Sequence record: OR352940.1
Source of the DNA: Escherichia phage AV110
Length of the DNA: 64,000 nt
Reading direction: 5' to 3' (one strand)
Positions 1 to 64,000 of this stretch are shown piece after piece (within the stretch, counting starts at the first letter, position 1; the number at the start of each line of letters is the position of its first letter). The notes under the pieces are model-generated. The model saw nothing but the letters and a program-made list of their open reading frames with translations. It searched no databases and was not told where the DNA came from. The position numbers were made by a program, and so were the translations under genes.

Positions 1-35
1 CACGCTCACGTTCGGCCTCTACTACGTTCTGAAGA

Positions 36-335
36 TTATGACTCATATCGTTCCTTATAACTATCAATATAGTCCTGTATGTCGAAAAACGACATTTCAT
101 ATTCTAGGGCGTTAAGAGCCCGTTCTTCAGTATAGTCAGAACCAAAGACGATAGTGATTTCACCGGGCTTCATGTGATTGAAATCGACACTAAAAGGAAT
201 ACGAGAACATACTTCGTCTGCCATATCTACGATAACACTACGACACACTTCTCTGTTAACCTGATAAAGCTCTGCAAGTTCTTCACAACGAATAACAAGT
301 TCAGTGGCAGGATTTTCTTTGATTTTAGTAAGCAT
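36..335 (-). CDS. hypothetical protein (99 aa)
   Basis: ORF at distal end of the motA-downstream minus-strand gene string; no recognisable motif. Confidence 0.45.
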   Translation of the reverse strand: MLTKIKENPATELVIRCEELAELYQVNREVCRSVIVDMADEVCSRIPFSVDFNHMKPGEITIVFGSDYTEERALNALEYEMSFFDIQDYIDSYKERYES

Positions 336-409
336 AGTCTTTACCCTTATGTTTTTGTTTGCGTTTAGATTGAAGTTCTGATTTCTTCTTGTCCTTATGG
401 ACAGAAGCC

Positions 410-637
410 TTATTGAAATCGTGTTTTGCTACAAGATTGTTCATAATGATTTATAACCTCATTTAAACATTTGTCTGTGAAAGAAAACTTTTTAGCCACA
501 GAACATTCGATAATGTGCTCTTTCAAATCTTTAGAGTCAGTATAACCCATCTCAGTAATAAAGTGGCGAATTAAAGCTTTATTCTTATCATTAACAGAAT
601 TAAAATAATCTGCTTTAGAATCAATTATTCTCATCAT
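410..637 (-). CDS. hypothetical protein (75 aa)
   Basis: ORF in packed minus-strand string; 17-nt overlap with upstream ORF end. Confidence 0.4.
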   Translation of the reverse strand: MMRIIDSKADYFNSVNDKNKALIRHFITEMGYTDSKDLKEHIIECSVAKKFSFTDKCLNEVINHYEQSCSKTRFQ

Positions 638-902
638 CTAATTTCCTTAATTGATATTGCAACGAGCCAATAATTTCTTCGTTCATTTTAATATACATGT
701 CGCGCAAGAAAGGTTTTAACCCATCACGAATAATTGCTAACGTATCACCTTTACATAAATTAACCAAATAAGGATGGTCTAAAGCATCCCAACCAGGCTG
801 ATTAGCATACATACCATAATTTTCTTCCATCATAGCATTCAGGCGTTTGATATGATTAATGTGGGCTTCAATAGCATCAATCTGGAGTTGTTTAAGATTC
901 AT
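621..902 (-). CDS. hypothetical protein (93 aa)
   Basis: ORF whose start abuts stop of upstream ORF (translational coupling); T4 arn/asiA neighbourhood by synteny, not recognised by sequence. Confidence 0.45.
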   Translation of the reverse strand: MNLKQLQIDAIEAHINHIKRLNAMMEENYGMYANQPGWDALDHPYLVNLCKGDTLAIIRDGLKPFLRDMYIKMNEEIIGSLQYQLRKLDDENN

Positions 903-1363
903 TAGTAAAGGTCCTCAGAGTAAAGTTCTTTTTCATTACCACCACGTTCAATACGTACTTGTCCAGCGTAAGTTGCAATAATCATTGCTTCTTCACGTGT
1001 CCAATAATTACTATATTGGTCAATAAACCCTTGGTCATCATCACAAACTTGTTGAGTAACTAATTGAGGTTTAACTACATCTAAAACTTCTGCCATATCT
1101 TTAGAATAATGACGAGCACCTGGAATAATAAGAGTTCGTCCATCTTTTAATTTAAAACGGTTGGCTGCGCAGACAATTCGTCGTTGATACTTTTGGTTTT
1201 CATCCCAATACAGAGTCTGCCAACAGATTTCAGGAACTTCATCTAAAACATTTTGTTCTGTATATTCACCACCGTAAGAAGCTAATTTAGCAGCCAGACT
1301 TTCCGGAGTCTCACGCGACAAAGCTTTATCTAACAGAGCTAAACGTTCTTTAAAAGTTTTCAT
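902..1363 (-). CDS. hypothetical protein (153 aa)
   Basis: ORF with ATGA start/stop overlap to upstream gene. Confidence 0.5.
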
Positions 1364-1689
1364 TTAAACCATCCTTTAATACGTTGCCAAATAGATTTTT
1401 GTGCTTGTTTATTAACACCAATTGAACGAATAACCGGTTGTGACTGCTGATATTCTTTATAATCTTCTTTATAGATTTCGTAAGCTGCATCAACAAATGA
1501 ACTGATCGCTGCCATGTAGTTTTTACGAAGGCCAAATGGCGCGTCATTATTTTCACGAATAACCGTATATTGGCCTGCTTTAATCTTTACAATTGTCCCT
1601 AAATAGGCCCCGTGGTACCAAATATCCCATCCTTCCTGAGTAGGTTCTGCACATTTACGAAGTTCGTTAATAATACTCAGCTTATTCAT
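1360..1689 (-). CDS. hypothetical protein (about 109 aa)
   Basis: ATG at 1689 preceded by GAGGAA; track start at 1710 overlaps motA 3' end and is probably an artefact. Confidence 0.5.
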
Positions 1690-1699
1690 TATGTATTCC

Positions 1700-2332
1700 T
1701 CACAGTACATTAGTTACAAGGGTAATGATTTCTTTGGACACATTAGGGAAGTCAATGTAAGTATATTTACCACCGATTTTAATCTTAACATCATTTTCAA
1801 GAGAAGTAAACAGCTTTGATTCAGTTTCTGACATGTTGTATGCAAAGATTCTAAGAGCGCCATCTCGACGAATTTCGATCTGACGAATACCTAGAACTCG
1901 TTTTGCAAATCGAACTTCCAAGTTACTACGGTTTTCACCAATTTCTTTAACTTCAACTTTATCTTTAATATTTTCAAAAACAAAGTTTGCTAGTTCATGC
2001 ATTTCAGGAGTAACTCCACGTGCTTTTCTAGTGTTACGTTTCTGAAGAAGTTCTGGAGCATTTTCTTGAGCAAATAGATCTGCGGCTTTTTGGATAATAT
2101 CCATTGCTTCGCCTGTTGCTACAAGTCCATCACCTGATTTTTCGACTAAACCTTTCTTAATCAATACACCGATGTTAGAGTTAACAACTGATGCATTGTA
2201 TTCTGCTTCCAGAGCTTCACGGACATTGGCAGCAGTGGTGAAGTTGTTCTTAATGATATAAACCATTATTGCAGCAGTTTTTTCATTCAGAGCGTTTTCA
2301 GAAGCTTTGATGATGTAAGTAACTTTAGACAT
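1700..2332 (-). CDS. motA: MotA, activator of middle transcription
   Basis: 210 aa; MSKVTYIIKAS...VVNSNIGVLIKKGLVEKSGDGL matches T4 MotA as recalled; size matches (T4 211 aa); early promoter immediately upstream. Confidence 0.85.
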   Translation of the reverse strand: MSKVTYIIKASENALNEKTAAIMVYIIKNNFTTAANVREALEAEYNASVVNSNIGVLIKKGLVEKSGDGLVATGEAMDIIQKAADLFAQENAPELLQKRNTRKARGVTPEMHELANFVFENIKDKVEVKEIGENRSNLEVRFAKRVLGIRQIEIRRDGALRIFAYNMSETESKLFTSLENDVKIKIGGKYTYIDFPNVSKEIITLVTNVL

Positions 2333-2369
2333 TTTATTTCTCCAAATTAGTATTTGTTTTGATAGGTCT

Positions 2370-2398
2370 ATAATATCATGTTTGAAGCAAAAGTAAAC
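2370..2398 (-). promoter_or_regulatory. early promoter (GTTTAC-17-TATTAT) for motA
   Basis: Minus-strand GTTTAC at 2398-2393, TATTAT at 2375-2370, followed by conserved AGACCTATCAA; the about 60-bp module is duplicated at 2691-2719. Confidence 0.5.
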
Positions 2399-2435
2399 TT
2401 TATTTTGGGCTCTTTTTCAAAAGCCCTGGTAAAAT

Positions 2436-2651
2436 TTACAAACTCATTTCTTTAATAAGGCCAATAAGTTTTGCCTTTTTAGAACGAAGCTTTTCTAAAT
2501 GATATCCGTTTGAACCGCGAACAACTAAAGAATTGATTTCAACTTCTAAGAAATTTAATTCTTCAACAAGTGCTTTACGGGGAGCATTCATACCAGGTTT
2601 AACTTTACCGAAACGAGTAGTTGTGTTTTGGGTTAATTTCATTTTAGACAT
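2436..2651 (-). CDS. hypothetical basic protein (71 aa)
   Basis: ORF starting MSK with same promoter/RBS module as motA (local duplication of about 60 bp). Confidence 0.5.
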   Translation of the reverse strand: MSKMKLTQNTTTRFGKVKPGMNAPRKALVEELNFLEVEINSLVVRGSNGYHLEKLRSKKAKLIGLIKEMSL

Positions 2652-2690
2652 TTTATTTCTCCAATTGGGTTGTTTTGTTTTGATAGGTCT

Positions 2691-2719
2691 ATAATATCAT
2701 GTTTGAAGCACGTGTAAAC
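2691..2719 (-). promoter_or_regulatory. early promoter (GTTTAC-17-TATTAT), duplicate copy
   Basis: Same module as 2370-2398, upstream of ORF 2436..2651. Confidence 0.5.
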
Positions 2720-2743
2720 TGTTTTGTGAGAAAAATGCACAAA

Positions 2744-2759
2744 GGGAGCCGAAGCTCCC
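2744..2759 (-). terminator. hairpin terminator downstream of gene 52
   Basis: GGGAGC-UUCG-GCUCCC then UUUGUGCAUUUUUC on minus-strand RNA. Confidence 0.45.
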
Positions 2760-2835
2760 TAATCATGTTTGACCAACCAATATAGCCAAATCACTAGTGC
2801 AGCTATTGCACTGAGAAATCCTAAGGCTAGGGCAC

Positions 2836-4161
2836 TCAAAGTGCCTCCAAGTCTTTAGTGTACTCTGTCACAACATCAGTAGACTTCCAATACTCATTTT
2901 CTTCTTTCTTAGCTTTAGCTTCTTCGGCTAGTTTACGTGCTTCATCAGAAGTGATATGGAAGATGTTAAGACCTACCAGTTTATCGACATGTTCTTTATA
3001 CATTTCTATTTGTGCTAGCTCTTCAGTCAAAGCTTTACGAGTCTTGCCCTGAATCACAATTTCACCGTTGATAACTTTTTTGATGAAGTGTGCCTTAGCA
3101 AAAGCCAGTTTAAATGCTTTTTCAGATTCAAGGATTTTGTTGTCAATACGTTTCTGAACGTAAGTCTTACGGACTTCAACAAAATCTTTGATTAAGTCCA
3201 CTACGTTATCGTAGACAGCTAATTTACCCTTTTCATTAATCACTGTGATGTTTTGTGAACGACGTTCGATGAGACTAAAATCTTTCATGATTTTTTCATG
3301 ACGTAGCTCTTCATCATCAGGAAGCGAGTACTCTTTACGGAACTTCACCTTAAACCCAAAGCCGTGTTCACCGCAATCATCTTCCCATGAGATTAGACCT
3401 TTGTCTTCCAACGGGTCAAGAACCTTACTCACATACGTTTCACGGTCGAATTTATATGGGATTTCAGTTATCTGCATTTGAGTGCGAGATGTGAACTTAT
3501 ACGTTCCGTGAATCTCATAACGCCCATCAACTTCATGTACTTCACCACGGAATTCCGGGAATTCAACTTTTGGCTTAGTGACATTTTTACCTTGAAGAGC
3601 TTGTAATACAGCCTTTTTTACCGATTTAAAACTATGAGGCAGAATATTTGTTGCGTAACCGGTTGCAATACCAGAGACGCCATTCAAAAGAACCGTCGGA
3701 ATAATAGGAAGATAGAATTTTGGTGGAATGTGTTCTTTATCTTCATGAGCTGGAGCATATTCAGTATCTTTATATACGTTATAGAAATTTTTACTTACAC
3801 GAGCAAAAATATAACGAGATGCTGCAGCTTTTTGGACTGTTCTAGAACCAAAGTTGCCTTGGCCATCTAACAGTGGATAGTTGTTGTTCCATGTGTTAGC
3901 CATCAATGCACCTGCATCTTGTGCAGAAGATTCACCATGGTGATAACCTAAATCTGCAACACCGCCTGCAATTGACGCAAGTTTATGAAATTTTTCTTTA
4001 TTACCACGAGCCAAATCTAACGCGCGATGAACCACAAAACGTTGAACCGGCTTAAATCCATCAATCATGTTTGGGATCGCACGGTTTTCAACGGTGTACA
4101 TCGCATATGCTAAGGCTTCGTTATCAATAATACTTTTTAGATTACGAGAATTCAATTGCAT
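2836..4161 (-). CDS. 52: DNA topoisomerase II medium subunit gp52
   Basis: 441 aa; GyrA/ParC-like N-terminal region (GFKPVQRFVV...); size and position as T4 gene 52. Confidence 0.9.
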   Translation of the reverse strand: MQLNSRNLKSIIDNEALAYAMYTVENRAIPNMIDGFKPVQRFVVHRALDLARGNKEKFHKLASIAGGVADLGYHHGESSAQDAGALMANTWNNNYPLLDGQGNFGSRTVQKAAASRYIFARVSKNFYNVYKDTEYAPAHEDKEHIPPKFYLPIIPTVLLNGVSGIATGYATNILPHSFKSVKKAVLQALQGKNVTKPKVEFPEFRGEVHEVDGRYEIHGTYKFTSRTQMQITEIPYKFDRETYVSKVLDPLEDKGLISWEDDCGEHGFGFKVKFRKEYSLPDDEELRHEKIMKDFSLIERRSQNITVINEKGKLAVYDNVVDLIKDFVEVRKTYVQKRIDNKILESEKAFKLAFAKAHFIKKVINGEIVIQGKTRKALTEELAQIEMYKEHVDKLVGLNIFHITSDEARKLAEEAKAKKEENEYWKSTDVVTEYTKDLEAL

Positions 4162-4165
4162 ATTT

Positions 4166-4306
4166 TCACCATATTAATGAACGAATAACCATTATAACAT
4201 CTGAAATGAAAAGCACTACTTGGATTAGTCCAAACATCACACCGTAGTACAGAACCGTAAGCAACAACAAGAGCCCGAAGGCTCCTGCTAAGATTTTCTT
4301 AATCAT
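4166..4306 (-). CDS. small hydrophobic protein (46 aa)
   Basis: Hand-found ORF MIKKILAGAFGLLLLLTVLYYGV..., stop 5 nt before gene 52 ATG; below track size cut-off; position of T4 ac/stp small membrane genes. Confidence 0.35.
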   Translation of the reverse strand: MIKKILAGAFGLLLLLTVLYYGVMFGLIQVVLFISDVIMVIRSLIW

Positions 4307-4452
4307 TACTCGCCTTTTAACACGTTAAAAAGAGCTAAGACCGCTAAGGTGCCTTGTGATACGGCCTGTTGAAATACCGTTGTTTCGCCTGTAACTAAAG
4401 TGTTAACGAATAAAAACGACCAACACAACAATGCAATAATCCATGATACCAT
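4306..4452 (-). CDS. small hydrophobic protein (48 aa)
   Basis: Hand-found ORF MVSWIIALLCWSFLFV..., TAATG coupling to next small ORF; follows a terminator hairpin. Confidence 0.35.
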   Translation of the reverse strand: MVSWIIALLCWSFLFVNTLVTGETTVFQQAVSQGTLAVLALFNVLKGE

Positions 4453-4477
4453 TTTAATTACCTCAAAAATAAATTAA

Positions 4478-4497
4478 AGGCCTAACTTAATAGGCCT
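4478..4497 (-). terminator. intrinsic terminator downstream of ndd-like gene
   Basis: AGGCCU stem, 8-nt loop, then UUUAAUUUAUUUUUG. Confidence 0.5.
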
Positions 4498-4504
4498 GTA
4501 TAAA

Positions 4505-4951
4505 TTAGTAACTCTGCAGAATGAATTTGAAATTATCAGCCAGAAGACGGTTCATTTCAGTGAGTGTTTGATATTCTGATGTATGGTTGCGAGTGAATGC
4601 CAGAGCCAATTGACCTTTACCATAACCAGTGGTCAGTGGTTTCATGTTCTTAGCTGCAACAAAGATTACATCATATTCAATATTGTTAGTGCCCATGGTA
4701 CGGGCTAGTTGCGAACGGCCTTGACGAATGTGAGAAAGAATTGCATCCAACCCTTGTTTAGAACGTTGACGTCCTACAAAGAATCGTGCTGCTACTTGTC
4801 GCCAATCAGATGAACCTTTAACGAAGAAGTAAAAACCTTCACGAGAACGAAACTCTTTAGAAACTTCAGAACCGTATTCGCCATTACGAACTACTGCAAC
4901 AACTTCACCGCCAACTGCCAGAAGGTCTTTACGAGTTAAATATTTGGACAT
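4505..4951 (-). CDS. putative Ndd-like nucleoid disruption protein
   Basis: 148 aa; size and position (between 52 and rIIB) match T4 ndd; sequence similarity is from memory only. Confidence 0.4.
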
Positions 4952-4996
4952 GCTAATTTCCTCAATTGATTAATGTTTTTTGTAATCCATGAGAGA

Positions 4997-5026
4997 ATTA
5001 TACTCTGCTCTCAAGAGTTTGTACAA
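4997..5026 (-). promoter_or_regulatory. early promoter (TTGTAC-18-TATAAT)
   Basis: Upstream of ORF 4505..4951; near-identical about 35-bp element recurs at 49971-50000. Confidence 0.45.
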
Positions 5027-5028
5027 TT

Positions 5029-5229
5029 TTATTCGGCTATATCAGAACGTTCAAAAAGCTCTTCAACAGTTAAACATTCAGTGTCATCTTCAATAAAGAA
5101 TCGAGTCCAACACGTTGGGGCGATACAGTTATGAGTTTGTCCGGCGATAGAAGCTACACGAATAAGCTGCTGGCCGTTATTCAGAACAAATTTTTCACCA
5201 ATTTCAACATCTTTAAAAAGCTTAGCCAT
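5029..5229 (-). CDS. hypothetical protein (66 aa)
   Basis: ORF with GGAA RBS downstream of early promoter at 5258-5287. Confidence 0.45.
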   Translation of the reverse strand: MAKLFKDVEIGEKFVLNNGQQLIRVASIAGQTHNCIAPTCWTRFFIEDDTECLTVEELFERSDIAE

Positions 5230-5257
5230 TTTGTGTTCCTCATGTTTCAGTAGGACT

Positions 5258-5287
5258 ACTATACCATAATCCTACCTTGTTGTAAAC
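5258..5287 (-). promoter_or_regulatory. early promoter (GTTTAC-18-TATAGT)
   Basis: Upstream of ORF 5029..5229; -10 followed by AGTCCTAC. Confidence 0.45.
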
Positions 5288-5289
5288 AA

Positions 5290-5400
5290 TTAAATTACAT
5301 TAAAATATGTTAAAGCCAACCATGTTCCAGTGAACGAACATGCGATGTAAAACCACGCATCACAAATTGTTCTTAGTACAATAAGAAGTGCATTTTTCAT
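5290..5400 (-). CDS. small hydrophobic protein (36 aa)
   Basis: Hand-found ORF MKNALLIVLRTICDAWFYIACSF... with GAGGT RBS and upstream TTGCTT/TATAAT promoter. Confidence 0.25.
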   Translation of the reverse strand: MKNALLIVLRTICDAWFYIACSFTGTWLALTYFNVI

Positions 5401-5424
5401 AAGTACCTCAACACAATTGAAAAT

Positions 5425-5453
5425 ATTATACAAATCATTGGGATACTAAGCAA
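5425..5453 (-). promoter_or_regulatory. sigma70-like promoter (TTGCTT-17-TATAAT)
   Basis: Upstream of small ORF 5290..5400. Confidence 0.35.
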
Positions 5454-5479
5454 CCATATTCCTATCCACATTTTAGAGC

Positions 5480-5743
5480 TCATATCTCAACTTCCGCGAG
5501 TTCCATATATCCTTTGTTGATAACCTCTTTAAGGTCTTTAGAAAGAATAACACCAAAATGGTCGTTCATATGTCCGTTAACTAAACGAGTTATTTCGGCT
5601 TCAGATGACATATAAGGCACGTCCGAGTCCCAATGAGATAGACCCAAATGGGTATAAATCATCCCTTCGTCATCTGCAGTGTTGTACATTGAAACAAATT
5701 CGCCTGTTACTTTATGTTTTGCGTAGAAAAATTTAAATTTCAT
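5480..5743 (-). CDS. hypothetical protein (87 aa)
   Basis: ORF with AAGAGG RBS just downstream of early promoter at 5770-5799. Confidence 0.5.
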   Translation of the reverse strand: MKFKFFYAKHKVTGEFVSMYNTADDEGMIYTHLGLSHWDSDVPYMSSEAEITRLVNGHMNDHFGVILSKDLKEVINKGYMELAEVEI

Positions 5744-5769
5744 GATGTTATCCTCTTTTAGATAGGACT

Positions 5770-5799
5770 ACTATATCATAGTCCTACTTAGTTGTAAAC
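5770..5799 (-). promoter_or_regulatory. early promoter (GTTTAC-18-TATAGT)
   Basis: Upstream of ORF 5480..5743; -10 flanked by inverted repeat AGGACTA/TAGTCCT. Confidence 0.45.
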
Positions 5800-5811
5800 A
5801 CTTTTATGAAA

Positions 5812-6369
5812 TTAAAGATGAAGATACCACCCGTTGTAGTTGCTCTTGCGGACGATTTTCTTTAGGTCTTCATGGTCTCCCACGAACTTTATAGAATAAG
5901 AGAAGACGTCAGGTGAGGTTTCTTTGACATCTAATATAATAATGCAATCTGCGACTCGATGGTTCAAGAAGGGCCCTATATTGATTCCATTACCACCCGG
6001 ATAATCACCACTGTATCCTGTGGTAACCGAAATCCATTTCGAATCCATCTGATGGGTCTTTACTTCTACGCGTAGACCACAGTACTTAGGATGAGCTAAA
6101 ACGTCCCATGCATACGTGTACGGGTCTTCTACGTCTTCATTACCTTTATTAACATATCCGTCTAGCCAATTTGCTACTACATACTCTGCAAAGACTGCAA
6201 CCTTACAACGTCGAACAACGTCTTCTTTTATTTGACCTGGATCTTGTTTCAACGAGTACCGAGCAGTATCAGCGATCTTAACCTTCATTTCGCTAGTCAA
6301 AAACTCATTCGACAGGATAAATGTCGGAAGACTATTCAGCCTCAACAACCCCAAGTTCGTCTTTACCAT
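5812..6369 (-). CDS. hypothetical protein in denB position (about 185 aa)
   Basis: ATG at 6369 has GAGG RBS and gives 185 aa, the size of T4 endonuclease IV; assignment by synteny only; track start 6432 overlaps upstream ORF. Confidence 0.35.
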   Translation of the reverse strand: MVKTNLGLLRLNSLPTFILSNEFLTSEMKVKIADTARYSLKQDPGQIKEDVVRRCKVAVFAEYVVANWLDGYVNKGNEDVEDPYTYAWDVLAHPKYCGLRVEVKTHQMDSKWISVTTGYSGDYPGGNGINIGPFLNHRVADCIIILDVKETSPDVFSYSIKFVGDHEDLKKIVRKSNYNGWYLHL

Positions 6370-6592
6370 AGATACCTCTGATGTGTAGTTCGCCAAAATA
6401 AATGCGGTCTCCTTCTTCAAGATATTCTGCATCTACCGGTGGGATTTCAATAACAACTTCGTCGCATTCTAACCAGCCGTAGTGTGCATCGCCAGGATGT
6501 TTTACCAATTTAGCACAATAAACTGATTTACACTTATGGTGACCACGAAGATTAGCAATTTTGGATTCTGATACGTCAAATGGATGAATCAT
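6332..6592 (-). CDS. hypothetical protein (86 aa)
   Basis: ORF immediately downstream of rIIB terminator. Confidence 0.4.
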   Translation of the reverse strand: MIHPFDVSESKIANLRGHHKCKSVYCAKLVKHPGDAHYGWLECDEVVIEIPPVDAEYLEEGDRIYFGELHIRGIYGKDELGVVEAE

Positions 6593-6612
6593 AATTACCC
6601 CTAAAGAAAAAA

Positions 6613-6628
6613 GGGGACCGAAGTCCCC
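6613..6628 (-). terminator. intrinsic terminator downstream of rIIB
   Basis: GGGGAC-UUCG-GUCCCC followed by UUUUUUCUUU. Confidence 0.65.
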
Positions 6629-6633
6629 AATTA

Positions 6634-7560
6634 TTATTCTGCAAATAATTCAGTAACGTCTGAAATTACTTCATAACGACATGTACGCATCTTAGCATCG
6701 CCATAGTCAACCGGGATGGATACAACATCACGTGGATGAACTTTAACCTTAACAACTTTATCTGAGCTAGAACCAAAGTGACGAATATATGATTTAGCGC
6801 AAACATGTAGACCACGGGAGCAGGTTTGTGTATCATCATCGTTAACACGAGTACGAGGCATTGAAACAACTTTACCTGGTGAGTTATCAAATGTACCGCT
6901 ATAACAATCTAAATAGTCTTTACGAACTACTTTCCACGCGTAGAAATGCCCATCTTCAGTGATTTCAATATCATTTGCAACCAAGAAGTCGAATAAACGT
7001 TGTACAGCTTTTTCGCTCGGGTTTTCTAACAGGTTTTCAAGGAACGGTAGATAGAATTTAAAGTCTTCGCCTTTTTCCATTGAATCAATAATACGGTTAA
7101 CCAGCCCTGAACGAATCTCTATACCTTGATAAAATAAACTACCACCTTCAATAACAACATTACCGTCAACAAACTTACTAATAGCTTTCTTGATGTTAAT
7201 AAGTTCGACAGCTTTACTAAGGTTTCCTGCGACCAGATTAGCTTTAATTTCTTCAAAATTTGCATGACTTGATGGAGTCGCATTGTATGCTACGCGTCCT
7301 TCAATAATTGAAATAAATTTAGATGACGCGTTCCATACGATTTCAGGACGATGGCCGCCGATAATAGGTTCATCATTTTCTGGAACTTCTTCAACTTTCG
7401 AAGTCTCATCTTCGGCTTTAAAATTCTTAACAATCTTACGAAGAGTATCTGTTGAAATGTCGAAGTAATCAGCAATTTCCCGACGGGTCCATTGACCTGA
7501 TTCAACCAGTCTGTAAGCTTCTAACTGTTCTTCTTTGGACAAGCATTTGATATTGTACAT
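6634..7560 (-). CDS. rIIB: rIIB
   Basis: 308 aa directly downstream of rIIA; size and position as T4 rIIB (312 aa). Confidence 0.85.
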   Translation of the reverse strand: MYNIKCLSKEEQLEAYRLVESGQWTRREIADYFDISTDTLRKIVKNFKAEDETSKVEEVPENDEPIIGGHRPEIVWNASSKFISIIEGRVAYNATPSSHANFEEIKANLVAGNLSKAVELINIKKAISKFVDGNVVIEGGSLFYQGIEIRSGLVNRIIDSMEKGEDFKFYLPFLENLLENPSEKAVQRLFDFLVANDIEITEDGHFYAWKVVRKDYLDCYSGTFDNSPGKVVSMPRTRVNDDDTQTCSRGLHVCAKSYIRHFGSSSDKVVKVKVHPRDVVSIPVDYGDAKMRTCRYEVISDVTELFAE

Positions 7561-7569
7561 AATGTTTCC

Positions 7570-9783
7570 TTATTTGGCCGCTTCCACGGCCTTCATGAAT
7601 TTAACGATTTGAGCGACCTGTTCTTTGGAAAGAGTACCACGTCGTCCCATGTAGTCTGACACAATATGATAATTGGTTTCGAATTCAATAACCATTTTAT
7701 CATCATTATCGTAAGCATTATCTTTAAGCTTATCGAAAATTTTAGCACACAATTCTAACTTCTTATTCAGGTCTGTATTAGTAGCACCTGCGAATCGATT
7801 CCATCCCCAACGATTATTTACTGTTGAGAGTTTTGCAAAGTCTTTACTGATTTCTTTGTTCTTAGAGCTAAAATACTTACTAAGGAAGTTAAGCTCTTCA
7901 TTACGAGTAATATGATTCAAATAAGGCTGTGCTCTACGACTTGGTGATACATACTCATCATAATCTACTTTATCGATTAGCGTAATATAGTCGTTAATTG
8001 ATTTTTCGAACAAGCATTCTACTTCACCAAGTTTACGAACTTTCTTAGCAATCTGTGGACGGACTACAGTGAACTCTTTAATACCTGACAAATCAGCAAT
8101 ACGGGTCAAGAAATTGGAGTCATAGTTCAACCAACCTTTATCTGAGTCAAGACATTCAGCATTAGAACGATTACGAACTATAGCATAACCTTGGATTTCA
8201 TCTGCTTCACTTGCCGGAATAAAGAGGTCTTCTGATACCCAAACGTCATTTTCATTCTTAAAGAATCGATGAGCACTTGGCGATTTAGGACGAGGCTCAT
8301 TAGTCCGTTTCCTGACTTCAATCCATGGCTTAACGATTTGTAAAAGCTCTGAAGTCTTGTACATGTTAATGTTGTCGCCATCAAAGATAACTTTAAGGCG
8401 TTCCAGAAGTTTCATTGCATCTTCGTCTGTAGGGTCAACGAATAGTACACTTTTACCAAAACCGCGTGGAACTTTACCAGTTAATTTAACCTCGTCTTTA
8501 GACATTTCAATTGAATTAAGAGCTCGCATTAATGGAACGCGGCCCTTAACGTCGTCAATAACAATTTCAACATTTTTAATGTTAATGCCAATCAGACTGT
8601 TAATTGAAATGGTTGCCGTTGAGCTACCGCTTTCACGAATACGACGAAGACGAGGGGATTCAACGATATCGTATACGACACCAAGATTACACCACTCAGG
8701 CCCCATTTTAAAACGTTTGTACAACTCAGAATAAGTTAGTTGTTCTTTAGAGTATTTCAGTGATTCAATATTAGACCCGGCCTTTTCCATGTATTTACGA
8801 GCGGTATAGCCAAGAGAATCAATTTCACGGAACACATGACGTGGGTATTTACAATCAATCCATTTCTTAGAATCTTCAGCAAATAATTTTGCATCAATTT
8901 CTGCAACACGTTTATGGATATTTGCTACTGTACGTTTATCAAATGACAATGCTTCACGAGACGGGGCTACATCTAGTTCACCCATAGGGAATTTAATATA
9001 AGCTGTAGTGCATCGTGTCATCATCCATGTTTGTTCTTTAATAACACTTCCGATTGGATATACAATACCACCGTAAACAGCCATGATATTACCGCGTTCA
9101 CCCCATGGAGCTTCCTTGGCCAAATATACATCGTCAAATTCAGGGAAGTATTTAATATCTTTAACACCACGAACTTCTGCAATATCACCTAGAGGACGCA
9201 TAACATATGCAATTTCGGATGCGAACTTTTCAAAATCTTCTGGGTTAACAGGCACAACTACTTCAACGCCGGTCCGGTCATCAGGACCCATCTTATCTAC
9301 AAAGGTCGGCTTAATTTGTGGACCCGTGTCATCTTGGTAGATTACGTAACCACGAACTTCACCGTTGTGATAAGACGTAAGGTTAAACGTATCGGTATAT
9401 GCTAGTGGAGCTTTAGAACCGAGTCCGAATCCACCAATGAAATCGTTACTCGATGTTTTAGTTGAAGCAAAATATGAGTTATAGATTCCTGGCTCTTCGT
9501 CATTACCTCGAATGGTGAAATCACTCATACCAGGACCAAAGTCTCGAACTACAAAACGTGGGTCTAAACGACCTGGAGCCTGAACAATAAACTTATCAGT
9601 GCAACCATTAAGAATTTGTCCATCGATACAGTTTGTGATTAATTCACGTACACAAGCCAATTCTTTGTTTGTATAAAGGTCATTAGACAAAATCTTATAA
9701 ACTTTGCTATTGCCTTGAATAGTAAATGCTGTGCTTTTACCACCAGAACCAATAATCGTTTCTTTAGCCGTTTCAATAATCAT
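7570..9783 (-). CDS. rIIA: rIIA
   Basis: 737 aa; N-terminal GHKL-ATPase-like region (ELITNCIDG...DFGPGM); size and position as T4 rIIA. Confidence 0.9.
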   Translation of the reverse strand: MIIETAKETIIGSGGKSTAFTIQGNSKVYKILSNDLYTNKELACVRELITNCIDGQILNGCTDKFIVQAPGRLDPRFVVRDFGPGMSDFTIRGNDEEPGIYNSYFASTKTSSNDFIGGFGLGSKAPLAYTDTFNLTSYHNGEVRGYVIYQDDTGPQIKPTFVDKMGPDDRTGVEVVVPVNPEDFEKFASEIAYVMRPLGDIAEVRGVKDIKYFPEFDDVYLAKEAPWGERGNIMAVYGGIVYPIGSVIKEQTWMMTRCTTAYIKFPMGELDVAPSREALSFDKRTVANIHKRVAEIDAKLFAEDSKKWIDCKYPRHVFREIDSLGYTARKYMEKAGSNIESLKYSKEQLTYSELYKRFKMGPEWCNLGVVYDIVESPRLRRIRESGSSTATISINSLIGINIKNVEIVIDDVKGRVPLMRALNSIEMSKDEVKLTGKVPRGFGKSVLFVDPTDEDAMKLLERLKVIFDGDNINMYKTSELLQIVKPWIEVRKRTNEPRPKSPSAHRFFKNENDVWVSEDLFIPASEADEIQGYAIVRNRSNAECLDSDKGWLNYDSNFLTRIADLSGIKEFTVVRPQIAKKVRKLGEVECLFEKSINDYITLIDKVDYDEYVSPSRRAQPYLNHITRNEELNFLSKYFSSKNKEISKDFAKLSTVNNRWGWNRFAGATNTDLNKKLELCAKIFDKLKDNAYDNDDKMVIEFETNYHIVSDYMGRRGTLSKEQVAQIVKFMKAVEAAK

Positions 9784-9795
9784 ATTTTTCTCTCA

Positions 9796-9996
9796 TCACA
9801 AGTTACGTTTAAAAATTTCTGCCACTTCAAGAAGTTCTTCTTTAGTAGCTGTATCGGTTTGTATTTTATATCGAATTTCTTTAAAGCGTTCTTTAAAGGA
9901 CTCTGCTGACTCGATATCAAAAAATCTTTGGATAAGCCGGAATTCCCGGAGCACTGCTTTATCAAAAAGTTCCAAGTCCACGTTATATGTTCTCAT
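9796..9996 (-). CDS. hypothetical protein (66 aa)
   Basis: ORF between glycosyltransferase and rIIA; position of T4 rIIA.1. Confidence 0.45.
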   Translation of the reverse strand: MRTYNVDLELFDKAVLREFRLIQRFFDIESAESFKERFKEIRYKIQTDTATKEELLEVAEIFKRNL

Positions 9997-10088
9997 AATA
10001 TTCTCTTCAGTAGATTCCTAGGGCACTATTACTAAAGACCATATAATCTATCATCTTATGTGTAATAGTGCCTCAGGCTATTCAGGAT

Positions 10089-11189
10089 TTACGCTGTGAA
10101 GATTTTATCCCACATCGCAACAACTGCATCTCGATTATACTTCTTCCATACTGCTTCAGCACGTTTAACTCGAGCTTCGTATGTGTCAGTGAATTCTAAT
10201 ACAGCTTTTGTGTAAAGCGCAACTACTTCTTTCTTAGGAGTAGAGGAATCAATTTCTACACGCACAGTATCTGGGTCATATTCGAATGTCGCGTGCGGAT
10301 AATCCTTAAAAACTAACTGAATCACAGGGACACCTTTAGAGATGGCTTCAATAGAACTATTCTCTACCGTACCTGTGTCAGGACACGTATTAATAAGTGC
10401 TTTAGCTGTTTTAAGACGTTCCATGATTTCACTGTGTGGAGCATCAATAATAACAGGATACTTAGCCGGTGGTGCCCATTTACTAGGACAGTATCCTGCA
10501 CCATTTTCGCCTAGTGCTTTAATCGCTTCAAGAGCAACATCAGTACGACGCATTTTAGTGTCATAACGTTGTGCACTAATAATCAGATCCGTCGCCGGAA
10601 GAACTTCAGGTTTCTCATTCAAACAAATAACCGGATAATCTTCGGCTTCAAACAACGGATTTGCTCGCCAATAATCATAATCAATTTTGTCAGTCAGACC
10701 TGAAGTCATATAACAATATTTGCGTTCAAATTCACGGAAGGCTTTAGTAGGAGCATAACTCTTACCACCATTCTTATGAATTTGAATAGTCTGGTCCCAA
10801 ATTTGAACAATGCCACGAGATACCGGTTCAAATGGTGTTGCCATAAAATTCTTATGAACTTTAGAGAGACCCGCGTCTTTAATTGCCTGAACGGTTAGTT
10901 TGGTCGGTTCCATTGTAACAACGAAATCATACTCATTAATGCCGGCTAGTTCAACAATCTTACGAGCCATAGTATAACTCATACCTAGACTGAATTTAGT
11001 CAGATGACCAACAGGATGATGATTAACTTTCCAATCACCAAATGTGTCATTATCAAAACCGATATAATCAATATCAGCACCGATGGACACAAGATATTTC
11101 AACACATTTAAATGTACTGCTTCAAGACCACCTTGTACACGGTCAGGATTAAATGGGACTGCACGAGATGGGATAAACATAACTTTCAT
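10089..11189 (-). CDS. GT-B fold glycosyltransferase, candidate DNA hmC glycosyl/arabinosyl-transferase
   Basis: 366 aa; GT4-like N-terminus MKVMFIPSRAVPF...GGLEAVHLNVLKYL and C-terminal E...EAISKGVPVIQ donor-binding pattern; third gene from rIIA, where T4 has gene 60/mobA. Confidence 0.6.
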   Translation of the reverse strand: MKVMFIPSRAVPFNPDRVQGGLEAVHLNVLKYLVSIGADIDYIGFDNDTFGDWKVNHHPVGHLTKFSLGMSYTMARKIVELAGINEYDFVVTMEPTKLTVQAIKDAGLSKVHKNFMATPFEPVSRGIVQIWDQTIQIHKNGGKSYAPTKAFREFERKYCYMTSGLTDKIDYDYWRANPLFEAEDYPVICLNEKPEVLPATDLIISAQRYDTKMRRTDVALEAIKALGENGAGYCPSKWAPPAKYPVIIDAPHSEIMERLKTAKALINTCPDTGTVENSSIEAISKGVPVIQLVFKDYPHATFEYDPDTVRVEIDSSTPKKEVVALYTKAVLEFTDTYEARVKRAEAVWKKYNRDAVVAMWDKIFTA

Positions 11190-11215
11190 AATTAAGCCTT
11201 ATTAAAATTAAAATG

Positions 11216-11233
11216 AAGCTCCCGAAGGAGCTT
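11216..11233 (-). terminator. hairpin after gene 39 (attenuator/terminator-like)
   Basis: AAGCUCC-UUCG-GGAGCUU overlapping gene 39 stop, followed by interrupted U-tract. Confidence 0.35.
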
Positions 11234-13049
11234 AGGACATCCATTCTTTACGAAGTTCTGAATCATCACCCATCAACATTTCAAAGAGTTCTTTCCAATT
11301 TTCAGGAAGTTTAACTACGTCGTACACAGGGTTCTGAATCATTTCACGATATTCTGACTTTTCAAGGGAGCCTAATCCCTTGATGTATCGAATACTATGC
11401 TTAGGCAGTGTATCTTTAACTTCTTCATACTCAGCTACAGTATAAAACCATTTTTGAGTTTTGCCAATTTGTGCAATAATTACAGGCGTTTTAACAAAGC
11501 GAATACGTCCTTGTTCAAACAATTCAGGCCAATTACTAAAGAAAGCAAGCAAAGCCGGATAGATACTTCCAAGACCGTCGTGATCTGCATCGGTCATAAT
11601 TGCAATATTACGATAGTTCGTATTCTCTGCCTTTTCACCAAGAATAAGACCTGTGATAGCACAGATATCGAAGAGCTCTTTGTTCTTCATCATATCAGCA
11701 TATGACATACCCCAGCTATTCATCACCTTACCACGTAATGGGAATCCGCCGTGTAGTTCACGGTCACGAACATCAATGAGATAACCAATTGCCGAATCAC
11801 CTTCTGTTAAAAACAATGTCGTATCTGCATCTTTACCACATTGGTTAGCTTTAATATGCTTATGAACCTTAGCTTTAGTTGCCTTTTTAGCTGCTTTAGT
11901 TTCTGCAGCCTTTTCTGCTGCCAATTTACGAGCTAATGCTGCTTCAACAATAGGCATAATCAAGGCTTCGTTTTTAAGAAGTGCCTGAGCAATTTTCTTA
12001 GCATCTAATTGGATATGATTACGAATATCACCATACGTTGACGTTAAACGTTCTTTAGTCTGAGAATCAAAACGCATGTTGCTCATGTCTCTAATAAACA
12101 TCAACATTGTGAGGCATTCTTTAACACGAGCTTTAGTGACTTCAATACCCTTATATTTCTTTTTAATACCCGGTAAAAGATGTTCGCAGATATCATCCAT
12201 TACACATTCAACATGATGACCGCCATTTTTAGTATGGATGTTATTCACATAAGTTAAATGACGGAAGCCATCTGGTGATGTTGTGAATGCTATAGAGACT
12301 TTATCATTTTCTTGAATGATGTTATCTTCACCAAATTGTTTAGCAAATCGTTTAAAATTACCATCAACCTTTTTACCATTAAATGTGAACTTGATATCAG
12401 GATAAACGACTGCCAATGTTTGAAGTCGGTCTAAAGTAATATCTAAATAAATTTGAGATAAATTATGCTCTTCAAATGAAGAGAAATCAGGAGTGAAGAT
12501 TACTTTAGTGCCTTTACCTTTAGATTTCTTAGAAGACCATGATTTGTTTTCCATTCCGTTTGAACAGTTAACAGTGATTTCATTTTCGCCATCTGACGTG
12601 ATGCCTGTAAACAACGTAGAGAAGATATTAGTTAAACTACTCCCGACGCCGTTCATACCACCAGTCTTGCGTTCAGAGTCATCACCAAAGTTACCACCGG
12701 CCTTTGGAATAGTCCAGGCTGCTACAGGCCCAGGAATTTGTTCATCTGTTTGGTCAGTAACTAAACCTTGAGGAATACCACGTCCGTTATCTTCCACCGA
12801 AACTTGATTATTTTTAATTTGCACATCAATTTTATTTGCAAACTTAAATGATGTACGAATAGCTTCATCAACCGAGTTGTCAATAATCTCATCGATTAAT
12901 TTAACCAGACCAGGAACATATTCAACTTGTTGATATTTACCAAACAAAAAACGCTCATGTGCTTCTTTAGCAGAAGAACCAATATACATACCACTACGTT
13001 TCTTAATATGTTCTACATCTGACAATACCTTAATTTCATTTTTAATCAT
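11232..13049 (-). CDS. 39: DNA topoisomerase II large subunit gp39 (uninterrupted 39+60 form)
   Basis: 605 aa; GyrB-like GHKL ATPase (GMYIGS, DNGRGIP, GG.NGVGSS) and TOPRIM (LFLTEGDSA); fused form as in T2/T6. Confidence 0.9.
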   Translation of the reverse strand: MIKNEIKVLSDVEHIKKRSGMYIGSSAKEAHERFLFGKYQQVEYVPGLVKLIDEIIDNSVDEAIRTSFKFANKIDVQIKNNQVSVEDNGRGIPQGLVTDQTDEQIPGPVAAWTIPKAGGNFGDDSERKTGGMNGVGSSLTNIFSTLFTGITSDGENEITVNCSNGMENKSWSSKKSKGKGTKVIFTPDFSSFEEHNLSQIYLDITLDRLQTLAVVYPDIKFTFNGKKVDGNFKRFAKQFGEDNIIQENDKVSIAFTTSPDGFRHLTYVNNIHTKNGGHHVECVMDDICEHLLPGIKKKYKGIEVTKARVKECLTMLMFIRDMSNMRFDSQTKERLTSTYGDIRNHIQLDAKKIAQALLKNEALIMPIVEAALARKLAAEKAAETKAAKKATKAKVHKHIKANQCGKDADTTLFLTEGDSAIGYLIDVRDRELHGGFPLRGKVMNSWGMSYADMMKNKELFDICAITGLILGEKAENTNYRNIAIMTDADHDGLGSIYPALLAFFSNWPELFEQGRIRFVKTPVIIAQIGKTQKWFYTVAEYEEVKDTLPKHSIRYIKGLGSLEKSEYREMIQNPVYDVVKLPENWKELFEMLMGDDSELRKEWMS

Positions 13050-13071
13050 GTTGTCTCCTCGTTATGAAGGT

Positions 13072-13098
13072 ATTCTATCATCCGAAATCTAAAGCAAA
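13072..13098 (-). promoter_or_regulatory. middle promoter (MotA box TTTGCTTTA, 12 bp, -10 TAGAAT) for gene 39
   Basis: MotA-box consensus centred about -30 with sigma70 -10 at correct spacing, upstream of gene 39; motA is present in the window. Confidence 0.5.
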
Positions 13099-13114
13099 AA
13101 GGGCCGAAGCCCTT
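13099..13114 (-). terminator. hairpin terminator upstream of gene 39 promoter
   Basis: AAGGGC-UUCG-GCCCUU then UUUGCUUU; overlaps MotA box. Confidence 0.45.
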
Positions 13115-13535
13115 ATTTAAATTTAATTTTCTGAAGTGCATCAATTGCAGCCAAACGCCCTTGTTCACTTTTAACTGTAATGACCACATCGCCTGATACG
13201 ATCACCGAACCATCAACAAATTCTATAGAGCCTTTTTTGAAATCGACAACTGTATCTGGTTCCGGAACTTCTTCAAAGAATTTAAATTCTGCACCATAAA
13301 TCAGAATATCACCTTGCATACTAATGATTGAACGTCCAGGTCCATCGGTTTCAGCGGCAATCATTGAAACACCATAACCAATCATCTCTTCTACAATAAA
13401 ATCTCTTGATAATAAAACTGTATGCAGAGTAGTGTTAAGACGTTTACCAGTCGTATTAAGAATTCTCAAGAAATTATCTTCCTGTCCTTTGATAATACGA
13501 TATTTCTTACCAACTTCAAAACCTTTAAAAGCCAT
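13113..13535 (-). CDS. hypothetical protein (140 aa)
   Basis: ORF downstream of gene 39; followed by UUCG hairpin terminator. Confidence 0.5.
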   Translation of the reverse strand: MAFKGFEVGKKYRIIKGQEDNFLRILNTTGKRLNTTLHTVLLSRDFIVEEMIGYGVSMIAAETDGPGRSIISMQGDILIYGAEFKFFEEVPEPDTVVDFKKGSIEFVDGSVIVSGDVVITVKSEQGRLAAIDALQKIKFK

Positions 13536-13537
13536 AA

Positions 13538-13717
13538 TTAACCCTTCTTAAGTAAGTCGTAAAAACCACCGTTCACATGTTTAGGAGCAGAAACCCGACG
13601 AGTAGACAGACGATGACATTCAGGGCAAACATCGTTTTCTCGTTCAGAAATTCTTTTAATTTTTTCATATTCATGACCACAATCTTCAGATTGACATTTA
13701 TAGTCGTATAACGGCAT
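13538..13717 (-). CDS. FmdB-like zinc-ribbon protein (59 aa)
   Basis: Hand-found [21 protein letters not shown]...CPEC (two CxxC pairs), TAATG-coupled to upstream ORF; below track cut-off. Confidence 0.5.
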   Translation of the reverse strand: MPLYDYKCQSEDCGHEYEKIKRISERENDVCPECHRLSTRRVSAPKHVNGGFYDLLKKG

Positions 13718-14130
13718 TATTGTTCCTTAAAGTGAGCTTTCAACATTTGATACAAAGACCATGCCTGGTCGTTATTTTTGATAGTAATCGTCATCACCGG
13801 AAATTCAGACAATTCATCAAGTTCTCCAGAGTCTTGCTCTTCAGACGCTTGATATGGATTTCCAACTTCGTCAAAGAACTCTGCTTCATTCGTGGAGAGC
13901 CAGATAAAGTTTTCATCAAGGATATCACCACCTGTCGCGTATCCAACCATGCCAGTAGATGTCACAATTTTAGTAGGACGATCAAGATGGTCAACATCTA
14001 ATACTTTAAATGGTTCCACGCCAAGACGTCGTGCATAAATCCCATTATCGGTGTGGTCCTTAATAAACTCTTCTTGGGCACGTTTATCTTTAAATTGGTA
14101 CCATGAGTTAACGCGGAATTTATTAGCCAT
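13717..14130 (-). CDS. hypothetical acidic protein (about 137 aa)
   Basis: Start taken at Met-7 (MANKF...) coupled to upstream stop; track lists 13717..14148. Confidence 0.5.
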
Positions 14131-14357
14131 TAGTAAGTTTCCTTCCAATAAGTTGTACCGTTTTCAGTGATTTCACGGAAGATACCGTAGATAGGCATTT
14201 CATCACCGAGTTTTTCGTAAACGTAAACCACTTCGGTGTAGCATAAAAATCCGGTCCAGTTTTTCTGTACAACAACTAAATCAGGATTAAACAGAACATC
14301 TTCAAACTCATCGATGTTTGAATCAGTAGTTACGTTTTTAATGATTTGACGTTTCAT
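14130..14357 (-). CDS. hypothetical protein (about 75 aa)
   Basis: ATG at 14357 with AGAGGAG RBS; track start 14402 lies inside the promoter. Confidence 0.45.
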
Positions 14358-14385
14358 AATATTCTCCTCTTGTTTTGATAGGTCT

Positions 14386-14414
14386 ATAGTATCATAGACC
14401 ACAGTTGTTGTACA
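14386..14414 (-). promoter_or_regulatory. early-type promoter (TGTACA-17-TACTAT)
   Basis: Upstream of ORF 14130..14357; -10 flanked by GGTCTAT/ATAGACC inverted repeat. Confidence 0.4.
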
Positions 14415-14939
14415 TCATTTTAGCAAAATAAAATCAACTTGTTCTGCCAATGAACGTCTGAACATTAATTGACAACTTCCGAGGATGAAATCAGGTGCTT
14501 CATAGACCGCGATGTAGTATCCTTTAGCTTTCAAGAGTTCAACATCCACCTGGTCATCAAACCATGCATAAACCGCGTCAACACTTTCAAATCCAAAATA
14601 GAACCCTTGAGCCCAATCTTCACTCAATTCAAATGTGTGCTCAATTCTATGGTATCTTAAGATATTTTGTTCAAGGAGTTTGTCTTCATTTACTGTAGGA
14701 CGATTAGGGACATTATAGTTGTCGCCGTGATGGTAGAAGTTACCTGAGAGTATTCCATGCTTATCAAGGAACTCCCATGTTTCTTCAGAGTTGTCGGTGC
14801 CCGACCAACCGTATGGCGAGCGAGGTTCTTTATTCCAAGAGGTTTCCCAAATTCTGACGGCTTTACCATCTTCGATAGCAATTCCTGGTAATGATTCACG
14901 TTGAGTACAAAAACTACGTTCTACGCGATAAACTAACAT
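14415..14939 (-). CDS. hypothetical protein (174 aa)
   Basis: ORF with GGAG RBS downstream of early promoter 14966-14994. Confidence 0.5.
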   Translation of the reverse strand: MLVYRVERSFCTQRESLPGIAIEDGKAVRIWETSWNKEPRSPYGWSGTDNSEETWEFLDKHGILSGNFYHHGDNYNVPNRPTVNEDKLLEQNILRYHRIEHTFELSEDWAQGFYFGFESVDAVYAWFDDQVDVELLKAKGYYIAVYEAPDFILGSCQLMFRRSLAEQVDFILLK

Positions 14940-14965
14940 ATTATTCTCCTCTGGTTGATAGGTCT

Positions 14966-14994
14966 ATAATATCAAAACCGGAGGAGAAGTAAAC
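14966..14994 (-). promoter_or_regulatory. early promoter (GTTTAC-17-TATTAT)
   Basis: Upstream of ORF 14415..14939; followed by AGACCTATCAA. Confidence 0.5.
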
Positions 14995-14998
14995 AACT

Positions 14999-15418
14999 TT
15001 ATGCAAAAGATGCTGGACAATATTTTTTGATTTGGAACTCAGGAACTACCATGAACTGTCCAGCGAAAACGATGTTATAAAGCTTAACACCATCTTCTAC
15101 CCATTGGTCCGAAATAAAGCCAGCAACTTGATTCGTTTTCCATGGAGACCCGTCAGTTGCAGCAGCAATAGTAAATTTGTGGTCTTTTACAACTAAAACA
15201 GACCTGCACAGTTTCCATTTGAACGCACGTTCTTCTGGCTCAATGAATTGGCTTTTAACGTAACCAATGTTACCATCTGCGTCACGAACTTTAACTTCGT
15301 TACGTCCAAAAACCGGATCACTCACAGAAAGAACTTCAACCAACTTCCCGGCAACTTTAGAGCGAGAAGCATCCGATACGTGTACATAATCACCAATAGA
15401 GAGATTTGCAATATTCAT
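14999..15418 (-). CDS. paralogous family protein, member A (139 aa)
   Basis: Shares C-terminal motif ISDQWVEDGxKLYNIVFxGxFxVV and N-terminal SxASRSKxAGxLVEV with adjacent ORF 15428..15883. Confidence 0.6.
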   Translation of the reverse strand: MNIANLSIGDYVHVSDASRSKVAGKLVEVLSVSDPVFGRNEVKVRDADGNIGYVKSQFIEPEERAFKWKLCRSVLVVKDHKFTIAAATDGSPWKTNQVAGFISDQWVEDGVKLYNIVFAGQFMVVPEFQIKKYCPASFA

Positions 15419-15427
15419 AATAATTCC

Positions 15428-15883
15428 TTAAGCTTTACGAGGAGACACATAGCGAGTGATTTCAGATTCTTTAACAACTCGGAAGTCACCTAAGAATACG
15501 ATATTGTATAACTTTTCACCATCTTCAACCCATTGGTCACTAATGAAGCCACACATAGTATCAGTTTTGCTTGGATAACCGTATTCATCGATGAAGTCAA
15601 ATTCTTTATCAGTCTGGAATTCAACACCTTTATAAAGAGCCCATTTGAACTGTACATTAGGTTCAGTAGAAGCAAAATGAGCGCTCACATGAGTTTCCAA
15701 GAATTTAGGACTTACGTAAGCGTACTGAGTATCCTGACGTCCAAAACTAGGAATGATTCGAACTTTAACTTCTTTAATACGTCCCATGCCATTTGTGCGA
15801 AGTCCGACAACTTCAACCAGACGACCTGCGGCTTTAGAACGGGATGCAGTTGATACACGCTTAATTTCACCAATAGTAATCAT
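15428..15883 (-). CDS. paralogous family protein, member B (about 152 aa)
   Basis: Paralogue of 14999..15418; start taken at MITIGEIK (ATG 15883) because track start lies within promoter -35. Confidence 0.6.
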   Translation of the reverse strand: MITIGEIKRVSTASRSKAAGRLVEVVGLRTNGMGRIKEVKVRIIPSFGRQDTQYAYVSPKFLETHVSAHFASTEPNVQFKWALYKGVEFQTDKEFDFIDEYGYPSKTDTMCGFISDQWVEDGEKLYNIVFLGDFRVVKESEITRYVSPRKA

Positions 15884-15913
15884 AATTTTTCTCTCTTTGT
15901 TTAAGTTGAATTC

Positions 15914-15943
15914 ATTATACTCCAACCATCCTTGGTTGTACAA
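15914..15943 (-). promoter_or_regulatory. early-type promoter (TTGTAC-18-TATAAT)
   Basis: Upstream of paralogue B; spacer AACCAAGGATGGTTGGAG shared with 16471-16500 and 58281-58309. Confidence 0.45.
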
Positions 15944-15945
15944 CA

Positions 15946-16440
15946 TTAATTTAGAATATTAACCACAGCACTACGTGGAACTACACTAAAATCACCTGCA
16001 TGAACAACGTTCAGAAGTTCAACACCGTCTTCAATCCACTGGTCAGTTACCCAGCCACTTACCGGTCCTGCGAACGGACGTCGAATTGAAACAGCTTTAC
16101 ACAACAAATCAGTAGGCTCAATAGGCTTAATCAGAGTACCGTACATACAAGCGATATCCATATCAATACAGATGTCTTTAACGGGTTCTACTTCTTCAAT
16201 CAACAGTTCAAAGTCGGTGCTTGGAAGGGCGGTAGTAGAAATTGTACCATATGAATTTTTAATTTCTAAGAATAACCAAGGGCCTTCAGCTTGTTTGATG
16301 AAGTTAACAATAGTAAAACTATTACCTTGAGTGGCACCTAAAATTTCACAAAACTTTTCATAAGCTCGCACTGAAGCACCGTACCAGTTGATTTGTTTTT
16401 CGTCTTTCAGGATGTAAGTAGCCGTAGTATTGATATTCAT
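15946..16440 (-). CDS. paralogous family protein, member C (164 aa)
   Basis: More divergent copy with same C-terminal motif (VTDQWIEDGVELLNVVHAGDFSVV); own early promoter; position of T4 dexA.1/dexA.2/motB. Confidence 0.55.
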   Translation of the reverse strand: MNINTTATYILKDEKQINWYGASVRAYEKFCEILGATQGNSFTIVNFIKQAEGPWLFLEIKNSYGTISTTALPSTDFELLIEEVEPVKDICIDMDIACMYGTLIKPIEPTDLLCKAVSIRRPFAGPVSGWVTDQWIEDGVELLNVVHAGDFSVVPRSAVVNILN

Positions 16441-16470
16441 AATGTTTTCCTGTTTGGTTAAGATAGAAAG

Positions 16471-16500
16471 ATTATACTCCAGCCATCCTTGGTTGTAAAC
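16471..16500 (-). promoter_or_regulatory. early promoter (GTTTAC-18-TATAAT)
   Basis: Upstream of paralogue C; spacer AACCAAGGATGGCTGGAG. Confidence 0.5.
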
Positions 16501-16505
16501 TGATT

Positions 16506-17183
16506 TTATCGCTGTTTTACACTTAACGGGTCAGGATTCTCAGGGACATCTTCAAGGCCAAGCGCATAACGCTGAGCATATTTTAACATCAAAATATCTT
16601 TAGCACAATCATGAATACTATCATGGGCAACGAATCCTTTTAGCGTACCCATCGGTAATGGACACATACTTAATCCTCGTGTCAACGAGTAAGCTTCGAT
16701 TGCCGTACGAATATCGCGTTGAGCCCAGAATTTAACCGGTTCTAATTTATCAGTATCAATATCTGGTTCAAGAACACCTTCATCACGATAGAGGTCACGA
16801 ATCAAATCGACCAAGATTGGGAAGTCAAAGCTCATACCACGGCACCACATCTGTGATTTCCATTGGTCAACTTTATTATCTCGGCAATAGTCTAAAAAGA
16901 TTTTAATGCCTTCAAGCGTAGTGACATCATCTTCAGACGGAGCCAGGTTTTTACGCGCTTCAGCCGATTGTTCTTTCCACCATTTCATAGTGGATTTAGC
17001 GAAAACTCGCTTCCCTTTCTGAGAAGCTAAATTAAATTTAATTCGCTTACCTCGTTGAACAAGTTCTTCAAATGATTCAACAACTTCAGGGTCGGAATTA
17101 TATGCAATAACCGCAAGGTCAATAACAGCCGCTTTTGATGTATTGCCGAATGTTTCAAAATCTATAATAACATCAGTGCTCAT
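16506..17183 (-). CDS. dexA: exonuclease A (DexA), DnaQ-like 3'-5' exonuclease
   Basis: 225 aa; exo I motif VIIDFETFG near N-terminus; size and position as T4 dexA. Confidence 0.8.
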   Translation of the reverse strand: MSTDVIIDFETFGNTSKAAVIDLAVIAYNSDPEVVESFEELVQRGKRIKFNLASQKGKRVFAKSTMKWWKEQSAEARKNLAPSEDDVTTLEGIKIFLDYCRDNKVDQWKSQMWCRGMSFDFPILVDLIRDLYRDEGVLEPDIDTDKLEPVKFWAQRDIRTAIEAYSLTRGLSMCPLPMGTLKGFVAHDSIHDCAKDILMLKYAQRYALGLEDVPENPDPLSVKQR

Positions 17184-17192
17184 AATTTTCTC

Positions 17193-18506
17193 TCAAATAA
17201 AATGGACGTCAAACCGTCCACGAGTTGTGCCGACATACAATAACTGTTTAGCTAATTCTGAATCGGCATAATGGATACACGGTGTATAAACAAAGGCAGT
17301 GTCAACAGACATACCCTGGGCCTTATGGAAGGTTGATACAGGTAGTGCCTTCACCTTAGTGAACATACGTTTAGCATCCCAGAATTCGCTCCATGGGGCT
17401 TTACCACCTTTATTCCAGAATTTATATGTTTCTGCTGTCTTAGCCAAAAACAAATTGAATTTATAAAGCTCTTCTTCAGAAGAAATAACCTTTATATCTT
17501 CGCGGATGTATTCTTCATCATCCCCATATGTTTCTACTGTAAGATTCCAGTATCGTATCATATATTCGCCTGAAACACCACGTGCTTTAACGAATGTAGA
17601 CGTTTCTACAGCATCTCGAATACGAACGAATTGCCCGTTATTGAAAAGCATTTCGGTCATATTTTTACCATCTAGCTTATATGTCTTAGTAAATGGCTCT
17701 TGTAGAACAATGACTTCGTCTTTAATAAATGGTTTTTCTGTTTCAAGAAGTTTTCGGCGAATAATTGAATTTAACTTGTCCACCGACTTATTTGTGAATG
17801 CCATCATTCGATTTTCGAAAAGGTCTTCAGGAGTTTTAACGACGTTAAAATAGTTCATCATATACGATTTAAGGTCTGTATATCCATGAACACCGTGTCC
17901 ATCAACTACTTTATCGTAAATCCATTTGCCATTACGAATATCAGTCGCAACATCAATAATTGGTGCATTGCTACGTTTAACTTCTGTAAGGTTGCATTGC
18001 ACGAAGTCTTTGTGAGTGAAGAAAGGACTTAGATACGCAGTTGATTCGCCTGGGTCTACCGGACGAATCTGGCATCGGTCGCCGATTCCAATTACTGTAC
18101 ACCATTTAGGGATACTAGCTAACATTATTTTAAACAGAGAACGGTCGCACATTGACGCTTCATCAAATAACAGTACACGACACAAGGCTAAGTCGGGAAC
18201 CTTTTTCTGTTCAAACAATACGTTTTCTTCGTATGTAGTTGGGTTGATTTTAAGAATGCTATGAATAGTCGATGCTTCTTGACCCGCAAGTTTGCTTAGA
18301 ACCTTTTTAGCAGCATGTGTAGGGGCTGCTAAAATAATACCTGATTCTCCTGAAGAAATAAGAGCTTCAACAATAAATCTAGTAAGGGTTGTTTTACCTG
18401 TACCAGCCGGTCCATTAATAGTTACATGATGTTTCTTTTCTTTAATAGCTTCCATAACAACGTTGAAGGCGTTTTTCTGGCCTTCAGTCAAATCATCAAA
18501 TGTCAT
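17193..18506 (-). CDS. dda: Dda DNA helicase (SF1)
   Basis: 437 aa; Walker A GPAGTGKTT, helicase motifs; size and position as T4 dda (439 aa). Confidence 0.9.
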   Translation of the reverse strand: MTFDDLTEGQKNAFNVVMEAIKEKKHHVTINGPAGTGKTTLTRFIVEALISSGESGIILAAPTHAAKKVLSKLAGQEASTIHSILKINPTTYEENVLFEQKKVPDLALCRVLLFDEASMCDRSLFKIMLASIPKWCTVIGIGDRCQIRPVDPGESTAYLSPFFTHKDFVQCNLTEVKRSNAPIIDVATDIRNGKWIYDKVVDGHGVHGYTDLKSYMMNYFNVVKTPEDLFENRMMAFTNKSVDKLNSIIRRKLLETEKPFIKDEVIVLQEPFTKTYKLDGKNMTEMLFNNGQFVRIRDAVETSTFVKARGVSGEYMIRYWNLTVETYGDDEEYIREDIKVISSEEELYKFNLFLAKTAETYKFWNKGGKAPWSEFWDAKRMFTKVKALPVSTFHKAQGMSVDTAFVYTPCIHYADSELAKQLLYVGTTRGRFDVHFI

Positions 18507-18814
18507 CGTAAAGTCCCTGCAATTGGAATACTAACAATACGGCCTGTGTCCAGGATTCGTTGATACAATCTTTGCGTCTCCGCATCTAGTTTAACGTGTT
18601 TCATTTCAAGCTTATTAAACCAGAACTTACGCGGAGTTTCGACCATTCTTAGAACTCCCATTTTTAAATCTGTTTTATACTGTGTTTTCAAAGTATCGAA
18701 AACTTTATCTGCAATATCCTTTCTAAAAAATACTGCAGGACGATGCTCATCAAGTGGAACCGGGACAGTAAATCCTTCCATATCTCGATAAACTATTGCA
18801 TATACATAAACCAT
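18503..18814 (-). CDS. hypothetical protein (103 aa)
   Basis: ORF overlapping dda start by 4 nt; position of T4 dda.1. Confidence 0.5.
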   Translation of the reverse strand: MVYVYAIVYRDMEGFTVPVPLDEHRPAVFFRKDIADKVFDTLKTQYKTDLKMGVLRMVETPRKFWFNKLEMKHVKLDAETQRLYQRILDTGRIVSIPIAGTLR

Positions 18815-18816
18815 AA

Positions 18817-19563
18817 TTAACCTTTAATCAGTTGGAATAATGATGCGCTAAGTGGTAAGCCACGTTTCAATTTTAATTTACCAATGAAACCAATCTTTTC
18901 AAAACGTTGCAGACCTTGGATAACTTTATCATATGTATCGAAAAGCGATTCAGCATCAGTTAATTTAGTTTTAGTTTTCCAGTCAGAGCCTTTAAGAAGA
19001 ACGTTGAGTTTAGTAAGTTCATGGCCTTCTGCTTGATGTGAGCCATTAATACGTGCTTTCAAAGCAACAATTCTAAGTTTAGATTCGTTAGATAAAGGTT
19101 GATTTTTCATCATGTTCGCCATATGCTTAACACGATTTTCACGTTTTGCTCGGATTTTTAAAATAGTATCATAAACATTTTTAATTTGGGCCCATTTCTT
19201 CTCGTCGAGATTAAGTTTCTCTACTTTACGGGCAGAAGGATTAGCGATACGTCTTGCAATGGCATCACGTTTCACAATAAGTTCTTCTAATGTTAAATCA
19301 GAACGAGCCGTGTTATATTTTTTCTTAACTGGGATAACATTGCCTTTAATGTAGCCTATATCATTATTAAAACGTTCTAAGGATAATTTCTCACCTTCAA
19401 CAGAGTTATTGAAAGATTCACCTGAGTAAGCGCAGACCTTTTGATCAAGAATGTTTTTAAGGTAATTAAAGTCTAAGTTAAAATCCTTAGAGCGTCTCTT
19501 CGCAGAAGCTCTGGTGTGGTCAAGACGACGATTGATTTTGTTAATTTTATTATTTGATAACAT
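18817..19563 (-). CDS. basic protein in srd position (248 aa)
   Basis: Lys/Arg-rich; position between dda.1 and modA matches T4 srd; not verified by sequence. Confidence 0.4.
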   Translation of the reverse strand: MLSNNKINKINRRLDHTRASAKRRSKDFNLDFNYLKNILDQKVCAYSGESFNNSVEGEKLSLERFNNDIGYIKGNVIPVKKKYNTARSDLTLEELIVKRDAIARRIANPSARKVEKLNLDEKKWAQIKNVYDTILKIRAKRENRVKHMANMMKNQPLSNESKLRIVALKARINGSHQAEGHELTKLNVLLKGSDWKTKTKLTDAESLFDTYDKVIQGLQRFEKIGFIGKLKLKRGLPLSASLFQLIKG

Positions 19564-19613
19564 AATATTTTCCTCTGTCTTACGGACGTTAAGGTCATTT
19601 AGCTGATAAGCTT

Positions 19614-19642
19614 ATAATATCATGCCCTCAGGTAGTGTACAC
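19614..19642 (-). promoter_or_regulatory. early-type promoter (GTGTAC-17-TATTAT)
   Basis: Upstream of srd-position gene, heading the srd-dda-dexA string. Confidence 0.4.
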
Positions 19643-19716
19643 TCTTTTTTCATAAAATGCTTTAATTTTTTATGTGTTATAATGGTTCTGAGTTCCATCC
19701 GGTTATTCCAATTCAG

Positions 19717-20325
19717 TCAGTAACTGACAATAGACAGATTCCAGATTGTATAACGTCCATCTTGAATAATAGAATCTACACGCAGTGTAGTCCCTATAGG
19801 GAGCATAAATTCACATTCGTCAGATATAAGTCTAGCATTAGACCGTCTTGTCGCTTCAGGGAAAGCTCCATTGAACTCACAAGATGGCGCAGCCAGAATC
19901 ATGTTAAGCATATGTTCACGGAAGTTGAAAGCAAATGGTGCATCTTTGATGCAGAACATATTAAATGTTCCGTAAAAATTATACGAAGCAAAGTTACGTG
20001 CTACACCGAACACTGGGCTGAAGCTCATTACTCTGTCAAATTTAATAATACTACCAATGCCTTTATCATCGAGTGTAGCCATAGTTTTCTTAGAGATTCC
20101 ACGATACATTGTCTCAGGAACAGAAGACGTCCAATTTCTACGAACGATTGAACTTAACTCCTGTTGAATACAGTCTGGCTTGTTTTCCATACACTGCCAA
20201 AGGATGCTTTGTTCATTATCGTTGAATTGACTATCAATTTCGTACTGCAATACATCTTGATATTCGGGGTTTTGAGCACGACGAACCATTTCTTCAATTT
20301 CACACTCGTTATACGGCATAAACAT
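19717..20325 (-). CDS. modA: ADP-ribosyltransferase, ModA-like
   Basis: 202 aa; R-S-ExE triad candidates (YRG, FSPVFG, ECEF); paralogue of next gene; position as T4 modA. Confidence 0.55.
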   Translation of the reverse strand: MFMPYNECEIEEMVRRAQNPEYQDVLQYEIDSQFNDNEQSILWQCMENKPDCIQQELSSIVRRNWTSSVPETMYRGISKKTMATLDDKGIGSIIKFDRVMSFSPVFGVARNFASYNFYGTFNMFCIKDAPFAFNFREHMLNMILAAPSCEFNGAFPEATRRSNARLISDECEFMLPIGTTLRVDSIIQDGRYTIWNLSIVSY

Positions 20326-20353
20326 TTAGGTTTCTCCTGTGGTTGATAAAGGT

Positions 20354-20382
20354 ATAGTATCATCATCGGAAGAGTTTGTACA
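20354..20382 (-). promoter_or_regulatory. early-type promoter (TGTACA-17-TACTAT)
   Basis: Upstream of ModA-like gene. Confidence 0.4.
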
Positions 20383-20964
20383 CTAAAAATTCAACATTTT
20401 CAAATGAATGATTTTGTATAATCGAGATAAAGGGTCATATTCTAAGTCTTCAATTTCCACAATCTCAAATCTAGAGATACCTGAGACCATGTACTCTTGT
20501 TCAGATTCAATCATATCTAGGACATCGATACGAGTTTCTTCCATAACATGCTTAGGGTTCTTTCCGGCGAGTACAATGTTAACCATGTTTTGGTAGTAAT
20601 CAAAAATGAATGGAGCATTCCTGAGACTAAGAATAGTGTACGTCTGATATTCCCATCTCCCAGAGAATTGACGAGCTGTACTGAAATCAGTTGTGAACGA
20701 TGTTACTCGTCCAGGAGACCAATGGCATCCAACAGAAAGAAGAGAAAGACGTTCTACTTCTTCTGGAGTTACACCACGGTAGAGTTCTACTGGTACTGTA
20801 GAAGTCATATGCTTACGAACAAGATGGTCTAATTCATAGTGGAAATCCGGGTCTTCCTTAGAATCGGTGCAAGCCCAGAGAATGTTTTGTTCTTGGCGGG
20901 TGAATTTGCTATCAATCAGATTTGTTAGGTATTCACGTTCTTGAAGTTCAGATTGACATGTCAT
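20383..20964 (-). CDS. modB: ADP-ribosyltransferase, ModB-like
   Basis: 193 aa; YRG, FTTDFSTA, EQEY motifs; N-terminal EQNILWAC shared with ModA-like neighbour. Confidence 0.55.
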   Translation of the reverse strand: MTCQSELQEREYLTNLIDSKFTRQEQNILWACTDSKEDPDFHYELDHLVRKHMTSTVPVELYRGVTPEEVERLSLLSVGCHWSPGRVTSFTTDFSTARQFSGRWEYQTYTILSLRNAPFIFDYYQNMVNIVLAGKNPKHVMEETRIDVLDMIESEQEYMVSGISRFEIVEIEDLEYDPLSRLYKIIHLKMLNF

Positions 20965-20991
20965 GATAGACCTCCATTTAAAGATAAGCCT

Positions 20992-21022
20992 ATCATAACA
21001 CGAGAGGAGGGAATGTAAACTA
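20992..21022 (-). promoter_or_regulatory. possible early promoter (GTTTAC-19-TATGAT)
   Basis: Upstream of ModB-like gene; spacing slightly long. Confidence 0.3.
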
Positions 21023-21180
21023 CTTTTTAAGCTTTCCTACTAAAAGTCCGTCAGGACCAGGTTGTTCTAACATGAATAAGGATGCTTTAAAAAGCAATGT
21101 CAACCCTTTCACCATTCGATACCATGTCTCAAAGTCTTTTTCCTTGATTTCTAGTAAGAATTTCTCTTTAAATTTCTCTT

Positions 21181-21369
21181 TCATTTCCAAGGACTCCATG
21201 GTGGAGGGTCATCATAATAAGAGGCAAGGTCTTTCAGGGCTTCAACAGGTAAACTAAAGCCGTGTCGTTGTATAATACTATCTAGTTCATCGACAAGTTC
21301 ACTACAATGCACTTTAGGAGCCTTGACTTCAGGCTCGTCAAACATACTCATAAGGTCCATATTATTCAC
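21181..21369 (-). CDS. hypothetical protein (62 aa)
   Basis: ORF with stop/start overlap to upstream ORF. Confidence 0.4.
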   Translation of the reverse strand: MNNMDLMSMFDEPEVKAPKVHCSELVDELDSIIQRHGFSLPVEALKDLASYYDDPPPWSPWK

Positions 21370-21826
21370 CTAAATAAAAACTAGGCTGCTCGGAGAATGT
21401 TTCTAGCGCTACACCTTTTGCCTTAAAAAAATTCCAAATAGCTCGTTGCAAATGGATTAAATCTGCTAATGATGTAATAAAGTATTTTTTGGCAAAATAC
21501 TTATGGTCTCGCTTTTCAAACAAGTCTAAACGCTTTTCAGGATTCACATAAACAGCATTTTCTGTAGATTCGTACCCTAAATCCTTTATGCCTTCTTCAA
21601 GACTAAACGGAGAATTTTTAGAATGAGTAATAGCTCCAACTCGCTCTACACGAATTTTGTAACCTTTAGGAATCTGCAATTTGCAGAATTCTTCTACGAT
21701 ATATTGCGGATTATTTAGACTTTTGTTAATGAGAATAGCTATTTCTAGTGGGGTCTTATCTTCTACTGGTATATGTTTAAACGACTTGGCTTCAAGCAAA
21801 TACATTTTAAATAACATAGCATCCAT
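21362..21826 (-). CDS. hypothetical protein (154 aa)
   Basis: ORF, coding-like composition, coupled to neighbours. Confidence 0.5.
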   Translation of the reverse strand: MDAMLFKMYLLEAKSFKHIPVEDKTPLEIAILINKSLNNPQYIVEEFCKLQIPKGYKIRVERVGAITHSKNSPFSLEEGIKDLGYESTENAVYVNPEKRLDLFEKRDHKYFAKKYFITSLADLIHLQRAIWNFFKAKGVALETFSEQPSFYLGE

Positions 21827-22032
21827 TATAATTTCCTCGATGGTTCACCCATATAAAGTTTTACAATACGTTCGCCTTCATCTTCGACGAGCTTTTCTTC
21901 ATGTTTCTGGAATTCTTTAGCCATATTCTCTTCAAGAACATCCAGCCAATCTTCTGGACCGACACCATCGTCCCAGCTTTTAAACCATTTAACTATCTTG
22001 TTCATTCGCAGCTCCCTGAGCTTGAACCACAA
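21826..22032 (-). CDS. hypothetical protein (68 aa)
   Basis: ORF coupled to neighbours. Confidence 0.4.
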   Translation of the reverse strand: MWFKLRELRMNKIVKWFKSWDDGVGPEDWLDVLEENMAKEFQKHEEKLVEDEGERIVKLYMGEPSRKL

Positions 22033-22325
22033 TCAGAATAACTTGACCCGGAATCACCAGGCCAAGACGATACGTATGAATGATTATAACTTGAAGAGCT
22101 TGAAGCGTTAACCTGTTTTGTTTTTGGTCGAATAACTTCTTCCATCATGCCGTCACCAATGTATTCCCAACTTTTTTCGTGTGTATCAGGAATAGGCATC
22201 ATACCTTCGCCTGGTTTAACAGCAAACAACTTCTTCAGCATCGTAAGCATTAATTGTTCCTCGAACAAAACGAACACCACCGTCATCCCAACGGATTTCG
22301 GCATTAAATTTGACGTCTTCACCAT
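22002..22325 (-). CDS. hypothetical protein, start uncertain
   Basis: Ser/Gly/Cys-rich C-terminus; 5' part overlaps next ORF in another frame, true start probably internal (MMPIPD, near 22202). Confidence 0.3.
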   Translation of the reverse strand: MVKTSNLMPKSVGMTVVFVLFEEQLMLTMLKKLFAVKPGEGMMPIPDTHEKSWEYIGDGMMEEVIRPKTKQVNASSSSSYNHSYVSSWPGDSGSSYSDCGSSSGSCE

Positions 22326-22443
22326 CCATCATGAATGAGTGTACGACTACATCATCATAATATCCAAGGCCGTACTTTAATGAAACTTCTTGAGCAATCA
22401 AAGCACCTAATGTGTTATTAGGTTTAATCCAACGATTTAACAT
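22216..22443 (-). CDS. hypothetical protein (about 76 aa)
   Basis: ATG at 22443 preceded by AGGAG; track start 22512 lies in promoter/terminator region. Confidence 0.4.
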   Translation of the reverse strand: MLNRWIKPNNTLGALIAQEVSLKYGLGYYDDVVVHSFMMDGEDVKFNAEIRWDDGGVRFVRGTINAYDAEEVVCC

Positions 22444-22471
22444 ATTGTTCTCCTCTTGAGTAAGTAAGAAT

Positions 22472-22501
22472 ATCTTAACACAGTTTTTAGTGGTTGTAAA
22501 C
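22472..22501 (-). promoter_or_regulatory. early promoter (GTTTAC-18-TAAGAT)
   Basis: Follows soc terminator; tgTTAAGAT element shared with 51399-51428. Confidence 0.4.
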
Positions 22502-22516
22502 TGTAGAAACAAAAAA

Positions 22517-22536
22517 AGGAATCCCGAAGGATTCCT
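22517..22536 (-). terminator. intrinsic terminator downstream of soc
   Basis: AGGAAUCC-UUCG-GGAUUCCU followed by UUUUUUUGUU. Confidence 0.65.
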
Positions 22537-22544
22537 TAAATTAT

Positions 22545-22781
22545 TTAACCACTTACTGGTGTAGGGGTAAACATTGCAGCGTTCTTAGTTTTCCAGTCAG
22601 CTGCATCAGAAACTACAGTAGAATAAGCTGCCTTTTCTGATGGAAAGATTTGGTAATGAGAATCTGCAATCCGATGTTCGTTTGAATAAATCTCAAACGG
22701 CACAGAAACTTCCATACCTTTAACTTCTTTACCTTCACCAGCAGGATGCGTAAAGGTTTTGATGTTTACATAACCACCCAT
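22545..22781 (-). CDS. soc: small outer capsid protein Soc
   Basis: 78 aa; GYVNIKTF...HYQIFPSEKAAYSTV matches T4 Soc as recalled; late promoter TATAAATA about 32 nt upstream; UUCG terminator downstream. Confidence 0.8.
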   Translation of the reverse strand: MGGYVNIKTFTHPAGEGKEVKGMEVSVPFEIYSNEHRIADSHYQIFPSEKAAYSTVVSDAADWKTKNAAMFTPTPVSG

Positions 22782-22783
22782 AA

Positions 22784-23122
22784 TTAACTCCTTTGTTGTT
22801 TAATTACAGGTGTATTTATAATGAATTTCTTCGGGACAATAAAATATCCGAATTTAGCTAATATAACAACATCACCGTTAATTATTACCGGAGAATAATC
22901 ATCTGGAGTATTAAATTTCCAGTGGAGTCTAGTATTATATCCATCAGAGCCGAATGCTTTATTAGCCGGTCTCCCGGCTTTTTGCCATGCATAAAAATCA
23001 AGTTTCATTTGCAACCCAATCAACCATATGTAGATGGTCTGATAATTGACTAACATGCTGAAGCTGATTAGACAGGAGCTTACAAATAAGCTCACTGTTA
23101 TCATTTTTAAATAGTTGGTCAA
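22784..23122 (-). CDS. hypothetical protein, start uncertain
   Basis: N-terminal third looks non-genic; C-terminal part may be a short protein starting near 23008. Confidence 0.35.
   Translation of the reverse strand: MTNYLKMITVSLFVSSCLISFSMLVNYQTIYIWLIGLQMKLDFYAWQKAGRPANKAFGSDGYNTRLHWKFNTPDDYSPVIINGDVVILAKFGYFIVPKKFIINTPVIKQQRS
22813..22820 (-). promoter_or_regulatory. late promoter TATAAATA for soc
   Basis: Exact T4 late consensus on minus strand about 32 nt upstream of soc ATG; soc is a late capsid gene. Confidence 0.6.
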
Positions 23123-23170
23123 TACGTTTCTTATGAGCTTTCTTAAGCTGACGTTTATTTAAACAAGCCA

Positions 23171-23692
23171 TTAATAACCTCGGTCTTGACGAGCAAAGTT
23201 TTCAGCATTCTTCAGATAATACAGTTTAAAGATTTCTTCAGCAGAAAGACCCAGACCTTGGAACATGTTCAGAACGAAGTGCAGAATATCAATCATTTCG
23301 AATTTAATTTCGAGCTGGTCTTCAGGAGACAGTTCATCAATACGACGATTACGATATTCAGCATGTTGTGCTTTCCATGGCTTCCACACAGAGCTAGCGG
23401 CTTTTTCACCATTGCTCATACCACCAAGTGAAGTCAGCAGTTCACGGAATTCATCATCAATATAATCTTTCTGATTACGCAGCCAATCAACAACATCGCC
23501 TGCAGTGGCCAATTCATCAGGATGTTTGTTATGTTCAGGCTTGTCATTTGCCAGGCGAACCTGTAAAGATTTCTGCATATCAAGCATTACCTGCAGTGGG
23601 TCTTTATCTTCGTGAATCAGAGCATTAAAATAAGCTTCTTCCGCTTTATCAACACCAGAAATAAGTTGTGAACATTCGTTAAAGTGTGCCAT
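23171..23692 (-). CDS. 56: dCTP pyrophosphatase gp56 (MazG-like)
   Basis: 173 aa from MAHFNEC (ATG 23692, AGGA RBS); MazG-type helical NTP-PPase, size as T4 gp56; track start uses an upstream TTG. Confidence 0.85.
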   Translation of the reverse strand: MAHFNECSQLISGVDKAEEAYFNALIHEDKDPLQVMLDMQKSLQVRLANDKPEHNKHPDELATAGDVVDWLRNQKDYIDDEFRELLTSLGGMSNGEKAASSVWKPWKAQHAEYRNRRIDELSPEDQLEIKFEMIDILHFVLNMFQGLGLSAEEIFKLYYLKNAENFARQDRGY

Positions 23693-23780
23693 TATTTTTC
23701 CTTTCAATTCAGTATAAGAGAGTTAATTCTAACATTAATTTTATAAAGCGTAATAAATAATAGGTAACTAAGGAGATATT

Positions 23781-23978
23781 ATGTTTAAACTTCCATCGTT
23801 AATCAACGCTATTAAAGGCAATAAAAAGAAAACTGCTATCGCTGCAATAGTTGTAGGTGGCATTATTTCATGGAACTTCGGGATTGCACCATTGTTAGTT
23901 GCCCATGGTATTATAGTTCCTTCTGTTCCATTGGATACTGTAGTTGATTTGGCCTTTGCTATTATAGGGCTTGTTTAA
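23781..23978 (+). CDS. small membrane protein (65 aa), plus strand
   Basis: Strong RBS AAGGAGATATTATG; two hydrophobic segments; convergent with gene 61; one of very few credible plus-strand genes. Confidence 0.45.
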   Translation: MFKLPSLINAIKGNKKKTAIAAIVVGGIISWNFGIAPLLVAHGIIVPSVPLDTVVDLAFAIIGLV

Positions 23979-24997
23979 ATCTTCGAATAACGAGATAATC
24001 TCATTTTAGCATGCAACCCACTTGAAATATTCTGTTTCATATATTCTAAAATTTCTTGTGGTGTTGCATTTTCTTTCATTACCATATCATTCACATCCTT
24101 TGAACTCCATGGAGCTCTATCCCAGAACATGACACGTTCGCCTGCATCAACTAATCGCTTCATGCGAGCTATAGTATCCGGATGCCTAGGTTCATTATCC
24201 ATTACCCATACCCGACGTTCTTTAAATGGTACCACATCTAAATCTATCGAGCCGCCTGTAATAGCGATTGCATTGGGTATGAATAAACTATCAATAGGGC
24301 CTTCCATTACCCAGACGTCTCCTTCCTTAACACGTTCAACACCATAAATTTTTGTTGCAGACTCAAACGCTTTAATAGTGATATATTTCTGAGGAGCATC
24401 TTTACGAAGTGCACGTCCTTGGAATGACTCGGCCTTCCCATCTTTATTAAAAATAGGAATCACTAAACGTGGTTCGGGGATCTCTTTCTTATACGTACCA
24501 GGTTGAATCTTGTTGACCAATTTGGGCCATTCTAATGTGAACCATAATCTGTTCCACGATTCTTTAGGAATACATCTAGACTTAACATATTTCACAATAG
24601 GATGCTCTTCAGGCAACTTGTCCAGACGAGAACAAGACGGCAAAGAATTTATAGTCTTTTTCTCTGGCTCCGGCTTAGCTTCAGGAACCTTTTCAATCTT
24701 TGGTTCCATTCTAGCTTTTTCTTTACGAACTTCCATTAGATACTCGCGATAAAGCTCTTCATCATACTCTTTTAAGTATCCGGAAATTGTATTGTGGTAT
24801 TGACAGTTATAGCAATGCACATTACCAGGAGTACCGCCATAATACCAACCGCGGGCTTTCATTGCATCTGTCTGAGAGTCGCCACAAACTGGACAACGAA
24901 ACGTTAATTTAAATGTGCTTGAATTATTGATTTGTCTAAAACGAGGGAGGTGAGAAAACGCACGATAAGCAAATTCATTATCTATCCATTCAGCCAT
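23975..24997 (-). CDS. 61: DNA primase gp61
   Basis: 340 aa; WIDNEFAYRA...FRCPVCGDS zinc ribbon and TOPRIM-like core matching T4 gp61 as recalled. Confidence 0.9.
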   Translation of the reverse strand: MAEWIDNEFAYRAFSHLPRFRQINNSSTFKLTFRCPVCGDSQTDAMKARGWYYGGTPGNVHCYNCQYHNTISGYLKEYDEELYREYLMEVRKEKARMEPKIEKVPEAKPEPEKKTINSLPSCSRLDKLPEEHPIVKYVKSRCIPKESWNRLWFTLEWPKLVNKIQPGTYKKEIPEPRLVIPIFNKDGKAESFQGRALRKDAPQKYITIKAFESATKIYGVERVKEGDVWVMEGPIDSLFIPNAIAITGGSIDLDVVPFKERRVWVMDNEPRHPDTIARMKRLVDAGERVMFWDRAPWSSKDVNDMVMKENATPQEILEYMKQNISSGLHAKMRLSRYSKI

Positions 24998-25002
24998 AGT
25001 AT

Positions 25003-25022
25003 TCTCCAGAGGCCTTAAATTA
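25003..25022 (-). promoter_or_regulatory. RNA hairpin immediately upstream of gene 61 RBS
   Basis: GGCCUUA...UAAGGCC stem followed by CUGGAG and AUG of gene 61. Confidence 0.35.
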
Positions 25023-25036
25023 ATAAGGCCATCTTA

Positions 25037-25531
25037 TCACAACTTATTAATATTTACTTTAATTCGCTTTCTTTTCTTGGAAGGAATTTGTTCGGGACCT
25101 TTATTTACAATTGCACCTGTAGTAGTTCCTGATGCAATAGCTTGAGGATTGCCGTCTGAATCACCAGCAACCATATCCTCAAATAAAGGGAGTTCTTTAA
25201 ATATTTCTTTCTGTTGTTCTTCCGTAATGTTATAGCGTGAAGCTACAGCACTCCAGGCAGACATCATTGAGGCCATTCCATTAAGACCTGGAACAGTGCT
25301 CATCATTCGCTTCATTGAACGAACTGAAGCATGAAAAGGTGTATAAGCCGCTTTCTCTTCAGGAGTGGAAGGACGTTTAAGAACACTTCCACGTTCATCG
25401 ATGATTTTGGCTTCGTATGCTTTCCATTCGGTAAAAGGTTTTTGCATTAGTCGAATAAACTTATATGCATAAACAGAATCTATTGCAGTGTTAATAATAC
25501 CCATAGGTACCTCCTGAGTATATTTAATCAA
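25037..25531 (-). CDS. hypothetical protein (164 aa)
   Basis: ORF in position of T4 61.1; basic C-terminus KKRKRIK. Confidence 0.5.
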   Translation of the reverse strand: MIKYTQEVPMGIINTAIDSVYAYKFIRLMQKPFTEWKAYEAKIIDERGSVLKRPSTPEEKAAYTPFHASVRSMKRMMSTVPGLNGMASMMSAWSAVASRYNITEEQQKEIFKELPLFEDMVAGDSDGNPQAIASGTTTGAIVNKGPEQIPSKKRKRIKVNINKL

Positions 25532-25721
25532 TTACAAAGATTGCTTTGTCACCATTTATATCTGTGACTTCATATGTAGTGCCTTCATACTGTGGAATAT
25601 TCCAAATTACACCATCATTAGCTTTTACGCTAATATGGCATTGGTGTTTTGAAACAACTTCATAATCTTCAAAACTTGTAAAAACACTAATTTTAGAACC
25701 AGTGCAAATTGCAGTAGTCAT
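25524..25721 (-). CDS. hypothetical protein (65 aa)
   Basis: Short ORF coupled to neighbours. Confidence 0.4.
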   Translation of the reverse strand: MTTAICTGSKISVFTSFEDYEVVSKHQCHISVKANDGVIWNIPQYEGTTYEVTDINGDKAIFVID

Positions 25722-25722
25722 T

Positions 25723-26382
25723 TTAACCTCGATTCATAAATGCATTAAATATTTGGTCATCAACAGAAATTTCTAATTCGACTTCAATTGCTTCAGCTTT
25801 TTCTTCAGGTGGTAATTCGTATCCACACACTACAATTTTTTCATCGATATCAAAATATACAGAAGCAATACGATTAATGTTATTTTCAGTTAAGTCCAAA
25901 TCAACATCAACATCTTTTTGGCCTACACTTAGAGGATAACTAATACGGGTTATTTTATTATCTTTAACAAAGAGTCCACCAACATACTCTGTACTACGTT
26001 TGAAGTTTACACGTTTCCGAATTGAAAGATATGATGCATCTTTACCGTGAGCTCGGCTCATAGGACATAATGAATAGCTAGAATAAGAGATGTCAAATCC
26101 TACACCTTCAATATGAGCCAACGTGTCATGATTAAACCAATTATAATCATATGCCAAATCCATTATATTGTAATATGTGAAAGGCACTGGATTAACATCA
26201 TATGTTGTACCTTTAAAATCTGCCCAGGCAACGATTTCGTTATCTTTAACAATTACAAAAATTACACCAATATGATATCCACGATTGTTTTCATCAGGCG
26301 TTATATTATAACATTGTGCATCAGGAAATTTACCGTATTTAAACGGTGGATTTTTGTGCATATAATAAATCATATTATTCAC
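25723..26382 (-). CDS. hypothetical protein in 61.2 position (219 aa)
   Basis: Position corresponds to T4 61.2, which I recall (not verified) as the anti-DarT factor adfA locus. Confidence 0.5.
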   Translation of the reverse strand: MNNMIYYMHKNPPFKYGKFPDAQCYNITPDENNRGYHIGVIFVIVKDNEIVAWADFKGTTYDVNPVPFTYYNIMDLAYDYNWFNHDTLAHIEGVGFDISYSSYSLCPMSRAHGKDASYLSIRKRVNFKRSTEYVGGLFVKDNKITRISYPLSVGQKDVDVDLDLTENNINRIASVYFDIDEKIVVCGYELPPEEKAEAIEVELEISVDDQIFNAFMNRG

Positions 26383-26668
26383 CTGTGATTTCGGTTACGA
26401 TATCTTTGTTATCGAAATTAGGGTCACAATACAAAACATAGTTGTACTGCATGGTACCACCAGACTTAAGTTGTTCAACAACTTTATTAACCATATTAGG
26501 ACGGTCTCGTTTAGTGATGTTCATGATATCAGAGAAGATTTGTTGTTCAACATCTTCTTGATTTGCAGTCATTGACCACTCACAGAGGTCTTTATCATAA
26601 CCTGCCGTAACTGGAGCCGGTGCACATGATACTGCAAGTAAGATTGCTGCCAATGATAACTTTTTCAT
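26375..26668 (-). CDS. sp: periplasmic protein Sp (spackle)-like
   Basis: 97 aa; signal peptide MKKLSLAAILLAVSCAPAPVTA; size and position as T4 sp (61.3); own early promoter. Confidence 0.55.
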   Translation of the reverse strand: MKKLSLAAILLAVSCAPAPVTAGYDKDLCEWSMTANQEDVEQQIFSDIMNITKRDRPNMVNKVVEQLKSGGTMQYNYVLYCDPNFDNKDIVTEITGE

Positions 26669-26697
26669 TTTAACTCCTTAGTTGATTTGATAGGACT

Positions 26698-26727
26698 ACT
26701 ATACTATAGTCCATCTATAATGTAAAC
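26698..26727 (-). promoter_or_regulatory. early promoter (GTTTAC-18-TATAGT) for sp
   Basis: Upstream of sp-like gene. Confidence 0.45.
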
Positions 26728-26731
26728 AAGT

Positions 26732-26980
26732 TTATTCTTTTTCGCGAATAATAATTACTTGTTGAGGCTGCTGAGCAGATTTCTTTTCGGCAACGATAGA
26801 CCAAATTAAAGTTCCAATCCAACCAACCATCGTCCAGTTAAAGAGTAAAGATACAAAGAAGATTGCTGTTGTGCTTTTTGTGCCACGAATAAGTGCGATT
26901 ACCCAAGGCAACATGTAAATGATGATTGAACCAATACCTGCGATTAAAACTGCTACTGAACTAGCTACGAATAATTCCAT
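26732..26980 (-). CDS. small inner-membrane protein, superinfection-immunity (Imm)-like
   Basis: 82 aa, two TM segments; pattern YMLPWVIALIRG...VGWIGTLIWS resembles the superinfection-immunity family; own promoter. Confidence 0.5.
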   Translation of the reverse strand: MELFVASSVAVLIAGIGSIIIYMLPWVIALIRGTKSTTAIFFVSLLFNWTMVGWIGTLIWSIVAEKKSAQQPQQVIIIREKE

Positions 26981-27008
26981 GTTAATTTCCTCTTGATTTG
27001 TTATGTTT

Positions 27009-27038
27009 ATAGTATCTTGTTTTAACTTTGGTGTAAAC
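27009..27038 (-). promoter_or_regulatory. early promoter (GTTTAC-18-TACTAT)
   Basis: Upstream of Imm-like membrane gene. Confidence 0.45.
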
Positions 27039-27041
27039 CAA

Positions 27042-27410
27042 TTAATTAAATTTGTTTAAACGTTCAATACACTGGACGTAGTTATTCGCGATTTGTTTCT
27101 GGGTAGGCTCTTTACCAGTTGTTTCAACATAGCGAATGAATGCGATTTCAGTAGCCTGTAGACAATGTTCTTTAACGCGTTGTTCTTTTGTCAATGCTAC
27201 AGTATCAGAATCACGATAACGTTGAGCATGAGCATCAGCTTGAATCATTCGATTACCTACAGTAACCGGGTCTTCCACTTCAACTTTAGGTTGCTCATAT
27301 TGTTTAACATTCGGATTGTAAATCAGTTGGCCGACGTTATTAGGAATAAAGCCATGGGCGCCACATCCGGTTAATCCAAATACCATTGCTAAAGCGATTA
27401 ATTTTTTCAT
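27042..27410 (-). CDS. lipoprotein (122 aa)
   Basis: Signal peptide with lipobox MVFGLTGC; own early promoter and GGAA RBS. Confidence 0.55.
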   Translation of the reverse strand: MKKLIALAMVFGLTGCGAHGFIPNNVGQLIYNPNVKQYEQPKVEVEDPVTVGNRMIQADAHAQRYRDSDTVALTKEQRVKEHCLQATEIAFIRYVETTGKEPTQKQIANNYVQCIERLNKFN

Positions 27411-27437
27411 TTCAATTTCCTCTGTAGTTGATAGAAA

Positions 27438-27467
27438 GATAGTAACACAGTATGTGGTGCTTGTAAA
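27438..27467 (-). promoter_or_regulatory. early promoter (GTTTAC-18-TACTAT)
   Basis: Upstream of lipoprotein gene. Confidence 0.45.
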
Positions 27468-27481
27468 CAGCTATTTTAAAA

Positions 27482-27691
27482 TTATCGAAAATCTGCTTCG
27501 AAAACTTTCTCGTCATTAACAAATGCTTTAACTAATGCTTTGTTCACTTCAGCAAGTTGTACCGCAACCCACTCGATTTCTTCACGGTCACCTGATAACA
27601 TGATATCTTTAGTGAACATCTCACCGCTTTTAAACCAACCGATAAAAGTAACTTTAGTTAATTTGCTCATATTTCCTCGCAAAATGCCCAT
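27482..27691 (-). CDS. hypothetical protein (about 62-69 aa)
   Basis: Position near T4 dmd (61.5); assignment not supported by sequence. Confidence 0.4.
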   Translation of the reverse strand: MGILRGNMSKLTKVTFIGWFKSGEMFTKDIMLSGDREEIEWVAVQLAEVNKALVKAFVNDEKVFEADFR

Positions 27692-27909
27692 TCAGCGTGA
27701 TAAACTGTAGCGCCTTTAGTATCATTCATTTGAACTACATCTACCGGAGAAATTACTCGATAGAGACGTGGTTCACCTCCATAAGAGTGTGCTGCTCGTC
27801 CTGCATAAATCTTTGCTAAACCGATATCTTCAGTAAAGAATACACGATCCAAGTTTTTCTTACGTCCAGTTTCAGACAGAACTCCTGTTTCTTCAGGAGG
27901 ACAAAGCAT
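27667..27909 (-). CDS. hypothetical protein (80 aa)
   Basis: No RBS at listed ATG; a 14-codon mini-ORF with good RBS lies just upstream in another frame. Confidence 0.35.
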   Translation of the reverse strand: MLCPPEETGVLSETGRKKNLDRVFFTEDIGLAKIYAGRAAHSYGGEPRLYRVISPVDVVQMNDTKGATVYHAEWAFCEEI

Positions 27910-27999
27910 GTTTTCGATGTTAGCTGAACTACTTGAACCGTTTAAATTCTGCTTTACAATCGATGGTTTTCATTTTGTTCTCCAGTAGTTGATAGGTCT

Positions 28000-28028
28000 A
28001 TAATAACACAACTACTGGAGAAGTAAAC
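28000..28028 (-). promoter_or_regulatory. early promoter (GTTTAC-17-TATTAT)
   Basis: Family-1 element with AGACCTATCAA. Confidence 0.45.
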
Positions 28029-28402
28029 TAAAAACGTAATTTAGATACATCTGCGTTGATTTCGTTTTGGTTTGCGTCGTATGCAATTAAACGAACTGCT
28101 TTAGATGGGTCATTCAATGCATAGAAATGATGGAACATTGCTCGAACGATATCACCATTTACGAGTTCTACCTGGATAGGAGAACCTTTTTCGAGTTGGA
28201 AATGTTCATAAGCTTTGATGGTTCGTAGATAATCAAGTTTTTGATTTCCGGCTCCAACAATTTGTACGATACGTTTGCCCGTGTTTTCCATACGAGATAC
28301 AATAGTTTTAGGAGCAAGAATAACGTAGGTTGCCAGCGGAGAAACTACTTCAACAGTTGTGTTTTCGGTGATTGCAGTAAAAATTGCTTGAGACATATTC
28401 AT
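28028..28402 (-). CDS. hypothetical protein (124 aa)
   Basis: AAGAGGAAA RBS; early promoter GTTTAC-18-TATGAT upstream. Confidence 0.5.
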   Translation of the reverse strand: MNMSQAIFTAITENTTVEVVSPLATYVILAPKTIVSRMENTGKRIVQIVGAGNQKLDYLRTIKAYEHFQLEKGSPIQVELVNGDIVRAMFHHFYALNDPSKAVRLIAYDANQNEINADVSKLRF

Positions 28403-28431
28403 AATGTTTTCCTCTTGGTTTGTGTAAGTAC

Positions 28432-28461
28432 ATCATATCATGCCTAGAGGAAGATGTAAAC
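28432..28461 (-). promoter_or_regulatory. early promoter (GTTTAC-18-TATGAT)
   Basis: Immediately after gp41 terminator hairpin, upstream of ORF 28028..28402. Confidence 0.45.
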
Positions 28462-28467
28462 CCCGAA

Positions 28468-28485
28468 AGGAGACCGAAGTCTCCT
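28468..28485 (-). terminator. hairpin terminator downstream of gene 41
   Basis: AGGAGAC-UUCG-GUCUCCU directly after gp41 stop; weak U-tract. Confidence 0.4.
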
Positions 28486-28490
28486 TTTTA

Positions 28491-29933
28491 TTAAAATTTT
28501 AACTCATTGGCTAAGCTATCTAGGTCAGCACGTGTTGCTTTGGCTTTACCTACGCGTTCCGTACGATTCACCTCTGCCTGACGCATCTGAGCACCTGCGT
28601 TTTCATTTACTGTGTTAGGTGTGTTCATGCCTTCTTGCTCAATCTCAACCCATTTCTGATTGCCTTTACGTACACCCATCAGGAATTTATTCCACTTATT
28701 CTTATCACCATATCGTGATTTGATTTGTTTGATAAGTTGTTGTTCAGCTTGTGCAAGTTCTTCGGTTTCAATTACAGCCAACATGAAATCTGCCGTTGCT
28801 GGTAAACCTGCTGATTCTGCGATATCACTCATGTTCATGTCTGAAGCATCCCATGCTGCACGTCCTACTTGAGCTGCAGTCCATAGAACTGTTTCAGATT
28901 CTACTGCTAATGCACGAAGTTCTTCTGCGATAGCTTTAACTAATGTGTAGCTATTTTCAGTGTAAACTCTGATACGACAAGACCCACAAATACCTAAGTA
29001 ATCAACCATGATTACAGATGGCACAAAGTTCTTCTTAAGTTTTAACTCATTAAGCAATGCACGGAATGTATTAGCATTAGCTCCGCCAGTAGGATACTGT
29101 TTAACTACTAAACGTCCTAATGTTGTTTTTGAACGCCATTTTTCCATCTTGGCTTTATATTCAGCATAAGATACGTTACCATCATCGATATCATCGAGTG
29201 ATACGTCAAGCATGTTTGCATCTATACGCTTAGCACAAACTTCTTCAGCCATTTCCATGGAAATATAAAGAACATTATGCCCTGTTTGAAGATAATCTGC
29301 AGCAAGTGAACAAAGGCCTAAAGATTTACCGACGTTAACACCAGCCATTAAAACGTTTAGTGTACCGGTTTCAGCACCACCTTTAGTGATTTTATTCAAA
29401 ATGTTTAATTTGAACGGGACCTTACGTGCTTTGTTCAGATAAGAAAGCCAGCGTGCTTCATAGTCTTCCATCCAGTCATGTCCAACATAACTATCAAACG
29501 AAATTGAAAGTGCTTGACGCATAATATCAGGAATAGCTCCTACGTCAGGCATTTTCTTGTTACGTTGTTCTGGAGGTAGTTCAGCATTAGACTGAATCTC
29601 AATGATTTTGGATGTAGCATTATACATCGCTTTTTGCTGGACATATTTCTCAGTTTCTTTAACCAACCATTCATGGTCTTCAGGAGTATCAGCCAATTTT
29701 TCAATTAGGTCTGAAGTTCCTTTATATTCGGCTTCAGTTAAAGAACTGTTATCTAAAGCCACCTTTAACGCATTGATAGATGGCATTGCATTATATTCGT
29801 TAACGTGGCTCTTTATAATTTTAAAGACATTTTTTGCCGGTCCACGCTCAAAATACTCAGAATCCATATAAGGCCAGACCTTAGAAAAATAAGCCTGGTC
29901 GTATACTAGATGAGACAAAATAATTTCTACCAC
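28491..29933 (-). CDS. 41: replicative DNA helicase gp41 (DnaB-like)
   Basis: 480 aa; Walker A GVNVGKS and RecA-like core; size and position as T4 gp41 (475 aa). Confidence 0.9.
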   Translation of the reverse strand: MVEIILSHLVYDQAYFSKVWPYMDSEYFERGPAKNVFKIIKSHVNEYNAMPSINALKVALDNSSLTEAEYKGTSDLIEKLADTPEDHEWLVKETEKYVQQKAMYNATSKIIEIQSNAELPPEQRNKKMPDVGAIPDIMRQALSISFDSYVGHDWMEDYEARWLSYLNKARKVPFKLNILNKITKGGAETGTLNVLMAGVNVGKSLGLCSLAADYLQTGHNVLYISMEMAEEVCAKRIDANMLDVSLDDIDDGNVSYAEYKAKMEKWRSKTTLGRLVVKQYPTGGANANTFRALLNELKLKKNFVPSVIMVDYLGICGSCRIRVYTENSYTLVKAIAEELRALAVESETVLWTAAQVGRAAWDASDMNMSDIAESAGLPATADFMLAVIETEELAQAEQQLIKQIKSRYGDKNKWNKFLMGVRKGNQKWVEIEQEGMNTPNTVNENAGAQMRQAEVNRTERVGKAKATRADLDSLANELKF

Positions 29934-29942
29934 GATAACTCC

Positions 29943-30305
29943 TTAAAAGAATTTAAATTTTTTCTTGGTTCGTTCATTAAAAGCTTGTTGTACTTGCATT
30001 GTAACACATTTTTCAACATGTGGTGCAAGTTCTGCTTTTCTGTCCTGGTCAAGAACTGCAAAGTCCATTACGATTTTACCATCAACCCAGTCTAGTTTTG
30101 TAATATAGACTATATGATGGGAACCGTCTTCAAGTGTAATCAGAATCTCTTGAATGACATTTTCCATTGCTGAACGGACAATTTTAAGAGATTCATTAAA
30201 CACTCGTTCTTTGCGAATGTCTTCCCCTTCCGAAGAAGGGGATTCATCAACGATTTCTAGATTTAAATCATCGAGATTATTCATCGAAATCTTCCATTTC
30301 GTCAA
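29943..30305 (-). CDS. 40: gp40-position protein (head assembly chaperone in T4)
   Basis: Short acidic ORF between uvsX and 41 as in T4; alternative start at 30284; by synteny only. Confidence 0.45.
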   Translation of the reverse strand: MTKWKISMNNLDDLNLEIVDESPSSEGEDIRKERVFNESLKIVRSAMENVIQEILITLEDGSHHIVYITKLDWVDGKIVMDFAVLDQDRKAELAPHVEKCVTMQVQQAFNERTKKKFKFF

Positions 30306-31449
30306 GGTCGTTTTCTATATCTGCTGCAGATGGAGCATCAGAAGTTTTAACCGGAACTTTAGTTGTTGCTTTGCAATTAATAAGGTCGTTAACAGCGTCA
30401 TCAACTTCTTTAATAGAAGAGATAGCACCTAGTTTATATTTAGTTTCAATTGCATCTCGGAAAGGTTTGTGTTTAAACAACGGTCCCCAGAATTCTACAC
30501 AATCAGTAGCTTTAGCACGCCATGATTTTTCTTCACGAATCATTTCGCCTGTTTCTTCGTCAAGGAATTCACGAGCATACCACCCGGCTTTAGGCTTAAC
30601 TACAAAACCAATTTCAGTTGCCATTTCTAACAAGCCACTGAATGGGTCAATACCGCCATCAAAATTAACCGTGATCGGGAAAGTAGATTTCTCTTTAACT
30701 GTACGAGATTTTTCTGCTTTCAACGTGAAGTCATAACCGGTCAATTCAGTGCCATCTTTAACCTGACGTTTAGAGATAAAGAATACAGTGTTAGCCGAGT
30801 AAAGAATACCTGTACCGCCACCCATAATCTCTTTAGGATACAATCCGCCAATTTCCATTGCTGTATGGTTGATTGCAACACATGGAATATCTTTAATAGT
30901 CAGATAAGGAGTCACAATACGGAAAAGAGATTTAAGTGCCTTAGCACGAGACATATCACCTACAACTTTCTCGTTCAATGCATCTTCAGTTTCTTTCTTA
31001 GATGCAGTATTACCGATTGAATCGATAAAGATAATAACTTTATCACCCCGTTCAATCGCGGCAAGCTGATTAGTCATATCAACTTTAAGTTGTTCGACGG
31101 ATTGAATCGGAGTATGAACTACACGGTCTAAATCAACACCCATTGAACGAAAATAAGATTCTGAAGCACCGAATTCTGAGTCATAAAACAAACAGATTGC
31201 ATCTTTATATTTCTTCATATACGCTGCGACCATAGTTAGTCCAAACAACGTTTTAAAGTGTTTAGAAGGAGCAGCAAAAATAGTTAAGCCTGATTGCAAC
31301 CCTGCATTCAGTGCACCACCTAATGCGATATTCAACATCGGAATACGAGTAGGGACTTCATCACGATTATTAAACAGCTTAGACTTAGTCAAGTCTGCAG
31401 TCATTTTAGAAGTAGAAGCTTTAATCAGACGAGATTTTAAATCAGACAT
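30277..31449 (-). CDS. uvsX: UvsX recombinase (RecA-like)
   Basis: 390 aa; MSDLKSRLIKASTSK..., Walker A and acidic C-terminus DLDEMEDFDE matching T4 UvsX. Confidence 0.9.
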   Translation of the reverse strand: MSDLKSRLIKASTSKMTADLTKSKLFNNRDEVPTRIPMLNIALGGALNAGLQSGLTIFAAPSKHFKTLFGLTMVAAYMKKYKDAICLFYDSEFGASESYFRSMGVDLDRVVHTPIQSVEQLKVDMTNQLAAIERGDKVIIFIDSIGNTASKKETEDALNEKVVGDMSRAKALKSLFRIVTPYLTIKDIPCVAINHTAMEIGGLYPKEIMGGGTGILYSANTVFFISKRQVKDGTELTGYDFTLKAEKSRTVKEKSTFPITVNFDGGIDPFSGLLEMATEIGFVVKPKAGWYAREFLDEETGEMIREEKSWRAKATDCVEFWGPLFKHKPFRDAIETKYKLGAISSIKEVDDAVNDLINCKATTKVPVKTSDAPSAADIENDLDEMEDFDE

Positions 31450-31547
31450 TGTATTTTTCCATAGGCATCATTATATTTTACTCATGTTTAAAAGATAAGA
31501 TGATTATATACTAAGGGTTATACAGCATTTAAAACTTTAAATGGCTC

Positions 31548-32096
31548 TTAACGAGCCCATTTGATGATTTCTGTAATCAAACCATTACGTTCGCTTGCAT
31601 TAAATCCTATAACTTTGTTAGCACCATCATGATTAAGTAATTGATATGTTTGGATTTTGTTATGAATTGCAAACTCTTCAAAATGTGAAATGACTGTATT
31701 AAAACCGAATGAAGACAAAGTAATAAGGTCGTCTTCAAAACTTTCAGTCATTTCGTTACGTGTTAAAATAATTGTGAACACATCATGGTTTTGGCAAAGA
31801 CGAACATAATCCTGTTCATAAACGTCAAGAACCGAGTCAGCATCTTGTCGAATACGTCCATAAACCCAGTTACTAATATATCCACGGTCTAACAGATAAA
31901 TCTTAGTAGGGTCTAAATAATTCAACATCGTTTCGAAACAGCCAACTTCATTTCGAGACTTAACATCGAAACGCCCATCAACTGTTCGTTTAGGGAAATC
32001 AATCTTTACATATCTTTCACTAATTTCCATTATGTCATTAATGAAAGTTGTTTTACCAGCATTATCCGGGCCATCTACTAAAATAATTTTAGCCAT
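31548..32096 (-). CDS. P-loop kinase-like protein (182 aa)
   Basis: Walker A ILVDGPDNAGKTT at N-terminus, small-kinase size; no T4 counterpart at this position. Confidence 0.5.
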   Translation of the reverse strand: MAKIILVDGPDNAGKTTFINDIMEISERYVKIDFPKRTVDGRFDVKSRNEVGCFETMLNYLDPTKIYLLDRGYISNWVYGRIRQDADSVLDVYEQDYVRLCQNHDVFTIILTRNEMTESFEDDLITLSSFGFNTVISHFEEFAIHNKIQTYQLLNHDGANKVIGFNASERNGLITEIIKWAR

Positions 32097-32097
32097 T

Positions 32098-32997
32098 TTA
32101 TTCCTCGATTACGACATCTTCATATTTAGGTATATTATACGGCGAAGAAATTAAAGCATTAAAGTAGATGAACTCACCAAGACCTGGATGGAATACTTCT
32201 TCAGGATTTTCGAAATATTGAATTTTCGGACGCCCTTTAAGAATTTGATAGTACTCTGTTTTAGTTGGTTTAAAAATTCGAATCAGCGCTTCTTCAGGAT
32301 ACTTATTTCTGTCGAAGCTATTATTTGGATCGGTTATATAAAGCGGTTGGCCTAATTGAATTGCACATTCAACCACTTGTTCAAAACGATAGCACGGGTC
32401 ACTAATTCGAAATGGATGAAAAATACCATCTAGATAAATAGGAGCCAAATCACCTACAAGACGCTGCATGATGGAAGGACGTATAACTTTCTGCGTTACG
32501 ATAATCTTATTACCATCTGCACCTGCGTTAACCAGCACTTCTTTTTGACGTTCATTCAACACAGTAGTTTGAAGTGAACGATTAACCGACAACATATCAG
32601 TTTTTAAGAATTCATCAATATAAAAACGTGGTTTATTAGGGTCTGCAGTGATATTGAAATTGAATTCCACATCAAAAGCGCCGTCATATCCAGTGATATC
32701 TGTGATTAGAAAATCACAGTCATAATAAGCAATTAATGAATCAACCACAAATCCATTTTCAGACCAGAAATATTTACGAGTGTTATACGCGTTATCTTTA
32801 TACCATAATGGAACAAACTTAAATTCTGGAAAAAGACGTTCGCATTCTTTAATATCAGATGCATTACGTGGATATGTAATCACATCACCCGGATTAGCAC
32901 GGTGCAAATGAAGTTGGAAGTTGCCATCCTTAAGGATAGCATACTGTCCAGTTTCATAAGACCGCATACTCAAGATTGGTACGCGGAAAATAGCCAT
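32098..32997 (-). CDS. protein at beta-glucosyltransferase position (299 aa), possible glycosyltransferase
   Basis: Occupies the slot between 42 and uvsX where T4 has beta-gt (351 aa); no confident motif. Confidence 0.4.
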   Translation of the reverse strand: MAIFRVPILSMRSYETGQYAILKDGNFQLHLHRANPGDVITYPRNASDIKECERLFPEFKFVPLWYKDNAYNTRKYFWSENGFVVDSLIAYYDCDFLITDITGYDGAFDVEFNFNITADPNKPRFYIDEFLKTDMLSVNRSLQTTVLNERQKEVLVNAGADGNKIIVTQKVIRPSIMQRLVGDLAPIYLDGIFHPFRISDPCYRFEQVVECAIQLGQPLYITDPNNSFDRNKYPEEALIRIFKPTKTEYYQILKGRPKIQYFENPEEVFHPGLGEFIYFNALISSPYNIPKYEDVVIEE

Positions 32998-33713
32998 TAG
33001 TCAAGGAATCCTTTAACATAATCAAAATCACGTTCAAACACATGGGCACTTACCATGGTATGAGTATAATCACCAACTTCTACACCGCATTCGTTAGCGA
33101 TATAATGAAGTAATTTTCCTTGGAGATAAAAATCCAACTGCATAACAACAGCACAGTTCTGAGAACGCATATGACAGTGGGTATAAAGCTTACCATCACG
33201 AATATAATAAGTCACTGAGTCAGTACATGGATATTCAAGTGTTTCGTCTGAATCAAGCAAAGCCTGATCAGAACTTTCTAGAATTTGGAACACAACTCTT
33301 CGGGAGTTAGGCTTCTCTTTAAGTTCTTTTAGAAGAGCTGGTAATTGAGCCGCAATGCGAGGACCATAGAAAGTGTTGAAGTTCGCCGGCAAAACATCTG
33401 ATTTTGGTTTAGAAATAAATTTAGCGACATTAGGATATGTCTTAAACGCTTCTTCTGCGTTGGTACCACCAGAAATCATAAACTTCCAGAAGTCTTCGGC
33501 ATATTCATAAGAGATGCGGTTAATACGTGGGTCGGTCATTTTGAATGATGATGGAGTGTCAACAACTACTGTCATAGACCCAATTTCATTACAACGTCCA
33601 ATACGAGAATCAGTTACGAATTCCGGGTTTTCTAAAATTTCACGATTGACTGCTTTAAATGCGGTTTGAAAATCTGCGGCTTTGATATATTTCATTGTGT
33701 TATGTTTTCCCAT
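32997..33713 (-). CDS. 42: dCMP hydroxymethylase gp42 (thymidylate-synthase fold)
   Basis: 238 aa; TS-like core with catalytic Cys context (LEYPCTDSVTYY...HCHMRSQN); size/position as T4 gene 42. Confidence 0.65.
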   Translation of the reverse strand: MGKHNTMKYIKAADFQTAFKAVNREILENPEFVTDSRIGRCNEIGSMTVVVDTPSSFKMTDPRINRISYEYAEDFWKFMISGGTNAEEAFKTYPNVAKFISKPKSDVLPANFNTFYGPRIAAQLPALLKELKEKPNSRRVVFQILESSDQALLDSDETLEYPCTDSVTYYIRDGKLYTHCHMRSQNCAVVMQLDFYLQGKLLHYIANECGVEVGDYTHTMVSAHVFERDFDYVKGFLD

Positions 33714-33755
33714 GTTTACCTCAATACAATTTATTATATACTCAATTCGTAAAGC

Positions 33756-33995
33756 TTATTTGAATTTCTTGACAATGTTGACATAACGTAAAGCTTCAGC
33801 ATCGATACTTCCAAGAACACTATGAAGAAATGCATCAGCGTAGTATTCCAATTGAACAGGTTCTTTAATCACTTTAGCCGCTTTAGTTTCAAACAGGCCC
33901 ATCAGGGCCTTTTTAAGAATTTGTTCATTAGTGTTCAGATTCATAGTCAAAATCTCTTCATTAAGTTGGTGGTTAAAAGTTTTTCTAGAAATCAT
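33756..33995 (-). CDS. hypothetical protein (79 aa)
   Basis: ORF with ATGA overlap to upstream enzyme gene. Confidence 0.45.
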   Translation of the reverse strand: MISRKTFNHQLNEEILTMNLNTNEQILKKALMGLFETKAAKVIKEPVQLEYYADAFLHSVLGSIDAEALRYVNIVKKFK

Positions 33996-35152
33996 TCCGG
34001 GTACCTCAAAGCGTCATCAGAGTTAGTTATATCAATAATAGATATAGAGTTTTCTGCTAACCCGTTTTTAGATAATTGACGTTTATAATATCTTTCACAA
34101 TATGTACACGTCGTCCCGCAGATTTCATTAGCACAATCGAAATCTGGATGTCTGAACCACCTTTTTTCTAAAAAGCCATCTAACAAAGAGGTTTCAATAT
34201 TTACTGTATGTGAAAACTCAGTTTCGTTTTCAAGAGTGAAAATAGTCTCTAAAGGCTTCCACAGTTCTAACAAATTACCTTCAAACTTTTCAGAAGCGTA
34301 TGCTTCAAGAACTTTCAAAATGTAGTCTGTGCTACCTGTACGTCCTGAAACTTTGAATTGAGTGATACCAATATCATTATAAAGTTTCAAATCTTGAGGA
34401 CGAACAAAACGAGTTCTCAACCAGTTAAATGGGTCTGTATCACGAGCTTTAATACAGTGCTGCATAGGATATCCGTTTAAGGATTTAGCATCATCAGCTG
34501 TAACATCAGTACTATGGAAAATATAGCAAGAGTCACGATAGCTACAATGTGTTGTATACCCTTTACCAGCATTAGAACAGAACTCATTTACAAGAACTTC
34601 AAATATTATATTGTTCTTATTGCAAAACTCTGCTGCACGCTTCAGGAAAGAAACTGAACGGTTCTTATGAATTCCACAGCAGACCTTTTTGATATTATAT
34701 TGGTCATGCAAGTATTTGATTTGAGTTACAGCATCGACATGTAGAATTGTTGAAACTTCAATCTCAATGTCTTTATTGACTTCACGAACAATTTCCATAA
34801 CAACAGGGTTAGCGATAGTAATACGCCATACGCCTATTGACCAAAGATACTGAACATAATCCTGAATAGCTTTCTTCTTCCACTCAACTAGTTCTCTTTT
34901 TGAACCAGGATTTATCGTGTTGAGTGTATAGTTAAAGCAAATACCTAATTCGTTACAACGTTTAACGTAATCTTCTAACATCTTTTTGTCAACGTCAGGA
35001 AGCCTAAAATCAGGTCTGGCTGCTACAAAAGCCATTTCTCTTGTAGAGCCATATACTTCGTTTATCAAGCTATTAGGATAGGTTTTATTGAGCTCTACGA
35101 TTTTATCAAGAAGAGCTAAATCAAAATTTGTTCCGATTTTAAAAGTATTCAT
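33992..35152 (-). CDS. Cys-rich enzyme of unknown function (386 aa), possible Fe-S protein
   Basis: Several Cys clusters including C-x4-C-x3-C-x2-C near C-terminus (DCANEICGTTCTYCERY); embedded in the sugar-nucleotide cluster. Confidence 0.5.
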   Translation of the reverse strand: MNTFKIGTNFDLALLDKIVELNKTYPNSLINEVYGSTREMAFVAARPDFRLPDVDKKMLEDYVKRCNELGICFNYTLNTINPGSKRELVEWKKKAIQDYVQYLWSIGVWRITIANPVVMEIVREVNKDIEIEVSTILHVDAVTQIKYLHDQYNIKKVCCGIHKNRSVSFLKRAAEFCNKNNIIFEVLVNEFCSNAGKGYTTHCSYRDSCYIFHSTDVTADDAKSLNGYPMQHCIKARDTDPFNWLRTRFVRPQDLKLYNDIGITQFKVSGRTGSTDYILKVLEAYASEKFEGNLLELWKPLETIFTLENETEFSHTVNIETSLLDGFLEKRWFRHPDFDCANEICGTTCTYCERYYKRQLSKNGLAENSISIIDITNSDDALRYPE

Positions 35153-35211
35153 TTTTTTTGCATCTCACGTTAATTGATGCGATGGTTTTTTTGCAGGTCT
35201 TACTTAAATTA

Positions 35212-35613
35212 TTATAGATTCGGTTTATACGATTTAAATGTTTCGAATTCGCCTTTATTCATAAGAGCTTTGAATTCGTCAGGACGCATAGCTTTGTCGT
35301 CGATAATCCAATCATATACTGGTTTATGTGTTAGCAAATTATGGTACTTCAAGCCAATGTTTGCCAAGTTCTGAATCAGACTTGGGAGAATGTCAATTGC
35401 TATACGACCAGGACCTACTGACTTCATACCGCGAGCAGTGTAAAGCGTTATTGTATGCCCTGCATCATACAGAGCATTAATGGCAGACACCATTTCGACG
35501 TCCGGTTTGAAGTTCACATAATCACGATTGTTATTCCACTCTGTTATACAATCATCGACATCAAAACAAAGATTAAGCATGTTTTCTACACGGTGCATTA
35601 GATTCGTTCCCAT
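35212..35613 (-). CDS. HAD-superfamily phosphatase-like protein
   Basis: Motif I LCFDVDDCIT, motif II ITLYTAR, motif III K...DD; start may be Met-6 (TAATG-coupled at about 35598). Confidence 0.55.
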   Translation of the reverse strand: MGTNLMHRVENMLNLCFDVDDCITEWNNNRDYVNFKPDVEMVSAINALYDAGHTITLYTARGMKSVGPGRIAIDILPSLIQNLANIGLKYHNLLTHKPVYDWIIDDKAMRPDEFKALMNKGEFETFKSYKPNL

Positions 35614-37283
35614 TGATGAGTGATATCGCCACCGATTGGACGATAAGAAACACCAGTTTCTTTATCAGTTAGTACCCATTTACCAGGATTTTTTGTAATC
35701 AGAGTAGCCGTTACAGGTTCTGCTACGTCATAACTAATAGAGCCGTCCTGAAGTACACGGCCCATGTTACGTAATTGCTTAGTCAGAAGTTCCATACCTT
35801 TATAATATGCGGCTACCGCTTTAAGTGGATTATTCTTGAAATAACCACCTAATGCAATCCAGATAATTGCTACAGCCAAATGATGATATTCATTAAACGA
35901 ACTCAGCTTTCCATATTTGTAAACTAATGGATTGATGTTAATAGTCACATTACAAGTTGTTTCATCAATAGTAAACTGTCCCCAGGTCGGATTAGCGTTG
36001 AATTCATCATAACCTGAAACAGCGTAAAGCACTTTAGCTTCGTCGTACAATTTCGGCCCGTAAATCTTGGTTTCGCCAAAATATCCACGAGGGTCGATAA
36101 ACTTGACTTCGCCGTTATCAGTAATCATAGTATTACTGAAGTTCGGGTCACCATGAATAACAGAGTACTGTCCCTGAGAACGGTTATGATAACGAATAAG
36201 GTGTTCTAAAGCTTGTTTCAGCATTGGCTTCAGACGTCCAATCTTAGTGTAGTTCACATGTGTGATTTTACCAAATGAATCAATCAATGGTTGAATGCTT
36301 TCACAACGATCAATAACTTTCGTATAGAATTCTTTAGTGAAATCACGACGAACAGTTTCAGGACTTACAAAATAAGTGTCTGCGCTGAATTTCAGTGCAT
36401 CTAAAATTGCATCAATAATTTGTGGACGAGCAAGACTTGATTTTGATTTAATATATTCAAATGCCGGCTTACCTTTAATGCGTTCCATTTCAAAGTTATT
36501 TTCATTAACAGAAACTAACTGAGGAACTGAATCTGATTTCACTTTCAAATACCACGAAATCTCATCTTTCTGAAGAGCTCGACCCTGTTCGGTTAATGCG
36601 AATTTAGTTACAGTTTCTTCGCCAATTTCAACTGCATTAAAACTACGGTTCAGTTCACGAACTTCATGGGCCTTTTCAAGTTTAGGCATATCACCAAGGT
36701 CGATGATATTCATAAGCTCTGATTTATTGAATGCGCCGCTGTAAAGGAATTCTACGAAATCACGTCCTTTGCAGTATTCATGAATTTCCTCATCGGTAGA
36801 ACCCATATAGAATTCCCAGTCTTTGAACTGATAAATTCCTACAACATTACCGCCTGTTTCACCTACATTAGTGATATTTTCACCATCGAAATTATACCGA
36901 CATTCATCACCCTTAACATAGATTGCGTTAACATTCCAAGACCAAGAACCAAAATCGGGAATAATATCACACCAGTTAACAATTACATTATGGCCGTCTA
37001 AATCTTTGTGTAATTTAGCAAGAGCATAAGCAGAACCATACGCTTCATCAACTGTACGAATAGTCACATTGAACCCTTCTTGCTCACAATAAGCTCGAAC
37101 AGTTTCAGCAAATTTTGAATGAACTACTACAATAATTTCATCTGCGCCAAGGTCAGAATAAATTGTATACAAATTGCTCAGAATAGTGTCTTGCTTATAG
37201 TTAACAAGCACCTTAGGAATATGATGCGTTATTGGATACAAACGAGTTGCCAGTCCAGCACCAAGAATAACAGCTTTTTTCAT
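35598..37283 (-). CDS. bifunctional sugar-1-phosphate nucleotidyltransferase / APH-like sugar kinase
   Basis: 561 aa; N-terminus AVILGAGLATRLYPIT (RmlA/GlmU-type NTase signature); C-terminus VIHGDPNFSNTMI and FIDPRG (aminoglycoside/choline-kinase Brenner and DFG-like motifs). Confidence 0.7.
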   Translation of the reverse strand: MKKAVILGAGLATRLYPITHHIPKVLVNYKQDTILSNLYTIYSDLGADEIIVVVHSKFAETVRAYCEQEGFNVTIRTVDEAYGSAYALAKLHKDLDGHNVIVNWCDIIPDFGSWSWNVNAIYVKGDECRYNFDGENITNVGETGGNVVGIYQFKDWEFYMGSTDEEIHEYCKGRDFVEFLYSGAFNKSELMNIIDLGDMPKLEKAHEVRELNRSFNAVEIGEETVTKFALTEQGRALQKDEISWYLKVKSDSVPQLVSVNENNFEMERIKGKPAFEYIKSKSSLARPQIIDAILDALKFSADTYFVSPETVRRDFTKEFYTKVIDRCESIQPLIDSFGKITHVNYTKIGRLKPMLKQALEHLIRYHNRSQGQYSVIHGDPNFSNTMITDNGEVKFIDPRGYFGETKIYGPKLYDEAKVLYAVSGYDEFNANPTWGQFTIDETTCNVTININPLVYKYGKLSSFNEYHHLAVAIIWIALGGYFKNNPLKAVAAYYKGMELLTKQLRNMGRVLQDGSISYDVAEPVTATLITKNPGKWVLTDKETGVSYRPIGGDITHQWERI

Positions 37284-37324
37284 GTTGAAGTCCTCATTGG
37301 TAAGTAGGAGTATTGTACACTATT

Positions 37325-37468
37325 CTAGTTAAAGCATTCATACTTTGCCTGTAGACCAATCATAATCCATCCAATTACAAGTGTTGGAATCATTACCGGA
37401 GCCGTTAAGCTCCAGTAGATAGTCATGGCAAGCATCAATAGTAAAAGTCCTATTGTTATTGCTTTCAT
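37325..37468 (-). CDS. small membrane protein (47 aa)
   Basis: Hand-found ORF MKAITIGLLLLMLAMTIYWSL..., ATGA-coupled to upstream SIS gene; sits where T4 has imm/imm.1. Confidence 0.35.
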   Translation of the reverse strand: MKAITIGLLLLMLAMTIYWSLTAPVMIPTLVIGWIMIGLQAKYECFN

Positions 37469-38100
37469 TGTTCGCCTCGTAACATGGCACCTAGTGCACC
37501 ACCTGGATGGAACTTAAGGAAGTCATTAGAGGTAAATCCACGTTCAGACGAAAGGTTGATAGCGAACGTATCGATAAGCGCTAACAACAATGTAGTAGAC
37601 ATTGTCGGAGCTAAAGAGTTCTCGTCAACTTCTACCGCGATACCGGTACAGAACGTATAATCAAAAAGAGCTTCGTATTCTTGTGGAATGTCAGGGTTAC
37701 AATGTAACAGAATCTGTTTAACCTGAGGACGAATCATACGAAGATGTTTAGCAACACCTATCATTTCTTCAGTCTTACCAGAACGACTGATGTGAACTAA
37801 TACATCATTAGGTGCAATAAATCCTGCGTCACCATGAGAATAATGCCCAGTGTTCAAGTACATACTTGGGATACCGAGTGAAGCAAAAGTCTCGGAAGCT
37901 TTAGTTGCGATATTAGCGTTCTTACCAACACCTGTAATAATTACTCGGCTTTCATAATTACTAAGTCCCGGGCGTCGAAGAGTTTCTAGAATAGCATTAT
38001 AACGAGCAGGGTTTTGACTAATTACTTTAGCCATAGTGGCAAGAGATGAAGCTTGTTTTACGATTGCGTCAATAGCGATAGTGATTGGTGTAGTTTTCAT
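37465..38100 (-). CDS. SIS-domain sugar-phosphate isomerase, arabinose-5-phosphate isomerase (KdsD/GutQ)-like
   Basis: 211 aa; KdsD-type SIS motifs (TFASLGIPS, HGDAGF, ISRSGKT, LAPTMSTT, GFTSNDF..HPGGALG); lacks CBS domains. Confidence 0.7.
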   Translation of the reverse strand: MKTTPITIAIDAIVKQASSLATMAKVISQNPARYNAILETLRRPGLSNYESRVIITGVGKNANIATKASETFASLGIPSMYLNTGHYSHGDAGFIAPNDVLVHISRSGKTEEMIGVAKHLRMIRPQVKQILLHCNPDIPQEYEALFDYTFCTGIAVEVDENSLAPTMSTTLLLALIDTFAINLSSERGFTSNDFLKFHPGGALGAMLRGEQ

Positions 38101-38140
38101 ATTTCTCTCATTTAATTAGTTGGCCGTCCTTGGCATTATA

Positions 38141-40852
38141 TCAAAAATCAAACATATCGAACAGAGATGCTTTCTTCTCGTAATCGAGTTTAGCTGCTGA
38201 TGTGAATCCTTCAAGTGGTTTAATAAATGTCTTCTCAAGGAGAACAGTGTAGTCCATCCAATGAAGTACGTCGTCTTTAATTAAATCTGTGATTTCAGTA
38301 CCAGAAGGCCATGCGATACATTTATCACCGAATGGGTTTCCTTCACGTAAAGGCAGAACATATACTTTTTCACCTTCTACAACTTGTGGTGCATCAATAT
38401 TACCTTTGATAGCTCGGTTATATGTCAGAATTCCACGAATATGGAACGGGCATTTAGGACCCGGGAATCCACCTACGTCATATTTAGCAATGTTATTCGC
38501 AGAAGATACCGACGCGATGCTAATATAATTCAATTGACGGAATTCTTTTTCAAACTCTTTAAAATATTCTTGTAATGATTCTTCACCTTCTTGAAGCATA
38601 CGACGAATACATTCTTTAAGAGCTTTCTGTACTGCTTTAGGAGTCGAAGATTTCTGAGTCTCTAGACCCATGATTTTGAGTTTAGGCTCAGCGTAACGAG
38701 TGCCTTCCATATCCCACACGTTTAATGCATAACGTTTCTTACCAGTCCAGAATCCACCAATACCTTTAGAACCGAGCGGAGGGCCAGCAATAGCTTCTCG
38801 GTCCATGAACATTAAGTGTTGTTTATTGTTCATGTATTCACACATTTCACGGAAACCTCTATCAATAGCAGGTTCCATACGTTCACGAGCGAACTTATCT
38901 AAGAAGTCTACCCAATGGTTGGTATCACGGAATTTAGATTCACCAACCTTATCGATAATTTTATCGGCAGATACGTAAATAGAGTCTGTATCACCATATA
39001 GAACGAAAGCTTCACCTTCTGTACCACAAACTTCATTCAGATATTCATTAACTTTACGTTCAATCCACTGTAAAGCCATTTGTCCGAATGTTGTGATTGC
39101 AGTAGCATTACGCAAATCATAATAACGGAACCAAACGTTGCCAAGTGCACCATAAAGTGAGTTGATAAGCAATTTACGGTTAATTTGTGCGGTCATACCT
39201 GCAACTTCAGTACGTTGAGCTCTAAACAACATTTCATTAAGAGATTTAGCAGACAACTTTTTAATCTTTTCTTTAATCTCATCACTGAAGTCGAAACGAT
39301 AATCAACATCTAATGGTTCGTCAACAGAAAGATTAGGATTATGCAATGCCTCTTTAATTATTTCACCATTACGTTGAGCTGCAAGCATATAACCTTTATG
39401 TTCTTTACGTTGATTAAAGACCTTAGTGATTTCAGTTGGAACTACACCATCACGGTCTTTATAATACATCATGCCGTTAGGAGAGCAACTGTACACATCT
39501 GAAGGACGTTCAGCGATTGCGTTAATATAATCATGCAATGGAGCTACTTTAAACGTTCCTGCTATTGTTTCCGGGCTAATATTCACTTGGCGAATAATAC
39601 TTGGATACAGAGATGTAAGGTCGAAACTCATTACATATTTGTATCGATTTGGAATAGGTTCCTTAACAAAAGCGCCAGGATAAGGTTGAACCGGGTGAGA
39701 ACGACCTTGTGGAATCACCTTGTTTTGTTCTTTAAGGCTATTAAAAATAATAGCATCCCAAGTTTTAATTGGACTGAACACAGATTGAATCTGAATTTTA
39801 GCATAATAACCCATGTCCAAGCTCAAGTTGATGAACTGACGCTTAGAATCAATTTGCAATACACGATACACGTCGATAATGTTATAAGAAATATATCGTT
39901 GGTGATTGCTTTCACGAAGCTTAGAAATAGGGCCGTCATATTTCAGTTTACCAACGTTCAATTCAAATTCTGAAATGTAATCCAGAGAATACGACGGTTG
40001 ATTGGTAAAAGAGAATTTTTTGTAAAGGTCAATGTAATCAAGAACAGAGATACCGAACAATGTAATGATTTCACGAGAACCATACATGTTTTCGATAACT
40101 TTAACACGAGTTTTACGATGCGGCGATAAACGTTTCGCAGTAGATTCGCCAAAAATATTCTTGATTCGGTTATACACATATGGAATATCAAATGACTCAA
40201 CGTTCCATCCAGTCAAAATGACAGGAGTTTTCTGTTGCCAGAAGTTGAGATATTCCATCAACAATTCTTTTTCGTTATCGAACGGCATATAAATGATTTT
40301 ATCGATAATTTCAGATGGAACTTCATCACCGCCTTGTTCTTGAAGCTTAGCAGCGATTTCAATAGACCATTCTTCTACATTACCATATGGAGAATTCAAT
40401 AGATCAAATACGTAGAACCTGTCGTCAATTGAGTCATAATGGGTGATAGCATCAATCGGATGTTTTGCTTGTGACGGCTCAGGGAACCCGTCCGGAGATG
40501 TTACTTCGATGTCGAAGTTAGCCACACGAATTTTTGTATGGTCGTATTTGATTTCATAGTTATAAGTGTCAGACAAATACGCCAATTTGAAATCGTCCAT
40601 GCCAAGTGCTTCAAGTCCGATATCTTCCATGCGTTTAATCCATTGGGAGGCATCACGCATATTAGCGAACAACTTACGAGTACACGGCTTACCGTAGATA
40701 TCGAAATATTTCGTAGCCTGACTTTCCGGACAATGAGCAAACAGTGATGGTTTATATTCTACTTCACGAGTACGTTCACGGCCATTAGAATCGATGTAAC
40801 GTTCAAAAATTGAATCACCAATCTGTTCAACCGTTAAGTAAAATTCTTTCAT
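38141..40852 (-). CDS. 43: DNA polymerase gp43 (family B)
   Basis: 903 aa; exo motifs FDIEV, YNIIDV, pol motifs DLTSLYPSI, YGDTDS; N-terminus matches RB69 gp43 as recalled. Confidence 0.95.
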   Translation of the reverse strand: MKEFYLTVEQIGDSIFERYIDSNGRERTREVEYKPSLFAHCPESQATKYFDIYGKPCTRKLFANMRDASQWIKRMEDIGLEALGMDDFKLAYLSDTYNYEIKYDHTKIRVANFDIEVTSPDGFPEPSQAKHPIDAITHYDSIDDRFYVFDLLNSPYGNVEEWSIEIAAKLQEQGGDEVPSEIIDKIIYMPFDNEKELLMEYLNFWQQKTPVILTGWNVESFDIPYVYNRIKNIFGESTAKRLSPHRKTRVKVIENMYGSREIITLFGISVLDYIDLYKKFSFTNQPSYSLDYISEFELNVGKLKYDGPISKLRESNHQRYISYNIIDVYRVLQIDSKRQFINLSLDMGYYAKIQIQSVFSPIKTWDAIIFNSLKEQNKVIPQGRSHPVQPYPGAFVKEPIPNRYKYVMSFDLTSLYPSIIRQVNISPETIAGTFKVAPLHDYINAIAERPSDVYSCSPNGMMYYKDRDGVVPTEITKVFNQRKEHKGYMLAAQRNGEIIKEALHNPNLSVDEPLDVDYRFDFSDEIKEKIKKLSAKSLNEMLFRAQRTEVAGMTAQINRKLLINSLYGALGNVWFRYYDLRNATAITTFGQMALQWIERKVNEYLNEVCGTEGEAFVLYGDTDSIYVSADKIIDKVGESKFRDTNHWVDFLDKFARERMEPAIDRGFREMCEYMNNKQHLMFMDREAIAGPPLGSKGIGGFWTGKKRYALNVWDMEGTRYAEPKLKIMGLETQKSSTPKAVQKALKECIRRMLQEGEESLQEYFKEFEKEFRQLNYISIASVSSANNIAKYDVGGFPGPKCPFHIRGILTYNRAIKGNIDAPQVVEGEKVYVLPLREGNPFGDKCIAWPSGTEITDLIKDDVLHWMDYTVLLEKTFIKPLEGFTSAAKLDYEKKASLFDMFDF

Positions 40853-40864
40853 TTAATTTCCTTT

Positions 40865-40880
40865 AGACGAGTTATTGTCT
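40865..40880 (-). promoter_or_regulatory. gp43 translational operator hairpin (loop AAUAACUC)
   Basis: mRNA reads AGAC-AAUAACUC-GUCU then AAGGA and AUG of gene 43; the 8-nt loop equals the T4 gp43 operator loop as I recall it. Confidence 0.6.
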
Positions 40881-40911
40881 TTTGTTTGTTGATGAACTTA
40901 TTATACTCCAA

Positions 40912-40929
40912 ATGGGACCGAAGTCCCAT
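40912..40929 (-). terminator. hairpin downstream of regA
   Basis: AUGGGAC-UUCG-GUCCCAU immediately after regA stop, upstream of gene 43 -10-like TATAAT. Confidence 0.4.
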
Positions 40930-40933
40930 TGCT

Positions 40934-41311
40934 TTAATTACCAATTGTATATTTTGCTTTCAAAGTCCAGTCATCTTTCTGTTTAAAAGAGATAACACGG
41001 AAGTTATTAGTCAGGCCAAACAGATCTTCACGAGCAGAGTCTTCAATAACAATCAAGCCCCAGTCTTCAAGCAACTGAGCAATCGAATCACGTCGCTGAT
41101 AGTCTTCACCATCAATATCAACCTGACGTCCGTCCATACGCAGCATTTCTTTAAAGTGGACGATGTAATATTTACCTTGCTTTTGGAGGATATGACAGGA
41201 CTGATAAAGAACTTTATCCTTGTTATTAGCGATGCCCATACGGGTCAGAGTCTCTTTGACTTTCAGAAAATCTTCGGGGTTCTTCAATTTAATTTCGATC
41301 ATTTTTACCAT
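40934..41311 (-). CDS. regA: RegA translational repressor
   Basis: 125 aa; [31 protein letters not shown] matches T4 RegA; position between 62 and 43. Confidence 0.85.
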
Positions 41312-41868
41312 TCCAATGCTAATTTTTTAAATTGTTTTTGTTCTTTCACATTTTTTGTAACTTCTTTGAGAAACTCATCAGTGACCATGGCCTTCAGTTC
41401 TTTAAGGACTATTGGCAACTTGTTATTTTTTTCAAGGAGCCGCTTATACTCGGTAGCATCATTCATGTTGATTGTGTAATGTTTCATCAACAGTTTGATA
41501 ACTAGTAACTCTGAAGTGTCTTCGACTAGTTTAGCCCATTTAGAGAATCGTCGGCCACGTGGAATTGCCGCCATCATATAGTTGAAGTGCGCTTCATCAC
41601 TTAATTCAGAACCGACTAAGTTCATCATGTAAACGGCTGGCATACATTCTGGGAACTGGGATAATGAGTTCTCAACCATAAATTTTGAGTAGTCGACCTG
41701 AGCAATTGACATAGATTTCTTTTCATTAATAGCATTAATGATTTTAAAGAATTCATTCTCAGGTTTTTCTTTAAACATGTCAGCACATTTTTGAATCGCA
41801 TCAGCGTCGTTAGACTTCCATGCAATTTGGTGCTCGTTAAGTTGGACGTCATCATCAAATAAGTTCAT
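41305..41868 (-). CDS. 62: clamp loader small subunit gp62
   Basis: 187 aa (same as T4 gp62); overlaps gene 44 stop and regA start as in T4. Confidence 0.8.
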
Positions 41869-41869
41869 A

Positions 41870-42832
41870 TTATTTCCAAGTCAGTTCGCAGGTCAGTTGA
41901 AGAAGCATATACATAACATGTAATTCAATATTACTTGCTAATCCATGAAACTTATTATTTTCGCCTGCAATTTCATAAAGCGAAATAATACTTTTACCTG
42001 GTGCAACTTTGTCATAACACTCAGAAACTAATTTATCGATGAACCATGAATAATCAGCGGCATATTTTGGAGCTAACGCACGAAGCTGTTTGATATCTTT
42101 ATTTTTCATTGCTTCTATGACATCATCTACCGTGCCACGATCATTGGTTACAATCGACAAAATACCTGCATCAAGAACACCTTTAGACGAGTACTGGTCT
42201 AATTGACCAATTGTACGTCGAAAGTCCGGGAAGTTCTTTTTAACCAGAGCTGCAACAACTTTCATATCAGCGATTTCGATATTTTCGTTCTTACAGATTT
42301 CAACCATGCGATGAATCATTTTCTTCATCATTGAGATTTTATCTTCTTCGGTTGGACGTCCGAATTCGATAACTCGACAACGACTACGTAACGGTTCGAT
42401 AATTCCATCGATGTTGTTGGCAGTAATAATAATAGAACAGTTACTAGAGAATTCTTCCATGAATGTACGAAGGTGACGTTGTGATTCAGCGAGGCCACTA
42501 CGGTCAAATTCATCAATAACAATAACTTTAGGCTTGCCTTCCATTGAGACTGAACGAGCGAATGCAGTTAACGGACCACGCACAAAATCAATCTTACAAT
42601 CAGAACCGTTGACGAACATCATTTCGGCATTGATATCATTACATAATGCTTTTGCTACGGTTGTTTTACCGGTACCAGGAGATGGAGAGTGTAAAATAAT
42701 ATGAGGAAGTTTTCCTTTAGATACTAAAGACTTGAATGTTTCATGGTCATACGCAGGCAGAATACATTCGTCAATGGAAGAAGGACGATATTTCTGTTCT
42801 AGAATGTGTTCTTTGGAATTGATAGTAATCAT
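41870..42832 (-). CDS. 44: clamp loader ATPase gp44 (AAA+)
   Basis: 320 aa; Walker [11 protein letters not shown], Walker B VIVIDEFD, sensor and SRC-type arginine-finger region. Confidence 0.9.
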
Positions 42833-42857
42833 GTAATTTTCCTCATTATCATTAAAC

Positions 42858-42875
42858 TGGAGGATTTCTCCTCCA
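42858..42875 (-). promoter_or_regulatory. 45-44 intercistronic RNA hairpin (GAAA tetraloop)
   Basis: UGGAGGA-GAAA-UCCUCCA between gene 45 stop and gene 44 RBS. Confidence 0.4.
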
Positions 42876-42907
42876 TAATCGTATCACAATAAACGTAAAG
42901 CTTTGAC

Positions 42908-43594
42908 TTAGAAGTCGTGAGTAGAATCGGCTTCCATCGCAATAACATAACTTACTTGAGAGCTTTCAAACTTAGCTGCAACTTTATCACCAGCTCCCCA
43001 CAACATTACTTTATAGTTACCTGGCTGGATTTTCATATTAGCCATATTGATTACGAAGTTAAAGTTATTAGAACCGTCATAATCAGTAAGAGTCAAAGAA
43101 TACTTAGGACGAGTTAGTCCGGAATCTTCAACTTTATTATAGCCATTGATAACAATTTTACCATCTTTATTTGTAATAGCAATTGTATCAATCTGAAGTC
43201 CACGTGAAACTCGAAGCAATTGTTGAAGGTCTTCAGCTTTAATTTCAGTAATCACAGAAGCCACTGGGAATTGAATTGGCTTATTAGGAAAAACAATGGT
43301 GCTCTTGTCGGCAGCAGGCCAATAAACTGTGGAACGTGTATCTGCAATTTTAATATTGCCATCAGTATGCATTGAAATTTCGGCATCGTCAGACACTAGA
43401 CTCAAAATGCTTAAGAAGCTATTCAAATCATAAAGTGCTACGTCAAAATCAATTTCATCAGAGATATTTGCTTCCGCATAAGTGGTGCCATTAACTGCAC
43501 GAGTCATAATAAATTTACCTTGACTCAGCAGAATGCCAGAGTTAATAGAGGCAAAGTTTTTCAGAATAGCGATAGTATCTTTAGACAGTTTCAT
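42908..43594 (-). CDS. 45: sliding clamp gp45
   Basis: 228 aa from MKLSKDTIAILKNF (ATG 43594, AGGAA RBS), same length as T4 gp45; C-terminal ALEADSTHDF. Confidence 0.9.
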   Translation of the reverse strand: MKLSKDTIAILKNFASINSGILLSQGKFIMTRAVNGTTYAEANISDEIDFDVALYDLNSFLSILSLVSDDAEISMHTDGNIKIADTRSTVYWPAADKSTIVFPNKPIQFPVASVITEIKAEDLQQLLRVSRGLQIDTIAITNKDGKIVINGYNKVEDSGLTRPKYSLTLTDYDGSNNFNFVINMANMKIQPGNYKVMLWGAGDKVAAKFESSQVSYVIAMEADSTHDF

Positions 43595-43636
43595 TTTATT
43601 TCCTTTCAAGACAATTCAAAGTTTATAACAAATTTA

Positions 43637-44053
43637 TTATGCAGCAACCATCTGCTTTTTAATAGCTTCAGGCAGTGATTCAATATATTCTGGAATTTTA
43701 GAAGCAACAATTTCGCCAGCTGCAATTAGTTGTTCGTCGGCATCAACACAGTAAAAATCTTCAAGGCGTTCAGAACCGTCTTTATCAAGAACGATTTTAG
43801 CACCTGCTTCGATAGAATCTTTATAGTGCTTACGCATCAAATGAATCCACATATCAGACACATCGTTATCAATAAAACCATAAATCATAAAACGAGTTTC
43901 TTGTGGCAAAGATTGGAGTTTTTTAGCACTTGCGTCATCACAATGCAGGACCCATGCTTTACGAACACGATTATGGTTATGCGGGTTAGCGTCAGTACGG
44001 ATAGAAGTAACTTTCAGATCAGCAGCGGTAAAACCTTTAGCAGTAGTAAACAT
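43637..44053 (-). CDS. rpbA: RpbA-position protein (RNA polymerase-binding protein in T4)
   Basis: 138 aa between 46/45.2 and 45 as in T4; by synteny only. Confidence 0.4.
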   Translation of the reverse strand: MFTTAKGFTAADLKVTSIRTDANPHNHNRVRKAWVLHCDDASAKKLQSLPQETRFMIYGFIDNDVSDMWIHLMRKHYKDSIEAGAKIVLDKDGSERLEDFYCVDADEQLIAAGEIVASKIPEYIESLPEAIKKQMVAA

Positions 44054-44065
44054 ATTATTTCTCTC

Positions 44066-44266
44066 TTATTCGTAGAAGTCGGTAACTGTCCATGCGGAAT
44101 TGCGATTAGACATTATTTTATTATACTCATCTTTAAAAGCAGATTTGAGCATTTGTTCAGTAACAATATGTTCTTCACCTGAAAACGTATTGGTCAAAAC
44201 ATATTTTTTAATTTCAGGGACAACGAGAAGATGTTGTCCAGTTGAATACTCCATGTTGTTCTCCAT
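44066..44266 (-). CDS. hypothetical protein (66 aa)
   Basis: Position of T4 45.2; GGAG RBS. Confidence 0.45.
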   Translation of the reverse strand: MENNMEYSTGQHLLVVPEIKKYVLTNTFSGEEHIVTEQMLKSAFKDEYNKIMSNRNSAWTVTDFYE

Positions 44267-44282
44267 TTAATTTGATGTGGTC

Positions 44283-44310
44283 ATTATAACCACATCGTGT
44301 TAAAGCGTTT
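44283..44310 (-). promoter_or_regulatory. possible middle promoter (GCTTTA box, 12 bp, TATAAT)
   Basis: MotA-box-like ACGCTTTA directly after gene 46 stop, TATAAT 12 bp downstream; same module at 59342-59366. Confidence 0.35.
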
Positions 44311-45997
44311 ATGAAACAGTCATTACAGTAAATCGTCCAACTTTGCTCATTTGCAAATGTTGTCCATAACGTTGAGGGTCATGGTCCCTATGAGAAATAA
44401 TGAACACGTTAGTATTTTGTAAACTTCCAAGAATGGTATCTATAGCCTTAACAGCTTCAGAATCAACTGCCCCATCAAAAACCTCATCAAGAATCAGAGT
44501 GTTGATTTTAACACCAGAGACCTTTTCAGCAATATCTCGCCATGTAAACAACAACGCGATATCAATGCGTGCTTTTTCACCTTGACTAAATGAAGCATAA
44601 CTAAAATCTTCACGACCACGTGATTTTATAGATTCATTGAATTCTTCATCAATAGAAAACACGTAATCAGCTTCCATAATTTTAAGATAATGGTTAATCT
44701 GCTTGTTGAACAGAGGCACATATTTTTTAATGATAGCACCTTTAATACCAGAATCTTTTAACATATCTGTGATAATACCACGATGGTATTTTTCAAGAAC
44801 GATATCCGATTTTGTTTTAATGATTTTATCAAGTTCTTTTTGAAGCAAAGCTATCTCATCGGCATGGTCGATAAATTCTGCTGAGGCTTGCTCTATTGCA
44901 GCTTTAACTTTCTTAGCTTTATCAATAGTGGCAATCATTGCTTGTTTCTTGGTACGAATATCAGATGCAAGGTCCTGTTTAGTCTTAACATTAGCTCTAT
45001 ATTCGTCCACTAGGACACTCAGATTATCTCTGTGACATGTAAGTTGCTCGAATGAGTGATTACATTCATGAAGCTTATCGGTAATCTTAGAGACAATAGG
45101 ATCACCCTGGTGCAACTGTGATGCGCAAGTAGGACATGTACCGCCGTCATGATACATCTTAATAACTTTGTTGTATGAGTCAATTTTAGATTTAATCAAG
45201 AATGCTTCTTGTCCTATCTTGTTGAATGCCTCAGTAGGGTCTTCATCAAGAACGATATTAAGTAGTCGCTCATTAGCTTCTTCGATTTCTGCTTTTAATG
45301 AACGAGCTTCTTTGGCTAGGTCGTCATACATATTCTGTAGACGCGCTACATTATCACCAGATAATTTCTTTTGACGTTCGATATTCTCGTTATAAATCTT
45401 AATTTGTTGGATAACACCATCTTTCTTGGCATCGAGAACTTGTCCCTGAGAATTAAGTTCGCGAACTTGAGACTTATTGATTTTATCCATTTCAGCGAGT
45501 GTGCCGACTTCTAAAAGGTCTTCGACAAGTTTTCTACGAGCAGGGGTGCTAAGAGCCATGAAAGGGGTATACCCTGCCGTCCCAAGCACAACGATCTGTT
45601 TAAAAGACGCGTATGACATTCCGATGCTACGTTCAAATTCTTCTTGGAAGTCACGACTGCTGGCAGATTCATCGAGACGAACACCGTCAACGGAGATTTC
45701 GAAAATATTGGGCTTTTGGCCACGTTTAATGAAGTATTTTTTATCATCGAATTCCATCCAAAGCTCAACTAAGAGCTCTTTCTTGTTCGTGCTATTAATG
45801 ATTTGTCCTTTCTTAACATCACGAAATGGTTTACCGAAAAGTCCGAAAGTAATGGCTTCTAACATCGTAGATTTACCACCGCCATTTTTACCGGTGATTA
45901 AGGTCTTTTGGACTTTATCTAATTGGATATCGATAGGATTCCCACCTACCGACATGATGTTTTGATAACGAACACGATTTAATTTAAATGATTTCAT
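44309..45997 (-). CDS. 46: recombination endonuclease subunit gp46 (Rad50/SbcC-like ATPase)
   Basis: 562 aa; Walker A GKNGGGKST, coiled-coil middle with CPTC zinc hook, signature and D-loop region at C-terminus. Confidence 0.9.
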   Translation of the reverse strand: MKSFKLNRVRYQNIMSVGGNPIDIQLDKVQKTLITGKNGGGKSTMLEAITFGLFGKPFRDVKKGQIINSTNKKELLVELWMEFDDKKYFIKRGQKPNIFEISVDGVRLDESASSRDFQEEFERSIGMSYASFKQIVVLGTAGYTPFMALSTPARRKLVEDLLEVGTLAEMDKINKSQVRELNSQGQVLDAKKDGVIQQIKIYNENIERQKKLSGDNVARLQNMYDDLAKEARSLKAEIEEANERLLNIVLDEDPTEAFNKIGQEAFLIKSKIDSYNKVIKMYHDGGTCPTCASQLHQGDPIVSKITDKLHECNHSFEQLTCHRDNLSVLVDEYRANVKTKQDLASDIRTKKQAMIATIDKAKKVKAAIEQASAEFIDHADEIALLQKELDKIIKTKSDIVLEKYHRGIITDMLKDSGIKGAIIKKYVPLFNKQINHYLKIMEADYVFSIDEEFNESIKSRGREDFSYASFSQGEKARIDIALLFTWRDIAEKVSGVKINTLILDEVFDGAVDSEAVKAIDTILGSLQNTNVFIISHRDHDPQRYGQHLQMSKVGRFTVMTVS

Positions 45998-46248
45998 ATG
46001 TATTCTCTTCGAATGAAGTCCTCTACATATTTTAACATGTCATCTCTATCAGCAAAATATTCATCTAGTTCTGCATACATAACAACACCTGGTGCATACT
46101 CACAGGTAACATACATTGTTCCAAAGAAACGAGGAGTTGATTCCTCGTAATTCTCAGTCCATTCAACGATACCAATATAACCGTCACCAATACTAAATTC
46201 ATGACGATGGATTTCATAATCAGTCTTCGTCATTATACGCATCCTCAA
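45994..46248 (-). CDS. hypothetical protein (84 aa)
   Basis: Position of T4 46.1; coupled. Confidence 0.5.
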   Translation of the reverse strand: MRMRIMTKTDYEIHRHEFSIGDGYIGIVEWTENYEESTPRFFGTMYVTCEYAPGVVMYAELDEYFADRDDMLKYVEDFIRREYI

Positions 46249-46477
46249 TACACGCTTCAGCCATTTTAAGAATAGAGCCGGGAGTATCGTTGTCCATTAT
46301 ATTAAAGCTAAATTCAATAGCCCAGTCGGTGCAGACATGAACTGCTTTAACTTCATTGCCTTCAACGCGTAATGGCTCAATCCAATACTTGATGGTGTTC
46401 TCGAATCCATCATCGTCTTTAACGTCTATTTCAACTTCAAGCCCGAGCCCAGCATTGTTAAATTCATCTAAAGTCAT
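46220..46477 (-). CDS. hypothetical protein (85 aa)
   Basis: Position of T4 46.2; coupled. Confidence 0.5.
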   Translation of the reverse strand: MTLDEFNNAGLGLEVEIDVKDDDGFENTIKYWIEPLRVEGNEVKAVHVCTDWAIEFSFNIMDNDTPGSILKMAEACIEDAYNDED

Positions 46478-47493
46478 TGTGTTGCCTCAATATAAAGTTC
46501 GTTGGAATATTTGACCAGCGCTTCTCTGTCTTCGTCTGAGATATCTGGAATCGCGTCAATATATTCTTTAATGATATCTTGAAGTGATTTAATCTCAATT
46601 TCCTGGTCATCATCAGATTCAACACTGTTATCAAATTTAGAAACCATACGAAGAGAGTGAACTACTTTTTCAAGTTCAGATTCAAACTTAGTCAACTCTG
46701 AATCAATTTCTGATACTATAACACGTACGGCTAGATTAGTATAATCAGAATAATTAATTTTGCCTTTAAACGGATAAGTGATTCGTCGATGCCATGTTGT
46801 TTCATTAGGAATAAATTCCATACGTTCAACATCAGTGTCAAATACCCAGAATCCGCGTGGGTCGTTCTCATCGCCTGCAGTAAGGGTCCATGGTGTCCCA
46901 ATATATTTGACGTTAGCAGCTTCAGAGATTGTGTGGAAGTGGCCGGACCAGACTTGTTTATAGGTCTTTAAGAAATCAGGTTCAAGCCCATGAGACTTCA
47001 TTCCTTTATAGAAATAAAAGCCATTTAATTCCCAGTGCCCAACACAATACGCGGCGGAAGAAGTCTTGATGTGCTCTAAGATTTCACCTGTATTTTCTTC
47101 ACACATCCATGGAACGATATCAATCAGACATCCGTCAAAATCTACAGTAGTCGGATGCTCGTAAATAGTAAAGTTTTCAAATTGAGTTAACAATTCAGAA
47201 ACAGTGTTAGGTGTTATTGTATTCTTAAACGCCATGTCATGGTTTCCTATCGTGACATGAACGTGAATGCCTGCTTTAGAAATCATATCAACGATTTCAC
47301 GATTGAATTCCATTGTACGATGTGTTATTGCTTTACGGACGTCAAACCAATCACCGTACTGAATCCAAGTTTTAATCCCGTGTTTCTTAGAGTATTCAAT
47401 TGCTTGTTGAATACCATCACGTTGAATATCTTGAACCCATGGGTCGTCTTGTTTGACTCCGATATGGAAGTCGCCTAAGTGCAAAATTTTCAT
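46474..47493 (-). CDS. 47: recombination endonuclease subunit gp47 (Mre11/SbcD-like)
   Basis: 339 aa; calcineurin-like phosphoesterase motifs (LHLGDFH, GDWFD, GNHD, GHWE, GHFH). Confidence 0.9.
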   Translation of the reverse strand: MKILHLGDFHIGVKQDDPWVQDIQRDGIQQAIEYSKKHGIKTWIQYGDWFDVRKAITHRTMEFNREIVDMISKAGIHVHVTIGNHDMAFKNTITPNTVSELLTQFENFTIYEHPTTVDFDGCLIDIVPWMCEENTGEILEHIKTSSAAYCVGHWELNGFYFYKGMKSHGLEPDFLKTYKQVWSGHFHTISEAANVKYIGTPWTLTAGDENDPRGFWVFDTDVERMEFIPNETTWHRRITYPFKGKINYSDYTNLAVRVIVSEIDSELTKFESELEKVVHSLRMVSKFDNSVESDDDQEIEIKSLQDIIKEYIDAIPDISDEDREALVKYSNELYIEATQ

Positions 47494-47545
47494 ATTATTT
47501 CCTCATTAGTTAATTCATTTTATCATCCGTTTATAAAGCAAAAAA

Positions 47546-47563
47546 GGAACTCCGAAGAGTTCC
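47546..47563 (-). terminator. intrinsic terminator upstream of gene 47
   Basis: GGAACUC-UUCG-GAGUUCC followed by UUUUUUGCUUU. Confidence 0.6.
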
Positions 47564-47736
47564 TATCCACATAGTACACCGTACAGAGGCTCATTTGAAC
47601 TTTTAAATCGAATGGGCTTGTACGTAATAGTTCCTTCGGCAGAAGCTTTATCATAAGACTCTTTAAAACGTCTCATTCTTTCTGCTTTGCCTTTACGGAT
47701 TTTATCGAAATTTTCAGAAGTCGGGATGTTCGTCAT
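47563..47736 (-). CDS. small protein (57 aa)
   Basis: Hand-found ORF with GAGGTG RBS, followed directly by UUCG hairpin terminator; below track cut-off. Confidence 0.35.
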   Translation of the reverse strand: MTNIPTSENFDKIRKGKAERMRRFKESYDKASAEGTITYKPIRFKSSNEPLYGVLCG

Positions 47737-47775
47737 GCATAATCACCTCTCAGAAAATACCTAAACCGATTTCTC

Positions 47776-47997
47776 TCATCGTTTCCACCATTTCTTAACT
47801 TGAAATGAATCGACCCACACGAGTTGTTTTGGGTCTGCCTTTACAATAGGCGGACAAATTTCTGTAATAGAACCGTCGTGATATTCCTTTTCAGAAATTT
47901 TAACACAAAGAGGACCTCCCAATTTAAGGGTGAACCCTGCGTTCAGCTTCAGATGTTTAAACTTTGTTTGAACTAGCGCCATTAATGATGTCCTCAA
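47776..47997 (-). CDS. hypothetical protein (73 aa)
   Basis: Short ORF in the region where T4 carries alpha-gt. Confidence 0.4.
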   Translation of the reverse strand: MRTSLMALVQTKFKHLKLNAGFTLKLGGPLCVKISEKEYHDGSITEICPPIVKADPKQLVWVDSFQVKKWWKR

Positions 47998-48280
47998 TAG
48001 CCTGACGAGTAGTAACCCACTGGATTTTAATTAACTTGTCATTGTATGGTTGTCGTAGAATATCCCGAGATTTCTTAATAGCATATTCGTAAGCTTCGAA
48101 GTTGTTTTGAATTGCTGCTTCTTGAGCATGTGCATAAAGACGGTTTAGTTCAAAACGATTCTTTTTAAGAATCTTTTCGGATTTTTTACGTGCTTCAGCT
48201 TCATTTTTCTTTTGGATTTCTTGTAGCATTTTAGCTACTGCATCTTCTGCTTCTTTATTTTCAATAATCTCGGTAGTCAT
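47957..48280 (-). CDS. hypothetical protein (107 aa)
   Basis: Charged, probably helical. Confidence 0.5.
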   Translation of the reverse strand: MTTEIIENKEAEDAVAKMLQEIQKKNEAEARKKSEKILKKNRFELNRLYAHAQEAAIQNNFEAYEYAIKKSRDILRQPYNDKLIKIQWVTTRQAIEDIINGASSNKV

Positions 48281-48281
48281 A

Positions 48282-48575
48282 TTATCTCATTAAATTAAAA
48301 TAAAAACGTCCGTCCTCTTCAATACAGAACTCGTACTCAACTGGAGTTCCATTTATCGAAAATGACACGTCATGTGGGTTCAAAGGGTCGATGTCAAAAT
48401 TAATTTTAAATTCTCGACCCAACAGTTTTACCAAATAAGGGATTGCTTCGTCAAAAGGTTCTTCTAAGTAGTTAGAGATGTCAATTGTCATCCTCATATA
48501 AAAAATCCAAACTAGGCGAATCGCTAACAACTTCCTTCTTTTCAGCCCCAGGAGCTTTATAAGCGGATTCTTCAT
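48282..48575 (-). CDS. hypothetical protein, start uncertain
   Basis: 5' part overlaps gene 55 3' end in another frame; likely starts at internal Met near 48491-48497. Confidence 0.3.
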
Positions 48576-49038
48576 AATGCGTCATTTTATCGTAGATGTC
48601 TTGAATAAACGTTTCATCTACCAACGCTACCATATCATCGTCATGACTGTCGTAGACATTATGAACGAAGTAACTATATTTCTTTGCAACTTCCTTACGT
48701 TCTTTTTTGATACGTTGGACAAAAGCATTAAAACAAGCTCGAGTTATGTATGCATGTGGGTTATTGTACTTAGTTTCGTCGAAATTATGAAGTCCCTTAA
48801 TAGAGGCTTCAATCCCATCTGCAATCATCTCCTGCTTCCAAGACTGGGTATATCCTGAAAAGTTGAAACGTTTGGACAGGCCTTCGGCGATAAGCATAAT
48901 TGCTAAACCGATAGTATCATTCTGACGAATAATTTTGTTTGGGTCTTTATTATTTAAGAGCTCCTTTTTCCACTCGATTATAGCGGCGAGAAGCTCTTTA
49001 TTATTCACATAGTTATTTTTAGGTTTTTGTTCAGTCAT
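48481..49038 (-). CDS. 55: late sigma factor gp55
   Basis: 185 aa from [17 protein letters not shown] (ATG 49038, AGAGG RBS); matches T4 gp55 in length and sequence as recalled. Confidence 0.85.
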
Positions 49039-49110
49039 AAGTACCTCTTGGCTCAATTCATAGGTCTATTATATCATAATATTTAGAGACCTATCTTAAA
49101 GCACGAGATA

Positions 49111-49380
49111 CTATCGGAGCAAACAATAAGCCTGAAACACTTTTTCCATTAAACGTTTGAACTCATGGATATCGATATAAAGCTCAGTAAGACCGGCATT
49201 ATAAAGAAAATCTAAAAAGTTCTCATGTGTTTCGTTATAGTCGCCTTCGTTTAATTGAGATACATGAGTTTCCCAAAAACCAACACCTTTAACGAATGGA
49301 AAATACGTGACTTTCATGTATTCGTCAACATAAAATTCGCCAAGCTTTTCTTCAGTTATACTGATTCGAGTTAATTTCAT
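49111..49380 (-). CDS. hypothetical protein (89 aa)
   Basis: Position of T4 55.x genes. Confidence 0.5.
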   Translation of the reverse strand: MKLTRISITEEKLGEFYVDEYMKVTYFPFVKGVGFWETHVSQLNEGDYNETHENFLDFLYNAGLTELYIDIHEFKRLMEKVFQAYCLLR

Positions 49381-49604
49381 TCTAGTTCCTTTGCTGCTTC
49401 AAGAGCAGCATCCAGCGAGTCAAATTGGTCAACGAAATCAATATTCAACGCATCGTCAACCGTAGCATATAACCACCATTGTTTGAATTCGTATTCTAGA
49501 ATAAATCCAGGACCTTCAATCTGAGGAAGACCTAGGCTATTTGTACCAACTTCGTAACCAGCTAGATGCAGGTCATTAATCAAAATTTCTGTTAATACGC
49601 TCAT
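49377..49604 (-). CDS. hypothetical protein (75 aa)
   Basis: Acidic; ATGA-coupled. Confidence 0.5.
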   Translation of the reverse strand: MSVLTEILINDLHLAGYEVGTNSLGLPQIEGPGFILEYEFKQWWLYATVDDALNIDFVDQFDSLDAALEAAKELE

Positions 49605-49933
49605 TTTACCGCCTTAACAATTTTCAAGTCAGCGAATTTTTTCTTACGTTGATTTTTCATACGACGGATAGTTTTTTCAGAGATTTCATGTTTCTGATAA
49701 GCTTTAGATTCAACACCAAATGCAGCAACGTCAAATTCAGAAAGAATATATTGTACTAGAATTTCGCGAATAGAATTACGTCCAATTTTCTGGTCGTGTT
49801 TTTGCATGATTTCATAAAGACGGAATTCCCACGCGTCAAGAACTTGAGGAGTAACAATATTGCCGGATTCCAGAAGAGCAACAACTTTATCGAAAGCGAA
49901 AGAATTAACTACGTTTTTGATTTTAGTAGACAT
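49601..49933 (-). CDS. hypothetical protein (about 110 aa)
   Basis: Start taken at MSTKIKNVV (ATG 49933, GGA RBS); track start lies inside the promoter. Confidence 0.5.
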   Translation of the reverse strand: MSTKIKNVVNSFAFDKVVALLESGNIVTPQVLDAWEFRLYEIMQKHDQKIGRNSIREILVQYILSEFDVAAFGVESKAYQKHEISEKTIRRMKNQRKKKFADLKIVKAVK

Positions 49934-49970
49934 ATTATTTTCCTCGGTTATTTTATTATCCAACGAGAGA

Positions 49971-50000
49971 ATTATACTCATCTCTCAAGAGTTTGTATAC
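49971..50000 (-). promoter_or_regulatory. early-type promoter (GTATAC-18-TATAAT)
   Basis: Repeat of the 4997-5026 element. Confidence 0.4.
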
Positions 50001-50239
50001 TATTTTTTAAGCATGAAAAGTAAGTAATTTGTATCACGTGGAGTAATATCAACACCCATATCAAAGATGCCTTTATAGATTGGGTATTTGTTTTCGGTTG
50101 TATCGAAGCTGAAACTATTTCCATCACAACTAACAGTAATAGCATCTGTTAAAATGTCATACTCAATCCTAACAATTGAATCCCCAATTTTAACGTCTAG
50201 GTGTTTTTTGAATTTGATAAAATCTAATTCTTGGGCCAT
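50000..50239 (-). CDS. hypothetical protein (79 aa)
   Basis: GAGGAAAA RBS; promoter with 12-bp inverted repeat upstream. Confidence 0.5.
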   Translation of the reverse strand: MAQELDFIKFKKHLDVKIGDSIVRIEYDILTDAITVSCDGNSFSFDTTENKYPIYKGIFDMGVDITPRDTNYLLFMLKK

Positions 50240-50270
50240 GATATTTTCCTCATTTTAAGACGATAGGAAG

Positions 50271-50299
50271 ATAATAACATGTCTTCCTATCGTTGTACA
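50271..50299 (-). promoter_or_regulatory. early-type promoter (TGTACA-17-TATTAT) inside 12-bp perfect inverted repeat
   Basis: Arms ACGATAGGAAGA / TCTTCCTATCGT (about 50260-50293) bracket the -10. Confidence 0.45.
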
Positions 50300-50302
50300 T
50301 TA

Positions 50303-50515
50303 TTAACCGAACTTTTTAGCGCCTTTCCAGCCTTCGTACATAACTGCGCAAGTCAGTAGTACAGCGTGCTGGCATTCTTTGTATTTGTAAATCCAGAACC
50401 AGCGTAAGAAGTCTTCGTCCTCAACACCGTTGAGTTTCATATTGGCAAAGAATTCGGCCCGTTCTTCACGAAGCTTTTGCGATAACATAGATTCAGGATT
50501 CATTTTGTGTTCCAC
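50303..50515 (-). CDS. hypothetical protein (70 aa)
   Basis: ORF. Confidence 0.45.
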   Translation of the reverse strand: MEHKMNPESMLSQKLREERAEFFANMKLNGVEDEDFLRWFWIYKYKECQHAVLLTCAVMYEGWKGAKKFG

Positions 50516-50634
50516 ACCCCATTTTCATCGATGAACTTAATCCAGTCATTTACAGACCATTTAGTTGTATCACCCTTTGGATTAACATTTAAAGTATATA
50601 ATCCCTGCTTAAAAAGCATTCGTTTGATATTCAT
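50500..50634 (-). CDS. small protein (about 44 aa)
   Basis: Start taken at MNIKRML with GAGGAA RBS; track ORF 50500..50727 overlaps upstream gene. Confidence 0.3.
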   Translation of the reverse strand: MNIKRMLFKQGLYTLNVNPKGDTTKWSVNDWIKFIDENGVWNTK

Positions 50635-50641
50635 AATTTCC

Positions 50642-50935
50642 TCAACTGTAACGATAACATTCGTTAGCTTTACGTTTGGCTTCAGTATGAGAAGTATTAT
50701 AATCATAATCTTCTTTACTGTAAACATCTTTTTTCAACTTACGAACTTCTTTGCGGAGTTGTCGATTCATTTCATTCTTGACTTCAGAATCAACGCCTTT
50801 CATACGTTTCCATTTATCTGAGCGGAAAATGTTTTCAACCATGACTTTGTGGCTAACACCGTCAGGAGCTTTACGCTTACCAAAATAGTCGTAATCGCGA
50901 ACTTTCAAATCTTTACGACGATATGTTTTACCCAT
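50642..50935 (-). CDS. highly basic protein (about 97 aa)
   Basis: Start MGKTYRRKDLK (ATG 50935, GAGG RBS); Lys/Arg-rich throughout, probable nucleic-acid binder. Confidence 0.45.
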   Translation of the reverse strand: MGKTYRRKDLKVRDYDYFGKRKAPDGVSHKVMVENIFRSDKWKRMKGVDSEVKNEMNRQLRKEVRKLKKDVYSKEDYDYNTSHTEAKRKANECYRYS

Positions 50936-50942
50936 AAGTACC

Positions 50943-51191
50943 TCAGAGGTTGATTGATACAATGCGTTTGATAAAATTCACTTCACTTACTGAAAGGTCT
51001 TTAAGACCGATTGATTCTAAACGCTGAGTAAGCGTCAACATTGGGATATAATCCCAATGAGTTTTATTTGCTTGATAAGTACGAACGCCATTAGCAATTT
51101 CAACATACAAATCGGAAATGGTAACGAATACCGGTCGCTCGTTATTTACATTAAGAGATAGAACAACTTTCTTTGAATCTAAACTAATCAT
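50943..51191 (-). CDS. hypothetical protein (82 aa)
   Basis: ORF. Confidence 0.45.
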   Translation of the reverse strand: MISLDSKKVVLSLNVNNERPVFVTISDLYVEIANGVRTYQANKTHWDYIPMLTLTQRLESIGLKDLSVSEVNFIKRIVSINL

Positions 51192-51370
51192 GGCTTAATT
51201 TCCTTCGCAATTGAACAGAAGATACCACGGTCACAAAGCATTTCACCAATTTCTGGATATTTGATTGAACGGTACCAAACATCCAGGTTTGAAACTTTGG
51301 TTATCTGTACTGCATTACCGTTGACAGAATAGTACTGGTCAACCTTAATTTCTTTATCTTCAATTGTCAT
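51188..51370 (-). CDS. hypothetical protein (about 60 aa)
   Basis: Start taken at MTIEDKEIK (ATG 51370, GGA RBS); track start lies in promoter. Confidence 0.4.
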   Translation of the reverse strand: MTIEDKEIKVDQYYSVNGNAVQITKVSNLDVWYRSIKYPEIGEMLCDRGIFCSIAKEIKP

Positions 51371-51398
51371 TTTATTTTCCTCTATAGTAGATGGTTTA

Positions 51399-51428
51399 AT
51401 CTTAACACATTTATTGAGGATGTAAACT
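51399..51428 (-). promoter_or_regulatory. early promoter (GTTTAC-18-TAAGAT)
   Basis: Intergenic, upstream of ORF 51188..51370. Confidence 0.4.
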
Positions 51429-51519
51429 GTTTTATGAAAATATTTTTTGATTTGAGAGGGGCACAAGGAGATAGTGAAGTGAAGATTCCAATGGATTATA
51501 TTAGAAATGAGATAAAGAA

Positions 51520-51538
51520 GACCAGGCGGCACCTGGTC
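51520..51538 (-). terminator. hairpin terminator downstream of NrdH-like gene
   Basis: GACCAGG...CCUGGUC overlapping stop codon, U-rich tail. Confidence 0.4.
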
Positions 51539-52034
51539 AATCTTCTATGATATCAGAGTCATATCCTAATGAAATCAAGGACTTTTTAAACTCTGCAATA
51601 TTCTTTTGTTTCTTATCATTTAAAAATATGACAGGATAACGAATATTAAGTGAAGTGAATCCTGCACGTTTAGCAAGAGATACGATTAAAGGACGGTCAT
51701 ATTCAATCTTACCATTGTTAGTGAGGACTTTATAAAATGTATAAGGAGCATTGAGCTCCTTTAAAAGTTTTGTAACAGTATAACATCCTGGACAACGTCC
51801 AACTTCTTCAGGGATGCCATAAACTTCAATTTTATTCTTTGGGTTCGAGTTTTGTTCCACGAGAAATAATTCCTTGATAAGCCCAGTACGGCGGGTTAAC
51901 AGAATCATCACCAGAATTTTCTTCAGGGAAATAAACCTGAATAACGAATCCGGATTCGTCAAAGGTAAAATACACTGTAGGCAGTTCACCAAGCAATTCG
52001 GAACGAGCGTTAATTTCTTCGAGGTCTTGCTCAC
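51537..52034 (-). CDS. thioredoxin-fold redox protein (NrdH/glutaredoxin-like), start uncertain
   Basis: C-terminal about 100 aa carry KIEVYGIPEEVGRCPGCY redox motif; N-terminal 60 codons overlap the upstream ORF and look non-genic; no ATG at domain start (possible GTG near 51860). Confidence 0.5.
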   Translation of the reverse strand: MSKTSKKLTLVPNCLVNCLQCILPLTNPDSLFRFISLKKILVMILLTRRTGLIKELFLVEQNSNPKNKIEVYGIPEEVGRCPGCYTVTKLLKELNAPYTFYKVLTNNGKIEYDRPLIVSLAKRAGFTSLNIRYPVIFLNDKKQKNIAEFKKSLISLGYDSDIIED

Positions 52035-52143
52035 GTCCAGCCCAAAAACTAGGATTTAAACTACATTCGTAAAAATAATAGTCATTACCAAACATATCAA
52101 AACCCTTCCAACTCTCTACCACGTACCGCTCAAAACTAATCAT
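51832..52143 (-). CDS. hypothetical acidic protein (103 aa)
   Basis: Protein-like composition. Confidence 0.45.
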   Translation of the reverse strand: MISFERYVVESWKGFDMFGNDYYFYECSLNPSFWAGREQDLEEINARSELLGELPTVYFTFDESGFVIQVYFPEENSGDDSVNPPYWAYQGIISRGTKLEPKE

Positions 52144-52145
52144 AA

Positions 52146-52361
52146 TTAAGCCTTTTTATCAAGAACAGAATTCAGTTTATTAGTAATTTTGTCCAAACGT
52201 TCATTGAATTCGCTGGAGGATAAACCCTTTTCCGGAGAAATTAAACTAATCACGAAAAATACACCAGTAAAAGGAATAAGAAAAATAGCTCCAACTGCCA
52301 TAAACAAAAAGAACGTTACAGTTGTAAGAAAATCAGCTAAACCTTTACGAAATTTATACAT
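52146..52361 (-). CDS. small membrane protein (71 aa)
   Basis: Central hydrophobic segment FFLFMAVGAIFLIPFTGVFFVISLI. Confidence 0.45.
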   Translation of the reverse strand: MYKFRKGLADFLTTVTFFLFMAVGAIFLIPFTGVFFVISLISPEKGLSSSEFNERLDKITNKLNSVLDKKA

Positions 52362-52471
52362 ATTTACCCTTAATTAACTAAGCATTGATAAGCATTAAAC
52401 TATATTGCGAATAAAATTCTGGACCAAAATTAAAAATCATATCATTTATAGTATCCATAATGTAATTCAAT

Positions 52472-52942
52472 TTAATCATGTTTCCACACCCCATCGGTAT
52501 TTGACCAAAGTCGCTGGTTATCTGATCCTCGCCACAGTTTTTTGGTCGGAAGATTTTTCTCATACTTCCCATCAATAATAACATCAACATATTTAAGCAT
52601 TTCTAGTTGTTTAATATCTTCAAACTTATATCCTGTCCACAACCAAATGCTTTTATTTGGATAAAGATTTTTTACTGTTTGAACAATGCAATGAATAACA
52701 TCTCGGTTATCAGGATAGAGAGGGTCACCTCCGGTTATAGTCAATCCTTCTATATAATCATTATTCAAACATTCAATTAATTGTTCTAGTGTTTCGCCAG
52801 TGAATGGAATACCATTTCTAGCATTCCATGTTGATTTATTATAACACCCTTCACATTTATGCAAACAACCTGTAACGAAAAGAACGACCCTGCAACCAGG
52901 GCCATTCACAAAATCGCAAGGATAAAATCTATCATAATTCAT
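52472..52942 (-). CDS. nrdG: anaerobic ribonucleotide reductase activating protein NrdG (radical SAM)
   Basis: 156 aa; radical-SAM cysteine cluster CLHKCEGC; overlaps nrdD end as in T4. Confidence 0.85.
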   Translation of the reverse strand: MNYDRFYPCDFVNGPGCRVVLFVTGCLHKCEGCYNKSTWNARNGIPFTGETLEQLIECLNNDYIEGLTITGGDPLYPDNRDVIHCIVQTVKNLYPNKSIWLWTGYKFEDIKQLEMLKYVDVIIDGKYEKNLPTKKLWRGSDNQRLWSNTDGVWKHD

Positions 52943-54756
52943 TGGTGTTTAACCCTATGCATGATTTCTTTATTTTTACCGAGATTAAATCCGCGTTCGT
53001 TCGGATTTCCCAAATAACCACAAGTTCTTCTTATTGTGTTCATCTTTTTAGGATCAGTTTCTCCGCAAACTGAACAAACAAATCCATTTTCAGTAGGAGT
53101 CATTTCATGAGTACTTCCGCATGTAAAACATTTATCTACTGGCATATTAACACCAAAATAATCTAAATGTTGTGCAGCATAATCCCATACAGCCTCAAGT
53201 CCCTTTAAATTGTTTTTCATATCTGGAAGTTCAACATAAGAAATGTGACCGCCTGTCGCAATGAAATGATACGGCGCTTCACGAGAAATCTTTTCAAACG
53301 GAGTAATATTTTCTTCTACTGAAACATGGAAACTATTAGTGTACCAGCCTTTATCTGTAACATCTTTTACACTTCCATATTTTTCTGTGTCGAGTTTACA
53401 AAAGCGATAACAAAGGTTTTCAGCAGGAGTAGAATATAAACTAAAAGCAAATCCGGTTCTTTCAGTCCACTGTTTAAGATGAGCATTCATTTTAGTTAAA
53501 ATTTCTTGTCCAATATCACGACCGACAAGAATATTCAATTCGTGAATACCAATGTATCCCAAAGACACTGAACTTCTACCGTTTTTAAATAACTCAATTA
53601 TATCGTCATCAGGTTTAAGACGAACCCCAAATGCACCTTCTTGGTAAAGAATAGGAGCAACAGTCGCTTTAACTCCTTTTAAGGAACTAATTCTACACAT
53701 CAAAGCTTCAAAACACAGGTCCATTCGTTCGTTAAATAGCTCAACAAATTTCTGTTCATTGAACTGTGTTCCAATATAAGAATCTAACGCAATACGAGGA
53801 AGATTCAGTGTTACAACACCAAGATTATTACGTCCATCAAGAATTTCATTACCAGTCGAATCTTTCCATACGCTCAAGAAACTACGGCAACCCATCGGAG
53901 AAACAGGAACTGAAGAACCGGTAATAGCTTTATTATTCTTAACCGAAATAATGTCAGGATACATTCTTTTGCTTGCACATTCTAACGCAAGTTGTTTAAT
54001 ATCATAGTTCGGATCGTCTTTATAAAGATTAACACCTTCTTCAACGAACATAACAAGCTTAGGGAAAATAGGAGTTATTCCATCACGACCAAGACCTTTA
54101 ATGCGGTTTTTAAGAATTGCCTTCTGAATCATTCGTTCAGTCCAATCGGTTCCCGTACCAAATGTAATTGTTACAAAAGGAGTTTGTCCGTTTGAACTAA
54201 AGAGAGTATTTACTTCATATTCATAAGCTTGGAATGCGTCATAGACATCTTTTTCTGTTTTAGATTGAGCATAATTCAGAATGTCTGGTATTTGCCATTT
54301 TTCTGCATCTTCAACATGTTTAGCGTATGTACGTTTAACATAAGGAGAAAGAACTTTATCGACATTCGCAAATGTAGTTCCGCCATACTGATGTGAAGCA
54401 ACCTGTGCAGTAATTTGTGCCATAATTGCAGTAGCAACGCCAATAGATTTAGGCGTTTCAATTTGAGCATTGCCTAATTTAAATCCATTCTCAAGCATCC
54501 CCTTTAAATCGACTAAACAGCAATTGGTAAACGGAAGAGCAGGAGAATAATCAATATCATGCATGTGAATGATTCCGCTTTCATGCGCATTCATAATAAA
54601 AGACGGGACCATATTTTTGGCAATGTGCTTAGACACAATACCAGCCATAAGGTCCCGTTGAGTTGGAAAAACACGAGAATCTTTATTAGCATTCTCGTTT
54701 AAAAGGTCTTTATTAGTTTTATGAATTAATCCTTCAATTTCTTTTTCAATTTTCAT
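52939..54756 (-). CDS. nrdD: anaerobic ribonucleotide reductase NrdD (glycyl radical enzyme)
   Basis: 605 aa; C-terminal glycyl-radical motif RTCGYLG and Zn-ribbon CFTCGSTHE...CSVCG; uninterrupted (no intron). Confidence 0.9.
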   Translation of the reverse strand: MKIEKEIEGLIHKTNKDLLNENANKDSRVFPTQRDLMAGIVSKHIAKNMVPSFIMNAHESGIIHMHDIDYSPALPFTNCCLVDLKGMLENGFKLGNAQIETPKSIGVATAIMAQITAQVASHQYGGTTFANVDKVLSPYVKRTYAKHVEDAEKWQIPDILNYAQSKTEKDVYDAFQAYEYEVNTLFSSNGQTPFVTITFGTGTDWTERMIQKAILKNRIKGLGRDGITPIFPKLVMFVEEGVNLYKDDPNYDIKQLALECASKRMYPDIISVKNNKAITGSSVPVSPMGCRSFLSVWKDSTGNEILDGRNNLGVVTLNLPRIALDSYIGTQFNEQKFVELFNERMDLCFEALMCRISSLKGVKATVAPILYQEGAFGVRLKPDDDIIELFKNGRSSVSLGYIGIHELNILVGRDIGQEILTKMNAHLKQWTERTGFAFSLYSTPAENLCYRFCKLDTEKYGSVKDVTDKGWYTNSFHVSVEENITPFEKISREAPYHFIATGGHISYVELPDMKNNLKGLEAVWDYAAQHLDYFGVNMPVDKCFTCGSTHEMTPTENGFVCSVCGETDPKKMNTIRRTCGYLGNPNERGFNLGKNKEIMHRVKHQ

Positions 54757-55226
54757 TTTAAACTCTTTCTAAGCTGCTTTTTGAATGAAGCTATTAATTG
54801 TGTTTTAGTATCTGATTCATTATATTCAAATCCTCTTTGAAGCATCTCGGTCATCATTTCCTCTTTACCTAGTCTTGAGAACTCTTTAGTTTTGTCTGGA
54901 ACAAAATTAGGATGGATATTATTATCAGAATAATCTTGTTTCAAATAAGCGAGAAGAGCTTCAAGCCATTCTAGGTAGTCGACATCACGGCCTTTAAGAC
55001 CAGAACGGTTGAACTTATGCTTCATTTGACCTTCTGCTGCGTTGCACAGAGAACAGAGTAATCCACGAACTCTACCGGCTTTTGGCCCGTTTAATTCATG
55101 GTCGTGGTCAAGATGGTTACCTTGAACATCAGGGTCTAATTCACGGTGGCAAATAGGACACTTACCGTTCTGTGCATCATAAAATTTTTGTTTTTCTTCT
55201 TTATATTTTGCGCCTGATAATAACAT
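54753..55226 (-). CDS. 49: endonuclease VII gp49 (Holliday junction resolvase)
   Basis: 157 aa; CPICHREL...HLDHDHELNGPKAG...CSLCNAAEG zinc/HNH-like core matching T4 endo VII; identical C-terminal tail as recalled. Confidence 0.9.
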   Translation of the reverse strand: MLLSGAKYKEEKQKFYDAQNGKCPICHRELDPDVQGNHLDHDHELNGPKAGRVRGLLCSLCNAAEGQMKHKFNRSGLKGRDVDYLEWLEALLAYLKQDYSDNNIHPNFVPDKTKEFSRLGKEEMMTEMLQRGFEYNESDTKTQLIASFKKQLRKSLK

Positions 55227-55231
55227 GATAA

Positions 55232-55256
55232 ACCCTTACCTTAAATAGATAAGGGT
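55232..55256 (-). promoter_or_regulatory. RNA hairpin occluding gene 49 ribosome-binding site
   Basis: 7-bp stem ACCCUUA/UAAGGGU with 11-nt loop; 3' arm contains the AAGGG Shine-Dalgarno 6 nt before the gene 49 AUG. Confidence 0.4.
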
Positions 55257-55261
55257 ATTTA

Positions 55262-55675
55262 TTAACTTAAACGTCTTTCTAAATATTCAATGTATTCTGC
55301 GGCTGCTTGCATCAGGTTACCTTCATAGCCGTCGTTATTTTCTTGTCCGGCTAATTTAGCTAAAGCATAAGAAATACGTTCACCTTCGAATTCGCCAAGT
55401 CCACCATCACAAACTACTTGGTCAATTTCTTCGAGTTCATCTATTGAATGGGATTCCCAGAAGCACCAAAGAGAAGTATCACGGTCATAGATGCAAAGTT
55501 TCTCACCTGTGTTCAACAACACTTCGATAATGCCATGGTCGCCATAACCATCTTCGGTAGTAGTACCAATTACCTTGATGATCGTATCTTTCTTTAATTC
55601 AGGAAACTTGACTTGTAGTTCTTCATCTTCTTTAACAATCTTGAACCATTTACCGCGAGTTTCAGAAATATTCAT
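55262..55675 (-). CDS. hypothetical acidic protein (about 137 aa; pin position)
   Basis: Start taken at MNISETRG; track ORF N-terminus overlaps next ORF; sits where T4 has pin. Confidence 0.4.
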   Translation of the reverse strand: MNISETRGKWFKIVKEDEELQVKFPELKKDTIIKVIGTTTEDGYGDHGIIEVLLNTGEKLCIYDRDTSLWCFWESHSIDELEEIDQVVCDGGLGEFEGERISYALAKLAGQENNDGYEGNLMQAAAEYIEYLERRLS

Positions 55676-55676
55676 A

Positions 55677-55874
55677 TCAATATTCTCTATAAAAGTTACG
55701 ATGAGAACGTTTAGCTTTGCGAAGCTGACGTTTAGTAGGACGAACTGTAAATGGTTGTCCAGAGAAAAAATTCGGATCGGTTTTAATAAGCAAATACCAA
55801 TCATGTTTACCATTTTTTAATAAACGGTACAATAATTTAACTTGCATAATAATCTCTTCCCATTTCCATATCAA
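55677..55874 (-). CDS. hypothetical basic protein (65 aa)
   Basis: ORF; an alternative 55-codon acidic ORF overlaps in another frame. Confidence 0.3.
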   Translation of the reverse strand: MIWKWEEIIMQVKLLYRLLKNGKHDWYLLIKTDPNFFSGQPFTVRPTKRQLRKAKRSHRNFYREY

Positions 55875-55975
55875 TTAATTCATTTATTGAAGGTTCATCA
55901 TAACATGGTTCTTCGTCGTTGTAAACCGTTTTGACGTCTGGCTCGACAGTCTCCCATCGAGCAGAATACCACGGT

Positions 55976-56332
55976 TTAACCCCGGAGTTTATTGAGCTCT
56001 TCATAATCAATCCAGGATTCTAGCCCTGACGGCAGGTCACATTCAATGTTCCACAGAAGCTCTTCAATGGCTTGCAGGCGATTATATTCTTCAACGGTAA
56101 TGGTAACCATTGGTGCAACCGGTTCTGCCTTTTTAACCATCATATCGTTCATCAGGACGTAAAGGTCATCACGAACGACAGTGTCGTTCCAACCCCATGA
56201 TTTGGCTTCGTAAGCTAATGATGAAGGGAGCACATTTAAAACTTCAATAATAGTTGGAGCATCAGGACCAAGTTCATTGGCACAAACTTCGTATACATCT
56301 TGGAAATCTTTAAGATTTAATGAATATGTCAT
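55976..56332 (-). CDS. hypothetical protein (118 aa)
   Basis: ATGA-coupled to nrdC. Confidence 0.5.
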   Translation of the reverse strand: MTYSLNLKDFQDVYEVCANELGPDAPTIIEVLNVLPSSLAYEAKSWGWNDTVVRDDLYVLMNDMMVKKAEPVAPMVTITVEEYNRLQAIEELLWNIECDLPSGLESWIDYEELNKLRG

Positions 56333-56592
56333 TTAAAATATTCTCGTAGTTGGTCAAAGCCACCGATCGAAGTTCCATCAGGAGCAAACACTTGAGGCAT
56401 AGTCAATCCGACTTGTGATTCACGTCCAAGCTTAGTCAGAAGCTCAGCAATTTTTTCTTCATCGAATACACCTTTTTCTGGCATAACATTAATGAATTCG
56501 AACGGCTGTTTCTTAACAGTCAGCAATCGTTTCGCATTATCACAATAAATGCATTTATGAATAGTAGAGTCATACCCGTACACTTTAAACAT
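56329..56592 (-). CDS. nrdC: thioredoxin NrdC
   Basis: 87 aa from MFKVYGYDSTIHKCIYCDNAKRLL (ATG 56592, AAGGAAA RBS), CxxC active site; matches T4 nrdC as recalled. Confidence 0.85.
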   Translation of the reverse strand: MFKVYGYDSTIHKCIYCDNAKRLLTVKKQPFEFINVMPEKGVFDEEKIAELLTKLGRESQVGLTMPQVFAPDGTSIGGFDQLREYFK

Positions 56593-56998
56593 TATTTTTC
56601 CTTTCATCGATTAAATATGCAATGCCAAATACAATACATGTAATAAAACCTGTGATACAGATAGAAACCAACAACACCGTACCAAAGAACCAAATCAAGT
56701 TATCTTTAGTAGTTTGTTTGATATCCATCTCACGAATTTCTATAGCTATCGTATCACCTTTATTCAGAAGCGTATAAAATGATGGAGATACACGCCTGTC
56801 AAAAACTCGTCCTTGCTCATCTTTATAAACTGCAATAAATTCTAATTTAGAATATTTTCCTGTAGATTGACCTGAAATTAATTCCACTACCTCCACAGGA
56901 ATTACTTTAGTTTCCATGTAAGTATTCTGGCTGTTCCAAATGAATGGAATGATGGCAAAAACTAAAGCTGCGATAAAACAACGAAGGCTATATCTCAT
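56585..56998 (-). CDS. membrane protein (137 aa)
   Basis: N- and C-terminal hydrophobic segments; position of T4 nrdC.1. Confidence 0.5.
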   Translation of the reverse strand: MRYSLRCFIAALVFAIIPFIWNSQNTYMETKVIPVEVVELISGQSTGKYSKLEFIAVYKDEQGRVFDRRVSPSFYTLLNKGDTIAIEIREMDIKQTTKDNLIWFFGTVLLVSICITGFITCIVFGIAYLIDERKNNV

Positions 56999-57303
56999 TA
57001 TAATGTTCTCTCAAATTTATGGAAGCATTTACGGCATTTCAATTTCAAGTTATCAGTGGTCCAGTTAACCAGTTGGACTTGGATAGTTCCACATTCCGGG
57101 CATGGATGTTTTGCTGCCGATTTGGCAGCATTTTCACGTCGTTCAACCATTTTCATTATTTCGTTCCATGCCGGAGGAACGAACTCTTCTTCACCGTGGA
57201 TTTTATCTCGCTGAACAAATTCGATCTTTGAACTATCGTCAATAAACTTAACCAAGCCATGATTAGTGCTCATATCAATATCCTCTAAAAGACGTAGTTT
57301 CAT
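56998..57303 (-). CDS. zinc-ribbon protein (101 aa)
   Basis: C-terminal CPEC...CRKC pair. Confidence 0.5.
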   Translation of the reverse strand: MKLRLLEDIDMSTNHGLVKFIDDSSKIEFVQRDKIHGEEEFVPPAWNEIMKMVERRENAAKSAAKHPCPECGTIQVQLVNWTTDNLKLKCRKCFHKFERTL

Positions 57304-58253
57304 TATAACACCTCAATGGCATTTCGTAAACCATCCGCTTTCGCATTCAGAGCTTTTAACGATTTAGTTTGTTCTGCAATCTGGGCTTCGACTTCTTTCA
57401 GACGAGATTTGAGATATTCGCGTTCTTCTCTTAAGTTATCAACTTTTTCTGCTTTAGGCTCTTTAATAGGCTTAGGCTTATACTCGTTAGGGTTCTTCAA
57501 CTTAATTTGAATGCGAGAACTGTATAACATTGAACCATTAGCTTCGGTTTCATCATACATTTCTACCACGTCCATGATTCTTAACATCATGCGAAGTTTA
57601 TAAGACAGCGAACGAACGGTTTTGTTGCGCTTATTAATTTCTTCGGCTTTCATGGTACCGAGATTACGTGAGTAGTAATAAGGAACCTGGATATCAATTG
57701 ATAATGATGCGTTACCATTACCGGTTGGTTTGAATACTGCAGTAACCCAATCTTTAACATGAACTTTATTTGTACGATCATCGCCGCCTGTGAATAATTT
57801 ACGAGAATGTTTAAAAAGCATATTCACTTGGTTATTGAATTCACAAGCAAATTTATCAGCAAATTTAGTTTCAGGAATGGTAGATAACCAATCAGCCAAA
57901 TGAGTCTTTTTAACATCATTAACAATAGTGAATTCAACCAAATCGGTTTTAGATGTCACAGATTTAATAAAGCTCGGCTTCATAAAGTTTTTAATGTTAT
58001 CGCGAGCTACAGTAGAAGATAATAAACGAGAACGTTTAAACCATTGAAGCAACGTCCCTAACGAATGAGAATACGCATTTTGAGTATCTTTACAGATATG
58101 ATTTTCTTGGCCTATGTATGTACCAAAATCGCGAAGAATACCACTTACTACATCTCGGTGTGGAACATCAAATCCTAGTGCACCAGAAGCACGTTGGGCA
58201 TGAACGTTAGCGATAAGACCTGCAAAGTATTCAATGTAATGTGAACGTGTCAT
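57303..58253 (-). CDS. hypothetical protein with C-terminal coiled coil (316 aa)
   Basis: Heptad-like charged C-terminus; early promoter upstream. Confidence 0.5.
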   Translation of the reverse strand: MTRSHYIEYFAGLIANVHAQRASGALGFDVPHRDVVSGILRDFGTYIGQENHICKDTQNAYSHSLGTLLQWFKRSRLLSSTVARDNIKNFMKPSFIKSVTSKTDLVEFTIVNDVKKTHLADWLSTIPETKFADKFACEFNNQVNMLFKHSRKLFTGGDDRTNKVHVKDWVTAVFKPTGNGNASLSIDIQVPYYYSRNLGTMKAEEINKRNKTVRSLSYKLRMMLRIMDVVEMYDETEANGSMLYSSRIQIKLKNPNEYKPKPIKEPKAEKVDNLREEREYLKSRLKEVEAQIAEQTKSLKALNAKADGLRNAIEVL

Positions 58254-58280
58254 AATATTTTCCTCTCGTTAAGATAGATT

Positions 58281-58309
58281 CATTATACTCCAACCATCCT
58301 TGGTTGTAC
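58281..58309 (-). promoter_or_regulatory. early-type promoter (TGTACA-17-TATAAT)
   Basis: Upstream of ORF 57303..58253. Confidence 0.45.
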
Positions 58310-58310
58310 A

Positions 58311-59306
58311 TCATTCCTTAAGAAGTTTTACTACTTGAATAAGATTAGCTCGTTCTGTTTTATTTTTACCATTTAAGCCTGCTAATCGTGAGATTTCATC
58401 GTCGGTCTGTTGAATAGTTACATTAAGTTCGTTAATCAAAGCTTCAAAGTATTTGATTTGCTCAGCATGTTTTGATTCAAATTTCTGAACAGGAATAACG
58501 TCTTGGTTTAGTTCATCAATAAGGTCTTTAAGAGCATCTTCTTGGTTGATATCATATTCAACTTCTTTTATTTCTTCAACGAGCTCGTCTTTATATCTAA
58601 CGTCTTTTAGTCCTGGTGCTGGTCCTGAAATCTCTTCTTTAAGAGTACAAACATACCCAATACGGTATCCAATGCCGTCTCGCTTGATATCAACTTCGTC
58701 GATAAATCCACAATGTTTAAGACCAGAGCCGATTAGGTCAAAATATCCTTGACGTCGTCCTTCAAACGTTACACGAACTACTAAGACAGTTTTGCCACCA
58801 ACCTTTTGAAGCTCACATTTATAAAAGTCTGTTGAACCTGAATAACTTGGATGAGTTTTAAAGTTCATCTGACGATCTAGGCCCATTTGTAAACGTGCTG
58901 TTACGGCCATAAAACGTGTTTGGTTCTCGTTAAGATGAGCAACAATCCATTTCAAAGGCATTTTACACTGTTCACGACCGAACAAATCGGTACGTCCTAG
59001 ATTACGCAGGATGTTGTTAGAGTTAATCATCGACAGAACGTTAAGTTTATTCAGCGCGCTGAAGATTCCATCAGCCATTGATTTTCCATAACCTTTACAC
59101 GCTTTAATAAGTGCTCGCGGCAGATTAGTATAGATTTCAGACGGCATATGAAAATCAAATTTACTAGTCAGTAATTGATGAACTTGGATAGCAATTTGCT
59201 CATAATTAAGTGCTCTGCGATCGTTATGGTCTTTAAACCACACTTTAATCTGTGAAGCACATAAACCGTTAATTTCATGTTTTACCGCATCAGATGTAAT
59301 GCTCAT
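58311..59306 (-). CDS. hypothetical protein with C-terminal coiled coil (331 aa)
   Basis: C-terminal 80 aa acidic coiled coil; MotA-box middle promoter upstream. Confidence 0.5.
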   Translation of the reverse strand: MSITSDAVKHEINGLCASQIKVWFKDHNDRRALNYEQIAIQVHQLLTSKFDFHMPSEIYTNLPRALIKACKGYGKSMADGIFSALNKLNVLSMINSNNILRNLGRTDLFGREQCKMPLKWIVAHLNENQTRFMAVTARLQMGLDRQMNFKTHPSYSGSTDFYKCELQKVGGKTVLVVRVTFEGRRQGYFDLIGSGLKHCGFIDEVDIKRDGIGYRIGYVCTLKEEISGPAPGLKDVRYKDELVEEIKEVEYDINQEDALKDLIDELNQDVIPVQKFESKHAEQIKYFEALINELNVTIQQTDDEISRLAGLNGKNKTERANLIQVVKLLKE

Positions 59307-59341
59307 AACTATTTCCTCAGATTGAATTGGAACTCAAAACC

Positions 59342-59366
59342 ATTATAACCCGTCCTTGGGTAAAGC
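59342..59366 (-). promoter_or_regulatory. possible middle promoter (GCTTTA box, 13 bp, TATAAT)
   Basis: ACGCTTTA box after stop of 59369..59896, upstream of 58311..59306. Confidence 0.35.
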
Positions 59367-59368
59367 GT

Positions 59369-59896
59369 TTATGCGTGAACCGTCTTTAAACGTTCTTCAA
59401 ATTTCCGAAGAGTACTAATACGTTCTGCTTTCTGTTTTGTATAGTTTGCAATACGTTCTGAAGTGAGAGCGTATCGTTCGTTTACTGTTTCTTTCATGAA
59501 GTCAGGGATTTCACGAGAAGCTTTAATTTCATCAAACTTATCGAGTACTGCCTGGTCTTCAGCGATTAAATTTTCATACATCTCGATATCTTTCTTGATA
59601 AACTCGATATCTTCCTGGGTTACTTTGGATAAACGAGATGCTTTATCCTTTTTGTACTGCTCGTTAGTTTCACGAGACCAGAATAATGTACGTTTTTTGT
59701 TAGTGTTTTTGTAGACTTCCGCAATTCCAACTGAATCGATGATAACAATCCAATTCCAGCGAGATTTGAAAATCTGACCTCCGTCTACGGTAATCTCGTT
59801 ACCATAAGCAACGTCATTAAAGAACTTGCTTTGTGCTTCAGATTTAAATTTTCCGTCGTTATAATTTACCAGGTTGAAAATATCTTTAGCGTTCAT
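59369..59896 (-). CDS. hypothetical protein (175 aa)
   Basis: GGAGGT RBS and early promoter upstream. Confidence 0.5.
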   Translation of the reverse strand: MNAKDIFNLVNYNDGKFKSEAQSKFFNDVAYGNEITVDGGQIFKSRWNWIVIIDSVGIAEVYKNTNKKRTLFWSRETNEQYKKDKASRLSKVTQEDIEFIKKDIEMYENLIAEDQAVLDKFDEIKASREIPDFMKETVNERYALTSERIANYTKQKAERISTLRKFEERLKTVHA

Positions 59897-59923
59897 GTTT
59901 TACCTCCAGTAGTTGATAGGTCT

Positions 59924-59952
59924 ATAATAACATAACTATAGACCTTGTAAAC
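59924..59952 (-). promoter_or_regulatory. early promoter (GTTTAC-17-TATTAT)
   Basis: Family-1 element with GGTCTATA/TATAGACC inverted repeat around -10. Confidence 0.5.
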
Positions 59953-59954
59953 AA

Positions 59955-60242
59955 CTAAAAGAAACTTTTTTCGGTATTTTTTCCACTGAACCAAACAGAC
60001 TTCGGGATTTTTTGTAATTTTTCAGATTTAAGTTTCTCTTCCTGTTCTTTCTTATATACACCCTTGTCGTACTGGAGCATCTCTATGGCATTCTTTTGCA
60101 AACGATCTAAGGTAATTAAGGCTTTAGTTTTTCCTTTCAAGGAAGAGTCCTGGCGAACCTCCTCACTATATTGCATCGTAGAACTAACCATACGATGAGC
60201 ATACAGTTCGACTGCGGCTTTATTTTTTTGCATAAAATCCAT
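59955..60242 (-). CDS. hypothetical protein (95 aa)
   Basis: AGAGGA RBS. Confidence 0.45.
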   Translation of the reverse strand: MDFMQKNKAAVELYAHRMVSSTMQYSEEVRQDSSLKGKTKALITLDRLQKNAIEMLQYDKGVYKKEQEEKLKSEKLQKIPKSVWFSGKNTEKSFF

Positions 60243-60379
60243 AACATATCCTCTTTGATTTGTACATCATTATTTTAAATATTTCTATGCCCTCAGTAGG
60301 TTCCTGGTGTCCTTCTTTGAGGTAAGCCATATGATTATTCATCTTTATGGCTTTTGTTACCTCAGAACTTCCTATAAGC

Positions 60380-61381
60380 TTATTTCAGTAAAGTTACTTC
60401 AGAGATTTCCTCCCAACCATCTTTATCAGTTGAAATAAAATCTGCTACATAAAGAGCGGTACGTAATGATACATTGCGAAGACGAGATACATTAGCCTTC
60501 ATCCAGGACAATGCTTTATACGTTTCTGCATCAGTCAGACCACGTTTCTGCATCATGTCAGTAGATAATATTACATCTTCAACTCGAACCATAATCTCTT
60601 CATTAGAGTGTACTCCAAGGTCGAGATACACTGAGCGAGATACTAAAGCTTGAAGGTGTGGAGCAAGTTTCGAACCGCGTTCTAACTCTTTATCGATATC
60701 AACGTTTGTAATGAAAACGATAGTACCTTCAAACTCAAATTCTTTATCAATACCCTTATCATCGAGATAAGATGACGCAGTGCTCCAACAAACTTTGCGT
60801 TTATCTCCAGTATCTAATGCTGCTTTAAGAAGATTCAAGATGTCCATATCTGAGAATACGTCAACGTCATCGATTAAGAGAACGCTGTCTGCATCACGGT
60901 TGAGCCAAAGTTGTTCGTAAAGGCCAATACCAGAGATTTTACCATTAATGCTTTTGTATTTGATGAAACCATTATCATTAGCATTATTAAGTGCTTTATC
61001 CAGAGAATACGTCTTACCAATACCGGCTGCACCTGAAATAATGAGTGAACGAATTTTGCCATCGATAATGCCATTCGTCATCATGTTCATTACTTTAAAG
61101 CGTTTGTTGATACGAGTTTTCATATCTTCAGTGCTTTCAACAACTGCAACTGGTGATGTCTCAACTCCTTCCATTACGATGTCTGATTTGAAGACCCATA
61201 CTCCACGTTCAGAACCATCAATCATAACGAAAATTTTACCGTCACCTAAGTGGGAACATTCAGGATTAAGCTTTGCTGGGAACCAGGTCTTTGTGGCAAC
61301 ATAAGAACCAGAGATTTCGTTATTACGATAGATACCTTTTTTGATTTGAACGTTGAACATTTTATTCTCCAATTTACTCAT
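60380..61381 (-). CDS. P-loop NTPase, AAA-like (333 aa)
   Basis: Walker A ISGAAGIGKTYS, Walker B VLLIDDVD, sensor-like TIVFITN; own promoter. Confidence 0.6.
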   Translation of the reverse strand: MSKLENKMFNVQIKKGIYRNNEISGSYVATKTWFPAKLNPECSHLGDGKIFVMIDGSERGVWVFKSDIVMEGVETSPVAVVESTEDMKTRINKRFKVMNMMTNGIIDGKIRSLIISGAAGIGKTYSLDKALNNANDNGFIKYKSINGKISGIGLYEQLWLNRDADSVLLIDDVDVFSDMDILNLLKAALDTGDKRKVCWSTASSYLDDKGIDKEFEFEGTIVFITNVDIDKELERGSKLAPHLQALVSRSVYLDLGVHSNEEIMVRVEDVILSTDMMQKRGLTDAETYKALSWMKANVSRLRNVSLRTALYVADFISTDKDGWEEISEVTLLK

Positions 61382-61398
61382 TTCGTTTCGATAGGTCT

Positions 61399-61427
61399 AT
61401 AATAACATATCCTAAAAGCATGTACAC
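61399..61427 (-). promoter_or_regulatory. early-type promoter (GTGTAC-17-TATTAT)
   Basis: Family-1 downstream motif AGACCTATCG; upstream of P-loop NTPase gene. Confidence 0.45.
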
Positions 61428-61447
61428 TACTTTTTTAAATATTTTAA

Positions 61448-61463
61448 CCCCCTAAAGGGACCC
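61448..61463 (-). terminator. hairpin terminator downstream of secreted-protein gene
   Basis: GGGACC-UUCG-GGUCCC; weak U-tract. Confidence 0.4.
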
Positions 61464-61477
61464 GAAGGTCCCCACAT

Positions 61478-61759
61478 TTACTTATCGCACTTAGCAACAT
61501 AATTAGGCATATCACAGAATACAGAGCGAGTAACTACTCGGCCCTTTGTCCATGCTTCAGTCGCTTGTCCGGCCGTGCTATTAATATAGCTTGATTTAAT
61601 GTTCTCAATACCTTGAGAATGTGATGCATTTACCGAACCATTGGAAGGCCCAGAAGACTGGTTACCACCAGCTCCTGCACTACCGCTGGCTGCACCCGTG
61701 GTAGCACCAACAGAGAATGTCATCATTACTGCGAATAAACCAATTGCTAATTTTTTCAT
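61478..61759 (-). CDS. secreted Gly/Ser-rich small protein (93 aa)
   Basis: Signal peptide MKKLAIGLFAVMMTFSVGA; low-complexity G/S/A/N region; late promoter TATAAATA about 33 nt upstream; hairpin terminator downstream. Confidence 0.5.
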   Translation of the reverse strand: MKKLAIGLFAVMMTFSVGATTGAASGSAGAGGNQSSGPSNGSVNASHSQGIENIKSSYINSTAGQATEAWTKGRVVTRSVFCDMPNYVAKCDK

Positions 61760-61790
61760 ATTTACCTCAAGTTAAGGGTTATTTATCTAC

Positions 61791-62780
61791 TTATTTATAG
61801 TAAGAATTATGATTTTCGAGATAGACTTGCTCAAGGAAATCATCCCAGAAACTCATATCTACTTTTTGTTGCATACCATTCTTGGCAGCTTGTTCTGACG
61901 CATGTTCAACTTGGTCAACGATATCTTCTAGGAATTCTTGTACAGTTTTAAACGTATGTTTACCAAGCTTAACATCGAGAATAAATGGAGCATCCTGAAG
62001 TGGGTAAACCAGGTCGCCGGTTTTGTAAATTTCTAATAGTTGAAGTCCACCACGACATGCATGACTCAATGCTTTCCAGTCAATACCTTCGTTAGCTTCT
62101 GCCTTACGAGCACGTTCACCGTAGTTCTCTTCCAGTTTAACCAGGATGGCATTGAACTCTTTATTGGTTAACGTATCTTGGAATTTACGGTCTAACAGAT
62201 TATAGAATGTTTGCTTACCTGTTTTCTCGTTTTCGGTTTCAACCCACGAAGCAAATTCACCTACAGGCAGAACATTCTTCATATGTGATAAACGAATTAC
62301 TGCACCATTATCAAAGTATTGTCCCCATTCATTAGAACGTTTAAGGGCTTGACGAAGAACAGCCAGTCGAGAACCCTTGACACCGTATTTAGAAGCTTGC
62401 TTACGGACATACCCTAAATAAGATTTCATGTTAGTGGTATAGAAGCGAGACCTGTTATCTTGAATATACTTCCATACATCAGGCAAATCAGATTTAACTA
62501 CTAGACTTTGCGGAGTGTGAAGCATATCTAATGCGACGGTTTCACCATCCGCAGCTAGTTTAAAGAAATATTTGAGACTATACAATTCATGGTCTACGTC
62601 GTCTTTTGTGTTCTTAGAAGATGTGTTATTCGTGTTCTTGCTCATGTGTTCTTTAACGTTACCGGTCAAAATATCACGAGCATGAGGGATATAAATTTCT
62701 TTAAAATCTACGTCAGATTCAGGAGTAGACGTTCCATAAAGGTGGCTACCAAAGTAGCCTTTCATAATTGTTTTCATCAT
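61791..62780 (-). CDS. Pol-beta-superfamily nucleotidyltransferase-fold protein (329 aa)
   Basis: N-terminal GS-x10-D-x-D signature GYFGSHLYGTSTPESDVDF. Confidence 0.55.
   Translation of the reverse strand: MMKTIMKGYFGSHLYGTSTPESDVDFKEIYIPHARDILTGNVKEHMSKNTNNTSSKNTKDDVDHELYSLKYFFKLAADGETVALDMLHTPQSLVVKSDLPDVWKYIQDNRSRFYTTNMKSYLGYVRKQASKYGVKGSRLAVLRQALKRSNEWGQYFDNGAVIRLSHMKNVLPVGEFASWVETENEKTGKQTFYNLLDRKFQDTLTNKEFNAILVKLEENYGERARKAEANEGIDWKALSHACRGGLQLLEIYKTGDLVYPLQDAPFILDVKLGKHTFKTVQEFLEDIVDQVEHASEQAAKNGMQQKVDMSFWDDFLEQVYLENHNSYYK
61792..61799 (-). promoter_or_regulatory. late promoter TATAAATA
   Basis: Exact late consensus about 33 nt upstream of the secreted-protein gene 61478..61759. Confidence 0.5.
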
Positions 62781-63250
62781 TTAGCCTTATATTCAAGAGT
62801 AGGACAGACTTTTTCTTTACGAGCTTTAAGGTATTCACCTATTAATGATTTCTTACGTTCAATAGGCTCAAGTCCATTTTTAATTCGTTCTTGGTTTTGT
62901 GCAATGAGCTCAACTTCTTTATAATACTTCCGCTCTCTGTATAAGTCGATTAGCCACGGTATGCCTAATACTAAAACTATAGAAATACCAACACATAATG
63001 CAATGAATAAAACACCTACACCAATTGAGGCCGGAACTAATGTCCATAAACTACTAAAGACAAAGAATTTAGTTAAAATTTCCTGGCCAACGATTGTGGC
63101 CGCTGCTAAAATCGCAAATCCAATAATCGAAACAAACAATACCGGGAGAAACGTTTTCCAAAAATAAGCACACAACGTTTTCGGGCGATTCCATGTACTA
63201 TTAAACGCGGTATAAATTTTAAAGTGCCAAGAGTTTTCATTGATAATCAT
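62777..63250 (-). CDS. membrane protein (157 aa)
   Basis: Multiple hydrophobic segments; basic C-terminus. Confidence 0.5.
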   Translation of the reverse strand: MIINENSWHFKIYTAFNSTWNRPKTLCAYFWKTFLPVLFVSIIGFAILAAATIVGQEILTKFFVFSSLWTLVPASIGVGVLFIALCVGISIVLVLGIPWLIDLYRERKYYKEVELIAQNQERIKNGLEPIERKKSLIGEYLKARKEKVCPTLEYKAK

Positions 63251-63259
63251 AATAATTCC

Positions 63260-63802
63260 TTATTTCAAAGTTGGGATAATAGAATCGAGATAAGCTTTAA
63301 GAGCAACTGCCTCATCTTTGTCTAATGTAATGATATGTTGACGAAGGTCATCAATTTGGCGAATAACTACGACATCACCGTCTTCATAAGAAGGATTAAC
63401 GCCTAGGACTGTTGTATAGTCAGGGCGGTCCTGATTTGTAATAAAAGCATTACGGCATTTAGCCCATTGAAGTTTGGCCTTTTTGGCTGTTTCAGATTCC
63501 ATTAATTCTTTCACCTTATTGACAAATGTTTTCCAATTATTAATAGAAAAACATTCGTCTTCAGTTTCGATATTAACCCCACTATAAAGTCCGTGATAAA
63601 AACGAACTTGAAGGTCTTCATCAATGTTAATTACAGATGCATGGCCGGGTGGATTGAGTTTCAAAATCTTGTCCAGTTCCATAGGAAGAATAGTAGCAGC
63701 ATCATCTTCTTGTGTCAGAACATACACATAACCACGTTTTTCGATACATAAATCACCAAACAACTCGGTTGTTTCAATTACAGTTTTCATATTATTCACC
63801 AA
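63260..63802 (-). CDS. hypothetical protein (180 aa)
   Basis: ORF. Confidence 0.5.
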   Translation of the reverse strand: MVNNMKTVIETTELFGDLCIEKRGYVYVLTQEDDAATILPMELDKILKLNPPGHASVINIDEDLQVRFYHGLYSGVNIETEDECFSINNWKTFVNKVKELMESETAKKAKLQWAKCRNAFITNQDRPDYTTVLGVNPSYEDGDVVVIRQIDDLRQHIITLDKDEAVALKAYLDSIIPTLK

Positions 63803-63971
63803 TTAAAGTTTCAACAAAATTCACCAAATCATTCAGACAAGCATCAACCTGTTTTTCATAAAAGTCTTCGTTATCATTTACTGCATGATAAGCTACATCA
63901 TTCAAATCTGAATCGGCTTCACGTAAGTCACGGATAAGGTCCATCAATTTATTAGCTTGTTCACGGGTCAT
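63792..63971 (-). CDS. small acidic protein (59 aa)
   Basis: Hand-found ORF MTREQANKLMDLIRDLREADSDL... at window edge; coordinates +-1. Confidence 0.3.
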   Translation of the reverse strand: MTREQANKLMDLIRDLREADSDLNDVAYHAVNDNEDFYEKQVDACLNDLVNFVETLIGE

Positions 63972-64000
63972 TTTACCATACTCGTTTCAATAAGATTCAC

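Follow-up and report, generated by a model that had tools for sequence, protein, structure and literature searches.

Arabinose was reported in the DNA of phage RB69 by Thomas et al. (2018), who proposed from HMM comparisons and a Phyre2 model that ORF003c is an arabinosyltransferase acting on hmC (PMC6024577). The same work found HHpred-level similarity of ORF003c to the T4 α-glucosyltransferase (α-gt). Using MS/MS and NMR, Lee et al. (NAR 2026) identified the base as 5-hydroxycytosine (5hoC), with the sugar ether-linked at C5 (PMC13326640), and 5-hydroxycytosine is also given as the base of this phage group in PMC13390438. RB69 DNA contains α-D-Araf and β-D-Araf-(1→3)-α-D-Araf, and in Acinetobacter phage DLP3 a further arabinose, the third, is attached through a β(1→5) bond (PMC13326640). 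Two arabinoses are found in RB69, NP, Bas46 and Bas47 (PMC13326640, PMC13390438, PMC12923530); for the double arabinosylation of Bas46 and Bas47, PMC12923530 cites Mahler 2025. Thanatos DNA carries a single pentose (PMC12838424, PMC13326640).

An enzymatic route to these sugars has been proposed (PMC13326640). A thymidylate-synthase homologue makes 5-hydroxy-dCMP, an activity demonstrated for RB69 gp48. The first sugar is proposed to be added by RB69 gp46:47. For gp3 (ORF003c), named "β-arabinosyltransferase 2" in Table 1 of that paper, the second step is likewise a proposal. Arabinosyl transfer onto a DNA-linked arabinose is known for DLP3 gp76 and gp77, which jointly use UDP-Araf in vitro to extend the sugars of RB69 DNA by a third arabinose. 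No single glycosyltransferase was active on 5hoC DNA, a result given as "data not shown" (PMC13326640).

We analyzed a window of 64,000 nucleotides (the whole stretch of DNA considered here) from Escherichia phage AV110 (OR352940.1). The first 20 kb are ~97% identical in DNA to several Mosigvirus genomes, and this is therefore an RB69-like phage. The window encodes a 366-aa protein from an ATG start codon, in the minus-strand order rIIB, rIIA, rIIA.1, 366-aa ORF and fused gp60+39. The ORF is a real gene and not a chance reading frame, because its product matches PHROG 8302 over the full length (E = 1e-222) and copies occur in 155 phage records at ≥95% identity and in 56 at ~43% (tblastn). RB69 ORF003c/gp3 (NP_861693) shares 99.5% identity with the protein, and the Bas47 copy (bas47_0105) shares 97.8%. 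The original prediction, made from the letters of the window without database searches, had described this ORF as lying two genes from rIIA and apart from the sugar-nucleotide genes, and had called for a comparison with the reported RB69 ORF next to rIIA. Its coordinates and length were exact. Only rIIA.1 stands between rIIA and the ORF, ~21 kb separate the ORF from the sugar-nucleotide block (31548..38100), and the comparison identifies the same gene as in RB69.

A UUCG-tetraloop hairpin directly past the gp60+39 stop codon, ~25 nt upstream of the AAGG ribosome-binding site of the 366-aa ORF, was the sole terminator-like site within 9700..11500, with a stability z-score of only -1.26. Promoter predictions near the ORF did not stand out from chance (7 sites vs 5.8 expected from shuffled sequence), and an Rfam search of 9700..11400 gave no match.

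Features of the window around the 366-aa gene and in the sugar-nucleotide block
Feature	Coordinates	Strand	Assignment or basis
rIIB	6634..7560	minus	
rIIA	7570..9783	minus	
rIIA.1	9796..9996	minus	
366-aa GT-B glycosyltransferase, RB69 ORF003c/gp3 orthologue	10089..11189	minus	Proposed second-step DNA β-arabinofuranosyltransferase (chain-extending)
UUCG-tetraloop hairpin, then T-rich run	11216..11233	minus	Candidate terminator-like site
Fused gp60+39 topoisomerase subunit, 605 aa	11232..13049	minus	
182-aa protein at RB69 gp45 position	31548..32096	minus	Predicted thymidylate-type nucleotide kinase (position; PMC13326640 Table 1)
299-aa protein, RB69 gp46:47 / DLP3 gp79 orthologue	32098..32997	minus	Proposed first arabinosyltransferase on 5-hydroxycytosine (PMC13326640)
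Thymidylate-synthase homologue, 238 aa	32997..33713	minus	5-hydroxy-dCMP synthase; Pfam Thymidylat_synt
386-aa Peptidase_U32-family protein (RB69 gp50)	33992..35152	minus	Pfam PF01136, 42 bits
133-aa protein at RB69 gp51 position	35212..35613	minus	HAD-type phosphatase, AfhF-like (assignment from PMC13326640)
561-aa bifunctional nucleotidyltransferase/kinase (RB69 gp52:53, AfhE-like)	35598..37283	minus	Makes UDP-arabinofuranose (PMC13326640)
211-aa SIS-domain protein (RB69 gp55)	37465..38100	minus	Arabinose-5-phosphate isomerase; Pfam SIS

Searches against solved structures revealed that the 366-aa protein is 98% identical, over its full length, to the "phage HY126 glycosyltransferase", available without UDP (apo, PDB 9IQZ) and with UDP (9IR0). 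These structures were released in July 2025, and the deposited entry holds eight or more chains (labels up to H). The family profile matches one PDB sequence, that of 9IQZ and 9IR0 (E = 2e-195). By near-identity to the solved 9IR0 complex, the 366-aa protein is taken to bind UDP. The AlphaFold model of the protein, made from six sequences, is only moderate (mean pLDDT 59) because the alignment is shallow, with few homologues, and the solved near-identical structure was relied on instead. The model has an alternating β/α secondary-structure pattern in both halves. In a fold search it matched 9IR0/9IQZ with a TM of 0.71-0.72 and the GT-B enzymes PimA, BshA and tetrahydrobiopterin glucosyltransferase at E ~1e-8 to 1e-9. 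There were ~300 matches at E ≤ 0.001, and the 50 listed were all GT-B-fold enzymes, mostly glycosyltransferases. A nine-member family profile also aligned end to end (344 columns, hhalign probability 98.4%) with a GT4 protein (P0015) that carries Pfam Glyco_transf_4 and Glycos_transf_1 matches.

The assignment as a GT-B glycosyltransferase thus holds. The fold had been called in the original prediction, which named structure prediction against GT-B folds as a check, and the solved structure, the fold search (PimA and BshA among its matches) and the hhalign comparison all agree with it. Family-level scans gave nothing, with cut-offs of E ≤ 10 for Pfam and E ≤ 1 for NCBIfam. The protein lies below all Pfam GT4 thresholds, so its link to GT4 is a remote, profile-profile one. 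The T4 α-gt and β-gt families, both of which have Pfam models, were likewise not matched at E ≤ 10. A diverged glycosyltransferase that Pfam and NCBIfam miss had therefore been recognized by reading the sequence alone.

The protein begins with MKVMFIPSRAVPFNPDRVQGGLEAV, in which GGLEAV spans residues 20-25. A C-terminal EX7E-like donor-binding pattern had also been predicted, and this stands in part. Its second glutamate is kept as E281, within EAISKGVPV, but there is no literal C-terminal EX7E; the protein has a single E-x7-E, at residue 86. hhalign places the EX7E of the GT4 protein on G273...E281, which puts a family-invariant glycine in the place of the first glutamate, and an invariant glutamate, E276, follows three residues past G273. 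Positions invariant across the family, DLP3 gp76 and gp77 among its members, include G20-G21, E94, R125, Q207-R208, R214, E276 and E281. By analogy with GT4 enzymes and the alignment in PMC6024577, R208, R214 and E281 are likely to contact the diphosphate and ribose of the donor.

The genome also carries a 5hodCMP synthase, a candidate initiating transferase and UDP-Araf genes, all within the sugar-nucleotide block between uvsX and the DNA polymerase gene. The thymidylate-synthase homologue matched PDB 9IQC/9IR2 (E = 2.9e-160) and is near-identical to 9IQC. We compared it with E. coli ThyA in an ungapped register anchored on DGKL...RS, since MAFFT misplaced the active-site stretch by a two-residue gap. 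In this register C146 is kept and two substitutions, D169N and N177D, are present. D169N is a signature of 5hodCMP synthases according to Lee et al. (PMC13326640), and the D169N/N177D signature therefore marks a 5hoC phage and not an hmC phage.

The 299-aa gene abuts the synthase gene. It is intact in the window; the RB69 record splits the same gene into ORF046c and ORF047c, to which the product is 98.7% identical, and identity to the protein at the Lazarus gp75 / DLP3 gp79 position is 46%. The 299-aa protein has no similarity to the 366-aa protein. In the 561-aa protein, Pfam NTP_transferase matches the N-terminal part and kinase families match the C-terminal part weakly; the role of gp52:53 is given in PMC13326640, which cites He et al. 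2026. The 211-aa SIS protein has orthologues in Lazarus, DLP3 and Virsaitis27 that bear the annotation arabinose 5-phosphate isomerase. The 182-aa and 133-aa proteins had no Pfam match.

A separate observation concerns the U32 gene of this block. Its product is 81-84% identical among the window, Shewanella phage Thanatos-1 and Erwinia phage Virsaitis27, far more conserved than the cluster neighbors (48-60% identical). In Thanatos-1 and Virsaitis27, a type II chorismate mutase gene (above the Pfam cut-off) adjoins the U32 gene. A 79-aa ORF separates the hydroxylase and U32 genes in the window; it is not similar to the chorismate mutases that other phages encode at this position. Hydroxylation by the bacterial U32 proteins (RlhA, TrhP, UbiU/UbiV) depends on prephenate and needs no oxygen; the product of RlhA is 5-hydroxycytidine in rRNA. 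Because of these relatives, the U32 protein and chorismate mutase could, by analogy, provide an oxygen-independent route to 5-hydroxycytosine beside the flavin-/O2-dependent synthase. Acinetobacter phages lack the U32 gene, but so does E. coli phage JS98, and a correlation with host lifestyle is imperfect. A link between U32, chorismate mutase and 5-hydroxycytosine was not found in the literature searched.

We profiled the distribution of the two transferases among phage records (tblastn, E ≤ 1e-5). The ORF003c family was found in 211 phage records, covering the Mosigvirus-type copies at ≥95% identity and 55 Acinetobacter phage records. A word-indexed homology search with the 366-aa protein gave five clusters, an exhaustive search gave 12 representatives in 1.84 billion proteins, and an IMG/VR scan for the family found nothing beyond the Mosigvirus and Acinetobacter-phage lineages. 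The 299-aa transferase was found in 348 phage records, which include phages of Escherichia (Mosigvirus, Dhakavirus), Klebsiella, Enterobacter, Edwardsiella, Yersinia, Pectobacterium, Serratia, Proteus, Shewanella and Acinetobacter. It is present in every arabinosylating phage lineage examined, the single-pentose Thanatos included. No ORF003c homologue was found by tblastn in Thanatos-1, nor was one found in JS98, which has the cluster. TH1_065 of Thanatos, at the gp77 position, was considered as a distant ORF003c homologue and rejected, as it is a U32 protein and has no similarity to the 366-aa protein.

Among the few phages with measured chemistry, zero, one or two copies of the ORF003c family accompany one, two or three sugars. 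Thanatos has no copy and one pentose, the RB69-type Mosigviruses have one copy and two arabinoses, and DLP3 has two tandem paralogues and three arabinoses. We interpret the 366-aa enzyme as, in all likelihood, a chain-extending β-arabinofuranosyltransferase that adds a second arabinose to the arabinose already on 5-hydroxycytosine. The gene's identity, fold, UDP binding (by near-identity to 9IR0), pathway context and family distribution we regard as established; the acceptor, the linkage and the timing and order of the step are what we infer.

In the proposed mechanism, the cluster at 31.5-38.1 kb would supply 5-hydroxy-dCMP, then incorporated in DNA, and UDP-D-arabinofuranose. The 299-aa cluster transferase would attach the first α-arabinofuranose to the C5 oxygen. 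The 366-aa enzyme, a soluble GT-B protein, would take UDP-Araf into the cleft between its two Rossmann-like domains and link another arabinofuranose to O3 of the DNA-bound first sugar. The predicted product is β-D-Araf-(1→3)-α-D-Araf-5-hydroxy-dC, as in RB69-type virions. The thicker sugar coat may in turn change the access of host nucleases and defence systems to the DNA. Bas46 without the arabinosyltransferase Aat is viable and has altered defence sensitivity, according to PMC13216743, which cites Mahler 2025. As described there, the deletion fits a non-essential extension step, if Aat is the ORF003c-type gene.

The original prediction had cast this protein as the best candidate for the enzyme that transfers the sugar onto hmC in DNA. 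It is a glycosyltransferase of the DNA-sugar pathway, as was claimed, but the base is 5-hydroxycytosine and the first-sugar step is probably another enzyme's. An hmC acceptor is at odds with the published 5hoC chemistry (PMC13326640, PMC13390438) and with the synthase signature in the window. Glycosylation of the base itself is probably the task of the 299-aa transferase, which is conserved in Thanatos, where the ORF003c homologue was not found. Direct transfer to the base also sits badly with the ORF003c paralogues of DLP3, which extend chains and are inactive on bare 5hoC DNA (PMC13326640).

Even so, some observations would suit an initiating transferase that places arabinose straight onto the hydroxyl of the modified cytosine, be it hmC as in Thomas et al. 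(2018) or 5hoC. ORF003c was the sole recognizable glycosyltransferase in RB69 at first analysis (PMC6024577). The first step by gp46:47 is a proposal (PMC13326640), the 299-aa candidate has no sequence-level glycosyltransferase signature in Pfam, NCBIfam or PDB, and its Thanatos orthologue, TH1_063, acted as a UDP-xylose pyrophosphorylase in vitro in one study (PMC12838424). We nevertheless consider an initiating role improbable. Arabinosylating phages of many genera have no ORF003c homologue by tblastn, yet their 299-aa gene abuts the hydroxylase gene. The copy number of the family follows the count of extra sugars, and the biochemistry of the DLP3 paralogues and the identity of the base point the same way.

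DLP3 gp76 and gp77 are active only together (PMC13326640), which raises the prospect that the 366-aa enzyme needs a complex to work, formed either with further copies of itself or with the cluster transferase, and shares both sugar additions. The chains of the PDB entry are compatible with oligomers, although they may reflect crystal packing. However, the Mosigvirus enzyme is encoded by one gene, 21 kb away from that of the other transferase, and DNA modification still takes place in phages that have just the cluster transferase (PMC12838424); we give an obligate complex little credence. We regard it as highly improbable that the enzyme draws on the UDP-arabinose pool to glycosylate a non-DNA target, such as a host envelope component or a protein. 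The substrates of its nearest structural neighbors (PimA, BshA, tetrahydrobiopterin glucosyltransferase) are indeed lipids and small molecules, and the gene lies among early genes, away from the cluster. However, the Acinetobacter homologues are encoded inside the DNA-modification cluster and act on DNA in vitro (PMC13326640), and members of the family occur only in phages whose DNA is poly-arabinosylated. The chain-extending role thus remains our preferred reading, in which the enzyme would transfer Araf from UDP-Araf onto the 5hoC-linked arabinose. Because DLP3 needed gp76 and gp77 together, the single-copy enzyme may act differently from the DLP3 pair.

A chain-extending enzyme of this family raises a stereochemical question, since its relatives are retaining, yet the assigned product is β-linked and the first glutamate of EX7E is missing. 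The answer depends on the donor anomer. If the donor is UDP-α-D-Araf, as expected from an AmgK/MurU-like kinase-uridylyltransferase, inversion would be needed for the β(1→3) linkage. The family-wide change of that glutamate to glycine, together with the invariant E94 in the N-domain, could be the trace of a switch from retaining to inverting. Whether the enzyme is an inverting transferase on a retaining-GT4-like scaffold, specialized for sugar on duplex DNA, we consider doubtful.

The gene is already known: in 2018 it was suggested to encode the RB69 arabinosyltransferase, the crystal structure of a near-identical protein with UDP followed in 2025, and in 2026 the gene was assigned to the second step. 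Our analysis adds no new gene or mechanism. What it corrects is the function, since the base is 5-hydroxycytosine and the most likely role of the enzyme is sugar-chain elongation. The length reached matters because it sets apart the fate of these phages against restriction and other defence systems.

Compared with known systems, the closest relatives are RB69 ORF003c and its Mosigvirus orthologues, which share the length of 366 aa, 97.8-99.7% identity and the slot between rIIA.1 and gp60+39. There is no substantial difference from RB69 ORF003c; the window comes from another Mosigvirus isolate whose nearest record is ~97% identical in DNA. The HY126 glycosyltransferase differs by a few substitutions only. 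DLP3 gp77 and gp76 belong to the same family and are 43% and 41% identical, end to end, to the 366-aa protein. They are 57% identical to each other, and on this basis the Mosigvirus protein is a co-orthologue of both and not one-to-one with either, as judged from sequence identity. The DLP3 pair differs in being duplicated, in lying in tandem right after the kinase gene inside the cluster (in Lazarus as in DLP3), in being needed together and in adding a third sugar (β1→5), whereas the window has a single copy 21 kb from its cluster, in a phage type whose chains end at two sugars.

More distant systems share the logic or the fold. The T2/T6 β-α-glucosyltransferase, which makes gentiobiosyl-hmC, is also a second transferase that sugars the first DNA-linked sugar and not the base (PMC6024577, PMC13390438). 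It differs in using glucose and hmC, and no sequence relationship to the 366-aa protein was found in the searches made. The T4 α- and β-glucosyltransferases are alike in GT-B fold, UDP-sugar donor and duplex DNA acceptor, but they act directly on hmC, use UDP-glucose and have no sequence-level family match. The closest folds are those of the bacterial retaining GT4 enzymes (PimA, BshA, MshA, WaaG), from which the 366-aa protein differs by the glycine in place of the first EX7E glutamate, by its proposed DNA-borne sugar acceptor and by its proposed β-linked product.

In the region around the glycosyltransferase gene (the orthologue of RB69 ORF003c), the spacer that runs from the stop codon of this gene to the start codon of rIIA.1 forms a long, imperfectly paired hairpin based on 11-bp arms (GGCACTATTAC and GTAATAGTGCC). 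The predicted structure has a free energy of -30.9 kcal/mol (z = -4.56), and 0 of 200 shuffled sequences were as stable. It is almost unchanged in RB69, Bas47, and phiE142, and has no match in Rfam. On the other side of the gene, a tetraloop hairpin lies immediately after the gp60+39 stop codon and shortly before the ribosome-binding site of the glycosyltransferase gene. Its stability is unexceptional (z = -1.26); possible roles are as a terminator or as an element affecting RNA stability.

Features of the glycosyltransferase region and of the sugar-nucleotide/DNA-modification cluster
Feature	Window position	Strand	Description
Spacer hairpin, 92 nt	9997..10088	-	glycosyltransferase stop codon to rIIA.1 start codon
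Tetraloop hairpin	11216..11233	-	GCUCC-UUCG-GGAGC, then T-rich run
299-aa gene	32098..32997	-	
79-aa ORF	33756..33995	-	between U32 gene and 5hodCMP synthase
Peptidase_U32 protein, 386 aa	33992..35152	-	corresponding stretches: 8462..9852 of the Thanatos-1 locus; 4492..6002 of the Virsaitis27 locus
561-aa gene	35598..37283	-	

Labels of the ORF003c family in public records are behind the literature of 2025-2026. The orthologue is a 'hypothetical protein' in most Mosigvirus records and an 'ATP-binding protein' in one, and the two paralogues in the Acinetobacter Lazarusviruses (9001..11296 of the Lazarus locus and 6477..8772 of the DLP3 locus) are labelled 'putative DNA alpha-glucosyltransferase' or 'hypothetical protein'. 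One of the 211 matches in the phage collection comes from a record whose organism name starts with 'Tegunavirus'. If real, this match would represent a third lineage for the family.

Within the cluster, the 299-aa gene (the proposed first arabinosyltransferase) and the 561-aa gene (nucleotidyltransferase/kinase) are each one unbroken ORF. In the RB69 GenBank record the former is divided between ORF046c and ORF047c. Lee et al. (PMC13326640) report that the counterpart of the latter is also split, as ORF052c/053c, and attribute the RB69 splits to sequencing errors. The unbroken genes in the window are consistent with that view.

The same authors enter the U32 protein of the cluster merely as a 'sugar or heterocycle reductase' (PMC13326640). 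The U32 proteins of Mosigvirus, Shewanella phage Thanatos-1, and Erwinia phage Virsaitis27 share 81-84% identity and keep 13 cysteines, and the neighbouring cluster genes are much less conserved. Neither the Acinetobacter phages nor JS98 carry the gene. In Thanatos-1 and Virsaitis27 its immediate neighbour is the gene of a type II chorismate mutase (44.6 and 34.7 bits against Pfam CM_2), which in Virsaitis27 takes the slot of the window's 79-aa ORF and in Thanatos-1 lies on the opposite side of the U32 gene. No similarity was found between the 79-aa ORF and these chorismate mutases, and the ORF has no match in Pfam. Since the bacterial U32 proteins RlhA, TrhP, and UbiU/V are prephenate-dependent, O2-independent hydroxylases, the phage U32 gene may provide an anaerobic route to 5-hydroxycytosine.

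Follow-up and report, generated by a model that had tools for sequence, protein, structure and literature searches.

Three tandem motB-family genes in the dexA-to-cef early region of an RB69-like Mosigvirus phage

MotB of phage T4 is an abundant early protein that binds tightly to both unmodified and modified DNA without sequence preference. It co-purifies with H-NS/StpA and raises the expression of 75 host genes, of which about one third belong to the H-NS regulon; it doubles the T4 burst size, barely touches T4 transcripts and is toxic to E. coli (PMC6070864; PMC7827196). Its relative MotB.1 has a C-terminal domain in common with it and a differing N-terminal domain, and one of the two genes was probably born by duplication of the other (PMC7827196). 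The N-terminal domain of T4 MotB.1 has been classed as an LSm-like fold (Kim et al. 2025, PMC12152347). RB69 carries two copies of motB, one motB.1 and one 29-aa peptide (Patterson-West et al. 2021, PMC7827196).

Three adjacent minus-strand ORFs of 139, 151 and 164 residues in Escherichia phage AV110 belong to this family; the window, 64 kb in length, is the whole stretch of its DNA that was analysed. A reading of the sequence alone had recognised them as tandem paralogues, giving the middle one about 152 residues, and pairwise BLASTP comparisons (E-values 2e-10 to 2e-31) bear this out. Very probably they are the motB.1, motB and second motB genes of a Mosigvirus (RB69-like) T4-type phage, with the roles that the best explanation, developed below, gives to each. 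Existing annotations and publications already cover the family, its common C-terminal domain and the arrangement of the three genes in RB69-like phages, and in view of the description by Patterson-West et al. (2021) the present finding amounts to rediscovering a published family. With known members in a known arrangement, it carries little weight as a discovery.

Gene layout and promoters between dexA and cef

The genes occupy the early region that runs from dexA to cef in T4-type phages (Table 1). A stretch of 1.6 kb shares 99.3% identity with Escherichia phage mogra (Mosigvirus), where the counterparts bear the names MotB-like protein, modifier of transcription and transcriptional regulator; with JS09 and numerous other Mosigvirus genomes the figure is 94-95%. 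The RB69 record AY303349 has the same gene order (dexA, motB.1, motB, RB69ORF010c annotated as 'similar to motB', motB.2, cef), which is also found in six further Mosigvirus loci, whereas T4 has the order dexA, motB.2, motB.1, motB, cef and no second motB. The 151-aa protein shares 92% identity with RB69 MotB and, over its full length, 48% with T4 MotB. The 139-aa protein is likewise 92% identical to RB69ORF010c, and 90% identical to the copies in Tequatrovirus RB9 and pSe_SNUABM_01; the 164-aa protein shares 49% identity with RB9 MotB.1 over residues 3-162.

Table 1. Features of the cluster and its surroundings (window coordinates)
Feature	Position	Strand	Remarks
Second GoF-type gene near the cluster	13113-13535		PHROG match
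goF-type gene	13717-14148		PHROG match
cef	within 14130-14402		cluster lies upstream of motB.2, cef and the goF-type gene
motB.2 orthologue, 174 aa	14415..14939	-	neighbour; alignment with T4 MotB.2
Promoter-like site of motB.2's own	14993-14966		promoter scan
139-aa ORF, second motB paralogue (RB69ORF010c type)	14999..15418	-	ORF listing
C-terminal motif of the 139-aa paralogue, GFISDQWVEDGVKLYNIVFAGQFMVV	15044..15121	-	residues 100-125
motB orthologue, 151 aa	15428..15883	-	basic KOW-like N-terminal barrel, linker, C-terminal barrel
Longer ORF version of motB, 172 aa	15428-15946	-	172 aa counting from the first ATG; 151 aa counting from the ATG at 15883
C-terminal motif of MotB, GFISDQWVEDGEKLYNIVFLGDFRVV	15473..15550	-	residues 112-137
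Early-type promoter of motB, TGTACA-17-TATAAT	15914..15942	-	10/12 consensus matches
motB.1 orthologue, 164 aa, intact	15946..16440	-	LSm/SH3-like N-terminal barrel, disordered linker, MotB-type C-terminal barrel
C-terminal motif of MotB.1, GWVTDQWIEDGVELLNVVHAGDFSVV	15979..16056	-	residues 129-154
Conserved short linker peptide of MotB.1, DMDIACMYGTLIKPI / DMDIACMYGTLIKP	16120..16164	-	
N-terminal domain of MotB.1	16189..16440	-	residues 1-84; five strands and a helix; acidic, pI 4.6
Early-type promoter of motB.1, TTTACA-17-TATAAT	16471..16499	-	11/12 consensus matches; in the dexA-motB.1 gap
dexA, exonuclease A	16506..17183	-	upstream boundary of the cluster; annotated exonuclease in mogra and RB69
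dda	17193-18506		cluster lies downstream of dda and dexA

The start of motB is annotated in mogra so as to give the 172-aa product. This is less likely than the 151-aa start, which we prefer because the motB promoter sits within the extension and because the T4, RB69, JS09 and other records begin with MI(T/I)IGE.

Two of the genes had been credited with early promoters of their own, and strong consensus matches upstream of motB.1 and motB agree with this. The promoter and leader region is itself duplicated, with 80% identity over 64 nt between 15877-15940 and 16434-16497. An early-region position between dexA and cef with its own early promoter, as for T4 MotB, is thus found for motB here. The promoter scan gave none belonging to the 139-aa gene itself, which starts 9 nt past the stop of the 151-aa gene. 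In our reading the 139-aa protein is an ancient MotB duplicate co-transcribed with motB, its translation probably coupled to that of motB.

Two-domain architecture and the shared C-terminal barrel

Membership of the family was assessed with the Pfam HMM PF17613 ('modifier of transcription'; gathering score 25 bits). All three proteins exceed this cut-off, with 84.0 bits for the 139-aa, 127.2 bits for the 151-aa and 36.1 bits for the 164-aa protein. The match of the 151-aa protein spans profile positions 2-157 of 162, and that of the 164-aa protein is restricted to its residues 84-159. The 139- and 151-aa proteins fall in PHROG 1671 (MotB-like; E 1.7e-52 for the 139-aa protein) and the 164-aa protein in PHROG 2333. 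A sequence search of the PDB returned no match even at an E-value of 10.

The 139- and 151-aa proteins align over nearly their full length (BLASTP E 2e-31, 44% identity over 145 columns), while the 164-aa protein matches each of them in the C-terminal block only (E 1e-11 with the 139-aa and 2e-10 with the 151-aa protein). In a profile-profile comparison by hhalign, MotB and MotB.1 align along the entire C-terminal domain (MotB 82-146 with MotB.1 112-163) at 98.7% probability and an E-value of 4.7e-16, so that by both methods the shared motif is statistically significant.

In all three proteins conservation is highest in this C-terminal block. It reads GFISDQWVEDG[VE]KLYNIVF[AL]G[QD]F[MR]VV in the 139- and 151-aa proteins, which fit exactly the consensus ISDQWVEDGxKLYNIVFxGxFxVV that had been proposed for all three; the 164-aa protein instead has a diverged version, GWVTDQWIEDGVELLNVVHAGDFSVV / VTDQWIEDGVELLNVVHAGDFSVV, that is clearly related and the same as the 139-aa copy at 16/26 positions. 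In the six-frame translation of the window DQW[VI]EDG is confined to these three ORFs, with one other match elsewhere at two mismatches. Of the three, only the 139- and 151-aa proteins have the N-terminal block S-ASRSK-AG-LVEV, as the sequence-only reading had it (SxASRSKxAGxLVEV).

Across 37 MotB.1 sequences, the 164-aa protein included, the invariant residues are P109, T110, D111, L112, L113 and F123, followed by G129-W135, E137, G139, E141-H147 and R156. The 164-aa protein also carries the MotB.1-type C-terminal sequence DPTDLLCKAV-IRRPF...GWVTDQWIEDGVELLNVVHAG. The neighbouring MotB.2 was considered as a fourth member on account of a W-F-D-DQ...ELL likeness in the multiple alignment, and was rejected when a 7-sequence MotB.2 profile gave a probability of 0.2% against the MotB.1 profile in hhalign.

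AlphaFold2 models were built on 42- and 37-sequence alignments (mean pLDDT 84 and 79), and each consists of two β-rich domains with a low-confidence linker between them. In the model of the 151-aa protein the motif occupies strands E104-120, E123-130 and E133-138 of a five-stranded C-terminal barrel, and would thus form the core strands of the barrel that the proteins share. The DQW[VI]EDG-bearing C-terminal barrel by which the MotB family is recognised is present, with five C-terminal strands predicted for both the 151- and the 164-aa protein. We conclude that all three proteins comprise two small β-barrels, with one conserved C-terminal barrel of ∼55-70 residues in common. These models agree with the published prediction of a KOW domain plus barrel for MotB (PMC7827196) and of an LSm-like N-terminal domain for MotB.1 (PMC12152347).

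The N-terminal domain of the 151-aa protein is KOW-like and resembles residues 6-45 of T4 MotB, as expected of MotB proper (Category 1 of Patterson-West 2021). T4 MotB (162 aa, PF17613) likewise combines a KOW-like domain bearing SRSK-AG-LVEV with a C-terminal barrel bearing DQWVEDG-KLYN-VF; the linker is 11 residues shorter in the 151-aa protein, and the second copy that follows motB here is absent in T4. The N-terminal domain of the 164-aa protein is modelled as a bent five-stranded antiparallel sheet (E8-11, H26-37, E42-49, E55-61, E67-73, E80-83) homologous to that of T4 MotB.1, which aligns with it along this domain and belongs with GoF / Frd.2 to the LSm-like fold family (PMC12152347). 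Residues 86-106, in the linker of the 164-aa protein, have pLDDT values <50. The peptide DMDIACMYGTLIKP lies within this 23-residue linker, a feature that T4-type MotB.1 does not have; in other family members it is found near the N-terminus, at residues 4-19 or 72-98.

KOW domains are found in the transcription factors NusG and Spt5, and names such as 'modifier of transcription' and 'transcriptional regulator' stand in the mogra, RB69 and many other records, so that the proteins might be taken for sequence-specific regulators of phage transcription. We regard this as very improbable. [quoted passage not shown] The likeness to the KOW domains of NusG / Spt5 and to Tudor/SH3-like small barrels is a generic fold resemblance at 10-19% identity, and the NGN domain and any sign of RNA polymerase or ribosome binding are lacking. 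Fold searches gave generic small-barrel neighbours only, together with low-TM matches mostly to T4-like phage proteins, and do not pinpoint a ligand.

Charge separates the three proteins. The N-terminal domain of the 151-aa MotB has a pI of 11.0 and a net charge of +8 (pI 9.75 for that of T4 MotB), whereas its C-terminal domain has a pI of 4.7. The C-terminal domain of MotB.1 has a pI of 4.65, and this protein is acidic throughout (pI 4.5). In the 139-aa protein the SRSK-AG loop is kept, both domains are near-neutral and the linker is short. Judged by charge, neither the 139-aa protein nor MotB.1 looks like a DNA coater, the basic pattern being that of the 151-aa MotB alone.

Since the shared barrel is acidic or near-neutral, it plausibly serves as an assembly or docking module and not as the main DNA-binding surface. 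A stronger form of this idea holds that it is such a module and no nucleic-acid binder at all; through it MotB, the 139-aa copy and MotB.1 would assemble with one another or attach to a single host partner, with the N-terminal barrels supplying differing ligands (DNA, RNA or protein). We consider this possible, though rather unlikely. Throughout the family the C-terminal domain is nearly invariant and the N-terminal domains attached to it differ widely, the most conserved block is acidic or neutral, and only the N-terminal domain of MotB is strongly basic. Footprints of MotB suggest cooperative coating of DNA (PMC7827196), and T4 MotB.1 is partly dimeric on non-reducing gels (PMC12152347). However, Patterson-West et al. 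place the C-terminal domain in a cold-shock-like nucleic-acid-binding fold (PMC7827196), and AlphaFold3 gave no confident homomultimers of T4 MotB.1, although from a construct that lacks an intact C-terminus (PMC12152347).

Selection, age and distribution

Whole-gene Nei-Gojobori estimates of dN/dS, from orthologues in nine Mosigvirus genomes, are 0.15 for the 139-aa paralogue, 0.20 for motB and 0.14 for motB.1, compared with 0.12 for goF, 0.14 for motB.2, 0.04 for dexA and 0.03 for dda. By these sequence-based estimates purifying selection acts on the three genes as it does on other non-essential early genes, and positive selection is ruled out at the whole-gene level. Between the paralogues, the 26-codon motif has pS values of 0.69-0.87, near saturation at synonymous sites, and pN values of 0.18-0.27. 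It follows that the copies are old and that selection at the protein level maintains the motif; recent duplication or gene conversion as the origin of the shared motif is ruled out by the same pS values. As the paralogues are old and under purifying selection, each probably retains a job of its own.

These values bear on the proposal that the family is diversifying and may act in host interaction or anti-defence. The description 'diversifying' does not hold, in that each paralogue forms a conserved orthologous group. That the copies might be rapidly diversifying anti-defence or host-range proteins, each directed against a different bacterial immune system, is in our view quite improbable. The genes are indeed early, lie in a non-essential region with early promoters of their own, number one to three domain-bearing genes per phage in the dexA-cef interval and have N-terminal domains that are swapped among relatives; H-NS silencing, moreover, is itself a defence against foreign DNA (PMC7827196). 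Their dN/dS values, however, are close to that of the non-essential early neighbour goF, and the 139-aa protein keeps its 90% identity across two genera, Mosigvirus and Tequatrovirus. No match to the three proteins was found in PADLOC or NCBIfam, and the literature examined, including the two papers in it that mention motB.1, reports no such role. The sole defence-like link is the counteraction of H-NS, which comes from T4 data. What stands of the proposal is host interaction at the level of the family, by analogy with T4 MotB, a host-takeover factor that binds DNA and remodels H-NS. Homologues with an assigned housekeeping function would have counted against the sequence-only reading, and in part this applies, because MotB has a published activity.

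Relatives of the 139-aa protein occur in 778 phage records, 207 of them at ≥80% identity and 571 at <60%, with none in between. From this gap we conclude that the second copy is a discrete gene present in about one quarter of MotB-bearing genomes, and it is also found in some Tequatrovirus phages (RB9, pSe_SNUABM_01 and CrRp10). The dexA-cef interval holds three intact domain-bearing genes in this phage, mogra, RB9 and pSe_SNUABM_01, two in SP18, E33, dhabil and RB69 (which has a broken motB.1 in addition), and one in the T4 reference (again with a broken motB.1) and in Klebsiella phage AmPh_EK29.

Among 1.84 billion representative proteins, a profile search gave only 25 clusters, all of small proteins (43-251 aa), and no remote relatives of known function. 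Fifteen sequences from these clusters have the same architecture, a KOW-like N-terminus with the C-terminal domain being the commonest layout. The family thus appears narrow and largely limited to T4-type phages.

MotB.1 reference sequences and the proposed roles of the paralogues

The 164-aa protein is a full-length MotB.1, with an acidic LSm/SH3-like N-terminal domain, the linker peptide and a complete C-terminal barrel of the common type, and differs in this from the reference versions of the gene. In the T4 reference (AF158101.6 / NC_000866.4) an extra G within the DQWIEDG codons (ATTGGAAG, compared with ATTGAAG in relatives) gives rise to the annotated 119-aa ORF, cut within the motif, the rest of which can be read in the +1 frame. 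Eleven other T4 records, RB55 and RB59 match at 98.8% over 81 nt of an 82-nt query, consistent with absence of the extra G, and in the alignment with strain 147 its absence is seen directly; a full-length 143-aa form of MotB.1 is present on 256 contigs. In the RB69 record two single-T insertions split motB.1 into a 132-aa ORF and the 29-aa RB69ORF012c, the peptide entered as 'Category 3' by Patterson-West 2021. On sequence grounds, the 119-aa ORF of T4 and the 29-aa peptide of RB69 are probably frameshift artefacts, or else strain mutations, inside the motif.

The motB.1 plasmids of Kim et al. (2025) were obtained by gene synthesis with T4 coordinates from NC_000866.4, and the protein is described as a 13.8-kDa monomer (PMC12152347). 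From these coordinates and this mass, the plasmids probably express a truncated MotB.1, which may bear on the negative results reported there.

By analogy with T4, we propose the following role for the 151-aa MotB. An early promoter of its own would drive abundant synthesis, and its basic KOW-like N-terminal domain would bind DNA without sequence preference, so that the protein coats host and phage DNA. This coating would change how H-NS/StpA sit on the DNA, some H-NS-silenced genes would be derepressed, and the phage yield would rise modestly. We infer a T4-like role in DNA binding, H-NS remodelling and fitness for this protein because of the T4 layout, the charge pattern and the 48% identity. 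Early relief of H-NS silencing could be an outcome in common with T7 gp5.5 and T4 Arn (PMC7827196). Those proteins, however, bind H-NS directly, whereas MotB associates with it via DNA only, and the likeness is one of function alone and not of family.

The 139-aa protein, given its shorter linker and near-neutral N-terminal domain, is likely to be a sub-functionalised partner or variant of MotB. As for how the three might work together, the C-terminal barrel as a putative assembly module would allow the basic KOW, neutral KOW and acidic LSm-like proteins to co-assemble into a phage-made, chromatin-like coat, or to meet at one host partner; the published lack of phenotype of MotB.1 would then be partly due to the frameshifted 119-aa T4 ORF, which is without the end of the module. 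This extension we hold to be unlikely.

Returning to the reading of the cluster as motB.1, motB and a second motB with a T4-like role for MotB proper, the charge pattern points to the conserved C-terminal barrel being something other than the main DNA-binding surface. Intact motB.1 genes such as the one encoding the 164-aa protein are better templates for functional work on MotB.1. For work on T4 early proteins the practical gains are a set of old, conserved paralogues, a single candidate DNA coater among them, and a problem brought to light in the reference ORF.

Reading frames of motB.1 and motB

The T4 reference motB.1 is annotated as a 119-aa ORF because one additional G lies within its DQWIEDG codons. 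When this site was compared, 11 other T4 records, together with RB55 and RB59, matched at 98.8% over 81 nt, which is consistent with these records being without the extra G; as read from sequence, their motB.1 would encode a 143-aa protein in which the C-terminal domain is complete. The motB.1 plasmids used by Kim et al. 2025 (PMC12152347) were produced by gene synthesis, and the template was apparently the T4 reference carrying the extra G.

In RB69, two single-T insertions break up motB.1, leaving a 132-aa ORF and the 29-aa RB69ORF012c. This short peptide, which Patterson-West 2021 (PMC7827196) lists on its own as 'Category 3', is the end of motB.1, out of frame. The insertions may be sequencing errors or strain mutations, which the one RB69 record compared does not distinguish.

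The GenBank start of motB in the Mosigvirus phage mogra and several relatives is an upstream ATG that overlaps the motB.1 stop and gives 172 aa. The start giving 151 aa is more likely, because the motB early promoter sits inside the longer form's extension.

Coordinates of the features discussed (window positions unless a locus is named)
Feature	Position	Strand	Remark
T4 reference motB.1 extra-G site	L002:2222-2320 (T4 locus); NC_000866.4 about 7263-7344		window counterpart 15979-16056
Split motB.1, RB69	L003:2447-2943 (AY303349)		two single-T insertions
motB upstream extension	15884-15946	minus	contains motB early promoter
GoF-type gene	13113-13535	minus	PHROG 622
GoF-type gene	13717-14148	minus	PHROG 622
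motB.2 orthologue	14415-14939	minus	
MotB.1 linker peptide	16120-16164	minus	DMDIACMYGTLIKPI
Combined MotB/MotB.1-type gene, Klebsiella phage AmPh_EK29	L008:3001-3381		

Neighbouring genes

The motB.2 orthologue lies downstream of both motB copies in the window and in all Mosigvirus loci examined, whereas it immediately follows dexA in the T4, RB9, pSe_SNUABM_01 and Dhakavirus loci. This difference is a local rearrangement of gene order; MotB.2 is no relative of the MotB domain. In T4, dexA.1 and dexA.2 separate dda from dexA, and in other genera a single small ORF lies between the two, whereas in the window dda directly abuts dexA across a 9-nt gap (17184-17192).

Gene 39.2 is flanked by the two GoF-type genes, the first of which (13113-13535) weakly matches the MotB.1 family with its N-terminal half (E 0.006). 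The match agrees with a published proposal of distant kinship between GoF and the N-terminal domain of MotB.1, which makes the early region a cluster of small-barrel proteins.

Linker peptide and combined genes

The disordered linker of the window MotB.1 holds a conserved short peptide, DMDIACMYGTLIKPI, that T4-type MotB.1 lacks. Near variants occur at residues 4-19 or 72-98 of other MotB.1-type proteins, and the peptide looks like a movable candidate docking motif. Phages outside the T-even genera (AmPh_EK29, a Marfavirus, and family sequences P0227-P0236) have a lone combined gene, in which a KOW N-terminus resembling that of MotB is joined with the linker peptide and with a C-terminal domain of the MotB.1 type. 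This layout may represent the ancestor from which MotB and MotB.1 diverged.

Follow-up and report, generated by a model that had tools for sequence, protein, structure and literature searches.

A conserved plus-strand gene for a predicted small membrane protein between genes 56 and 61 of T4-like phages

Introduction

Late promoters of phage T4 carry the sequence TATAAATA at positions -13 to -6, which is recognized by gp55. Among the T4 late promoters that have been listed, 32 of 50 are perfect, and the commonest variant has A at position -13 (9/50); in RB69 and its relatives the T at this position is poorly conserved. Variants of the T4 late promoter function both in vitro and in vivo, and late transcripts of either polarity are found. 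Promoters of this gp55 type also precede late genes that lie in early regions of the T4 genome, such as soc and gene 49. Middle promoters carry a MotA box (consensus wwwTGCTTtA) located 12 ± 1 bp from a -10 element. One of these, P56/69, was mapped upstream of gene 56 in T4, with its start site at 16813. The T4 record places the replication origin oriA at 16763 and gives the gene 56 transcript as its primer RNA. A review cites some evidence that the oriA primer depends on MotA and describes the origin as more active later in infection; the same review locates oriA outside the skew switches.

The interval between genes 56 and 61 of RB69 contains RB69ORF029w, for which Nolan et al. (2006) predicted a single transmembrane (TM) segment at residues 21-41; no late promoter is listed at this position in RB69 by the same authors. 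Literature searches on RB69ORF029w, T4 ribosome profiling, unannotated T4 small ORFs, and the oriA/dam region returned nothing on this ORF. Genes for two other small proteins of the membrane or periplasm, Imm and Sp of T4, lie a few kb or less from gene 61.

Here, we analyze the ortholog of RB69ORF029w in Escherichia phage AV110 (OR352940.1), hereafter the small ORF. The window is the whole stretch of 64,000 nucleotides that was analyzed. We describe a Tevenvirinae-wide family, unannotated copies in T4 and Dhakavirus JS10, a conserved late-promoter motif, and a duplication in Gaprivervirus, which are what the present work adds to a gene that was already known: it carries the name RB69ORF029w from the RB69 genome onward, and hundreds of records list it as a hypothetical protein.

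Results

Layout of the locus

The window belongs to an RB69-like Mosigvirus, with 99.2% identity to Shigella phage Shf125875 and about 96% to RB69 over the 1 kb around the small ORF. A preliminary description of this DNA had reported a plus-strand ORF for a small hydrophobic protein, with a strong ribosome-binding site and convergent with the primase gene. This ORF is real, and its position and those of the other features are listed in Table 1. The TAA stop codons of the small ORF and of gene 61 overlap at 23975-23978, and an 88-bp gap separates the small ORF from the start codon of gene 56 (23690-23692, minus strand). The coordinate given earlier, 23693, is the first base of this gap and not the start of the ORF. 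A strong Shine-Dalgarno sequence (AGGAGG, AAGGAG, or GGAGG) precedes the small ORF in all eight lineages compared. GC skew turns positive over 23700-23999 alone, consistent with coding on the other strand there.

Table 1. Features of the window and of the small-ORF protein discussed in the text (nucleotide positions in the window; protein positions as residues)
Feature	Position	Strand	Remarks
Small ORF (RB69ORF029w ortholog, PHROG 2024)	23781..23978	+	ATG start, 65 aa, TAA stop
Shine-Dalgarno sequence AAGGAG	23770..23775	+	5-nt spacer to ATG
AATAAATA, predicted late-promoter (gp55) -10 element, A(-13) variant	23752..23759	+	ends 21 nt before ATG
MotA-box-like TTACGCTTTA (consensus wwwTGCTTtA)	23744..23753	-	putative gene 56 middle promoter
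-10 hexamer TAGAAT	23726..23731	-	12 nt downstream of MotA box
Gene 56 (dCTPase/dUTPase)	23171..23692	-	divergent from small ORF
Gene 61 (DNA primase)	23975..24997	-	convergent with small ORF
ATAAATA site	22813-22820	-	precedes soc
ATAAATA site	55255-55263	-	precedes 157-aa ORF at 54753-55226
ATAAATA sites, two adjacent	61780-61799	-	precede 93-aa signal-peptide ORF at 61478-61759
ATAAATA site	32434-32440	+	inside minus-strand gene, no ORF downstream
Protein: basic N-terminal segment			KGNKKK
Protein: TM helix	~18-41		conserved W31-N32-F33, P37
Protein: segment after TM helix			conserved (A)HG turn, P47, D52/D56, short hydrophobic C-terminal helix

Placement of the small ORF in the 56/oriA/dam/61 neighborhood of T4, also proposed earlier, is correct by synteny, and the 88-bp gap holds a homolog of P56/69 (see below). 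The dam gene had been described as missing, and tblastn with T4 Dam over the whole 64-kb window indeed gave a best E value of only 0.72. The small ORF had further been called an antisense small protein. It does lie on the opposite strand, but it is antisense only to read-through early or middle transcripts, and its overlap with the coding sequence of gene 61 is limited to 4 nt. Two minus-strand ORFs of 112 and 57 aa are found between soc and gene 56 (22784-23171); relatives label them variously as "soc.2", "virion structural protein", or hypothetical, and T4 has the homing endonuclease gene segF there. The phage record T4_ev240 is likewise without dam and has the 56/small ORF/61 layout seen in the window.

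Identity and distribution of the family

The small-ORF protein differs from RB69ORF029w (RB69p029, NP_861719) by one residue (I61V), at the same position and on the same strand, and the protein is 100% identical in many Mosigvirus records. The small ORF and RB69ORF029w, present in Mosigvirus, Tequatrovirus, and Gaprivervirus as a "hypothetical protein", are thus one and the same gene. Residues 1-65 align with positions 1-65 of the profile of PHROG 2024 (function unknown; E 1.9e-27). Database names are "hypothetical protein" and occasionally "putative (trans)membrane protein".

By tblastn, the small ORF matched 692 phage records, 685 of them over at least 80% of the query. Conservation in related phages had been left to be checked by the preliminary description; the ORF is conserved across the Tevenvirinae. 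All eight sampled lineages, including Tequatrovirus, Gaprivervirus, and Dhakavirus, have a homolog in the same slot, on the plus strand and tail-to-tail with gene 61. Further tblastn matches to distant members came from T4-like phages of Klebsiella, Citrobacter, Salmonella, Raoultella, Enterobacter, and Edwardsiella, and from Shigella phage SP18. The most distant members (P0076-P0079; 60-68 aa) lie in divergent T4-like contigs on the plus strand, downstream of gene 56; they either meet gene 61 tail-to-tail or have a small inserted gene beside gene 61. Some homologs in this slot are recognizable at only about 25-30% identity. No copy next to gene 61 was found in any of the five Straboviridae checked outside the Tevenvirinae (Slopekvirus Matisse, Pseudotevenvirus RB16, Biquartavirus SW69-9, Bragavirus Pm5461, and Hadassahvirus Melin), which mostly leave no room for it; genes 61 and 56 are directly adjacent in Matisse and RB16. 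By HMM search, the 64-kb window contains no second copy of the family.

The T4 ortholog (66 aa, 54% identity) lies on the plus strand of the dam-61 gap (L003 3239-3439, corresponding to NC_000866 ~17738-17938), with GATAAATA and AAGGAGG upstream. This gap (NC_000866 17626-17934) is empty in the NC_000866.4 and AF158101.6 annotations, and the ortholog is called in Pyrodigal-based T4 records. Only read-archive assemblies contained the exact T4 sequence, for which no protein accession was listed. Similarly, the RefSeq record of Dhakavirus JS10 (NC_012741) contains an unannotated copy in the 61-56 gap (L028 2741-2532, minus in the locus; HMM E 4e-24), preceded by AATAAATA and AGGAGG, and the stop codons of this copy and of gene 61 overlap. 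In Gaprivervirus TH41, two tandem paralogs were identified (L005 1501-1698 and 1707-1907), and CJ20 matches over the first copy. The first paralog is T4/RB69-like. The second, which overlaps the stop codon of gene 61, is more like the members from Dhakavirus and from more distant lineages. This suggests two subfamilies and possible hetero-oligomers.

Sequence-profile searches of Pfam, NCBIfam, PADLOC, and the PDB gave no informative match for the small-ORF protein, a profile search of 5.8 billion proteins returned the small-ORF family alone, and Foldseek against viral models found family members only. An exhaustive HMMER search of 1.84 billion cluster representatives retrieved eight proteins, all of the same family and including the distant 60-68 aa members; there is therefore no remote link to any characterized family. 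A match of one distant member to AaeX (E 0.013), far below the cutoff, was dismissed.

Evidence for a coding function

The pattern of substitutions indicates that the small ORF is a real protein-coding gene under purifying selection in its own frame. Pairwise dN/dS values within Mosigvirus, Tequatrovirus, and Gaprivervirus ranged from 0.05 to 0.47 in nearly all pairs; two low-divergence pairs gave values of about 0.6, which are based on very few substitutions. In the three genera, the variable columns at codon positions 1/2/3 numbered 6/0/13, 6/2/11, and 12/2/11. Fifteen residues, including W31, N32, F33, P37, G43, P47, and D56, are invariant among 20 diverse members. Frameshifted copies are present in two records, T4_ev240 (L034 ~1140-1160, within an A-run) and ERS-1 (L007 ~1640-1662). 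Either sequencing errors or dispensability of the gene could account for them.

Predicted structure and topology

The AlphaFold2 model (20-sequence alignment; pLDDT 84) consists of a short helix (residues 3-11), a 27-residue helix (15-41), a proline-rich loop (42-50), and a 12-residue helix (51-62) that carries D52 and D56. Family members have five or six Lys/Arg residues before the long helix and none or one after it, which by the positive-inside rule places the N-terminus in the cytoplasm. The C-terminal 23 residues contain no Lys/Arg and two Asp and end in AFAIIGLV. A single membrane pass with the N-terminus inside is the most likely topology on this model. The two TM segments proposed in the preliminary description are doubtful: the protein is hydrophobic with at least one predicted TM helix, but the second helix, where a two-TM hairpin would call for about 18 residues or more in each arm, has only 12, contains two Asp, and follows a proline-rich loop. 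The hydropathy profile (19-residue window), with two peaks and values above 1.2 right to the C-terminus, would still allow a helical hairpin, which is the weaker reading. The invariant Trp-Asn within the long helix suggests helix-helix contacts.

A predicted late promoter

The small ORF is probably a late gene, with its transcription start predicted from the sequence near 23765, about 6 nt past AATAAATA, as in T4-type late promoters, which have no -35 element. NATAAATA, a variant of TATAAATA, was found 14-33 nt before the ATG in 8/8 lineages. Each lineage has exactly one ATAAATA in this interval, and the surrounding upstream sequence is not alignable. A scan of the sequence upstream of the small ORF detected no sigma-70-like promoter on the plus strand. 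Across the eight lineages the base at -13 is A, G, or C and, unlike in the TATAAATA of T4 late genes, never the consensus T, so the promoter of the small ORF may be weak.

The window contains ATAAATA about five times less often than expected, with six sites against 28 ± 5, and five of the six are located just upstream of ORF starts (Table 1). The 157-aa ORF preceded by one of them is presumably the gene 49 (endonuclease VII) homolog. The remaining site, at 32434 on the plus strand, might be an orphan or an antisense late promoter. The small ORF resembles the T4 late genes of early regions in having an ATAAATA core 14-33 nt before its Shine-Dalgarno sequence and ATG. It differs in orientation: soc and the 157-aa ORF lie on the minus strand of the window like their neighbors, whereas the small ORF lies on the strand opposite to its neighbors. 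The simplest explanation of this orientation would be late expression from a gp55-type promoter belonging to the small ORF.

A putative middle promoter of gene 56

On the minus strand of the 88-bp gap, we identified a MotA-box-like TTACGCTTTA followed by TAGAAT. By motif and position, this pair is the predicted homolog of T4 P56/69, the presumed oriA primer promoter, which it resembles in the MotA box, the 12-nt spacer, the -10 element, and a leader of about 27 nt before gene 56. The arrangement of MotA box, 12 nt, and -10 element upstream of gene 56 is also found in T4, TH41, and JS10. Together, this minus-strand MotA box and the plus-strand late -10 element span 23744-23759 of the window, back to back and with an overlap of 2 nt; the two elements likewise overlap or abut in TH41 and JS10. 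In T4, dam (780 bp) lies between P56/69 and the small ORF with its late promoter. The likeness to oriA concerns the neighboring minus-strand promoter and not the small ORF, and the separation by dam means that the small ORF is not tied to the origin. GC skew revealed no inflection.

The 3' end of the small ORF

A consensus scan of 23000-25200 found no intrinsic terminator, and folding detected no significant structure 3' of the small ORF in either the window (z = -0.27) or T4 (z = -0.10). With no terminator after the ORF, a late transcript would in both cases continue antisense into gene 61. Terminator-type hairpins do directly follow the ORF in two other lineages, L023 (9-bp stem, UUCG loop, and T6 run; z = -3.3) and L018 (8-bp GC-rich stem; z = -2.1), so read-through is not a conserved feature. 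The L023 hairpin (5199-5230) is a near-perfect intrinsic terminator, CTCTAGAGC-UUCG-GCTCTAGAG followed by T6; it includes the stop codon of the small ORF and falls within the 3' end of an inserted minus-strand gene (124 aa) that separates the small ORF from gene 61. No Rfam covariance model matched either strand of 23500-24200 with E <= 1.

Discussion

We consider it likely that the small ORF is a genuine gene, the ortholog of RB69ORF029w, encoding a 65-residue inner-membrane protein that is made late from its own gp55-type promoter and has, as our guess, a role at the cell envelope. Late in infection, the plus strand would be transcribed from AATAAATA to give a leader of about 16 nt with a strong Shine-Dalgarno site. 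Timing would keep the two strands apart: early and middle transcripts of gene 61 would cross the ORF on its antisense strand into gene 56, which would also be driven by its own MotA-dependent promoter, back to back with the late promoter, and the plus strand would come into use after the switch to late transcription. In the protein, the lysine-rich N-terminus would remain cytoplasmic, with the helix at ~18-41 spanning the membrane, and the last ~24 residues, comprising the proline-rich turn and the short acidic and hydrophobic helix, would lie at the periplasmic face, on or dipping into the outer leaflet. The invariant Trp-Asn and the conserved Pro, Gly, and acidic residues may serve for self-pairing or for pairing with another membrane protein.

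Several other explanations were weighed against this one. The ORF could have arisen by chance in an AT-rich intergenic spacer and been propagated by automatic gene callers, as its shortness, the lack of a match in Pfam or other curated families, and its omission from the curated T4 and JS10 reference annotations would allow. We rejected this reading, which we hold to be extremely unlikely, on the evidence of selection and synteny: dN/dS is far under 1 in nearly all pairs from three genera, homologs of ~25-30% identity keep the same slot, the reading frame, Shine-Dalgarno sequence, and promoter motif are kept in eight lineages, and the gene was duplicated in Gaprivervirus. Selection at the amino acid level, with a Shine-Dalgarno sequence in all lineages, also argues that the protein is the selected product and not a regulatory RNA, that is, a late plus-strand transcript which, antisense to gene 61, would lower primase or collide with early transcription and whose translation would be incidental. 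The overlapping stop codons with no terminator 3' of the ORF in the window or T4 fit such an RNA, as does the recurrence of the 4-nt tail-to-tail overlap in T4, RB69, JS10, TH41, L022, L023, and L026, but two lineages (L023 and L018) have terminator-type hairpins at this place, and we regard the proposal as very improbable. It is also improbable, if less sharply so, that the DNA itself is what matters, with the 88-bp divergent promoter region acting as an RB69-type oriA and the ORF as a passenger. Primer R-loops would then form from the transcript of the gene 56 middle promoter and possibly from the late plus-strand transcript too. The MotA box and -10 element are placed with respect to gene 56 as they are in T4 P56/69, and the T4 record (oriA at 16763, primed by the gene 56 transcript) and the review cited above (MotA-dependent primer, greater activity later in infection) speak for an origin here. 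Such an origin is compatible with a coding function and does not exclude it, but it cannot explain the codon-level selection on the ORF or the conserved ribosome-binding site; moreover, the back-to-back arrangement is not required, since dam intervenes in T4, and there is no skew inflection.

With respect to function, a lysis protein was also considered, namely a second holin or pinholin, or an antiholin-like partner of holin T, that would be made late and form or gate membrane lesions. The product is small, hydrophobic, and probably late, its conserved TM Asn would suit helix-helix association, and one T4-type member is named "Holin" in UniProt. This name is a single automatic label among hundreds of "hypothetical protein" entries. 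The likeness to phage holins and antiholins (T and RI of T4; class II holins such as S21) extends to small size, membrane insertion, and probable late synthesis, but there is no sequence or profile similarity, and the small-ORF protein is predicted to have one TM helix and a short periplasmic helix, where holins and antiholins have two or three TM segments. A canonical holin was rejected on two grounds. Holins typically end in a highly charged, basic and hydrophilic domain, whereas the C-terminal part of this protein is hydrophobic and acidic. Nor does the gene lie beside endolysin or spanin genes in any lineage examined, its neighbors being the replication and nucleotide genes 56 and 61. Holin T, RI, RIII, and spanins are already present in T-even phages, and we think a lysis protein of this kind unlikely. 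Imm and Sp also differ from the small ORF in being early genes on the minus strand. No sequence similarity of the small-ORF protein to Imm or Sp was detected, and the HMM search that covered the whole window, with imm at 26732-26980, found one family member. For the small-ORF gene, our best guess remains a late envelope role, for example in modulating lysis timing or lysis inhibition, or in late membrane protection, although we have little confidence in any such specific role.

For AV110 itself the finding matters little, the gene being already annotated as a hypothetical protein. The best-studied phage, T4, seems to possess a conserved and selected gene with late-promoter and ribosome-binding signals that is absent from its reference annotation, and array, proteomic, and knock-down studies based on that annotation would not have covered it. 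It is conceivable, though we would not expect it, that the protein is an overlooked late inner-membrane factor of the whole Tevenvirinae with a real phenotype, for example a component of lysis timing or inhibition or of late membrane protection; such a factor would have escaped notice for decades on account of the missing entry in the canonical T4 annotation. In a variant of this reading, the back-to-back late/middle promoter module would contribute to oriA activity in the late phase. The family marks the subfamily Tevenvirinae, and its fixed position implies a retained function. The compact pair of late and middle promoters would be a case in T-even phages of one short spacer serving two temporal classes of genes on opposite strands.
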